Assembly (NCBI GenBank): GCA_012513575.1 | Contig: JAAZBX010000015.1 | Location: forward strand, 1 to 36,960 | DNA: 36,960 nt | From: Candidatus Dojkabacteria bacterium | GTDB lineage: Bacteria; Patescibacteriota; Dojkabacteria; SC72 | Direction of reading: 5' to 3' | In this document: in pieces, positions 1-36,960 of the stretch | Numbering within the stretch: position 1 is the stretch's first letter | Layout: every line of letters begins with the position of its first letter | Notes under the pieces: generated by a model | Told to the model about the DNA's origin: nothing | Databases searched by the model: none | What the model saw: the letters and a program-made list of their open reading frames with translations, nothing else | Position numbers and translations under genes: made by a program

Positions 1-132
1 CTCTTGTAATTTTTTTTTAATAGATTCTTTCTTTGATAAGTCAACTTTCTTATTTGCTAGAGAAACTGCTCCAAAAAGAAATAATATTAGCAGGATTATA
101 ACAATCGTCATAATTAAACTCATTTGGTCCAT
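1..132 (-). CDS. Partial (3'-truncated by the window edge) small membrane-anchored hypothetical protein
   Basis: Manual translation from ATG at 132: MDQMSLIMTIVIILLILFLFGAVSLANKKVDLSKKESIKKKLQE, open to the window edge; N-terminal hydrophobic helix; overlaps the end of the upstream gene. Not in the ORF track. Confidence 0.7.
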   Translation of the reverse strand, partial: MDQMSLIMTIVIILLILFLFGAVSLANKKVDLSKKESIKKKLQE

Positions 133-2015
133 ATTTTTTTCTTTATTGATTTAATAATTAAGGTTCCAATAATAATGAAAACAACAAAAAGTAGGAGAGA
201 CAATATTTTAGTTATTATATTTATATAAAATGGAGTATTTTCTGGAATGTCTTTCTCTACATAGAATTCCGATATTAATCCAGAGGCGTTATTTGCATTC
301 CCAGATAAAAATATTTTAGAGGAGTATATTTTCTCTATTGGTATATTTAGTTGTAAATTAATGTTTTGTTTTGGGAGAATTAGAAACGAATTAATATTTG
401 TAGTGCTGTCTAGATATTTTGATATATTCGAAATATTGGACTTAATTAATGCTATATTGCTAATTGCTACAGTCCCAGTGTTTGAGATGTCGATAAATGT
501 TTTAACAAAATTTTTTGTGACATTATAGTTTTCAAAAGAAAGAGTCGTGTTTAAATTAATTACTTTCTTTACTTCTAAATCTTCCGAAAGCGAAACCTGA
601 AAGTCGGAGGGAGAGTAAAAAGAAAGGGTAGGGCTCATCGGATTTTTACCCCTTTTAAGAATCTCTATATGGTCAGGAAAAGAACTTCCAAACAAACTTT
701 TTTTAGTAAACTTTTCTAGAAATGGATCACTAATAAACCATTTCTTTTCTTTCAAATCATAATATTCCACCCAGTAATGGTAATATCCATCAGTAGTTTT
801 ATTTGAGATATCTGAGATGTAACCCAAAACTAATCTGCTTGGAATAGAGAAATATCTTAATAGGGCGATATAGTAATCAGCGAAATCAATTGGGGTTGCA
901 TTGTTACTGTCTTTTGTTATCCCTGAAGCTCCTAACCTTTTAGTTTCGATATTTCCTAAAATTGTATTTGAATTAAAATTTAATCTGTAAATGACATATT
1001 GATAAATATACCTATAAAATAAAGACTTCTCTTTATCCCCCAATAGATTAATATCAGTAGCATTCTCATTTATTTCAAGCCCTTTATCCTTCATGAAAGA
1101 TAAAAGCCTTTTTATCTCAACTTTCTCTGAAATCTCCCAATATCCCACCTGTTTTGTTAAAAAGGCCTTATCCTCAAATTCCTTGGGGGAATAGTTGTTA
1201 TCTTGTATGTACCCCAAGATATTACAATTAATAGTTTCTTTTGGTTTAACAATATAATTAAAAATGTAATTTCCGTCTTCATCGATAGATGACCAGGAAG
1301 GTAGGGGAGAAATACTTTGCCATATAATTGTCTGTCTTTCTGAGTCCATTGGTAAAATAAGCTCAAAAGTTTGACTCTCTTCAGTAGAATTTGTAAATAC
1401 TCTATTAACAGAAAATTTAAATTGAATCCCTTCAGAAAAATAAAGTGTTGTTTCTGTATTAATGGGATTTTTAACTGTAAGAACAATATTTTTTCCTTCC
1501 TGAATTTTGGAGGATATTAATTCGGAAGACCAAGAGTAATCTCCTTTTTCCTTTGGATATTTGATGATTACTTCCTTCAAAGTGCTGTCGAGAATATTTG
1601 ATTTGAAATTGTACGAAATTGAGTTATTTATATTTGTTTGGTAAATAAAGGATATTTCGAAAAATTCATTGGCTGGGATAACGCGGTTCTTTAGGTCAAT
1701 TTGAATATCTGTAAGTTCCCCTCTGCTATAACTTTTACATTCTATGACCTCTGTTTTGTTTATATAACAAGTTGGTTTAACATTAGGGGCATCAATGGTT
1801 GTAGTATATATAGATAGAACTCTAGTGGTGTTCGCTGTTAATTGAACAGTAGCAGTTGTCTCAATAGCAGAATCTCTAACTAAGTGAGAGAAGTAAGAAT
1901 TAATTTGGAAAATAGGTTCTTGTGCAAAAAGTGATGAAGGAAAAAGGGAAAAAAGTAAAAGAAAGAAACTAGTATTTAACAGAATCTTCTTTAAATAGCC
2001 AATTAAACTTTTCAT
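120..2015 (-). CDS. Exported, C-terminally anchored transglutaminase-like (TGc) domain protein, catalytic Cys apparently absent
   Basis: Signal peptide ending near SLFA-QE; TGc-like motifs DFADYYIALLRYFSIPSRLVLGY, HYWVEYY and WFISDPF; C-terminal TM helix followed by a basic tail. Confidence 0.8.
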   Translation of the reverse strand: MKSLIGYLKKILLNTSFFLLLFSLFPSSLFAQEPIFQINSYFSHLVRDSAIETTATVQLTANTTRVLSIYTTTIDAPNVKPTCYINKTEVIECKSYSRGELTDIQIDLKNRVIPANEFFEISFIYQTNINNSISYNFKSNILDSTLKEVIIKYPKEKGDYSWSSELISSKIQEGKNIVLTVKNPINTETTLYFSEGIQFKFSVNRVFTNSTEESQTFELILPMDSERQTIIWQSISPLPSWSSIDEDGNYIFNYIVKPKETINCNILGYIQDNNYSPKEFEDKAFLTKQVGYWEISEKVEIKRLLSFMKDKGLEINENATDINLLGDKEKSLFYRYIYQYVIYRLNFNSNTILGNIETKRLGASGITKDSNNATPIDFADYYIALLRYFSIPSRLVLGYISDISNKTTDGYYHYWVEYYDLKEKKWFISDPFLEKFTKKSLFGSSFPDHIEILKRGKNPMSPTLSFYSPSDFQVSLSEDLEVKKVINLNTTLSFENYNVTKNFVKTFIDISNTGTVAISNIALIKSNISNISKYLDSTTNINSFLILPKQNINLQLNIPIEKIYSSKIFLSGNANNASGLISEFYVEKDIPENTPFYINIITKILSLLLFVVFIIIGTLIIKSIKKKIWTK

Positions 2016-2703
2016 ATTTTCTTATCAATTGTTTGATAACAGTAGTTTTAGGTGTAATTCCAAACTCTTTAATTATTTTATCCATTTCTACTTTTTCTAC
2101 CTCATTCACTATTTTGTAATTTGGATTTCTTACAATTTCCTGTTTTGCATTTTTTCTAATTACATAATAAGCCATTCCACTGTTGTCATCAAGGACTACT
2201 CGAGACACAGCATTGATATAAAGAATCTCTGCAAAAATTAAGGACGAATTTTGTCTAGGGTTCACAGCAACAAAATCGTAATTAGCTGGGATGATAATTT
2301 TTTGTCCTTTTTTGGCAAGAAATTTAATAACTCTATTTTCTTTTGGAGATTTGTATTGCTGAAGGAGAATAATAGCAGTTCCGCTAAGAATTTCAATTAA
2401 CCTAGGATATTTTTTACATCTAGTTACTTTGGTCTTAACAAATTCAATTCCAGCTAAGTTCGGACTTATTGTATAAATATGTAATTTGATTTTTTTTGAT
2501 GAGAAGAGAGAATCTGTGTCAACACTGTAGTATTTTTTGTAGAATATCTCAGGACAATCAAGCTCTTTGTTAAGTAATTGTTCTCTAATGTCATCTATAG
2601 TAAAGTCTTTCTTTTTCTGAAAAGATGAATTCTTAAAGATTAATGCATCGTTTTCATAAATAATTGAAAGTCCTGTTGCTGATTTCAAGTCAATTTTTGC
2701 CAT
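1969..2703 (-). CDS. Cupin-type glucose-6-phosphate isomerase-like protein with degenerate metal site
   Basis: EFVKTK..YPRLIEILSGTAIILLQ and GQKIIIPANYDFVAVNP follow the cupin PGI pattern (E-x2-KTxGHxH..E-x-Y-x-V-x-x-G-x-A-x2-LLQ; G-x2-V-x-IPP-x-Y-x-H-x3-N), but the His/Glu ligands are missing. Confidence 0.65.
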   Translation of the reverse strand: MAKIDLKSATGLSIIYENDALIFKNSSFQKKKDFTIDDIREQLLNKELDCPEIFYKKYYSVDTDSLFSSKKIKLHIYTISPNLAGIEFVKTKVTRCKKYPRLIEILSGTAIILLQQYKSPKENRVIKFLAKKGQKIIIPANYDFVAVNPRQNSSLIFAEILYINAVSRVVLDDNSGMAYYVIRKNAKQEIVRNPNYKIVNEVEKVEMDKIIKEFGITPKTTVIKQLIRKYEKFNWLFKEDSVKY

Positions 2704-2755
2704 GAGGTATTATACCATATGAATATGAAAACATAATAAATCTCTATATAAAGGG

Positions 2756-3046
2756 TTAATCGTTGTTTCTGTAAGATTTGAGTAATTCAGAGCATACAAT
2801 CCCCGCAACTATGTAGAAAAAAAGCGAAACAATTAAAACTGAGGGGATTTCAAACTTCCAAAAATTTATTGTACTGTCTACAATCCCCTGAAACGGGGTA
2901 ATCAAAATATTACTTATGGTATTAACCCATTGGACTATTTGGTTCTCTGAATTTGCGTTAATAAAATAAAGAATTATTCTTAAACCAATAACTCCTTCAA
3001 TAAGGACACACAAAAAATAAGCAATTCTTATTATTAGTTTAATCAT
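2756..3046 (-). CDS. YggT family membrane protein
   Basis: 96 aa, two hydrophobic segments, pattern LRIILYFINAN..N.IVQWV..ISNILITPFQGI typical of YggT-like proteins. Confidence 0.75.
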   Translation of the reverse strand: MIKLIIRIAYFLCVLIEGVIGLRIILYFINANSENQIVQWVNTISNILITPFQGIVDSTINFWKFEIPSVLIVSLFFYIVAGIVCSELLKSYRNND

Positions 3047-3048
3047 AA

Positions 3049-3774
3049 TTAAATTTTTTCTAAATTATCCAAGTAATACTGTAATTCTAGCATAAATCTA
3101 GTTACTCCGTTTGCCCAAGCATGTGCGGGGCTTGCCCCACATGGGGGGCAATAAATTGGTTCGATTTGGAAAGGGTTCATATCAGTACCGTAACCCTTTG
3201 AGAATCTTTCGGTTATATGGATAATAGCGTCATCCCATGTAGTAAACATACTCCAACCATCTTCATTCCCATTGACTCCTCTCCAACCCCAAGCATTATT
3301 AGAGCCCTTTGGTGTAATATTCCCAAAAGCTGATTCCACCCCAGAAATAGAGGCAAGAAGTCTCCAGTCCAGTCCATACTTGTCCGCTTCAATTACGAAT
3401 GTTTCTGCACTTGCTGCCATGGGAGAGTGGTATGATTGAAGAAATTTGTTCATAGCAAGAACTCTAGGATCAATGGTAAAAAATTTAGTATTTGAGATAC
3501 TTTTGGATTTTAAATTCCCATCATATGTCGCCAAGTTATACTCTTTTGAGTTGGCATAAACATCAAAAACAGGAGAGAGTACATTTAGAGTTTGTTTTTG
3601 GCCTGAGCGAAGCACCAATATTATCTGTTTTGAAATGAAAGATTCTACTAGGGGCGATAGTAAAAAATAGTAAAGTACAAACAAAATAAGTAAAGCAACT
3701 ACTCTAAAAATATTAGAGCTATGGTTTGTCAATGTGGAAATGAATTTCCCTTGTTCTTCCGATTCATTTGTCAT
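3049..3774 (-). CDS. Membrane-anchored lysozyme-fold (glucosaminidase-like) putative peptidoglycan hydrolase
   Basis: TM helix, then ADKYGLDWRLLASISGVESAFG..NNAWGW and YCPP..WA..V motifs. ATG at 3774 preferred to the TTG at 3801 because a TGA-TATACT box lies 7 nt upstream. Confidence 0.7.
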   Translation of the reverse strand: MTNESEEQGKFISTLTNHSSNIFRVVALLILFVLYYFLLSPLVESFISKQIILVLRSGQKQTLNVLSPVFDVYANSKEYNLATYDGNLKSKSISNTKFFTIDPRVLAMNKFLQSYHSPMAASAETFVIEADKYGLDWRLLASISGVESAFGNITPKGSNNAWGWRGVNGNEDGWSMFTTWDDAIIHITERFSKGYGTDMNPFQIEPIYCPPCGASPAHAWANGVTRFMLELQYYLDNLEKI

Positions 3775-3809
3775 AATATCTAGTATATCAAATTGGGGCA
3801 ATTTATGTT

Positions 3810-6800
3810 ATGTTCACTCATTTACACTTACATACAGAGTATTCCTTGTTGGATGCCACAATCCGTATTTCGGATCTTATAGAGAAATTAAAGGAAAGTG
3901 GTATGAAATCTTGTGCCATTACAGACCATGGAAGCATGTATGGTGCTTTTAAATTCCAAAATGCGATGAAAGCTGAAGGTTTAAAACCAATTATTGGATG
4001 CGAGATTTATGTTGCTCCAAGGACAATGGCTGACAAGGAGCATGGAATCGACAACAATTATTTCCATTTAGTTCTTTTAGCAAAAAATCTTAAAGGATAT
4101 AAAAACCTTATAAAAATAGTCTCTGTTGCTCATATGGAGGGCTTCTATTACAAGCCTAGAATCGATTTTGAAACTTTAGCAAAGTTCTCGGATAATTTAA
4201 TAGCTACTTCTGCATGTCTTGCTGGACCAATATCTCAACCTTTACTTTCTAATGATTATGCGAAAGCTCTTGAAATGGCACAGAAGTACTCCGAAATTTT
4301 TAAAGACAATTTCTATATTGAAATTCAAAGAAATGGGATGGAGGAGCAAAATATTGTCAATGAAGGATTAATTAAAATTTCCAAGGAACTAAATCTTCCT
4401 CTGGTTGCAACGTGTGATTCTCATTATTTGAATAAGGAAGATGCAGAAATTCAAGAAATTCTTTGGTGTATTTCTGATGGACTTACGATGGATGATCCTA
4501 ATAGACGAAGAATGCCAACAAACGAGTTCTATGTTAAGACACCAGGAGAGATGGAGAAACTGTTTAGTGACTTACCGGAAGCAATTGAGAATACTCAAAA
4601 AATTGAGAATGCCATTGAAGAATACGATATTTCATTTGAAAGGGTTGAAACTAAATATTTAGATTTACCCAAAGGTGAAACTGCAAAATCATATCTCCGT
4701 AAGCTTGCTTTTGAAGGTGTTGAAAGAAAATATGGTGAATTGACAGATGATTTGAAAAATAGACTTGAGTACGAGCTTTCTATAATTCATGATAAAGGAT
4801 ATGACGACTATTTCTTGGTAGTTAGAGATTTTGTTCAGTTTTGCCATGAAAAGGATATAGTGGTGGGTATGAGAGGTTCTGGTTGTGGTTCGGTTGTCGC
4901 TTATGCTACTGATATTACGAGCATAGAACCACTTTCTTGGGAATTGTATTTTGAAAGATTCCTTAATCCTGAGAGACCCAGTCCTCCTGATTTCGACATA
5001 GATATCGCTGATAAAAGAAGAGATGAAGTGATCCAATACACTATTGAGAAATATGGAATAGAGAATGTAAAACAGATTGGAACTTTTAGTAAGCTTCAAA
5101 CAAGGCAAGCCATTAGAGATGTTGCAAGAGTTATAGGGATTGACCTTAAAATTGCCGATACACTTTCAAAGATGGTTGAGATTGTTTTTGGTAAATCTAA
5201 GGGAATTGATTACATGATAGAGAAAAACCCAGAATTCGCGGAAATAATAAATTCTAGTGAAGAAACGAAACATTTAGCTGAAATTGTAAGAAAGATTTCA
5301 GGATTATGTAGGGGGGTGTCAACGCATGCTTGTGGAATAATAATTACGCCACAACCTGTTGTTGAATACTGTCCAATACAAAGAGATGCACACAATGAAG
5401 GGATTGGGATGACTCAATATGAGATGTTTGATATTGAACCACTAGGATTAATGAAATATGATTTCTTGGGTCTAAGGAATCTTCATATAATTGGTGCAGC
5501 TCTACAAAAGATTCATAGAACTACGGGAGAGAAAATTGACCTAAGAAAAATCGATTTTAATGATAAGCAGGTATTTGATTTAATTAAATCTGGTAATACT
5601 GTTGGAATTTTTCAATTAGAGAGCGAAGGGATGAAAAGGACAATAAGAACACTCGAGCCAGAGAATTTGGAGGATATTTGCTACATTCTTGCAGCATATA
5701 GACCAGGGCCAATGCAATATATTACTGAGTATCAAGCTGTAAAAAAGGGTAAACAAAAACCCGACTATATTTTCGATGAATTGGAGCCAGTTCTCTCTGT
5801 TACAAAGGGGGTAATTACTTACCAAGAGCAAGTAATGAAAATAGCTCAAGTAGTAGCTGGTTACTCTTTGGGAAAGGCAGATGTGTTAAGAAGAGCTATG
5901 GGTAAAAAGAAGCCAGAGGTAATGCAGAAGGAAAAGCCCGCATTTATTCAAGGAGCTAAAGATAATGGATTTGACGAAGATAAGGTTGAAAAACTTTGGG
6001 ACAAGTTATTGCAATTTGCAAACTACGGATTTAACAAAGCACATAGTGCATCTTATGCAACAATTTCATACTGGACAGCTTATCTTAAGCAGCATTACCC
6101 ACTTCAATATATGGCTGCACTTCTTGAAGGAGATCTAGAAAAGTTTGACAGGGTAATTCTAGATTTAAAAGAATGTAAACGAATGGGAATAAATGTGCTT
6201 CCCCCCAATATTAACAAGAGCGGTTACTATTTTACGGTAGATGATAAAAATAATATCTGGTTTGGTTTGGGAGGGATAAAAAATATTGGTGATGATCTTG
6301 TAAAATCAATTATTTCTGAAAGGGATAATCATGGGAATTTCCAAAATTTAGATGATTTTGTTCATAGAGTTTTTGATAAAGTAAATAGAAAAGCTATTGA
6401 ATACCTAATAATGGCTGGTGCGATGGATGGATTTGGGAACAGATTGGACCTACTGAAAACACTCCCCATAATTTATGAAAAGGAAAAAGACATCCAAAAG
6501 TCATCAAAAGTAGGTCAATTTGATTTTTTCTCACTAAATAATAGTAATAATCAAAATAAATCCTTTGTTGCAAGTCCTTTAATTCATGATACTGAAACTG
6601 ACCCAAATGTAATACTTCAGTGGGAAAAAGACCTCTTAGGATTATATTTCTCAAGTCATCCACTTGATTCTTTGCAAGAGTTGTTTATCTCAAAAAATGT
6701 CATTACTATGGAAGATGCTTTAAATAATAAGAAGAATAATCAATTCCTTATTTTGGGAATAATGATTACAAAAATAAGAAGGATAACAACTAAAAAAGGT

Positions 6801-7208
6801 GACAACATGGCTTTTTTAAGCATTGAGGATCAAACAGGAAAAAACGATGCCCTTGTTTTCCCAAGAGTATATGAAGAGATCAAATCTAGCCTTAAAGAAA
6901 ATGTTCCAGCACTTTTAGTCGGGAAAATGAATGTCAGAAATGGCGAAAAGAGTATTGTGGTAGAGAAAATTAAAATAATTGACCCGACTAAGCATAATGC
7001 GGTATTTGAAGGAATAACTTTCAGGATTACTCCGGAACATTCTGTTGAGCAAGTTACACAGCTTAAAAAATATATAGCATCCTCAAAAGGAGAGAGCTTC
7101 GTTAGGATAATAGTAAATGATGGCACAAAAAATTCTGTTGTCAAATTAAAAAAAACCATAAATAATGATAGCGATACTAAACATTGGATGGATATCTTCC
7201 CAGCTTAA
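3810..7208 (+). CDS. dnaE: DNA polymerase III subunit alpha
   Basis: PHP motif HLHLHTEYSLLD, AITDHG, RGSGCGS, FERFLNPER..PDFDID, KYDFLGL, YGFNKAHS, C-terminal OB fold; 1132 aa with no intein-sized insertion. Confidence 0.98.
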   Translation: MFTHLHLHTEYSLLDATIRISDLIEKLKESGMKSCAITDHGSMYGAFKFQNAMKAEGLKPIIGCEIYVAPRTMADKEHGIDNNYFHLVLLAKNLKGYKNLIKIVSVAHMEGFYYKPRIDFETLAKFSDNLIATSACLAGPISQPLLSNDYAKALEMAQKYSEIFKDNFYIEIQRNGMEEQNIVNEGLIKISKELNLPLVATCDSHYLNKEDAEIQEILWCISDGLTMDDPNRRRMPTNEFYVKTPGEMEKLFSDLPEAIENTQKIENAIEEYDISFERVETKYLDLPKGETAKSYLRKLAFEGVERKYGELTDDLKNRLEYELSIIHDKGYDDYFLVVRDFVQFCHEKDIVVGMRGSGCGSVVAYATDITSIEPLSWELYFERFLNPERPSPPDFDIDIADKRRDEVIQYTIEKYGIENVKQIGTFSKLQTRQAIRDVARVIGIDLKIADTLSKMVEIVFGKSKGIDYMIEKNPEFAEIINSSEETKHLAEIVRKISGLCRGVSTHACGIIITPQPVVEYCPIQRDAHNEGIGMTQYEMFDIEPLGLMKYDFLGLRNLHIIGAALQKIHRTTGEKIDLRKIDFNDKQVFDLIKSGNTVGIFQLESEGMKRTIRTLEPENLEDICYILAAYRPGPMQYITEYQAVKKGKQKPDYIFDELEPVLSVTKGVITYQEQVMKIAQVVAGYSLGKADVLRRAMGKKKPEVMQKEKPAFIQGAKDNGFDEDKVEKLWDKLLQFANYGFNKAHSASYATISYWTAYLKQHYPLQYMAALLEGDLEKFDRVILDLKECKRMGINVLPPNINKSGYYFTVDDKNNIWFGLGGIKNIGDDLVKSIISERDNHGNFQNLDDFVHRVFDKVNRKAIEYLIMAGAMDGFGNRLDLLKTLPIIYEKEKDIQKSSKVGQFDFFSLNNSNNQNKSFVASPLIHDTETDPNVILQWEKDLLGLYFSSHPLDSLQELFISKNVITMEDALNNKKNNQFLILGIMITKIRRITTKKGDNMAFLSIEDQTGKNDALVFPRVYEEIKSSLKENVPALLVGKMNVRNGEKSIVVEKIKIIDPTKHNAVFEGITFRITPEHSVEQVTQLKKYIASSKGESFVRIIVNDGTKNSVVKLKKTINNDSDTKHWMDIFPA

Positions 7209-7213
7209 TTAAT

Positions 7214-7222
7214 TGGTATAAT
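7214..7222 (+). promoter_or_regulatory. Extended -10 promoter (TGGTATAAT) 5 nt upstream of the uvrC start
   Basis: TGG-TATAAT-CAGGA-ATG. Confidence 0.65.
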
Positions 7223-7227
7223 CAGGA

Positions 7228-8709
7228 ATGAATATATCGAAACTTGAATATCTTCCTCAAAAAACTGGAGTTTACAAATTCTATAATAAAGATGGAGTCA
7301 TAATATATATAGGGAAAGCTTTAAATCTTAGAAATAGAGTTTTATCCTATTTTAATTCCTCTTTAAATGATCGTCCCTATGTAAAGAAAATGATTCCCCT
7401 TATTACTGATGTGAAAGTAATTGAAACGAATAATGAGATAGAATCCTTGGTTCTCGAATCAACGTTAATAAAAAAGTATAAGCCCAAATTTAATAGTGAT
7501 TTAAAAGACGACAAATCTTATGTATGGATTTACATTTCTACAAAGGACACCTTCCCAACAGTAAAGATAGTAAGAAATATTAACACGGAAGATATGAGGA
7601 AAGGAAAACTCTTTGGTCCTTACCCAAATTCATCTTCAGCCAAAAGGGTTTTTACATATTTACGAAAACTTTATCCTTTCTGTACCTGCTCTAAAACAAA
7701 ATTAGGAAAAGAGAAAAAATGTCTTTATTTACATTTGGGTTTATGTCCGGGACCGTATCAAGGTTTAATATCAAAGGAAGAGTATAAAGAGAATATTAAT
7801 GAAATTATTGCATTTTTAAAGGGAAAGAAAAGAGGACATATCCTTGAACTTCAAAAACAGATGAGAGAATATTCTATTAATGAGGAATTTGAGAAAGCTG
7901 CGAAATTAAGAGATAAAATAGAGGATTTGAACTACTTGGGAGAAAATATCGATTTTGCGATAAATGATACAGAAGAAAGCTATACTGAGAGAAGGAAAAA
8001 ACTTTTATTAAAAAACTTCACCCAGCTCAAAGAGGAATTAAAAATTCCGAAATTAAGTAGAATAGAGTGCTATGACATTTCGAATATACAGGGGAAAGAA
8101 GCATATGGCTCTTTAGTTGTGGCAGAAAATGGAGAAATCGTTCGAAATAAGTATAGAATTTTCAAAATCAAATCACTCGATACGCCAAATGATATGCACA
8201 TGCTAAAAGAGGTAATTGCACGCAGATTTGATAATAGAAATGCATCAAAATATGAGAAGAATCCAGAAGTTGTCTTAATTGATGGAGGTTTAGCACAGCT
8301 CTCAGTTTTAGAACCTTTTGTACCAAAAGGGATAAAGCTTTTAGGTATTACCAAAGGAAGAAAATACAAAAGGAAAGGAGGCAGGCTCTTAGATGAGTTT
8401 TGGGAGATTAGCAGAGCTACAGGGGAAGTAAATAAGATAAAGTTATCGAACAAAGAAATACTAATTGATTTAAGGGATGAAGCACACCGTTTTGCAATTA
8501 TTCATCACAGGAAAGCAAGAATAAAAAGTGGGTTGCAATCAGAAATTCTTCACATTAATGGGGTAGGGCAAAAGAGTAAAAAGAAGTTATTGTTGAAATT
8601 TAAATCTATCAATAATTTGAGAAAGGCCAGTTTTGAAGATTTAAATAAGGTTTTAAATAATAGAAAAATTAGTTCAGAAGTGTTTAACCATTTTAGAAAT
8701 AATAACTAG
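7228..8709 (+). CDS. uvrC: Excinuclease ABC subunit C (short form)
   Basis: GIY-YIG domain (GVYKF..IYIGKALNLRNRV), Cys cluster, UVR motif EFEKAAKLRD, RIECYDISN, LIDGG..Q, LRDEAHRFA and HhH (GVG). Confidence 0.95.
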   Translation: MNISKLEYLPQKTGVYKFYNKDGVIIYIGKALNLRNRVLSYFNSSLNDRPYVKKMIPLITDVKVIETNNEIESLVLESTLIKKYKPKFNSDLKDDKSYVWIYISTKDTFPTVKIVRNINTEDMRKGKLFGPYPNSSSAKRVFTYLRKLYPFCTCSKTKLGKEKKCLYLHLGLCPGPYQGLISKEEYKENINEIIAFLKGKKRGHILELQKQMREYSINEEFEKAAKLRDKIEDLNYLGENIDFAINDTEESYTERRKKLLLKNFTQLKEELKIPKLSRIECYDISNIQGKEAYGSLVVAENGEIVRNKYRIFKIKSLDTPNDMHMLKEVIARRFDNRNASKYEKNPEVVLIDGGLAQLSVLEPFVPKGIKLLGITKGRKYKRKGGRLLDEFWEISRATGEVNKIKLSNKEILIDLRDEAHRFAIIHHRKARIKSGLQSEILHINGVGQKSKKKLLLKFKSINNLRKASFEDLNKVLNNRKISSEVFNHFRNNN

Positions 8710-9812
8710 CTTCTTTTGTTATCTAAGGGTTTGATATTTGTAAATACTGTCTCAAAATATGTTCCTGTAGTTGGAACACCATCAAGAATGTAAACTACTC
8801 CTCTGTAGGGATCTACAATTACCGCAATTTGATGTGTACTTTCAGCACAAGAGATCTTGCCTTTTAGTGCTCTCGCATACTCAGTATAAGCAAGCTCAGT
8901 TCGAGAAATTGCACAATTATTACTCTCTGATTGTTTGTTTAGTAATTCTATGTACAAGTCAAGAAAATAGTCTAGGCCTTTATCAGAATAATTTCCAATA
9001 GGAGTTAAAGAAATTTTTTCCTCTCCACCTATCTCTTTTAAATCCATTTTTCTTAGGTTGTTAAATTCAGAAACGGAGTAGGAAATAATATACTCCTTTG
9101 GTACTTGTAATACCCAAGGAAAATCAGGAAGTAAGTCTTGAACACCTTCTGTAGCTAGAAGTAAATCCCGTTCAGTTTCATTTTTTACTCTTTCTGCTAA
9201 ACCTTCATTTGCGTCTTTCACAGTGATGCTTTCGTACCAAATATCATTGTATTTTGAGAATATTCTTAAGCCCTTATCATCTTTAACCCAATACTGACCA
9301 TTTTTCATGGTTTCAGAACCTTCAGGGACAGTATTTACAAGGTTCCAACCAAGTAGCGGTAATTTAGTATTATAATAATCAAAAACTTCGGTTAAATTGC
9401 TTTTAGGTAATAATCTGTATGCGGAATTTCCGTTACTTAAAAAATTCCTTACCATCTCATTGTCTATATCCCCTTCGAAAATAAAGTGGGAGTTTGGGAA
9501 AATAGGAACATCTTTCATTCCGACAACTTCACCTGTCTCTATATCTAGGAGAGAGGTGTTTTTTCTAAGATTAGATACAAAAAGAATAGAAAAATAAATA
9601 AGACCTATTAATGAACCTGCAACCAAGATAAGCAGAAATAATTTAATTAAGAATTTTGAAGGTTTTTTACCTCCTTTGCTATTTTTTACATAGCTCACTA
9701 ATTTACTCTTAGTTCTTTTTTTCTTAAGGAGTTTAGTATCAAAAGATTTCCTTTTGGGCAAATAGATGTTCTTTGAGAGTTTCTTTTTAGTAAGGTATTT
9801 ATCTTTTGGCAT
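8706..9812 (-). CDS. Hypothetical single-pass membrane protein with Lys-rich N-terminus and large extracytoplasmic domain
   Basis: Long ORF. The track start (9884) overlaps tRNA-Gln, so ATG 9812 (MPKDKY) is preferred; it has a TGC-TATTAT box 7 nt upstream. Confidence 0.75.
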   Translation of the reverse strand: MPKDKYLTKKKLSKNIYLPKRKSFDTKLLKKKRTKSKLVSYVKNSKGGKKPSKFLIKLFLLILVAGSLIGLIYFSILFVSNLRKNTSLLDIETGEVVGMKDVPIFPNSHFIFEGDIDNEMVRNFLSNGNSAYRLLPKSNLTEVFDYYNTKLPLLGWNLVNTVPEGSETMKNGQYWVKDDKGLRIFSKYNDIWYESITVKDANEGLAERVKNETERDLLLATEGVQDLLPDFPWVLQVPKEYIISYSVSEFNNLRKMDLKEIGGEEKISLTPIGNYSDKGLDYFLDLYIELLNKQSESNNCAISRTELAYTEYARALKGKISCAESTHQIAVIVDPYRGVVYILDGVPTTGTYFETVFTNIKPLDNKRS

Positions 9813-9873
9813 ATAGATAATAATAGCATATGATACAATTATATATATAGATAATGTATAATACGTAGTCTTT

Positions 9874-9944
9874 TGCGGGATCATCTAATGGTAGGATACC
9901 GGCCTTTGAAGCCGAGAATCATGGTTCGAATCCATGTCCCGCAA
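9874..9944 (+). tRNA. tRNA-Gln (anticodon TTG)
   Basis: Acceptor TGCGGGA/TCCCGCA, anticodon arm CCGGC-CTTTGAA-GCCGA, T-arm CATGG-TTCGAAT-CCATG; CCA not encoded. Confidence 0.95.
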
Positions 9945-9967
9945 TTTCTATTTTAAGAAATAGTTTT

Positions 9968-10966
9968 ATGAAACAACTAATAGAAATAATAATAGTTGCT
10001 TTTTTCATTTTCATGTTAATTAAAGGTTCGGATCTCTTAATGACGTCTGCTGTTGAGATTGCAGAGAAATTTAAGTTAAGTAAAATGGCAATTGCTTCTA
10101 CTTTGGTGGCAATTGGAACAGGGTTGCCTTCAATTGCCGTAAACATGACCTATGTTCTAATGGGGCCAGATTACCATGATGCTATTGTGGGGAGTGCAAT
10201 GGGAACAAATTTTTTAAATATTGGAATCGGGTTAGGAATTCCAGCAATAATTCTACCACTTAAGATTAAATATGAAGTTTTTGAAAAAGAAATTCCTCTC
10301 TTTTTAGCTATTTGTATGTTACTTGGAGTTTTTCTAATTGATGGGAATATTTCAAGATTGGAAGGTATGATCCTCCTGGTTGTTTATGCACTGACACTCT
10401 ACATAATTTATCAGTATTCTCAGAGGGAGAAGCTGTTAAGGATTGACCTAAAAGAAGTTGAGTTAAATACAAGTACGATTTCTAATACCCCAATAAATTA
10501 TGAAAGCAATTTTAAAATTCTCTCAAGGTTACTTCTAGGTTTTTTACTTTTAATCACTTCAGCTGTTGCTGTTGTATATATGACTCCTATTCTCTCAAGA
10601 GATTTCGGCATATCACAGTATTTATTAGGCTCAACAATTGTAGCTATCGGACCATCGATCCCAATGGTTTTTACTTCGATACGATCAGCTACACAGGGGT
10701 ATACAGATATAATTGTTGGGAACGTATTTGGAGGCACAATTGCCAATATTGCCCTAGGGATAGGATTGGTTACTGTCGTTAAACCACTTTCCGTAAGTAA
10801 CGAAGCTATTTCAGATGTATATTTTTTTGCAATAATGGTTGCTGTAATGTTGTTAATTCTTCTTCCTGAGCTTAAACCCTTAGGGAAAAGTAAGATTCTG
10901 AACAGGGTCTCTGGGGTGATTATTGTTATTTTTTATATTGTTTATTTGGTGGAGAAATTCATTTAA
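9968..10966 (+). CDS. Ca2+/cation antiporter (CaCA, YrbG-like) with atypical alpha-repeats
   Basis: Two 5-TM repeats; GSTIVAIG and GNVFGGTIANI resemble YrbG, but the alpha motifs read GTGLPS and GPSIPM instead of GTSLPE. Confidence 0.85.
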   Translation: MKQLIEIIIVAFFIFMLIKGSDLLMTSAVEIAEKFKLSKMAIASTLVAIGTGLPSIAVNMTYVLMGPDYHDAIVGSAMGTNFLNIGIGLGIPAIILPLKIKYEVFEKEIPLFLAICMLLGVFLIDGNISRLEGMILLVVYALTLYIIYQYSQREKLLRIDLKEVELNTSTISNTPINYESNFKILSRLLLGFLLLITSAVAVVYMTPILSRDFGISQYLLGSTIVAIGPSIPMVFTSIRSATQGYTDIIVGNVFGGTIANIALGIGLVTVVKPLSVSNEAISDVYFFAIMVAVMLLILLPELKPLGKSKILNRVSGVIIVIFYIVYLVEKFI

Positions 10967-10983
10967 TTTTCAGTCTGATTCTT

Positions 10984-11247
10984 CTAATTCCTAATATTTC
11001 TTAATTGTTCACTTATTTTCTCGAAAACCATTTTTAATAACTGATTATTTGGATCAATTGGTAAAATACTATCTAAAATAAATTCTAGATCTTCTTCAGA
11101 AACGGATATCGTCTTAATTTCATCAGTATTTTCATTAGCATCCTGTAGCTTAGAATATAGTAAACCCTCTTTAGGAATAGCTGTTACTAACATTTTAAAT
11201 AATTCGTCAAACTCATCTTTCTTTAATTCTAATATCCCCCTGTACAT
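10984..11247 (-). CDS. Small acidic hypothetical protein
   Basis: 87-aa ORF filling the gap between neighbours; ATG start with TGA-TAAGAT 6 nt upstream. Confidence 0.7.
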   Translation of the reverse strand: MYRGILELKKDEFDELFKMLVTAIPKEGLLYSKLQDANENTDEIKTISVSEEDLEFILDSILPIDPNNQLLKMVFEKISEQLRNIRN

Positions 11248-11304
11248 AATTAAATCTTATCATTTTAAAGTAAAAAGAGAAATGAAGGACATTTAAGAAA
11301 GTTA

Positions 11305-12057
11305 TTATTTTCTAAACCTATGCCCAATTTCAATTCTTTTTCTCAAAAAATCTTTTTTATCAAGAAAGCAAATCTCAATTTCTGTACCTTTTCTTAGAAC
11401 TAACTCATTACCATCGTCTAAATCTCCTCCATATATATTTGTAAGAAAAATCTGACTTCCATCACTTCTAATGGAAACCTCCTCAAAAGGAATAATGTCG
11501 TTAATATATCGATTAGTAACAACGCCTGTAATGGAGAGGAAATCGGAATTTAAAGGCAATATTCTACCATTATTGTTGTAATTAAATGCTGTAGAACCAA
11601 TTGGAGTACTTATGCATAAACCTGAACCTTTTAATTTAAAATCTGAGAAATCTCCAGACTTTGTAGAAATTGAAAAGGAATGATAATCCATTATCTTGTT
11701 GCCAAGTATTACATCATTCACAGATTCTCCAATCTTTTTCTCGTTAAGATAGGCAACAATAGCATTTGATTTAAATGTCTCAAATTTGATTTCATCATTG
11801 ATTAATCTGTTTAGAAAACTTTCGTCATCATCTATCTTATTCATAAGGAAGTTGAAAGTTCCCATAGCTTTGCCAATATAAGGAATTTTATGATCTATCG
11901 TCTCTTGAATGGCATGCAACATGGCACCATCTCCTCCTGCCACTAGGTATAATTCAGGGTCTTTTTCATCGAATAATTGGGGGAATTTCTCAACGATTAA
12001 ATTCCTAAATGAATCGACCCTTTTATCATTAATATTTGAGAGAAACTTAATTTTCAT
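11305..12057 (-). CDS. nadK: NAD(+) kinase family protein
   Basis: GGDG motif, GTFNFL, VND and GLCISTPIGSTAF motifs; abuts the uvrB stop. Confidence 0.8.
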   Translation of the reverse strand: MKIKFLSNINDKRVDSFRNLIVEKFPQLFDEKDPELYLVAGGDGAMLHAIQETIDHKIPYIGKAMGTFNFLMNKIDDDESFLNRLINDEIKFETFKSNAIVAYLNEKKIGESVNDVILGNKIMDYHSFSISTKSGDFSDFKLKGSGLCISTPIGSTAFNYNNNGRILPLNSDFLSITGVVTNRYINDIIPFEEVSIRSDGSQIFLTNIYGGDLDDGNELVLRKGTEIEICFLDKKDFLRKRIEIGHRFRK

Positions 12058-14022
12058 CTAATTAATACTCATTTTAATTTCTTTTATTTGATCTCTAATT
12101 GCAGCTGCTTTCTCAAAATCAAGTTTATCTGCAAGAATAAGCATCTCTTTTTGCAAATCTTTTATTAATAATTTTTTCTGTTTAATATCCATCTTCTCAA
12201 TATCCATTTCGATATCTTCTTGATCTTTTTCTGTCTCTACTAATTTCCCCCTTATCTCCTTGCTAACGCTTCGTGGTGTTATGTTGAATTTTAAGTTGTA
12301 TTCCTCTTGGTAACTTCTTCTTCTCTTAGTCTCTTCAAGCGCAAATTTCATACTTTCAGTTATTACGTCAGCATACATAATTACGCGCCCTTCTACATGT
12401 CTTGCAGCTCTTCCGATGGTTTGAATTAAGCTTGTTCTGGATCTGAGGAAACCTTCTTTGTCTGCATCAAGGATAATGACTAAAGACACTTCGGGTAAAT
12501 CAATTCCTTCTCTAAGAAGATTAATACCAACAACAACATCATACTCTCCTAGTCTCAAATCTCTTAAAATATCAACCCTTTCGATTGTATCAATATCTGA
12601 ATGAAGGTACTGAACCTTGATATCAATATCCTTGAGGTAATCAGTTAAATCTTCTGCAAATCTTTTTGTTAATGTTGTGATAAGTACTCTTTGTCCTTTT
12701 TGAATGTTGTTTCTTACTTCGTTAATTACATCATCAATTTGGTTTTTTGTTGGCCTAACTTCAACAGATGGATCCAAAAGTCCAGTGGGTCGAGTTAATA
12801 GCTCTGTAATGCAGTTATTACTATCCTCTATCTCCCAATTTGAGGGTGTGGCAGAAATGTAGAGAGTATCTCCTTGCTTCTTTCTAAATTCTTCAAAATT
12901 AAGAGGTCTATTATCTCGTGCAGTTGGAAGTCTAAAACCGTATTCAATCAAATTATCCTTTCTGACCTTATCTCCATTGTACATTCCTCCAATTTGAGGA
13001 ATAGTAATATGTGATTCATCGATAAAAAGTAAATAGTCAGATGGAAAGTAGTCCATTAATGTATATGGAGGTTGACCGGGTTTTCTTCCATCAAAATAAA
13101 TACTGTAATTTTCCATACTCTTGCAGTAACCAACTTCAGTAAGCATTTCTAAATCATAATAGGTTTTCTGTTCAAGCCTTCTAGCTTCAAGCTCCTTCCC
13201 AATATTTTTTAGAAATGAAACACGTGTCTCTAAATCCTCTTTAATATTTTTTACGGCATTCAAAATTGTTTCTTTTGAATATACCAATGAGGTAGCTGGA
13301 TATATTAAAATCTCATTGAGACCCTTAATTTTTCTTTTTGAGATAGGCTCAACCAAACTAATTCCCTCAACTATATTACCAAAAAGTTCAATTCTAATTG
13401 AGGATTCTTCGTAAGGAGGGTAAATTTCAATAATATCACCGTTAATTCTGAATACACCGTTTGTAAAATCAAAAGAATCTCTCTCGTATCTCATACTAAT
13501 TAATTCCAATGAAATATCAGAAAGATTGATTTTTTGACCTAAATAAAAGGAAATAGCTTTGTTTTCATAGTTTTCAGGTTGTCCAATATTGTAAATACAA
13601 GATACAGACGCAACTACAATGGTATCCCTTCTTGTTAAAGCAGAATTCATTGCCCCAAACCTTAAATTCTCAATCTCTTTGTTTACTTCTGACTCCTTTT
13701 CAATATATAAATCTCTTGCTGGGATATACGCTTCGGGTTGGTAGTAATCATAGTAAGATACAAAGTATTTAACGGAATTTTCAGGAAAAAACTCTTTAAA
13801 TTCTTCATACAATTGAGCTGCTAAAGTTTTGTTGTGGGAAATAATTAATGAAGGGCGGTTTAATCTTTCTATGAGATTTGCCATGACAAAAGTTTTTCCA
13901 GATCCAGTTACTCCAAGGAGTGTTTGTTTTTGATTGGAAGACATTTTATTAATAATATTTTTCACTGCTTCTTCCTGATCTGGAGAATTCTTGTATTTTG
14001 AAACTAACTTAAAATAGTCCAT
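12058..14022 (-). CDS. uvrB: Excinuclease ABC subunit B
   Basis: LGVTGSGKTF, HNKTLAAQLY, FVSYYDYYQPEAY, DESH, GINLLREGIDLPEV, QTIGRAAR, C-terminal UVR domain. ATG 14022 preferred because ATG 14028 directly abuts the -10 box. Confidence 0.98.
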   Translation of the reverse strand: MDYFKLVSKYKNSPDQEEAVKNIINKMSSNQKQTLLGVTGSGKTFVMANLIERLNRPSLIISHNKTLAAQLYEEFKEFFPENSVKYFVSYYDYYQPEAYIPARDLYIEKESEVNKEIENLRFGAMNSALTRRDTIVVASVSCIYNIGQPENYENKAISFYLGQKINLSDISLELISMRYERDSFDFTNGVFRINGDIIEIYPPYEESSIRIELFGNIVEGISLVEPISKRKIKGLNEILIYPATSLVYSKETILNAVKNIKEDLETRVSFLKNIGKELEARRLEQKTYYDLEMLTEVGYCKSMENYSIYFDGRKPGQPPYTLMDYFPSDYLLFIDESHITIPQIGGMYNGDKVRKDNLIEYGFRLPTARDNRPLNFEEFRKKQGDTLYISATPSNWEIEDSNNCITELLTRPTGLLDPSVEVRPTKNQIDDVINEVRNNIQKGQRVLITTLTKRFAEDLTDYLKDIDIKVQYLHSDIDTIERVDILRDLRLGEYDVVVGINLLREGIDLPEVSLVIILDADKEGFLRSRTSLIQTIGRAARHVEGRVIMYADVITESMKFALEETKRRRSYQEEYNLKFNITPRSVSKEIRGKLVETEKDQEDIEMDIEKMDIKQKKLLIKDLQKEMLILADKLDFEKAAAIRDQIKEIKMSIN

Positions 14023-14064
14023 CCCCATATTCTAGCAGATATGATAATGTGTTAGAATGTCCTA
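14023..14064. promoter_or_regulatory. Back-to-back extended -10 promoters for uvrB and mutL
   Basis: Minus strand TGC-TAGAAT-6 nt-ATG (uvrB); plus strand TGT-TAGAAT-6 nt-ATG (mutL), within a 42-bp gap. Confidence 0.6.
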
Positions 14065-15909
14065 ATGAATAGAGTTAAACTTAACAGATTATCAGAAGAG
14101 GTAGTTCGCCAAATAGCTGCAGGTGAAGTTGTAGAGAGACCTGCATCAGTGGTTAAGGAGTTAATAGATAATTCAATTGATGCTAAAGCTTCCAAAATTT
14201 CATTAAAAATTGATAATGGAGGAATAGATATGATTGAAGTTTCTGACAATGGTATTGGAATACCAAAAGAGAATTTCAAGGGCATTTTTGAGGCTCATAC
14301 GACCTCAAAATTACAAAGCATTGAGGATTTGAATAACCTTTTAAGTATGGGATTCCGAGGGGAAGCTCTTTCAACCATTTCGTCCATTTCTAAGGTATCA
14401 GCAGAATCAAGATATGAAGATGATGAAATTGGGAGTAAAATATTTTTTGATGAAGAGGGGAAAATTCAAATAGCTGCATTTCCAAAAGAAGAGGGTACTT
14501 CAATTAGAATTAAAGATATTTTTTTTAATGTCCCAGCAAGGAGAAAGTATCTTAAGACACCTAATACTGAATACAGAAAAATATTTGAACTTCTCACGAG
14601 ATATTTCTTGATTTATCCAAACATATCTTTTGAAGTCATTAAAGATGGGAAAAGAATTGCTTCCCTTCCAAGCCTAACAAACACAAAAGCAGGAGAAATT
14701 GTTGATGAGAGGCTAAATAAGGTTTTGGGAGGAGATATTAAAGATTCTATGCTTGAAATCAAATATGAAGGAAATGGACTTTCAATCTCTGGCTATATTT
14801 CTCATCCTAACAAGCATTCGAAGGCAACAAAAAATCAATATATTTTTGTAAATAACAGGGGAATTACTGACAGGGGAATTACAAGAGCCGTTATGGAGGG
14901 ATTTTCACGATATATCCCATTTAATCAGAAAATTGATTTTATCTTAAATCTCATAATTAATCCTGACCTAGTCGATGTAAATGTTCATCCAAGAAAAGAG
15001 GAAGTTAGATTCGAGAATCCATATCGGGTCTACTCTGCAATCGAAGAAGCAGTAAAGCATTCACTTGAAAAAAATTTGTCATATAGGAATACTGATTTCC
15101 ATAATGCTAACCAAAATAGTCAAATCGATTTCGTATCAGCACGAGAAAGATATAATCAAGGGAATCCCTCTGGTGGTAAAATATCTTCCGAAGATAGTGA
15201 TTACAAAATTAGAAACAATTATGTTTCAAACAAAGCATCGGCAGTAAGAGACAGTATAGTATTTTCTAAAGAGTTGTTTTCAGAGCTACCATCTGTAGAA
15301 GATTTTAAACAAAAAGAATTTACTTCGACAAGAGAATTTCGAAATATTTTTCAGGTCTTCAATAAATATATAGTGATTGAATATCAAGATCCTATCTTAT
15401 GGATTGTAGATCAACATGCAGCGGCTGAGAGAATAAACTTTGAAAAGCTTAAATTTAGAGAATTAAATAGTAAAAACATTCAAAAATTACTTATCCCAGA
15501 AACAGTCAATTTCTCTCCTGCTCAAACGCTTCTTCTAAAAGAGAATAAAGATTTTTTTAAGGAACTCGGCTTTAGTTATAACATTGAAAAAGATGGAATT
15601 ATACTTGAGTCGATTCCAACTGAATATTCTGTAGCTAATTTCAGAGATATCTTTATGGAGATTTTTGAACTTGAAGAGGATATTAATAACCTGAAAAAGA
15701 ACTTTGAGAAAAAGAAAGATGATATATTAGCAACAATATCTTGTCATGGAAGTGTAAGGTCTGGCCAGAAACTTCATCAGGAGGAAATGATTGAAATAAT
15801 AAATGAATTAAAACAATGTAAAAACCCATATAGTTGTCCTCACGGAAGACCAATTGTATGGGAGCTTAAATTATCTGAGATTGATTCTCATTTCGAAAGG
15901 ACATATTGA
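14065..15909 (+). CDS. mutL: DNA mismatch repair endonuclease MutL
   Basis: IAAGEVVERPASVVKELIDNSIDA, GFRGEAL, DVNVHPRK, endonuclease motif DQHAAAERINFE, SCH and CPHGRP. Confidence 0.98.
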   Translation: MNRVKLNRLSEEVVRQIAAGEVVERPASVVKELIDNSIDAKASKISLKIDNGGIDMIEVSDNGIGIPKENFKGIFEAHTTSKLQSIEDLNNLLSMGFRGEALSTISSISKVSAESRYEDDEIGSKIFFDEEGKIQIAAFPKEEGTSIRIKDIFFNVPARRKYLKTPNTEYRKIFELLTRYFLIYPNISFEVIKDGKRIASLPSLTNTKAGEIVDERLNKVLGGDIKDSMLEIKYEGNGLSISGYISHPNKHSKATKNQYIFVNNRGITDRGITRAVMEGFSRYIPFNQKIDFILNLIINPDLVDVNVHPRKEEVRFENPYRVYSAIEEAVKHSLEKNLSYRNTDFHNANQNSQIDFVSARERYNQGNPSGGKISSEDSDYKIRNNYVSNKASAVRDSIVFSKELFSELPSVEDFKQKEFTSTREFRNIFQVFNKYIVIEYQDPILWIVDQHAAAERINFEKLKFRELNSKNIQKLLIPETVNFSPAQTLLLKENKDFFKELGFSYNIEKDGIILESIPTEYSVANFRDIFMEIFELEEDINNLKKNFEKKKDDILATISCHGSVRSGQKLHQEEMIEIINELKQCKNPYSCPHGRPIVWELKLSEIDSHFERTY

Positions 15910-17162
15910 TGAGTATTTTTATTGGTTCATTACCTAATAATAATGAAGATGATAGACTCCTTGCAAAAGAAATTGTTAAGGATGAGAACTTCTCAAAAGG
16001 TAGTTTGAAAAAATTAGGTAGCTATTTTCAGAATGAGTATTCTAGGCATGAGATTTTTCTTTTTAATAAAGGTAGAGAAGGACTATTTACTATCTTAAAA
16101 TCGATTAATATTGAAAGTGGTGATGAGGTTATAGTACAACCATTTACCTGTATCGCTGTAGTTGCCCCAATTCTTTGGGTGAAGGCAAAGCCTGTATATG
16201 TAGATATAGAATTAGGAACCTTCAACATAGATTTGGAGAAATTAAAGGAATCTATTACTGACAGTACAAGGGCTATTATTTTACAGCACACTTTTGGAAA
16301 TCTTGTAGATGTCTCAAAAGCAAGAGAAATTGTTAAAGAAATTAATAGCAAAAGGAATAAAGATAGGAAGATTGTAATAATTGAAGACTGTGCTCATTTT
16401 TACACGACCCAATTTAAAGTTGGTCAGTATTCTGATTTTCTTCTTTTTAGTTTCGCTCAGGACAAAGCTTTAAGCTGTACACAAGGAGCAATGATTGCAA
16501 TTCCTAAAAATTCAATATATCTATCAAAATTTAAAACTCTATATAAGGAAGTAAGGGAATTATCAATCACAGAAGCGAAATACAACGCTCGATATATTCT
16601 TCTCTGGTCACTCATTAAAAAATATTATTACTCAATAAATATTCCCTTTTTGCACTTCAGCTTAGGGAAACTTTTACTAATGATTTTTAGAATTTCAAAC
16701 TTGATAAAAAAACAAGCATCCTTAATTTCTCTTCATCCCGAAGATGCATTCAAAATGTCTGATATTCAGGCCACTCTCCTTCTTGCTCAAATTGATAGAA
16801 TTGAATCTCTAAACGAACACAGAGAGCATATTACAGAGCTGTACTTACAAGGGTTAAAAGAGGAATTCCGTTTTCAAACAAACAATCATTCGCTATTAAG
16901 ATACCCTTTATTAATTGGGAATAAAGATCAAATTAAGAAAGAGCTTAAAAAGGAAAAGATAATAATTGGAAGCTGGTACACAACCCCTGTTTTCCCACTC
17001 TTGGAAAGTCAGCTTCAATTAGCTGGATATGTAAAAGGTTCATGTCCTATTGCTGAACATTGTTGCGAAAATATTATTAATTTACCAACAAATATTGAAG
17101 TTACAGATGAAATGGCCCGTAAAATTATATGGATTATTAACTCCAAAGCTATTAAAATATAA
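15909..17162 (+). CDS. DegT/DnrJ/EryC1/StrS family PLP-dependent aminotransferase
   Basis: GDEVIVQPFTC, PVYVDI, IIEDCAH, SFAQDK (PLP lysine), CPIAE..INLP; ATG overlaps the mutL stop (TGATG). Confidence 0.9.
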   Translation: MSIFIGSLPNNNEDDRLLAKEIVKDENFSKGSLKKLGSYFQNEYSRHEIFLFNKGREGLFTILKSINIESGDEVIVQPFTCIAVVAPILWVKAKPVYVDIELGTFNIDLEKLKESITDSTRAIILQHTFGNLVDVSKAREIVKEINSKRNKDRKIVIIEDCAHFYTTQFKVGQYSDFLLFSFAQDKALSCTQGAMIAIPKNSIYLSKFKTLYKEVRELSITEAKYNARYILLWSLIKKYYYSINIPFLHFSLGKLLLMIFRISNLIKKQASLISLHPEDAFKMSDIQATLLLAQIDRIESLNEHREHITELYLQGLKEEFRFQTNNHSLLRYPLLIGNKDQIKKELKKEKIIIGSWYTTPVFPLLESQLQLAGYVKGSCPIAEHCCENIINLPTNIEVTDEMARKIIWIINSKAIKI

Positions 17163-17178
17163 ACTTATATAAACAAAT

Positions 17179-18237
17179 ATGGAATTAGAATTTAAAGAAA
17201 TAGAAGACAATCAAGTTTGGGATAACTATGTTTTTCAAATGCCTGAATATTCCTTTTTAAATAGTAGTGCAAGATATGAATATAATAAAAAGATTGGTAT
17301 AGAGACATTTAGATATGCAATATTTAATGGAGATATATTTAGAGGAGTTCTTACAGGAAATATTGGGTCATCAAAACTTTTTGGAAGATTTCTTGAATTT
17401 AAACATTCCCCACTTTTGATTGGGTTTGAGGAAGAAGAATGGAAACAGGTAATTAAGTTTGCGATGCAATATACTATTGATAGAAAATGTTTTATGTTTA
17501 GATTCTCTCCTTTGGTTGTAGAAGATCCTAGGATTGAGGAAATATATAAAAAATATCATTTTATTAAAGCACCTATTCACAATGTTGACGCTCTTATCTC
17601 CCAGCAGATAGATTTAACAAAAAATATTGAGGATCTAAAAAAAGATATGAGTAAAACGAGGAGAAATCTTCTCAACAGATTGTTAGAGAATAATGATGTT
17701 TCAGTAAAAATTCATAAAGACAAGAGTGCTTTTGTCCCTTTTGAGAAATTTCATGATGAAACGGTTAATTTTAAGGGTTATGTAGATAAACCTACAAAAC
17801 TACTCATGCAGGAGCTAGAAATACAGCAAGAGAAAAATATGTGCTATATGGTTACAGCCTATTATAAAGGGGAGCCTTTCTCTATTTGGCAAAATACTGT
17901 TTACGGAGAGAATATGCATCTATATCAAGCAGGAGCTTCAACTGATTTTAGGTTAAAGAATCTTATTGTTACTACTTTGCTTTATTGGAAAAGCTTAGAA
18001 TTAGGTCAGAGTCTTGGATTAAAGAAATACGATTTGTTTGGTGGGGTAGTTCCTGATATGTACGAGAACAAGAGACATCCCTGGAGAGGTGTAAGTGAGT
18101 TTAAGAGAAGTTTAGGCGGTAGAAAGGTCACATATATGCACAGTAGAGATTACCCTATTAACAAAGTAAAATATTTCGCTTATTACATATATTCTACACT
18201 TAGAACTCGTCTCAAAGGACATACCACAAATTGGTAA
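17179..18237 (+). CDS. FemABX-family aminoacyltransferase (lipid II:glycine glycyltransferase-like)
   Basis: WDNYV..SFLNS, IDLTKNIEDL..MSKTRRN, YQAGAS, YDLFG, GVSEFKRSLGG. Confidence 0.88.
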   Translation: MELEFKEIEDNQVWDNYVFQMPEYSFLNSSARYEYNKKIGIETFRYAIFNGDIFRGVLTGNIGSSKLFGRFLEFKHSPLLIGFEEEEWKQVIKFAMQYTIDRKCFMFRFSPLVVEDPRIEEIYKKYHFIKAPIHNVDALISQQIDLTKNIEDLKKDMSKTRRNLLNRLLENNDVSVKIHKDKSAFVPFEKFHDETVNFKGYVDKPTKLLMQELEIQQEKNMCYMVTAYYKGEPFSIWQNTVYGENMHLYQAGASTDFRLKNLIVTTLLYWKSLELGQSLGLKKYDLFGGVVPDMYENKRHPWRGVSEFKRSLGGRKVTYMHSRDYPINKVKYFAYYIYSTLRTRLKGHTTNW

Positions 18238-18238
18238 T

Positions 18239-21200
18239 TTACTTCAATTGAGTACGTTTGATTGAAATAATTTTTTCAATATCTAATGTGGGCCTTGATT
18301 TCTGTCCATCAATACTTGTAACGTCTCCCTCGTTTATGAAAGGCCCTCTATATATTAACTTTGCAGGTGGCATAGGTGTTAAGCGCATAATAGGTTGTAC
18401 CCTTAAGGATACTGTGTCTCCAATTCTAACTTTATCAAAAGAAATTAATTTCTTAAATAATCTCATTACTCTTCTATTTCCTCTTCTATCTTCAACAGTG
18501 ATAGTTTGGTAAGACTCTCCATCAACTTTTTTGCCTCTTGATTTTCCAACGACCTTAAGTTCTTCAAACTCTAAGAGAAGTTTTGGAAAATCTGTACCAT
18601 ATGGATTAGTTTGTTGAGAGATGTGGGTGGAAATAATGTCAGCTACTGCAAACGGATTTAGATAATTGAAGGATTTGATAAGTTCAGGAGAAGATTTTTT
18701 TAATTCATTTTTTAACTCTTTTATTGTAGTTTCAATTTTTACAACCCCTGCATCAGGGTTAATTGGTTTATACTTCTCAAATAATGGGTCCAAAACATTA
18801 TGTAATTGTTCAATACCACCCTGAACTTGCCAAGTTCCCCCCGAGGCTAGTGGATGACCACCATGTGCAATTATTTTTATTCCAGGTTGAGGATTCTTTT
18901 CTAAGTACAATTGAATCATGTCTGTAGATACATTCCCTCTAGCAGGAAGCCTAAATGATACACTGTAAGTCTTTGAGTCATTCTCCTTACTCTCTCCCTC
19001 TGCAACTATAACCATTGTAGGCTTCTCATATCTTTCCGATATATTTCCAGCAATTAGTCCCCTTTGTCCCTGTAGTGCATCAATATACTCTAGACCTTTT
19101 TGCTCTATGATTATTAAAGGCCTTTCTCTTTCATCTTCGTGTGTATCTAGGTATTTATAGTGTTCTGCAAGAAGTTCCTCTCTTCTTTGTATAGCCTTGT
19201 CTTGCGCATAAGGAAGAGTGTGGCGGTGTCTTCTAATTTTGTTTGTCTCAGATTTTTTAATAAATACATCACTAATTTCGGGTAATACGCTGTCAGCTCT
19301 TAGAGCTTCTTCTGGTTTTGCTCTTCTGTAGATAGCGTTAGTTGAAGCCGCCATAATATGAGAAAAGAATCTAGAATTATAATAGTTTACGGCTGTGAAA
19401 TTTGTTTCTCGAAGTGCAATTCGGATGAACCTTAGACTTTCAGGTAATATCCTTTTAAATTGTCTCTCTCTCCATGTATTTGAAGGCTCTTTTTGGTATT
19501 GTTTTGATAGATCTGTGAGTTCCCTCATGGCGTCCTTTACAATATATCTATTTTCCATACCAATCCCAATTCCAATGGAACCACCATCACCTATTGTTGC
19601 TGTAGCCTCCAAAAGTTTTAATTGCTGAAGTCCGAATGGTCCATGTTTCAAGTACGATTTTAGAGCAAAGCTTTCATTTACAGTTAATTCTTTGCTGTCT
19701 TCCATTGATGAATAGCATAAATTCCAAATTTCGTTCCCAAGTTTTCTTGCTTTCTCTCTTCTTTTCTTGTTGTATTTTTTTGAATTTGGAATAAGCCTGT
19801 CATCTTCAAACAAAGGGGGTTGAAATGCTCCTTGGTTTATACTTGAAGGAGTAGAGAGATGAGCTTCTATAATATTAAAAAGTTCTTTTTTTACATCTCT
19901 AACATGTTTACCAAGTGTAATCCAAGAGTGAATCGCATCAGAGAGAGGTGTTTCTCCTTTATTTGCAATTCTCGAAGAAACCAAATCCTCGTCAATATAT
20001 TCAGCCAATTTGATAATTTTTTCTCTTGCCCATATCTCTTTTGATTTGGTGTCCATCTCAAAAAAAGATTTTGGCATATTTCCACTTTGTTCCAAAACAA
20101 ATCTTTGTTCCTCTAAACTTAATGAATCAAAATCCTTGTCAAGGTATTTTTTTAGCAATTTCTCTCGTTTTTCTTTTGATTGGAGAAGATACTCCTTGCT
20201 TCTGGCTTTAACTATTGGTTCATCACTAAAAAGGTTCATCACCCTTCTAATTACCTTTCCTGTGGTTACAGTACCTACTAAGTCTGATTCAGGGTAGCAT
20301 CTATATTTTCTTTGAGTCCTATCAATTTTTTCGTGATCCACAACACCGTTTTCATCAGGTGTTAAGGCTTCCTGCATCTCGTTGATAAAGTCAATTTCTT
20401 TCCACCATTTCATTACCCATTGTGGATTTACCATTATATCTTGAGAATGTTCAAGAAAATATTCAATCGATTTAATTGAAGGTGTGTGATGGTCACAAAC
20501 GATTAACCTTACATCATTTTTAAAACCATTTACAAACATCCTTAGTGGTTCGTAGGAGCCTAATGTAGATGTACTTTCGATATTGTTAACAGGATTTACA
20601 AATGTGAATTTTCTAGAAAATAAGCCTTCCTTATTGAAAGTATCCCAAGGATTATTTGTAATAAAAAGTTGTAATCTCCTTTTAATCGATTTTTTTTGTT
20701 CTTCGGGAAATTTTGCAAACCCATTTATTCTTTCAATATTATCTAAGAAATATTGAAGATCCGAAATCTTGTTTGTACCAGAATGGAATGTTTGAAAAGC
20801 TTTGCAATCTTCATCGCTTGAACCTGTATCACAAATTATTATTAATTTATTACCTGCAACACCAAGATTAATTAAATCCGTTAACTGTACAGAATGGCCT
20901 TCAATTCTAGTATTAAATTTTTGGTCAACTTTCGGGACACCTATTTTTTCTAGAGCCCACCTCATGTTGTTAGTAGCATTAAATCCATCTTGGTCACAAT
21001 CTGCGATAGTGGCGATTTTTTCACCCTTAATAATTGCACCATAAATTATTTCAGCGGCTTCTTCTACATTTTGAAGTGCACTCGGAGGTTGAAGATTCTT
21101 TTCAGTTGGAAACATTAACTCATTAAAATGCTCTTTTGACGAGATACCTAGGGATTCATAATATTTGGAGAGAATTAAATTTGCAGAATATCCTTCAATT

Positions 21201-22906
21201 ACATTTAAATCCCTTGTAGGACCGTATATTTCGTATGACAATTTCAAATCCGGGTCTTTAAGTTTATCAAAATCAAGAGCTTCCCTTTTGGGAACTTGGG
21301 GTCTTTGAAGAATTCCGTTAAAACAAGGAGTTTCTAGAACATCTGCAAGCTTTCTTATTTCTGTACCTTTTTCGTTATAAGGACTAATGGTTACATCCTT
21401 CAATGTATCCAAATCGAGTCTAAACTTCCATTCGGGTCTAACACACCCAAGTTTACGTGGAGTGACAATATTAATTAATATTGACTCGTCTAATTGTTCT
21501 TGCAAGGCCAATATCGCATTGTATTCATCTTCAGAGAGATTATCTAGGTAGAGTGGACTTGTATTATTTTCTAACCTAGTGATTAAGCCGTTAATTAAAT
21601 TAACATACGAAAGGTTAAGACCTTTTTTGTGAGTTCTTTGTAGATCGGAAAGGTATTTATTAAGTTTATTTATCGAAGTATCTCTTTCAATTAAGTCGGC
21701 GATAAAGGACAAATTACTTATTGATTCTTTTTCTTCTTTGGTTAGTTCGTCTTGTGGGGTACTTCCTCTTCCTGTTACAATTCTTTCAGAAATATTCTTT
21801 ATATTCTGTAAATCTTCCTCGGAAAGAAGTGAAATCCAAGAAACATCTATAGCTTTTGCTTTATCAATAATAGACAATGCTTCTTTGGATACTTCTCTTC
21901 GATATTCTAAGATATATTTGTTGGAGAGATTAGAGTAGAGTGCTGGTGCATGTCTTATTAATTCTGCAGAGGGAGTGTTTGCCTGATAAGAAAAATATGC
22001 AAGTCTAATAAGTTCATTTAATTCTTCTTGCGAGACAACATTTTGATCTTCGCTAAGATTATCATTTTCTATTCTCTTCTTTTTTTCTTCAATTAGTATT
22101 TGGAGAACATCCGCAGCATCAACAGCTACCTGTGTGTGCTCAAACCAGTGACTAGCAATGGACATGGGTATTTGAGACAAGCCACCTTGGGAAGCGGGTA
22201 TTTTATGTTGATCATTCTCATTTAGGTATGTAGCTTCACTATCATTTAAAGCAACAATTCTTTCACCTTGAATAATTGCTTCCTCAGGTTCAATTCCAAG
22301 TTTTTTTGCCATTATCTCAGCAGTAATTCTTTCAATATCACCATCATCTAATCGTCTTCCCCCAACCCATTTGCTTTCATCAATCCATCTCTCACCCGTA
22401 ACAAATTGTAAAACCTTTCCTAGGTTCGCAAGTTGATTCATTGTTGGGATTCCAGAAGTAAATAGCAATTTATGAACAGCAAATTCCAATGCTTTATCAT
22501 ATGAACTCCTATTTAATCCTTCTGTTCTACTTTCTCTTTGGTTGTATGGAACAATTTTTCCTAATACTACAGGAGGATCAAAGAGTAAATCTTTTTTTAA
22601 TGTTCGTTCTCTTTCTTTTATTTTCTTCTCAGACCAATATTTGCTTACATCCTTTTGAGTAAATAGATATCGATTCTCTGTAACTAGCTCTTGTGTTGTT
22701 TTTAGTACATCACGGTAATTTCTTCCTGTAGGAGAAACAAAACCATCAAAGATCTCATTTTTTAAAGAAATTATATTTGAGATTTCTTCTTTCTCTTCAT
22801 CAGTAGTATCTCGGACAAAAAAATTACTATACCTTGGTGACAAACTTTCTTTAATATCTAGTGCTGGATCTATTGTGTAATTCTCTACATCTGAAGTTTT
22901 ATTCAT
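18239..22906 (-). CDS. Giant RecJ-like DHH/DHHA1 phosphoesterase with long N-terminal extension and large insertions
   Basis: EKIATIADCDQDG (motif I), ICDTG (II), VCDHH (III), ATIGD (IV), GLIAGNISERYEKP, HGGHPLASG (DHHA1), PYGTDFP and an OB-like C-terminus; 1555 aa. Confidence 0.85.
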   Translation of the reverse strand: MNKTSDVENYTIDPALDIKESLSPRYSNFFVRDTTDEEKEEISNIISLKNEIFDGFVSPTGRNYRDVLKTTQELVTENRYLFTQKDVSKYWSEKKIKERERTLKKDLLFDPPVVLGKIVPYNQRESRTEGLNRSSYDKALEFAVHKLLFTSGIPTMNQLANLGKVLQFVTGERWIDESKWVGGRRLDDGDIERITAEIMAKKLGIEPEEAIIQGERIVALNDSEATYLNENDQHKIPASQGGLSQIPMSIASHWFEHTQVAVDAADVLQILIEEKKKRIENDNLSEDQNVVSQEELNELIRLAYFSYQANTPSAELIRHAPALYSNLSNKYILEYRREVSKEALSIIDKAKAIDVSWISLLSEEDLQNIKNISERIVTGRGSTPQDELTKEEKESISNLSFIADLIERDTSINKLNKYLSDLQRTHKKGLNLSYVNLINGLITRLENNTSPLYLDNLSEDEYNAILALQEQLDESILINIVTPRKLGCVRPEWKFRLDLDTLKDVTISPYNEKGTEIRKLADVLETPCFNGILQRPQVPKREALDFDKLKDPDLKLSYEIYGPTRDLNVIEGYSANLILSKYYESLGISSKEHFNELMFPTEKNLQPPSALQNVEEAAEIIYGAIIKGEKIATIADCDQDGFNATNNMRWALEKIGVPKVDQKFNTRIEGHSVQLTDLINLGVAGNKLIIICDTGSSDEDCKAFQTFHSGTNKISDLQYFLDNIERINGFAKFPEEQKKSIKRRLQLFITNNPWDTFNKEGLFSRKFTFVNPVNNIESTSTLGSYEPLRMFVNGFKNDVRLIVCDHHTPSIKSIEYFLEHSQDIMVNPQWVMKWWKEIDFINEMQEALTPDENGVVDHEKIDRTQRKYRCYPESDLVGTVTTGKVIRRVMNLFSDEPIVKARSKEYLLQSKEKREKLLKKYLDKDFDSLSLEEQRFVLEQSGNMPKSFFEMDTKSKEIWAREKIIKLAEYIDEDLVSSRIANKGETPLSDAIHSWITLGKHVRDVKKELFNIIEAHLSTPSSINQGAFQPPLFEDDRLIPNSKKYNKKRREKARKLGNEIWNLCYSSMEDSKELTVNESFALKSYLKHGPFGLQQLKLLEATATIGDGGSIGIGIGMENRYIVKDAMRELTDLSKQYQKEPSNTWRERQFKRILPESLRFIRIALRETNFTAVNYYNSRFFSHIMAASTNAIYRRAKPEEALRADSVLPEISDVFIKKSETNKIRRHRHTLPYAQDKAIQRREELLAEHYKYLDTHEDERERPLIIIEQKGLEYIDALQGQRGLIAGNISERYEKPTMVIVAEGESKENDSKTYSVSFRLPARGNVSTDMIQLYLEKNPQPGIKIIAHGGHPLASGGTWQVQGGIEQLHNVLDPLFEKYKPINPDAGVVKIETTIKELKNELKKSSPELIKSFNYLNPFAVADIISTHISQQTNPYGTDFPKLLLEFEELKVVGKSRGKKVDGESYQTITVEDRRGNRRVMRLFKKLISFDKVRIGDTVSLRVQPIMRLTPMPPAKLIYRGPFINEGDVTSIDGQKSRPTLDIEKIISIKRTQLK

Positions 22907-22924
22907 TACTTTGTACTATAAAAT

Positions 22925-22950
22925 AAAAAAAGGGACTTGATAAAAGCCCT
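22925..22950 (-). terminator. Intrinsic terminator-like hairpin just upstream of the RecJ-like start
   Basis: Minus strand AGGG-CTT-TTATC-AAG-T-CCCT followed by TTTTTT. Confidence 0.55.
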
Positions 22951-23066
22951 ATAAGATTTAATAAGTTGAAATTTTTTAATCTTGTTCAATTCCTGCACTT
23001 TGTGTATAAAGGTTGTTAAATCAAGACTTTTGAGATTTGTGATCTATATAAACCCCAACTAGTTTT

Positions 23067-23095
23067 AGTGTACCCTTTTGGATATATAGTGTCAA
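23067..23095 (-). promoter_or_regulatory. Sigma70-type promoter
   Basis: TTGACA-17 nt-TACACT on the minus strand; predicted transcription start near 23060. Confidence 0.7.
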
Positions 23096-23113
23096 GAAAA
23101 TTGTAAATTTTTT

Positions 23114-24004
23114 TTATTGAGTATAAATAACATCAATACAAGGCGGAATTCCGAGCCTAAATGGCAACCCAGTATTGCCGATTCCTGACGAAACATATAC
23201 TTTCCCTCTCGGCGTATTGTAAAGACCCTGATTAAAACCGTATTTACTTGGAATGAACCATTTATATATTAAAGGGATTCTAATTTGACCTCCATGTGTA
23301 TGTCCAGAGAGTGTTAATTGGGGGATTGATTTGTCATATTTGTAAACCGTATCTGGTGAATGTGCAATTACAACGAGATTATCATCTTTAGAAAATTGGC
23401 TGATTTTAGAAACATCTGCATCCCCAGCCCAGAGGTCTCCAAGTCCAACTATGTACAGATTGAGTTCTTCAATATATTCCGAATTGTTTTTAAGAAAATA
23501 AAAATTAAAGTCAGAGACAATTGCTTTTATCTCTTCTTCATAATTGTTTCTATTTCTTTCACTGTCATGGTTCCCTAGAACAAGATAGACAGGATATTTT
23601 AGATTTTTAAGTGGAGAGAGAAGTGTTCGCAAATCTCCCTTGGGGTGATAGACAATATCTCCAGCAATGACTACAAAATCAACATTATCAATGCTATTTA
23701 TTTCTTCTATAACCTTTACAAGCATTTTAGTAGAAGAAAAGGCTCCAACATGAAGGTCTGATATTAATACAATTTTTGATTTAAAACCTGTTTCAATATT
23801 CGTTTCTTTTTGAATGACAGTATTAGGCTCAAGGAATCGAGAGTAAATTAATAAAAGAGAAAAAAGGATAAGAAATATTTGGAATAAAACGGATTTCCAT
23901 TTGTTAACAAAAAGCACGCTTTTAATTTTTAGATAAATAGCAAGGAGAAGAGGTAAGAAGGGGATTAAAATACTAATGTAGTTAAGCAGATAATATAAAT
24001 TCAT
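23114..24004 (-). CDS. Membrane-anchored calcineurin-like metallophosphoesterase (YkuE/YaeI-like)
   Basis: SDLH, AGDI, GNHD, AHSPD, SGHTHGGQI, VSSGIG; two N-terminal TM helices. Confidence 0.93.
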   Translation of the reverse strand: MNLYYLLNYISILIPFLPLLLAIYLKIKSVLFVNKWKSVLFQIFLILFSLLLIYSRFLEPNTVIQKETNIETGFKSKIVLISDLHVGAFSSTKMLVKVIEEINSIDNVDFVVIAGDIVYHPKGDLRTLLSPLKNLKYPVYLVLGNHDSERNRNNYEEEIKAIVSDFNFYFLKNNSEYIEELNLYIVGLGDLWAGDADVSKISQFSKDDNLVVIAHSPDTVYKYDKSIPQLTLSGHTHGGQIRIPLIYKWFIPSKYGFNQGLYNTPRGKVYVSSGIGNTGLPFRLGIPPCIDVIYTQ

Positions 24005-24051
24005 GGGTCAGTTAATAAAATATGAACAAATTATAACATTCAAGAGGAAAG

Positions 24052-24125
24052 TCGGGGAGACAGGACTTGAACCTGCGACCTCTGCGTCCCAAACGCAGCG
24101 TTCTAGCCATCTGAACTACTCCCCG
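24052..24125 (-). tRNA. tRNA-Pro (anticodon TGG)
   Basis: Reverse complement: CGGGGAG acceptor, D-arm GTTC/GAAC, anticodon arm CTGCG-TTTGGGA-CGCAG, T-loop TTCAAGT, CTCCCCG-A; CCA not encoded. Confidence 0.96.
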
Positions 24126-24150
24126 AATCAGAGTAATTCTATCATATCAG

Positions 24151-24179
24151 AAAGAAAAAGGGGAGTAAGTACTCCCCTT
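24151..24179 (-). terminator. Intrinsic terminator of the 24202-24540 gene
   Basis: AAGGGGAGT-ACTT-ACTCCCCTT followed by TTTCTTT on the minus strand. Confidence 0.8.
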
Positions 24180-24201
24180 AAACATAACCAAAGGTTAAAA
24201 A

Positions 24202-24540
24202 CTAGTTAAACCAACCCATAACCTTTAATGCCAAATCAGAGATCAATGGAATATCAAATCTTTCTCCTTGGGAAGATTTAACTATTCCTACAATGATAAG
24301 AATCAATGTTACTGGGGCAATTAGCCAACCAATCAATGGAACCCAGGCGATCATTTCGAGTAATCCTAAAATAGAAGACTGTGCACCATTGTATTTAACA
24401 AAATTGTCATCTTTCTCTACTAGAAGAAGAATAAATCCAACAATAGGAATCCAGGCGAGAATTGCAGTAGCCTTGTTTACCTCATTGTACTTAATCTCGT
24501 TCAAGGAATAGACCTTTTTTGCAGCCTTAGTTTCTGCCAT
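24202..24540 (-). CDS. Small membrane protein, DUF4870/Tic20-like
   Basis: AILAWIPIVGFILLLVEKDDNFVKYNGAQS..GERFDIPLI pattern; three TM segments. Confidence 0.8.
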   Translation of the reverse strand: MAETKAAKKVYSLNEIKYNEVNKATAILAWIPIVGFILLLVEKDDNFVKYNGAQSSILGLLEMIAWVPLIGWLIAPVTLILIIVGIVKSSQGERFDIPLISDLALKVMGWFN

Positions 24541-24616
24541 TTTAAAAGAAAATTTAATTTAACAACATAAGTATATTATTTAAAAATTTGGAACGCAATA
24601 GCAACACTATAAGAAC

Positions 24617-24650
24617 TTGAAGGTATACAATGGGGTGGTATACTGGTATA
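24617..24650 (+). promoter_or_regulatory. lexA promoter with overlapping candidate operator
   Basis: TTGAAG-16 nt-TATACT with extended TG; GTATAC-N9-GTATAC (24623-24643) covers the spacer and -10. Confidence 0.5.
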
Positions 24651-24672
24651 TATAATTTAATTTCATATATAA

Positions 24673-25323
24673 ATGGATATTAGATTAACAGCTAAACAGG
24701 AAGAGGTATTAAGGATTATAAGGAACTTTTATTTAGAAAAAGGTTTTGCCCCATCTCTTAATGAGTTAAAGGATGTTCTTGGAATTTCTACTAAAAGAGG
24801 TGTAGTAATACATCTGATTGCCCTTGAGAAGAAAGGTTATATTTTTAGAACTGGACAGGCTAGAGGTATCCATTTGGTTGGAAATGATGAAGAAATAGCT
24901 TACGATTATCTTGTTGGAGTTCCGATATTAGGATATGCAAATGCAGGAACTCCTTTAGTTGCAGCGCAGGAGGAAAATATTGGGATATTAAAGATAGATA
25001 AAAATATTCTGAGGCAAAAAACAAATATTTTTAGTCTAATTATTAAAGGAGATTCTATGAATCAAGCAGTAATTGGGGGAGAAAAACTTCAAGATGGAAA
25101 ATATATTATAGTTCAAAAGGATTCAGAGATAGAAGATGGGGATATTGTTGTTGCAATTATTGATAATTGTGCCACTGTAAAAAGATTTAAAAAGGGTAAA
25201 AATATGGTTATTCTTTATCCCGATTCCGACAATCCACTTTTTCAACCTATTTATTTGGATAGTAACAGTGATTCTTTGATTAATGGGAAGGTAATTCAAA
25301 TATTGGAAAACCCAACTATCTAA
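24673..25323 (+). CDS. lexA: SOS repressor LexA
   Basis: LTAKQ..GFAPSLNEL..HLIALEKKGYI..ARGI winged helix; Ala-Gly cleavage site (ANAG), GDSM (Ser) and TVKR (Lys). Confidence 0.95.
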   Translation: MDIRLTAKQEEVLRIIRNFYLEKGFAPSLNELKDVLGISTKRGVVIHLIALEKKGYIFRTGQARGIHLVGNDEEIAYDYLVGVPILGYANAGTPLVAAQEENIGILKIDKNILRQKTNIFSLIIKGDSMNQAVIGGEKLQDGKYIIVQKDSEIEDGDIVVAIIDNCATVKRFKKGKNMVILYPDSDNPLFQPIYLDSNSDSLINGKVIQILENPTI

Positions 25324-26011
25324 CTTGTGAATTTTTAACAAATTTTCTAGCACCCAGAAGAATTTTATTTAACTCATTATCATTGAAAGAGTTAGAAACT
25401 GATAGAGTTGGATTGAGTGTTTTACCAGGGCGAAAATTTTGTATGTAATATTTTTTACTACCTCTAATTAGTTTTGCAATACTTTCCGAGTCTTTAATTT
25501 TATGGATTCCTTTAACATAGGTTGTTCTGAATTCATAATCAACTCCTGAATTCATTATTATTTCAATAGACTTAATTACCTTATCTAAGCTATTTTTATC
25601 TGCAGTTCTTTTGGGGTATTCCTTCTCGGGATATTTTATATCCATAGCTATATAATCTAGTAGATGTAAATCTATTAATCTTTGTAGTTTTTCTGGGAAA
25701 AAACCGTTTGTATCTAGTTTGACAAGAAGGTCTAATTCTCTAATCTTACTAATCAAAACAGCAATATCATCATATATTAAGGGCTCTCCCCCTGTAATAA
25801 CAACAGCATCAATCTTTCCCTTTCTTTGCTTTAAATAGCTTAGGATATCATCAATATTTATCTGGAGTTCTTTATTCAATTCTTTTACTACCAATTCTGG
25901 ATTGTGGCAATACTCACATCTTAAATTACAGCCGTAAGTAAAAATAATTGTTGATATTTTCCCAGGATAATCAAGAAGAGAAACCTTTTCTAACCCTCCA
26001 ATCTGTATCAT
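25316..26011 (-). CDS. nrdG: Anaerobic ribonucleotide reductase activating enzyme (radical SAM)
   Basis: SLLDYPG, GCNLRCEYCHN (CxxxCxxC), VITGGEP, KLDTNG, AMDIK, YEFRTT. Confidence 0.95.
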   Translation of the reverse strand: MIQIGGLEKVSLLDYPGKISTIIFTYGCNLRCEYCHNPELVVKELNKELQINIDDILSYLKQRKGKIDAVVITGGEPLIYDDIAVLISKIRELDLLVKLDTNGFFPEKLQRLIDLHLLDYIAMDIKYPEKEYPKRTADKNSLDKVIKSIEIIMNSGVDYEFRTTYVKGIHKIKDSESIAKLIRGSKKYYIQNFRPGKTLNPTLSVSNSFNDNELNKILLGARKFVKNSQVR

Positions 26012-26145
26012 TAAAGAGTCTTCATTTTAAACATTTTTCTATCAGACCATTCGGCTTGTTTCCCAATATTCCATTGAGAAATTGGACGAATATATCCAAC
26101 CACTCTTGAATAAACCTCACATCTTTGCCTTGTTACTTTTTTCAT
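26011..26145 (-). CDS. Stand-alone 44-aa glycyl-radical domain of class III ribonucleotide reductase
   Basis: Manual translation: MKKVTRQRCEVYSRVVGYIRPISQWNIGKQAEWSDRKMFKMKTL. YSRVVGY is the NrdD glycyl-radical motif; its stop overlaps the nrdG start (TAATG). Below the ORF-track size cutoff. Confidence 0.9.
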   Translation of the reverse strand: MKKVTRQRCEVYSRVVGYIRPISQWNIGKQAEWSDRKMFKMKTL

Positions 26146-26163
26146 TTTTGTTTTGTTATTAAA

Positions 26164-28251
26164 TTAACTAATTTCATTAAAGGACATTCCTTCTTTATAT
26201 CCCACCTCACAGTCACACTTAGGACAGTAAAAGTGTTCACCTGGGATATATCCGTGCTTTGGACATATACTAAATGTTGGAGTGATTGAGAAGTAGGGCA
26301 ATTTATAATTCTCTGCAATTTTTCTCACTAGATTTTTTACTGCCTCAGGAGATGTAATTTGTTCTCCAATGTAAACGTGTTGAACAGTACCGCCTGTGTA
26401 AAGACACTGAAATTCATCTTGTAAATCTAATGCTTCAAAGATGTCATCAGTCAGTCCAACAGGAATCTGTGAACTGTTTGTATAGTATGGCACTATATCC
26501 CGGCCTTTATGTTCGCCTATGTCAGACGCTGCTATAATTGAATCTCCAAAGCGCTTCTTATCTGCCTTTGCAAACTTATAAGTTGCTCCTTCTCCAGGTG
26601 TTGCTTCCAAATTAAAAAGTTCATTGGTTTTTAATTGATAAGTCATCAATCGTTCTCTCATGTGATTCATTATCTCAATACCAAATTCTCGGCCTTCTTC
26701 TGAAGTAATCCCCTTATTTGAATCTTTGTAGAAGTTTATAAGTGCCTCATTGAGTCCTAATATTCCAATTGTGTTAAAATGATTTTTGTAGTACTCTCCG
26801 AACCTCTTTTTAATATCAGATAAGTAGAATTTGGAATATGGATAAAGACCTTTATCCATATATTTCTCAAGGAATCTCCTTTTAATTTGCAAGCTCTTCT
26901 TTGCTAAATCCATCTGAATATTTAACCTTTTAAAAAAGTCTCTTTTGTTTGCTGCTTCGAAACCAATTCTGGGAAGATTAATTGTTACTACACCAATACT
27001 ACCAGTTAATGGGTTGGCGCCAAACAAACCGCCACCTCTTTTTCTAAGCTCCCTGTTATCAAGTCTCAATCTGCAGCACATACTTCTTGCATCGTCAGGA
27101 CTCATGTCAGAATTTATAAAGTTTGAAAAATAAGGGATACCATATTTGGCTGTCATCTCCCAGATAGGTTTGTACTCAGGATTGTCCCAATCAAAGTCCT
27201 TTGTGAGATTGTAGGTAGGAATAGGGTAGGAAAACAGTCGTCCCTGTGCATCTCCTTCCATCATAATTTCACAAAAGGCCTTATTAATCATATTCATTTC
27301 ATTCTGAAATTCACAGTATTTCTCTTTTTGTATTTGACCCCCAATAATCACCCCCTGCTGTGCAAGTTGTCCCGAAGGAATTAAATCCATAGTAATATTA
27401 GTGAAAGGTGTTTGACAACCAACCCTAGTTGGAACATTCATATTGTAAAGAAACTCTTGCATTTTCTGTTTAACCTGTTTGTAGGATAGTTTGTCAAACT
27501 TAACAAAAGGAGCAAGAAATGTATCGAAGCTTGAAAAAGCTTGAGCTCCTGCCGCTTCATGTTGAAGTGTGTAAAGGTAATTTACGACTTGCCCTAATGC
27601 TGCACTAAAATGCTTTGCTGGGGAAGAAGAGATCTTTCCTTCAACGCCTGTAAAACCCTTAAGAAGCAAATCTTCTAAACTCCAACCGCAACAGTATGTT
27701 GCCAACATCCCTAAGTCATGAATATGATAATCTTTATTAATATTTCCGGTAGAAATTTCTTTTGGATATATGCTGTGAAGCCAGTAATTTGATTGGACAG
27801 TAGTTGAAATATAGTTATTTAAACCTTGCCAAGAATAAGCCATATTACTGTTCTCATTAACTTGCCAATCAAGTTTGTCGATATAGTCTTTAACAAGCGT
27901 GTTCGCATCGATTAACGATTTAATATTCTTAACCTGGTGTTTGAGATCAATAAAGAGTTTGTACGCAATTGAGGTTTTAGTATGTCCCATGTCAATTAGT
28001 GTCTGAGCAACAATATCCGCAATTTCGCTACTCTTAATTACTTCCTTATTAGAATATTTACTCTTAATAATCTTTATTACTTCTTCAGCTATCTCTTCTG
28101 CTCTTTTCTTATTTTTACCACCAACACTATCAGCGGCCTTAAAAATACCTCGAACAATACTATCTTTACGAAAAGCAACTAAACTTCCATCTCTCTTTTT
28201 AACCTTTAATTTTTTACTAATAGGTATTTGAATTTTATTTGGGGCAGACAT
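26164..28251 (-). CDS. nrdD: Anaerobic (class III) ribonucleoside-triphosphate reductase large subunit, lacking its C-terminal glycyl-radical segment
   Basis: N-terminal ATP cone (VKKRDG), HIHDL, YCCGW, AGAQAF, SMCCRL, TGSIGVVTINLPR, EATPGE, YTGGTV, Zn site CPKH..CPKC, then stop. ATG 28251 preferred to TTG 28278. Confidence 0.95.
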   Translation of the reverse strand: MSAPNKIQIPISKKLKVKKRDGSLVAFRKDSIVRGIFKAADSVGGKNKKRAEEIAEEVIKIIKSKYSNKEVIKSSEIADIVAQTLIDMGHTKTSIAYKLFIDLKHQVKNIKSLIDANTLVKDYIDKLDWQVNENSNMAYSWQGLNNYISTTVQSNYWLHSIYPKEISTGNINKDYHIHDLGMLATYCCGWSLEDLLLKGFTGVEGKISSSPAKHFSAALGQVVNYLYTLQHEAAGAQAFSSFDTFLAPFVKFDKLSYKQVKQKMQEFLYNMNVPTRVGCQTPFTNITMDLIPSGQLAQQGVIIGGQIQKEKYCEFQNEMNMINKAFCEIMMEGDAQGRLFSYPIPTYNLTKDFDWDNPEYKPIWEMTAKYGIPYFSNFINSDMSPDDARSMCCRLRLDNRELRKRGGGLFGANPLTGSIGVVTINLPRIGFEAANKRDFFKRLNIQMDLAKKSLQIKRRFLEKYMDKGLYPYSKFYLSDIKKRFGEYYKNHFNTIGILGLNEALINFYKDSNKGITSEEGREFGIEIMNHMRERLMTYQLKTNELFNLEATPGEGATYKFAKADKKRFGDSIIAASDIGEHKGRDIVPYYTNSSQIPVGLTDDIFEALDLQDEFQCLYTGGTVQHVYIGEQITSPEAVKNLVRKIAENYKLPYFSITPTFSICPKHGYIPGEHFYCPKCDCEVGYKEGMSFNEIS

Positions 28252-28267
28252 ATTTGTAAAATTTAAA

Positions 28268-28714
28268 TTAATTCTCAATACTATCTATTTCCTTTCTTAC
28301 ATCTTCTAAAGTCTCAAATTTCTTATAGACCGAAGCGAACCGAATATACGCCAATTTATCCTTTCCTTTAAGCCAATCTAAAGTTTTTAAGCCAATTTCA
28401 TTTGTTGAGAGAGGCTCTTCACTATTTAGAGCGATTCTCTCAATTTCTTCAGCAAAATCCCTAATCTCTTCCTCCTTTACATGCTCATGATTTAAAGCTT
28501 TTTTTATCCCTTTCACAATTTTCTCTGAATCAAATTTCTCTAAAGAGCCATCTTTTTTTATTACATTCACTTCTAGGCTTTCCAATCTCTCGTAGGTAGT
28601 AAAACGTTTCCCACATCTTAGACATTGTCTTCTTCTTCGTGTTGACCTGTCTTCATTATTGTCCCTTTTATCTACTACCTTTGTAATCTCACATTCACAA
28701 AAAGGGCATTTCAT
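28268..28714 (-). CDS. nrdR: Transcriptional repressor NrdR
   Basis: MKCPFC, RRRRQCLRCGKRFTTYE, ATP cone VIKKDG, AYIRFASVY. Confidence 0.98.
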   Translation of the reverse strand: MKCPFCECEITKVVDKRDNNEDRSTRRRRQCLRCGKRFTTYERLESLEVNVIKKDGSLEKFDSEKIVKGIKKALNHEHVKEEEIRDFAEEIERIALNSEEPLSTNEIGLKTLDWLKGKDKLAYIRFASVYKKFETLEDVRKEIDSIEN

Positions 28715-28724
28715 AACTTTAAAA

Positions 28725-28772
28725 GTACAATATATTGTATTATGGGATCTACCTTACCCCAACAGGTTGTGG
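28725..28772. promoter_or_regulatory. Tandem NrdR boxes
   Basis: GTACAATATATTGTAT (28725-28740) and CCCCAACAGGTTGTGG (28757-28772) fit acaCwAtATaTwGtgt and are 32 bp apart, the known NrdR-box spacing. Confidence 0.8.
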
Positions 28773-28779
28773 TGGTCAA
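28751..28779 (-). promoter_or_regulatory. Promoter of the nrdR-nrdD-nrdG operon
   Basis: TTGACC-17 nt-TAAGGT; one NrdR box fills the spacer. Confidence 0.6.
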
Positions 28780-28877
28780 GGACCCATAGTTGGGGAAATA
28801 GTATTTTTTAAAATATTTCCCTTTATTTCAAAACAATTTAAGAAATAGAAAATTACTACAAGGCCAATTACAGATTT

Positions 28878-28907
28878 TTGACAACTTAGTAACTACACAT
28901 GTATCAT
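28878..28907 (+). promoter_or_regulatory. Sigma70-type promoter of the cytidylyltransferase gene
   Basis: TTGACA-18 nt-TATCAT. Confidence 0.5.
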
Positions 28908-28934
28908 TCTTAATTAAGTTTTTAATTATTCGTC

Positions 28935-29426
28935 ATGGTTATTTCCCTAGAAGAGTTTGCCAAGTTAAGAGACAATGAATTAAAAGACAAAAAGATTGTT
29001 TGTACATCAGGTTTTTTTGACCCACTTCATCCTGGTCATGCATCATGTATTTTTGAATCAAAGAAATTTGGAGATATTTTGGTAGTTATAGTCGATGGAG
29101 ATCAACGTGCAGTAACAAAGAAAGGCAAATCATTTATGCCCGAAATGGACAGAGCAAGGATAGTTGATTACATTAAAGGTGTTGATTATGTAGTTATATA
29201 TAACAGTACTATTAGAAATGATTGTGTTGAAGCTGTAGAGGCAATTAGACCAGATGTTTTCACAAAGGGAGGAGATAGAGATGGGAGTAAAAATGTTCCA
29301 GAATTTGAGGTTGTAGAGAAGTATGGGGGCAGGGTAGAGTTTAATGTAGGAGATCCTAAAATGTGGTCAAGTTCAAACTACCTTAAAGAATGGGTTGATT
29401 TTGTAAATAGAAACAAAAGTGATTAG
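28935..29426 (+). CDS. Cytidylyltransferase/adenylyltransferase family protein (RfaE domain II/TagD-like)
   Basis: SGFFDPLHPGH (HxGH), GDILVVIVDGD, KKG..FM...R, IRPDVFTKGGD, SSS. Confidence 0.88.
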   Translation: MVISLEEFAKLRDNELKDKKIVCTSGFFDPLHPGHASCIFESKKFGDILVVIVDGDQRAVTKKGKSFMPEMDRARIVDYIKGVDYVVIYNSTIRNDCVEAVEAIRPDVFTKGGDRDGSKNVPEFEVVEKYGGRVEFNVGDPKMWSSSNYLKEWVDFVNRNKSD

Positions 29427-30364
29427 ATACTATTTGTTTTTTTATTGCTTAAGTACAAATATATTGAATTAGCAGCCACAGCTCCTTCTCCAACAGCAGT
29501 AACAACTTGCTTAAAAAAGTTAGAATTTGTTGTACAATCACCGGCCGCCCATATACCCTCAATACTGGTTCTTTGTTCTTTATCCACAACAATATAGTTG
29601 TGTTCATCCACTTGAATATCTAGCTTAATGGGTAGGGTAATATTAGGTTCGCTTCCAATTTCAATAAATACTCCATCTACATCTAGATACTTTGAATCAT
29701 TGTATGGTTTCGAAAGCTTAATTTTCTCAAGTCTTAATTCCCCGATTAAATCTATTATTAAGGTTTGGTAAATAATATGGATATTGCTTCTATTAAGCGC
29801 TTGTTCTGCCCATGTGGGATCTCCCCTAAGTTCTGAGCCACGATAAATTACATATACTTCCTTGGCAACATCTGAGAGCATTGTAGCTGCCATTGTGGCT
29901 GCACTCGAGCCACCGACTACTGCAACTATTTTGTTTTTGTAAAACATAGAATCACATGTGGCACAATAGGAAAGGCCCTTTCCCAGAAAAGAATCTTCTT
30001 TAGGTATAGCTAATTTGTTTCGGTCTGTTCCTGTTGCAAAAAGAACAACCTTTGATAAGTATTCTCCGTTATCATCCGTAAATATTTTGAAAAAATCACC
30101 ATCCCTTTTAATATTTACAACGCTTTTAGGCAGATATTCTGTCCCAACATTTTTTGAATGAGTTAGCATTCTTTGTCCTAATTCAAGCCCTGACACATCT
30201 TCAAGTCCTGGGTAGTTACATACCATATGTGCTTCTGTAATTGTTCCTCCTGGAAGTTTTCCAAATACAATTGTTTTAAGTTTGTATCTACTGGAGTATA
30301 TACTTGCACTTAAACCAGCAGGACCACTTCCAACTATTGCTACATCATAGATTTCTTTATTCAT
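29423..30364 (-). CDS. trxB: Thioredoxin reductase
   Basis: GSGPAGLSA, NYPG, GLSYCATCD, VVGG, GVFIEIG, AAGDCT, QVVTAVGEG. Confidence 0.93.
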   Translation of the reverse strand: MNKEIYDVAIVGSGPAGLSASIYSSRYKLKTIVFGKLPGGTITEAHMVCNYPGLEDVSGLELGQRMLTHSKNVGTEYLPKSVVNIKRDGDFFKIFTDDNGEYLSKVVLFATGTDRNKLAIPKEDSFLGKGLSYCATCDSMFYKNKIVAVVGGSSAATMAATMLSDVAKEVYVIYRGSELRGDPTWAEQALNRSNIHIIYQTLIIDLIGELRLEKIKLSKPYNDSKYLDVDGVFIEIGSEPNITLPIKLDIQVDEHNYIVVDKEQRTSIEGIWAAGDCTTNSNFFKQVVTAVGEGAVAANSIYLYLSNKKTNSI

Positions 30365-30429
30365 ATCATTGATAGAAGACAGATTAATATCTGTATTTTA
30401 TCATAGATTTGAAATTGAGTATGAAAGGG

Positions 30430-30486
30430 TTAGAAAGGTACCATATGTTTGTAAATGAGCAAAGTGCTCCATATGGTACCTTCTAA
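30430..30486. repeat. Long inverted repeat downstream of the lipoprotein gene
   Basis: TTAGAA(A)GGTACCATATG ... CATATGGTACCTTCTAA: 17-bp stem with one bulged base, enclosing a GAGCA/TGCTC hairpin. Confidence 0.85.
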
Positions 30487-30490
30487 AGGT

Positions 30491-30832
30491 CTAATTTGAT
30501 TTCTTTTCAAGATGGAAACAATTTCCTTCCTGAATCCATTCGTAATCCGAACGAGCTCGGAGTGTTGCTGGCTTGTTTCCTAAACAAATTTCTTTGTTAG
30601 GATCCAAAGCTAACTCCAAAGCGGAGCCCCATTCTCCCCATTCTGCCCAACAGGTTGAGCGATTGTTTAAATCGCACCTTTGGGTGGAGTAAGATCCGAT
30701 GAAATCGGGATTGGGTTCAACCACGAAATCAACGTCTAAGGAGTATTGGGGAGCTTGATTGCCTCCGCAAGCAGTAAGGCAAAATACAGACAGAACCATT
30801 ACTGCAATACCAAGTAGAAAAGACTTTTTCAT
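30491..30832 (-). CDS. Small putative lipoprotein
   Basis: MKK + hydrophobic stretch + LTAC lipobox; GGAG upstream of the ATG; Cys/Trp-rich mature part. Confidence 0.75.
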   Translation of the reverse strand: MKKSFLLGIAVMVLSVFCLTACGGNQAPQYSLDVDFVVEPNPDFIGSYSTQRCDLNNRSTCWAEWGEWGSALELALDPNKEICLGNKPATLRARSDYEWIQEGNCFHLEKKSN

Positions 30833-30872
30833 TTTTTCTCCATTTTCTTTCCCAAAAGGGAACTAGTTTTAT

Positions 30873-30930
30873 GTTTAATAACAGCAAACAAGCATCTAAA
30901 CATATAAATACCTATGTGCTGTTATCAAAC
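30873..30930. repeat. Long inverted repeat in the 5' leader of the lipoprotein gene
   Basis: GTTTAATAACAGCA ... TGCTGTTATCAAAC: 14-bp stem whose single mismatch is a G-U pair on the minus-strand transcript. Confidence 0.8.
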
Positions 30931-30990
30931 CAAGGAGACAAAATTAGACCTTTTTAATGAGCAGTTAGACTACTATTAATAGCCTATAAT

Positions 30991-31020
30991 ATTATACCAT
31001 AAAAACAGGGGATTTATCAA
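30991..31020 (-). promoter_or_regulatory. Promoter of the lipoprotein gene
   Basis: TTGATA-18 nt-TATAAT with extended TG. Confidence 0.65.
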
Positions 31021-31793
31021 TCTAGACAAGCCTCAACACCCCAGTTAAGAGTGTTTGTAAGTATAGTTGGAGAGCCTTTCCTAACTATAACCATATATTC
31101 AAACATAACTGAATTCCCACCATGTACAGTCCTAGCTGACCATCCATCACTCTTATCAATAACAACATTATCTTCGTCATCAACTACCTGACATTCAATA
31201 CAGATAACCATACCATCTTCAAGCAAATCTCCCTTACCTTTCTTTCCAAAAGCTGGTATGTCTGGATACTCGTGTAGTCCCTTTCCTATTCCATGACCTA
31301 CGAAAACACTTAAAACATTATAGCCGTTCTCAAGTGCAACCTTTTCCATTTCATATCCCAAATCTCCAGTCCTATTACCCACAACAGCTTTGGGGAGTGC
31401 ACTCTCTACAGCTTTCCTTCCAGCTAAAAGTAATTTCGTTTTTTGCTCATCTGCCTTACCTACACACCAAGTCCAACAGTGGTCTGTGTACATTTTTTTA
31501 TGTACTATTCCGAAATCTATAGAAACTAAATCACCTTTTTGTAGGGGAATATTCTTTGGAATACCATGTACAGCCACATCATTTACTGAAATACATGTGT
31601 TATACATATACCCATCAACTCGTTTAAAAGATGGATGTACTCTGTACTGTAAGCAAAGCTCCCCAGCATAGTTATCAATTTGCAATGGAGTTACACCTTC
31701 TTTAATCTTTTGACCTAACTTTTGAAGAATATCTACAGAGATATTACATGCCTCTTTAAGCAATTCTTCTTCTTGTGAGTTTCTAATAATCAT
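31017..31793 (-). CDS. map: Methionine aminopeptidase type I
   Basis: CISVNDVAVHGIP, GDLVSIDFG, YTDH, GHGIG..LHE.P, ICIE, DGW, FEY; ATG 31793 (MIIRN) preferred. Confidence 0.95.
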   Translation of the reverse strand: MIIRNSQEEELLKEACNISVDILQKLGQKIKEGVTPLQIDNYAGELCLQYRVHPSFKRVDGYMYNTCISVNDVAVHGIPKNIPLQKGDLVSIDFGIVHKKMYTDHCWTWCVGKADEQKTKLLLAGRKAVESALPKAVVGNRTGDLGYEMEKVALENGYNVLSVFVGHGIGKGLHEYPDIPAFGKKGKGDLLEDGMVICIECQVVDDEDNVVIDKSDGWSARTVHGGNSVMFEYMVIVRKGSPTILTNTLNWGVEACLD

Positions 31794-31809
31794 ATTGCTA
31801 ATTATATTC

Positions 31810-32979
31810 TCAATCACCGATAATATAAAGCTCCTTTGTAGCCCTAGTTACACCAGTATAAAGCCATCTTCTCCAACTATCATCATCCATTCGAGAGAAT
31901 CTTTCTTCAAACAGAATTACTTTCTCTGCTTGACTTCCCTGTGCCTTGTGAACCGTTAATGCATAACCAAAATCAAACAAATTGATTTCTCTAGTAATAC
32001 CCTTTAATGTTTCTTTTTGCCCAAATTGTTCAATTGAAATTGGTAAATGGTATACATCATTTTCTCCATCAAAAAGAATATCTGCTTGATAGTAATCGGA
32101 TATGCCTCTTTGTTTGACTTTTTCAATTGATTCAATACTACCCAACATACCATTAAATATCCCTAGTTGAGTATTATTTCTTAAGCAAATTACTCGATCA
32201 TTGATAGAGGGTTGAAGAGATTCAAATTCTAGAAGTTGCCTAATGCCAGCATTTAATTTAACTCTTGTATTATTATATCCAACCAAAACCAAACAATTTT
32301 GATCGTAACCAGTTAATTTATCGGTTAGAAATTCCATTACTTCATCGTCTTGTCTTGAGAATTTCCTTACTGTTTTACTAAACTCCATTACGGGTATCTC
32401 TCCGTATTTTCTTGCTAATTCTGAAACTACAATAATAGGATTATCCTTCTCTTGTCTATATATTTCCTCAAGTCTTAAAATTGGATTGGTCATGAGATTG
32501 AATTTCCCATCAACTGGAGGAAGTTGACCATGATCACCAACAGCTAAAATGGGTATGTTGAAAGATTGAAGATCTCTCCAAATATCATAAGAGACCATAG
32601 AGGCCTCATCAACAACAATTAAATCATACTTAAAATCATCTAACTCTATCTTCTCCCATCCAATTATTACATCTCTTTCATCTACAATTGCTTTGTATAT
32701 TAATCTATGTATAGTTCCAACGAAATCCGTTGATTTTAATGAAGTAGTTTCCTGAAGTTTCTTCTTTAAGATAAGGGAAGCCTTACCAGTAAAAGAGCAG
32801 TAGGCAATTTTAATTCCTTTGTATTCATTATGAAGATATAAATTTAAGTGACCAAGTAGGGTAGTCTTGCCTGTTCCAGCATAACCACCCAGAGTTAGAT
32901 ATTTAGTTTTTTTATCCTTATACCAGGCCAATATGGCATCTAGAATTTGTTTTTGCTTACTTGAAAGTTCATACTCCAT
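31810..32979 (-). CDS. SF1B helicase, RecD/Dda-like
   Basis: GYAGTGKTT, TIHRLIY, VDEASM, GDHGQLPPV, YRQ, YALTVHKAQGSQ, LYTGVTRA. Confidence 0.92.
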   Translation of the reverse strand: MEYELSSKQKQILDAILAWYKDKKTKYLTLGGYAGTGKTTLLGHLNLYLHNEYKGIKIAYCSFTGKASLILKKKLQETTSLKSTDFVGTIHRLIYKAIVDERDVIIGWEKIELDDFKYDLIVVDEASMVSYDIWRDLQSFNIPILAVGDHGQLPPVDGKFNLMTNPILRLEEIYRQEKDNPIIVVSELARKYGEIPVMEFSKTVRKFSRQDDEVMEFLTDKLTGYDQNCLVLVGYNNTRVKLNAGIRQLLEFESLQPSINDRVICLRNNTQLGIFNGMLGSIESIEKVKQRGISDYYQADILFDGENDVYHLPISIEQFGQKETLKGITREINLFDFGYALTVHKAQGSQAEKVILFEERFSRMDDDSWRRWLYTGVTRATKELYIIGD

Positions 32980-33038
32980 ATATAGAAGTATACATTAACT
33001 ATTGTTTTCTAACTACTGTATTGATATCCTCAATAGTT

Positions 33039-33791
33039 ATGAACAACAAATTTCTTTTTTTTGATACTGAAACAACTGATGTACAAAGTAAGGATATTAT
33101 CCAATTAGCTTTTGTTACAAGTGACGGGAAACAGTTTAATGAATACTTTAAACCTGAACAAGAGATTACGTTCGGTGCAATGGCTGTACATCATATCACA
33201 CCAGAATTCCTCGAGAACAAGACAACATTTAAAGGTGCAACTGTTAAAGATGAAAATTCATTAACACTTTTTTCTGAACTTTCCCTATCAAAATATTTAG
33301 AAAAATTAGCACAGGAATATATTTGGGTAGCACATAATGCTGAATTTGATCTGGAAGTTCTTAAAAAGAAAGGTGTTGAAGTTCCAAAATATATTTGTAC
33401 CCTTAAAGTCGCAAGAAATATGTTGGGCGAAGATGATGGGAAGAAAGATTTAGAAAGCTATTCATTACAATATCTAAGATATTACCTTGGGTTGTATAAG
33501 AGTGAAACAGAGAATGATGCTGTTATGGCACACGATGCTATGGGTGATGTCTTTGTATTAAAGAATTTGTTTGATTATTTAGTAAAGAATTCGTCCTTAT
33601 CACCTGAGAATATGATGCTTATTTCCAAAGAGCCTCAATTTATGAGAAACGTTCCATTTGGGAAGTATGCAGGTTATACTCTTGAGGAGTTAGTGAAAAT
33701 TGATAGAGAATATTTAGAATGGCTCAAAGAGAATGCAAGTGACAAGAAAGATTTGGTGTGGAATATTGAAAGAGTTCTTACAAATAATTAA
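33039..33791 (+). CDS. DEDDh 3'-5' exonuclease, exodeoxyribonuclease X-like
   Basis: FFDTETT, AMAVHHIT, VAHNAEFD, ICTLK, LQYLRY, AHDAMGD, C-terminal PFGKY.G...YLEWL; ATG 33039 preferred to the overlapping TTG. Confidence 0.9.
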   Translation: MNNKFLFFDTETTDVQSKDIIQLAFVTSDGKQFNEYFKPEQEITFGAMAVHHITPEFLENKTTFKGATVKDENSLTLFSELSLSKYLEKLAQEYIWVAHNAEFDLEVLKKKGVEVPKYICTLKVARNMLGEDDGKKDLESYSLQYLRYYLGLYKSETENDAVMAHDAMGDVFVLKNLFDYLVKNSSLSPENMMLISKEPQFMRNVPFGKYAGYTLEELVKIDREYLEWLKENASDKKDLVWNIERVLTNN

Positions 33792-33794
33792 TAA

Positions 33795-33823
33795 TTGACA
33801 CCCTATCAGTTTTAATTTACGAT
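33795..33823 (+). promoter_or_regulatory. Sigma70-type promoter 5 nt upstream of the start codon
   Basis: TTGACA-17 nt-TACGAT-GTATT-ATG. Confidence 0.7.
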
Positions 33824-33828
33824 GTATT

Positions 33829-34908
33829 ATGAAAAATTTGCGTAGGAGGAAAGGCATAGTAATTATTTCTTTGTTTTTTTTCATATTGCTAATCTCGATA
33901 ACGCTTTTCTTCTTTAAAGATTCAATTTCCAATGGTATTAAATATGGAAGATGGTTTACATTGGACACCTATGAAGATTTGTTGGGAGATTGTGATTGGG
34001 AAAGACATGGGAAAGAATTGAAAGTTAAGTGTAATGCACTAATCCCAGCAGCAACTGATACAGAGAAGGATATAGAGAATAAGCGGTATAATTTTCGCAT
34101 TATTTCGAAAATTGACAACGAGAAGCAACTAAGGATTTTCTCTCTTTCTGAAAAAGGTTCTAATGTAAAATGGGACGGAGTTAATGAATGGTTCGAAGCA
34201 AGAGGGAAGATGTTCCCTATAAAATTCAGCCTTGCATACAGTAGCACTGATTACTTAAATTTCAAATATTCTGGGTTGGAGATTAGAAATGCAACCCCTA
34301 CGGAACTGTATGAGGAATTTTACAAAAATATAAATCTTAAAAAAAGTTTGATTTCCTTAACCTCAAAATATTTTTCTATAGAGGAGTACAATAACTATGT
34401 ATTTGCGGAAGAGAATACATTCGGAATTAAACAGATAGGACATATATATTTCATGGATGGGACGTTGATTGATAAATATGCAGAAGAAAATACGCTCTAT
34501 CTAACTTTCGACACCAGAATTAATGATAAAAATATTAAGATTAAAACTCACACCAAATCATTAATGCTATTCGATAGCAACGATTTTGAATCAATTCCCA
34601 AAAGGATCTCACCAAATGATATTGACTCACTTATAATAGGTGATCATTATCAATTTAGGTTCTTCTATATTAATGAAAAATTGGAGAATCTACTTGAAGA
34701 AATTAGGATGTACTGTATAAGCAGGAATATTCACATTACATCACAGGCCCTTTGTGACAACAAGAGTGAGATTTTAGATTCCAAATTTAATGCAACAAAT
34801 AAAGACATAATAATTGAGGAGATATTGAGAGATCCTTTAGAAAATTTTGTTGAATTGAATGATACTATTTTATTTATCTTAAATCATATCCATGAGTTTT
34901 CGAAGTGA
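33829..34908 (+). CDS. Hypothetical protein with N-terminal membrane anchor
   Basis: 359-aa ORF; basic N-terminus plus TM helix; four Cys in two pairs; no family recognised. Confidence 0.8.
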   Translation: MKNLRRRKGIVIISLFFFILLISITLFFFKDSISNGIKYGRWFTLDTYEDLLGDCDWERHGKELKVKCNALIPAATDTEKDIENKRYNFRIISKIDNEKQLRIFSLSEKGSNVKWDGVNEWFEARGKMFPIKFSLAYSSTDYLNFKYSGLEIRNATPTELYEEFYKNINLKKSLISLTSKYFSIEEYNNYVFAEENTFGIKQIGHIYFMDGTLIDKYAEENTLYLTFDTRINDKNIKIKTHTKSLMLFDSNDFESIPKRISPNDIDSLIIGDHYQFRFFYINEKLENLLEEIRMYCISRNIHITSQALCDNKSEILDSKFNATNKDIIIEEILRDPLENFVELNDTILFILNHIHEFSK

Positions 34909-36960
34909 ATCATACTTAAAAACTGTCCTCGGGGTATTCTCATTTGCATTCCTTTTTGCATTTATATTTGGGGGGATGGATGAAGGAGCTCTCTCTTATT
35001 ACTGTCAATCAGGGCAATTGTGCTATGATACTGGATCACCGATAGAGTTCTCTGTCCCCGTGTATACATGTAGTAGTGGAGTATGTAGTGTTACGAGAAC
35101 AGAGTATTTCAATTGTATGTTCTCCCCACCTAGTACATGTACTCAAAGCCCAACCTCAACTCCTGGATATGAGAGTTACAATGCTTGCATGGGTGATCGA
35201 GACTTTCATGAATCAGTGTGCCAAGCAAGATATCCTTGTCTTTCAGGAAGATGCAGAGGAGGAACTTCTCGTACATGCGGAGACGAGTTTGATTGTGATT
35301 GTTCATCCTCCACAACACCGTACTATACCTGCGGAGCAGGTTCCGCATATAGTGGGATATGCTGTGTTGATGGTAGCGATCCTGGTTATTGCCTACCAGG
35401 ATCATGTGTAGACTGTACTAAAACATGCAATACGGGTGAAAGGCTAGAAGCTACAATATGTACTCCAAGAAGTGCATCATGCAACAAAATAAATGACTGC
35501 ACGGGAGCAGTTTGTGGGACAGTAACATTCAGTTGCTATCCTATTGGAACGTGCCAAGATTGTACTCCTACAGCTCCCACAAATTACCATGACCCACTTC
35601 CAGGAGAAAACCCAATATACAATACAAGTACCTGTATTACTTCAAGCACTTGCAATAAATCAACAACATGTGGGGTAACTCCTTGCGGATCCCCTTCAAC
35701 GGTTACAAAAACCTTTTATCTAAATGAACCAAACACAAAACCCTCCCCTCCAGAAAACCTAATTATTGATGTAGATGGGTGGAAAAGTCCTGCACTCTCA
35801 ACAGTGGCTTCTTCCCCAACCTTAATCAAGTATCCATACCCATCATCAAGTACAAGCACATCAATAAAGGAGGTTACTTCTGCACCTTCTGGGTCGGGAG
35901 CATATGGGTGGGAATTGTATATAGGTTCAACATTAATCACTCCAAGAAAGGTGTTCAATACTACTCCTCCATTCAATGTGTACGGCTCATTTCCCTCCAT
36001 CTCTTGGCTTACTCAAGGATACAGTGGGACATATAGAGCTCAATACTATACTAGAGATTTTTGTGACGGAGACGAATTAAGATCCGATCCTCTAATGGGC
36101 TATTTCAAAGTAAATACGCTTCCTGTCTCAATGGCAACGATTACTGGAAGTGGTGGAGAACCCCAAGGATGCTCTCCCGAAGCGAAATTTACAGGTAGAG
36201 AAGCAAACAGGACTCTTTCAATTACAGTTTCCGGTACGGATATTGATAATATAAATAGCATAAATGGTGTAATACTATGGCTTGTGAAGGATGGGAATAA
36301 TATTTCGAGTGAAATTCTAGCACGCACATATGTAGGACCCTCAGATGCATTTGTTAATCCAAATAAATTTGGTCTTTTTATCAACACAGGGGGTACTGTG
36401 TATATGACTATGAATTCAGGAGCTACCTTTATTGGATGGGGTAGAAACGGTCTTGATGGAGGAAATATAGTTCACCCAGTTCTGGATGGAGATAGGAATG
36501 TCATAATCAGTAATGTTCAACTTGTAAGTCATGGATTCAATTTAGCTACTGGAAAATATGAATTTATTATAACATTGGAATTCCCTGACAATTCTCCTTT
36601 ATCTGGTCATTACACCCTATACACAGCGCTAACCGATACACTTAGTTATGTTTCAATCCCAGCAGGCATGTCATTAGATCAAAGAAACGTAACTTCATCT
36701 GGAAGAGATTGGAATTTTGATTTCGTAAATCCTACTATTGGAGCAATCAACACTAATGTAGAAAATGCTCAACAGCGTCTAATAGATGTTAATTTTACAA
36801 GTAATGATAATCAGGGAGTTATAAAAGATACTGTCCTAAATATATACGTTTCTTCTTCTCCAAAAGAAGTACTGTTAATAAATCCCATCCCAACAAACGG
36901 AGGTCTCTCGCAAGAACCCTCTTCCTCTCCGATATCTCCGCAGCCAGGCTTAATTTCACC
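34892..36960 (+). CDS. Partial large exported cysteine-rich surface protein (runs off the window)
   Basis: Manual translation from ATG 34892 is open for 689 codons: MSFRSESYLKTVLGVFSFAFLFAFIFGG (signal/anchor), about 30 Cys in the next ~235 aa, then Ser/Thr/Pro/Gly-rich, beta-strand-like sequence. Absent from the track because there is no stop codon in the window. Confidence 0.88.
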   Translation, partial: MSFRSESYLKTVLGVFSFAFLFAFIFGGMDEGALSYYCQSGQLCYDTGSPIEFSVPVYTCSSGVCSVTRTEYFNCMFSPPSTCTQSPTSTPGYESYNACMGDRDFHESVCQARYPCLSGRCRGGTSRTCGDEFDCDCSSSTTPYYTCGAGSAYSGICCVDGSDPGYCLPGSCVDCTKTCNTGERLEATICTPRSASCNKINDCTGAVCGTVTFSCYPIGTCQDCTPTAPTNYHDPLPGENPIYNTSTCITSSTCNKSTTCGVTPCGSPSTVTKTFYLNEPNTKPSPPENLIIDVDGWKSPALSTVASSPTLIKYPYPSSSTSTSIKEVTSAPSGSGAYGWELYIGSTLITPRKVFNTTPPFNVYGSFPSISWLTQGYSGTYRAQYYTRDFCDGDELRSDPLMGYFKVNTLPVSMATITGSGGEPQGCSPEAKFTGREANRTLSITVSGTDIDNINSINGVILWLVKDGNNISSEILARTYVGPSDAFVNPNKFGLFINTGGTVYMTMNSGATFIGWGRNGLDGGNIVHPVLDGDRNVIISNVQLVSHGFNLATGKYEFIITLEFPDNSPLSGHYTLYTALTDTLSYVSIPAGMSLDQRNVTSSGRDWNFDFVNPTIGAINTNVENAQQRLIDVNFTSNDNQGVIKDTVLNIYVSSSPKEVLLINPIPTNGGLSQEPSSSPISPQPGLIS

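Follow-up and report, generated by a model that had tools for sequence, protein, structure and literature searches.

It is proposed that the working class III ribonucleotide reductase (RNR) of this Candidatus Dojkabacteria bacterium consists of two polypeptides and the activase NrdG, an arrangement that the sequence and the structural modelling make very probable. On the minus strand of the window, i.e. the whole stretch of 36,960 nucleotides that was analysed, the operon runs from nrdR through the nrdD body, an 18-nt spacer and a 44-aa ORF to nrdG. The first-pass annotation of this DNA had suggested a class III RNR encoded by three genes, its radical glycine being carried by a small polypeptide of its own, and the idea is now strongly supported by conservation of the split with a variable reading frame, purifying selection on the peptide, the status of the split enzyme as the sole RNR found in the genome, and docking. 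The features of the locus are as follows.

28268..28714, minus strand: nrdR (Pfam Zn_ribbon_NrdR, 5.6e-16, and ATP-cone, 2.8e-15)
26164..28278, minus strand: nrdD body, 704 aa (NF006126, 988 bits; Pfam NRDD and ATP-cone)
26167..26214, minus strand: body tail, the 16 residues DCEVGYKEGMSFNEIS after the last zinc cysteine
26164..26166, minus strand: TAA stop of the body, the same in contigs of four other runs
26146..26163, minus strand: spacer, 18 nt, A+T-rich
26011..26145, minus strand: 44-aa glycyl-radical peptide, coordinates including its stop (Pfam NRDD, 531-562 of 562, 2.2e-09)
26095..26097, minus strand: codon of Gly17, predicted radical site within RVVGY (invariant in 57 peptides)
25316..26011, minus strand: nrdG, radical SAM activase with the cluster motif CNLRCEYC (TIGR02495 NrdG2, 203.8 bits; Radical_SAM, 4.8e-26)

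The first gene of the cluster, nrdR, encodes a Zn-ribbon and ATP-cone repressor, and its 3' end overlaps the TTG start of nrdD, for which an alternative ATG exists at codon 10 (28251). The nrdD body exceeds the curated NrdD cut-offs (988 bits against 548 for NF006126 and 506 bits against 326 for TIGR02487) and contains an ATP-cone, a catalytic barrel, the finger-loop CC and a zinc site, CPKH...CPKC, with no radical glycine. Its finger loop SMCCRL is invariant in 45 bodies and aligns to the corresponding loop of T. maritima NrdD (4COI), and in the zinc ribbon, a predicted metal site, conservation of the C, the H and the two later C is complete or at least 90%. The chain ends in ...CPKCDCEVGYKEGMSFNEIS, 16 residues beyond the last zinc cysteine, and RVxGY with its radical glycine is absent from this C-terminus; the glycine is carried by the next ORF. 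On the Pfam NRDD profile (562 positions) the body covers 1-528 and the peptide 531-562, and on the NCBIfam NF006126 profile (684 positions) they cover 4-652 and 648-683, respectively; this coverage is complementary, so that what the body is missing is precisely the radical-glycine segment, which the small ORF provides. The ORF map and profile coverage thus bear out the annotation's description of an NrdD that stops 16 residues past its Zn site without the radical glycine, the ORF coordinates agree with a small ORF that begins 18 nt after the body stop and whose own stop overlaps the nrdG ATG, and the translation confirms, for the window, that both ORFs share one frame across a single TAA and an AT-rich spacer. 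The body tail is specific to split forms, with a core D-x-E-x-G-Y that is at least 90% conserved in 45 split bodies.

The peptide ORF begins with the ATG at 26145 and reads MKKVTRQRCEVYSRVVGYIRPISQWNIGKQAEWSDRKMFKMKTL. NRDD is its only Pfam match at E <= 0.01, and a glycine-radical domain of the pyruvate formate-lyase (PFL) type is absent from it. Residues R14, G17, N26, K29, E32 and R36 are invariant in 57 peptides, the pN/pS ratio is 0.10 (210 pairs from 21 sequences), and the codons vary at 36 of 39 third positions and at 9 of 39 second positions; the ORF is under strong purifying selection. Among relatives, identity to the window is 55-98% for the peptide against 45-77% for nrdG. Stand-alone homologues of the peptide number 127, with lengths of 39-74 aa, and the best 150 of 5266 representatives are all 45-115 aa long. 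The peptide TAA and the nrdG ATG overlap by one base (TAATG, 26009-26013), and the product of the adjoining activase gene scores 203.8 bits on TIGR02495, for which the cut-off is 131. No Shine-Dalgarno-like motif exists in the spacer (26146-26163), which is uninformative because only 4 of the 30 ORFs of the window have one. A consensus scan, weak evidence either way, found no promoter- or terminator-like site at the junction (26146-26166) and 11 promoter-like sites across the region, with 15.9 expected. Two RNA-library contigs, X15 and X17, cover nrdG, the peptide and the 3' end of the body, which is no proof of transcription since such contigs reveal neither the existence of a transcript nor where it ends or how abundant it is, and the libraries may contain DNA.

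The idea that faulty assembly or sequencing put the TAA into a one-chain gene has in its favour only the a priori possibility that attends a metagenome-assembled genome. The stretch is present in 20 runs from 14 studies, and the junction is spanned by contigs of two DNA runs and two RNA-library runs from four studies, all of which retain the TAA and have no indel; two variants nearby, at 26182 and 26062, are both synonymous. With 29 of 29 relatives examined being split at the same place in addition, the chance of such an error is negligible, and the TAA at 26164-26166, whose authenticity the annotation had asked to be confirmed, is genuine. Since all 30 related loci examined share the layout and independent assemblies share the stop, the layout is beyond chance. 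The survey of homologs for the split and for a variable frame offset, also proposed there, gave a clear answer: the split and a conserved ATG were found in 30 of 30 loci (the window's own and 29 relatives, which are not independent samples), with a body-peptide offset of 0 in 13, 1 in 7 and 2 in 10, and the 19 further split loci across the phylum, where the junction consists of gaps of 7-219 nt or overlaps, have offsets of 0 in 5, 1 in 8 and 2 in 6. Read-through or another recoding event that joins body and peptide into one chain, so that the separate ORF is only apparent, would fit the window, in frame across one TAA, and the 13 of 30 related loci that are in frame, but this count hardly departs from the one-third that chance predicts, 17 of the 30 related and 14 of the 19 phylum-level loci are out of frame, the genes overlap by 4-35 nt at some loci, several in-frame related loci have two or three stops in the spacer, and the ATG is conserved at a fixed distance before the radical motif; we consider such joining highly improbable. 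The in-frame TAA of the window has no special meaning, given that 17 of 30 loci are not in frame and that some of the others have two or three stops. A ribosomal hop across the junction was ruled out by the same survey. The remaining rival at the level of the gene is pseudogene decay, with the cell living on imported deoxynucleosides and the small ORF left as a remnant. The genome is reduced to 716 kb, and 12 of 60 relatives have no NrdD match to the window query, which would suit decay. Yet the body, the peptide and nrdG are all intact, the split has been kept across families, classes and beyond, and no frameshift or relaxed selection was seen in the body or nrdG among close relatives; together with the pN/pS of the peptide, the body score far over the equivalog cut-off and the conserved split-specific tail, these make decay very unlikely.

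The genome is 98.9% complete and contains a single NrdD match and a single peptide match. A search for the class I/II catalytic domain PF02867 gave 0 matches in it, and the same search was positive in 12 of 14 control genomes. The split NrdD is therefore the only RNR found in this genome, which is no proof that it is essential, since members of a phylum with reduced metabolism might salvage deoxynucleosides.

Modelling of the body-peptide complex gave a confident docking with an ipSAE of 0.77, against 0.00 for the best of three controls, a result to be taken as likeness to one-chain structures and not as binding because the model may recall the one-chain NrdD structures 8P23, 4COI, 4U3E and 1H78. 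Of 80 solved complexes, 58 attain this ipSAE mark, as do 2 of 110 mismatched pairs, counts that are only rough because our own alignments were used here. The model runs have at least 92% of contacts in common, with a partner pLDDT of at least 77 and an interface of 193-197 contacts. In the model, peptide residues 6-12 pair with the zinc-ribbon strands and the body tail contacts the peptide, which lies at the position of the radical segment in one-chain enzymes.

We propose the following scheme for the split enzyme. From the body would come an ATP-cone, a barrel bearing the finger-loop cysteines, and a zinc ribbon; the peptide would be translated from its own ATG. It would dock on the zinc ribbon and on the tail that split bodies conserve, with its RVVGY loop entering the barrel, where Gly17 would fill the place of the C-terminal radical glycine of one-chain NrdD. 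NrdG, the start of which is coupled to the peptide stop, would abstract a hydrogen from Gly17 with SAM, acting on either the free or the bound peptide, and the assembled complex would then reduce NTPs. A trxB-like gene, at 29423-30364 of the window, is a candidate source of thioredoxin reductase.

By profile, the split enzyme belongs to the same family as the one-chain NrdD/NrdG systems of T. maritima (4COI/4U3E), P. copri (8P23) and phage T4 (1H78), with which it shares the ATP-cone, barrel, finger-loop CC, zinc ribbon, radical-glycine motif and an adjacent NrdG2-type activase. In those enzymes the radical segment follows 3-6 residues past the last zinc cysteine in the same chain, whereas here the two are set apart by the conserved 16-residue tail, a stop codon, the spacer and a further start codon, and the glycine is on a separate 44-aa polypeptide. 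GrcA/YfiD is the autonomous glycyl-radical "spare part" of PFL (PMC8683613, PMC13450708). The PFL beside which it works is full-length and has a glycine of its own, and GrcA rescues this enzyme once oxygen has cleaved it. GrcA resembles the peptide in being a small, free-standing homologue of the C-terminus that bears the radical in a large glycyl radical enzyme, whose activase presumably acts on the small protein too. GrcA is about 127 aa long, against 44 aa for the peptide; moreover, the large protein here never has the glycine, and the peptide matches Pfam NRDD. A full-length client NrdD with its own glycine is absent from the window genome, which has one NrdD locus, and is present in L071 and L097. 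As this genome has a single peptide gene and lacks any full-length NrdD that could be rescued, the peptide here would be an obligate subunit rather than a GrcA-type spare. In the split class II RNR NrdJa/NrdJb of P. aeruginosa, the barrel and a C-terminal module are encoded by two consecutive ORFs (PMC9669993); this enzyme is B12-dependent and its detached piece carries a zinc finger and re-reduction cysteines, not the radical cofactor, and the window genome has no PF02867 domain. Phage nrdD genes with group I introns or homing endonuclease genes have been annotated as two ORFs (PMC3653736); there, mobile elements interrupt the gene, and they are spliced or their fate is unknown. The split NrdD differs in having an 18-nt spacer with no intron, intein or endonuclease, and a break conserved at the boundary of the zinc ribbon and the radical loop.

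The split is old and widespread as judged from its distribution, being found in 83 of 85 matching genomes of the same family, in 51 of the 89 genomes that matched in the rest of the phylum and in archaeal MAGs, so the earlier supposition that the architecture is not unique is correct. A tree of 47 bodies contains a split-type clade of 28 split and 4 fused forms with support of 95/92, in which the fused forms are nested, G029 next to split G033 (100/100) and a trio next to split G049 (100/100); this topology is compatible with one split followed by two re-fusions. In L072 a split apparently arose anew at a different position, the break falling within the zinc site. L071 and L097 have a fused NrdD together with an extra free radical-domain ORF, and orphan copies of the domain exist in other genomes. 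Fused relatives read CD-ER-CEIYSRV-VGY and some peptides are internally duplicated; the tail D-x-E-x-G-Y might be the decayed first copy of a tandem-duplicated radical segment, which is speculation because the tail is too short for statistics. In the window, two copies of the 8-nt sequence TGTGAGGT (26204-26211 and 26114-26121), spaced by 90 nt, flank a 30-codon "insert", and CEV is duplicated; an insertion or mobile-element origin was considered and rejected, the repeat being absent in relatives, whose tails differ (DAEVGY, DSERGY and others). The repeat is ascribed to local chance.

The split may have arisen by neutral gene fission, to which we give somewhat less than an even chance; in that case the peptide would bind once, tightly and stoichiometrically, and would never be exchanged, with no benefit for repair or regulation. 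The single peptide gene that almost every split genome of the class has (two short-frame copies occur only in G180 and G197), the re-fusion in two lineages without visible consequence and the large modelled interface are in line with such fission, while the maintenance of the split over very long times and its apparent new origin in L072, the retention of the split-specific tail, and the extra and orphan radical-domain ORFs point the other way and hint, not decisively, that free radical domains are useful. Tentatively, and with more doubt than expectation, the radical glycine may be seen as a diffusible, replaceable cartridge: NrdG would activate the free 44-aa peptide, the peptide would dock into the glycine-less body, and after O2 cleavage at Gly17 the fragments would depart and a fresh peptide would bring activity back. 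An exchangeable part of this kind had been inferred in the first-pass annotation, with an oxygen cost of 44 aa against about 700. If this is true, repair would cost 44 residues instead of about 750, the departure of the radical loop from the barrel to meet the activase would become a simple bimolecular reaction, and free NrdD-type radical domains would be a general currency among cells and archaea.

To our knowledge, textbook and structural accounts of glycyl radical enzymes locate the radical glycine in the catalytic chain itself, the sole known exception being GrcA for PFL, and we found no published description in the literature of a split NrdD with a separate radical-glycine peptide. If the two-polypeptide enzyme proposed here is indeed the sole RNR of the cell, the radical cofactor would be supplied in trans as a rule and not in an emergency. 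The split NrdD would also be a ready experimental system, in which a synthetic 44-mer could serve as the activase substrate and be isotope-labelled or mutated freely, opening the access of the activase to a buried glycine, the shielding of the radical and oxygen repair via subunit exchange to study. In current annotation the bodies are labelled as complete NrdD and the small ORFs are often uncalled, gaps that could mislead metabolic reconstruction both for the candidate phyla radiation and for DPANN archaea.

Three adjacent, conserved and selected genes on the minus strand of the window hold every element of a class III ribonucleotide reductase (RNR), and no other RNR was found: an NrdD ORF that lacks the radical glycine (the body), a short ORF that carries this glycine in an RVVGY motif (the peptide), and nrdG. 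The features of the nrd operon are as follows.

28268-28714, minus strand: nrdR, first of the nrd genes
26164-28278, minus strand: nrdD body ORF, 704 aa, ending ...CPKCDCEVGYKEGMSFNEIS-TAA
between the nrdD TAA and the peptide ORF, minus strand: A+T-rich spacer, 18 nt
26011-26145, minus strand: peptide ORF, 44 aa
25316-26011, minus strand: nrdG (TIGR02495)

The two ORFs divide the NrdD profiles cleanly. Pfam NRDD (562 positions) matches the body with positions 1-528 and the peptide with 531-562; NCBIfam NF006126 (684 positions) matches them with 4-652 (988 bits against a cut-off of 548) and 648-683, respectively. The nrdG product is an NrdG2-type activase (TIGR02495, 203.8 bits against a cut-off of 131), and its ATG has one base in common with the peptide TAA. 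Since gene coordinates and profile ranges agree, the first-pass annotation, which had described a split nrdD with the radical glycine on a separate ORF overlapping nrdG, was correct in every observed detail. The peptide has no NCBIfam model of its own; it is hit only by models of full-length NrdD, with scores that fall far short of the cut-offs. No Shine-Dalgarno motif precedes the peptide, which is normal here because only 4 of 30 window ORFs have one, and its leader (87% A+T) is like those of other window ORFs. No promoter-like or terminator-like site was found at the body/peptide junction. An 8-nt direct repeat, TGTGAGGT, at 26204-26211 and 26114-26121 puts CEV in both the body tail and the peptide; relatives do not conserve this repeat. 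Two genes upstream of nrdR lies a thioredoxin-reductase-like flavoprotein gene (29423-30364, minus strand; Pyr_redox_2, 4.8e-43), which would fit a thioredoxin-dependent, T. maritima-like NrdD. Elsewhere in the window replication and repair genes are abundant (dnaE, uvrC, uvrB, mutL, lexA), and a 1555-aa ORF at 18239-22906 (minus strand) has no Pfam match at E <= 0.001.

The genome of the window (716 kb, 24 contigs, 98.9% complete) contains one NrdD locus and one peptide gene. A search for the class I/II catalytic domain PF02867 gave no match in it and was positive in 12 of 14 control genomes; the split NrdD is the sole RNR found in this genome. Because the peptide gene is present in one copy and there is nothing to 'rescue', the peptide is an obligate subunit here.

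That the stop is a sequencing or assembly artefact is ruled out by the same TAA in contigs of four other runs. The junction stretch was found in 20 public runs from 14 studies (one possibly the source run) of bioreactor, fermentation, wastewater, sludge and anaerobic-digester metagenomes, and the TAA at 26164-26166 is unchanged and free of indels in junction-spanning contigs from two DNA and two RNA-library runs of four studies, the RNA-library contigs being no proof of transcription. The only nearby variants are 26182 G>A, synonymous in the body, and 26062 C>T, synonymous in the peptide frame; both occur in run X17, and 26062 C>T recurs in a minor X3 contig. Read-through joining body and peptide is ruled out by variable frames, extra stops and a conserved ATG in a junction table of the window and 29 relatives from the same genus, family and order. 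All 30 loci are split, none of the close relatives having a sense codon at the stop, and all possess the conserved ATG, a short spacer rich in A+T (5-35 nt) and a body tail (the conserved stretch following the zinc site) that reads CP-x-C-D-x-E-x-G-Y.... The frame of the peptide relative to the body varies, with 13 loci at 0, 7 at +1 and 10 at +2, and several in-frame loci have two or three stops. The consensus start of the peptide among these loci is close to MKKV-x-RQRCEVYSRVVGYIRP.... For the peptide ORF in 21 sequences from the genus and its closest kin, pS is 0.71 and pN 0.073 (pN/pS 0.10), with variation at 36 of 39 third and 9 of 39 second codon positions.

Further features of the junction differ among relatives. 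A conserved spacer motif, TTTAAATTA...TTACTG(C/T)C, stands directly before the peptide ATG in loci L004, L010-L013, L020-L022, L024 and L027, and is absent from the window's spacer (tttaataacaaaacaaaa). In many loci (L005, L007-L009, L013, L015, L018, L023, L051, L055, L063, L065, L072) the C-terminus of the peptide, right at the start of nrdG, has a cysteine pair (CGCN, CDCE, CATC, CSSC, CCCNN, CTTCSC...) that may serve as a redox tail or bind metal; the window's peptide ends KMKTL, without such a pair.

In the one-chain structures 8P23 (P. copri) and 4COI/4U3E (T. maritima), the peptide-equivalent segment begins 3-6 residues past the last zinc cysteine, and the finger loop of T. maritima NrdD aligns with SMCCRL of the body. 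Body residues 125-704 and the peptide were modelled as a complex with alignments of 45 and 57 rows, giving an ipSAE of 0.77 versus 0.00 for the best of three controls; of 80 solved complexes 58 came up to this mark, as did 2 of 110 mismatched pairs, counts that are only rough because custom alignments were used for the model. Three runs have at least 92% of contacts in common, with a partner pLDDT of at least 77. In the model, peptide residues 6-12 pair with both zinc-ribbon strands, and tail residues V692-Y694 and M698-S704 (full numbering) contact the peptide. Docking of body and peptide is predicted, but the model may reproduce the one-chain NrdD structures already solved, and we read it as likeness to one-chain NrdD, not as binding.

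We propose that the peptide is translated separately and would assemble with the body via the zinc ribbon and the split-specific tail, placing Gly17, its predicted radical glycine, beside the finger-loop cysteines; NrdG would then make the radical on Gly17 of the free or the bound peptide. After oxygen cleavage the peptide may be exchanged, as the first-pass annotation suggested, or may alternatively stay bound for life.

Full-text searches covering the main text of non-subscription articles brought up no description of an NrdD whose radical glycine sits on a polypeptide of its own. In the searchable text of an RNR extension analysis, NrdJa/b is described as a split class II enzyme, and no split class III enzyme appears (PMC9669993); NrdJa/b is also an RNR in two pieces, but of class II rather than class III. 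A phage RNR survey explains most split RNR genes, nrdD included, by introns, inteins and homing endonucleases, with one split nrdD case left without explanation in the portion available (PMC3653736), whereas the window has an 18-nt spacer. In the accessible part of a 2026 glycyl radical enzyme review, spare parts appear only in PFL/GrcA papers of the reference list (PMC13450708); that spare part 'rescues' a complete enzyme, whereas the window's peptide has no full NrdD to rescue. In the available text of two other papers, 'split' refers to networks only (PMC4390871) and nrdD appears as a transferred gene only (PMC13754049).

Stand-alone homologues of the peptide number 127 (39-74 aa) in a set of 5.8 billion proteins, some of which NCBI labels anaerobic ribonucleoside-triphosphate reductase, from Candidatus Dojkabacteria. 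At E <= 0.001 a 57-peptide profile matches 5266 representatives, of which 3350 reach E <= 1e-10; some are on short contigs and possibly fragments, and the best 150 of the 5266 are all 45-115 aa. The peptide is matched in 111 of 220 genomes of the window's class, the 131 match rows comprising 97 in open frames of 43-102 aa, 2 contig-end fragments and 32 in frames of at least 257 aa (one of these 32, G023, has its own 51-aa frame). Within the window's family the peptide is matched in 85 of 98 genomes: 83 with short frames, G029 fused and G208 with contig-end fragments only. In an evenly drawn phylum sample of 401 genomes, 110 match, 89 of them outside the class, with the motif in a 47-123-aa frame in 51 of the 89 and in a long frame in 38. 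The order body, peptide, nrdG occurs in 19 of 20 loci inspected from this sample, which leave out the weak short-frame matches of G231, G258, G282, G305 and G326; offsets 0, 1 and 2 are seen in 5, 8 and 6 of the 19 split loci, the genes being separated by 7-219 nt or overlapping by 4-35 nt. The 80 best loci from 185,579 species genomes, four classed by eye because N runs or the locus start interrupt frames, include 53 fused, 19 adjacent split, one split with 1.5 kb between the pieces, one fused with an extra radical-domain ORF, and six without a body within 2.6 kb upstream. Record titles of the 19, MAG labels that may be wrong, are Dojkabacteria (6), Saccharibacteria (2), Patescibacteria group (3), Gammaproteobacteria MAG (2), bacterium (2), Woesearchaeota, Thermoplasmatales and uncultured archaeon (2); by these labels, the split extends to other phyla and to archaea.

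A maximum-likelihood tree was built from 47 NrdD bodies of 58 ORFs, 11 truncated by locus ends being left out. The split-type genes form one clade of 32 rows (support 95/92), sister to a fused paralogue clade with an RVVGK motif (100/99). Nested within the split clade are four fused genes: that of G029 beside split G033 (100/100), and a trio from another family beside split G049 (100/100). In 200/200 bootstrap trees the split label has to change three times, and one old split followed by two re-fusions is the most economical reading. The genes read as re-fused (e.g. CPKCVVESNNQKCEVYSR...) are without the long tail. The RVVGK paralogue, a tandem one-chain gene, adjoins split or re-fused nrdD in many genomes of the order (L034-L036, L039, L042, L044, L046-L050), a third paralogue (PLVYSRVVGYYRP) being present in some of them; in the window's family, only the split copy seems to be retained. 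Locus L085 (Nanoarchaeota-labelled MAG) encodes NrdD as one chain (922 codons, counted from stop to stop) with an in-frame split-type tail and leader (..CDKENNYKEGDAESALKRTKCEVYSR..), either a pre-split state or a re-fusion through stop loss. In two genomes of one genus in family f17, G115 and G116, the motif stands in a 649-aa frame in one versus a 53-aa frame in its congener, possibly a recent split or re-fusion. A break within the zinc site is seen in locus L072 (G268) and in other family f60 genomes: the L072 body stops after the third zinc ligand (..GEHYECNQ...*) and its peptide begins MESKCGKK...VYSRVVGY, supplying a cysteine. This is probably an independent split, and because it falls within the zinc site, the metal site would be common to two chains.

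Radical domains are also found in other arrangements. Two loci, L071 (902-3408, G293) and L097, have a complete one-chain NrdD followed 130-270 nt downstream, before nrdG, by an extra ORF of ~90 aa that combines a separate zinc ribbon (CHDC...CKDC) with a radical-glycine segment of near-identical sequence, a true spare-part arrangement for NrdD. Orphan proteins with the NrdD-type radical motif occur in Desulfobacterales/Thermodesulfobacteriota MAGs (L106, L107, L124, L131) and a Peptococcales MAG (L093), which lack both an NrdD body in the 2.6 kb upstream and an nrdG downstream; a zinc ribbon is present in four of the five, and L093 is just 51 aa. Together, L071, L097 and the orphan copies show that free radical domains exist also alongside complete enzymes. 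In three stand-alone peptides (P0121, P0128, P0257) the radical-glycine segment is duplicated in tandem within the chain, with two RV-x-GY motifs in 56-73 aa.
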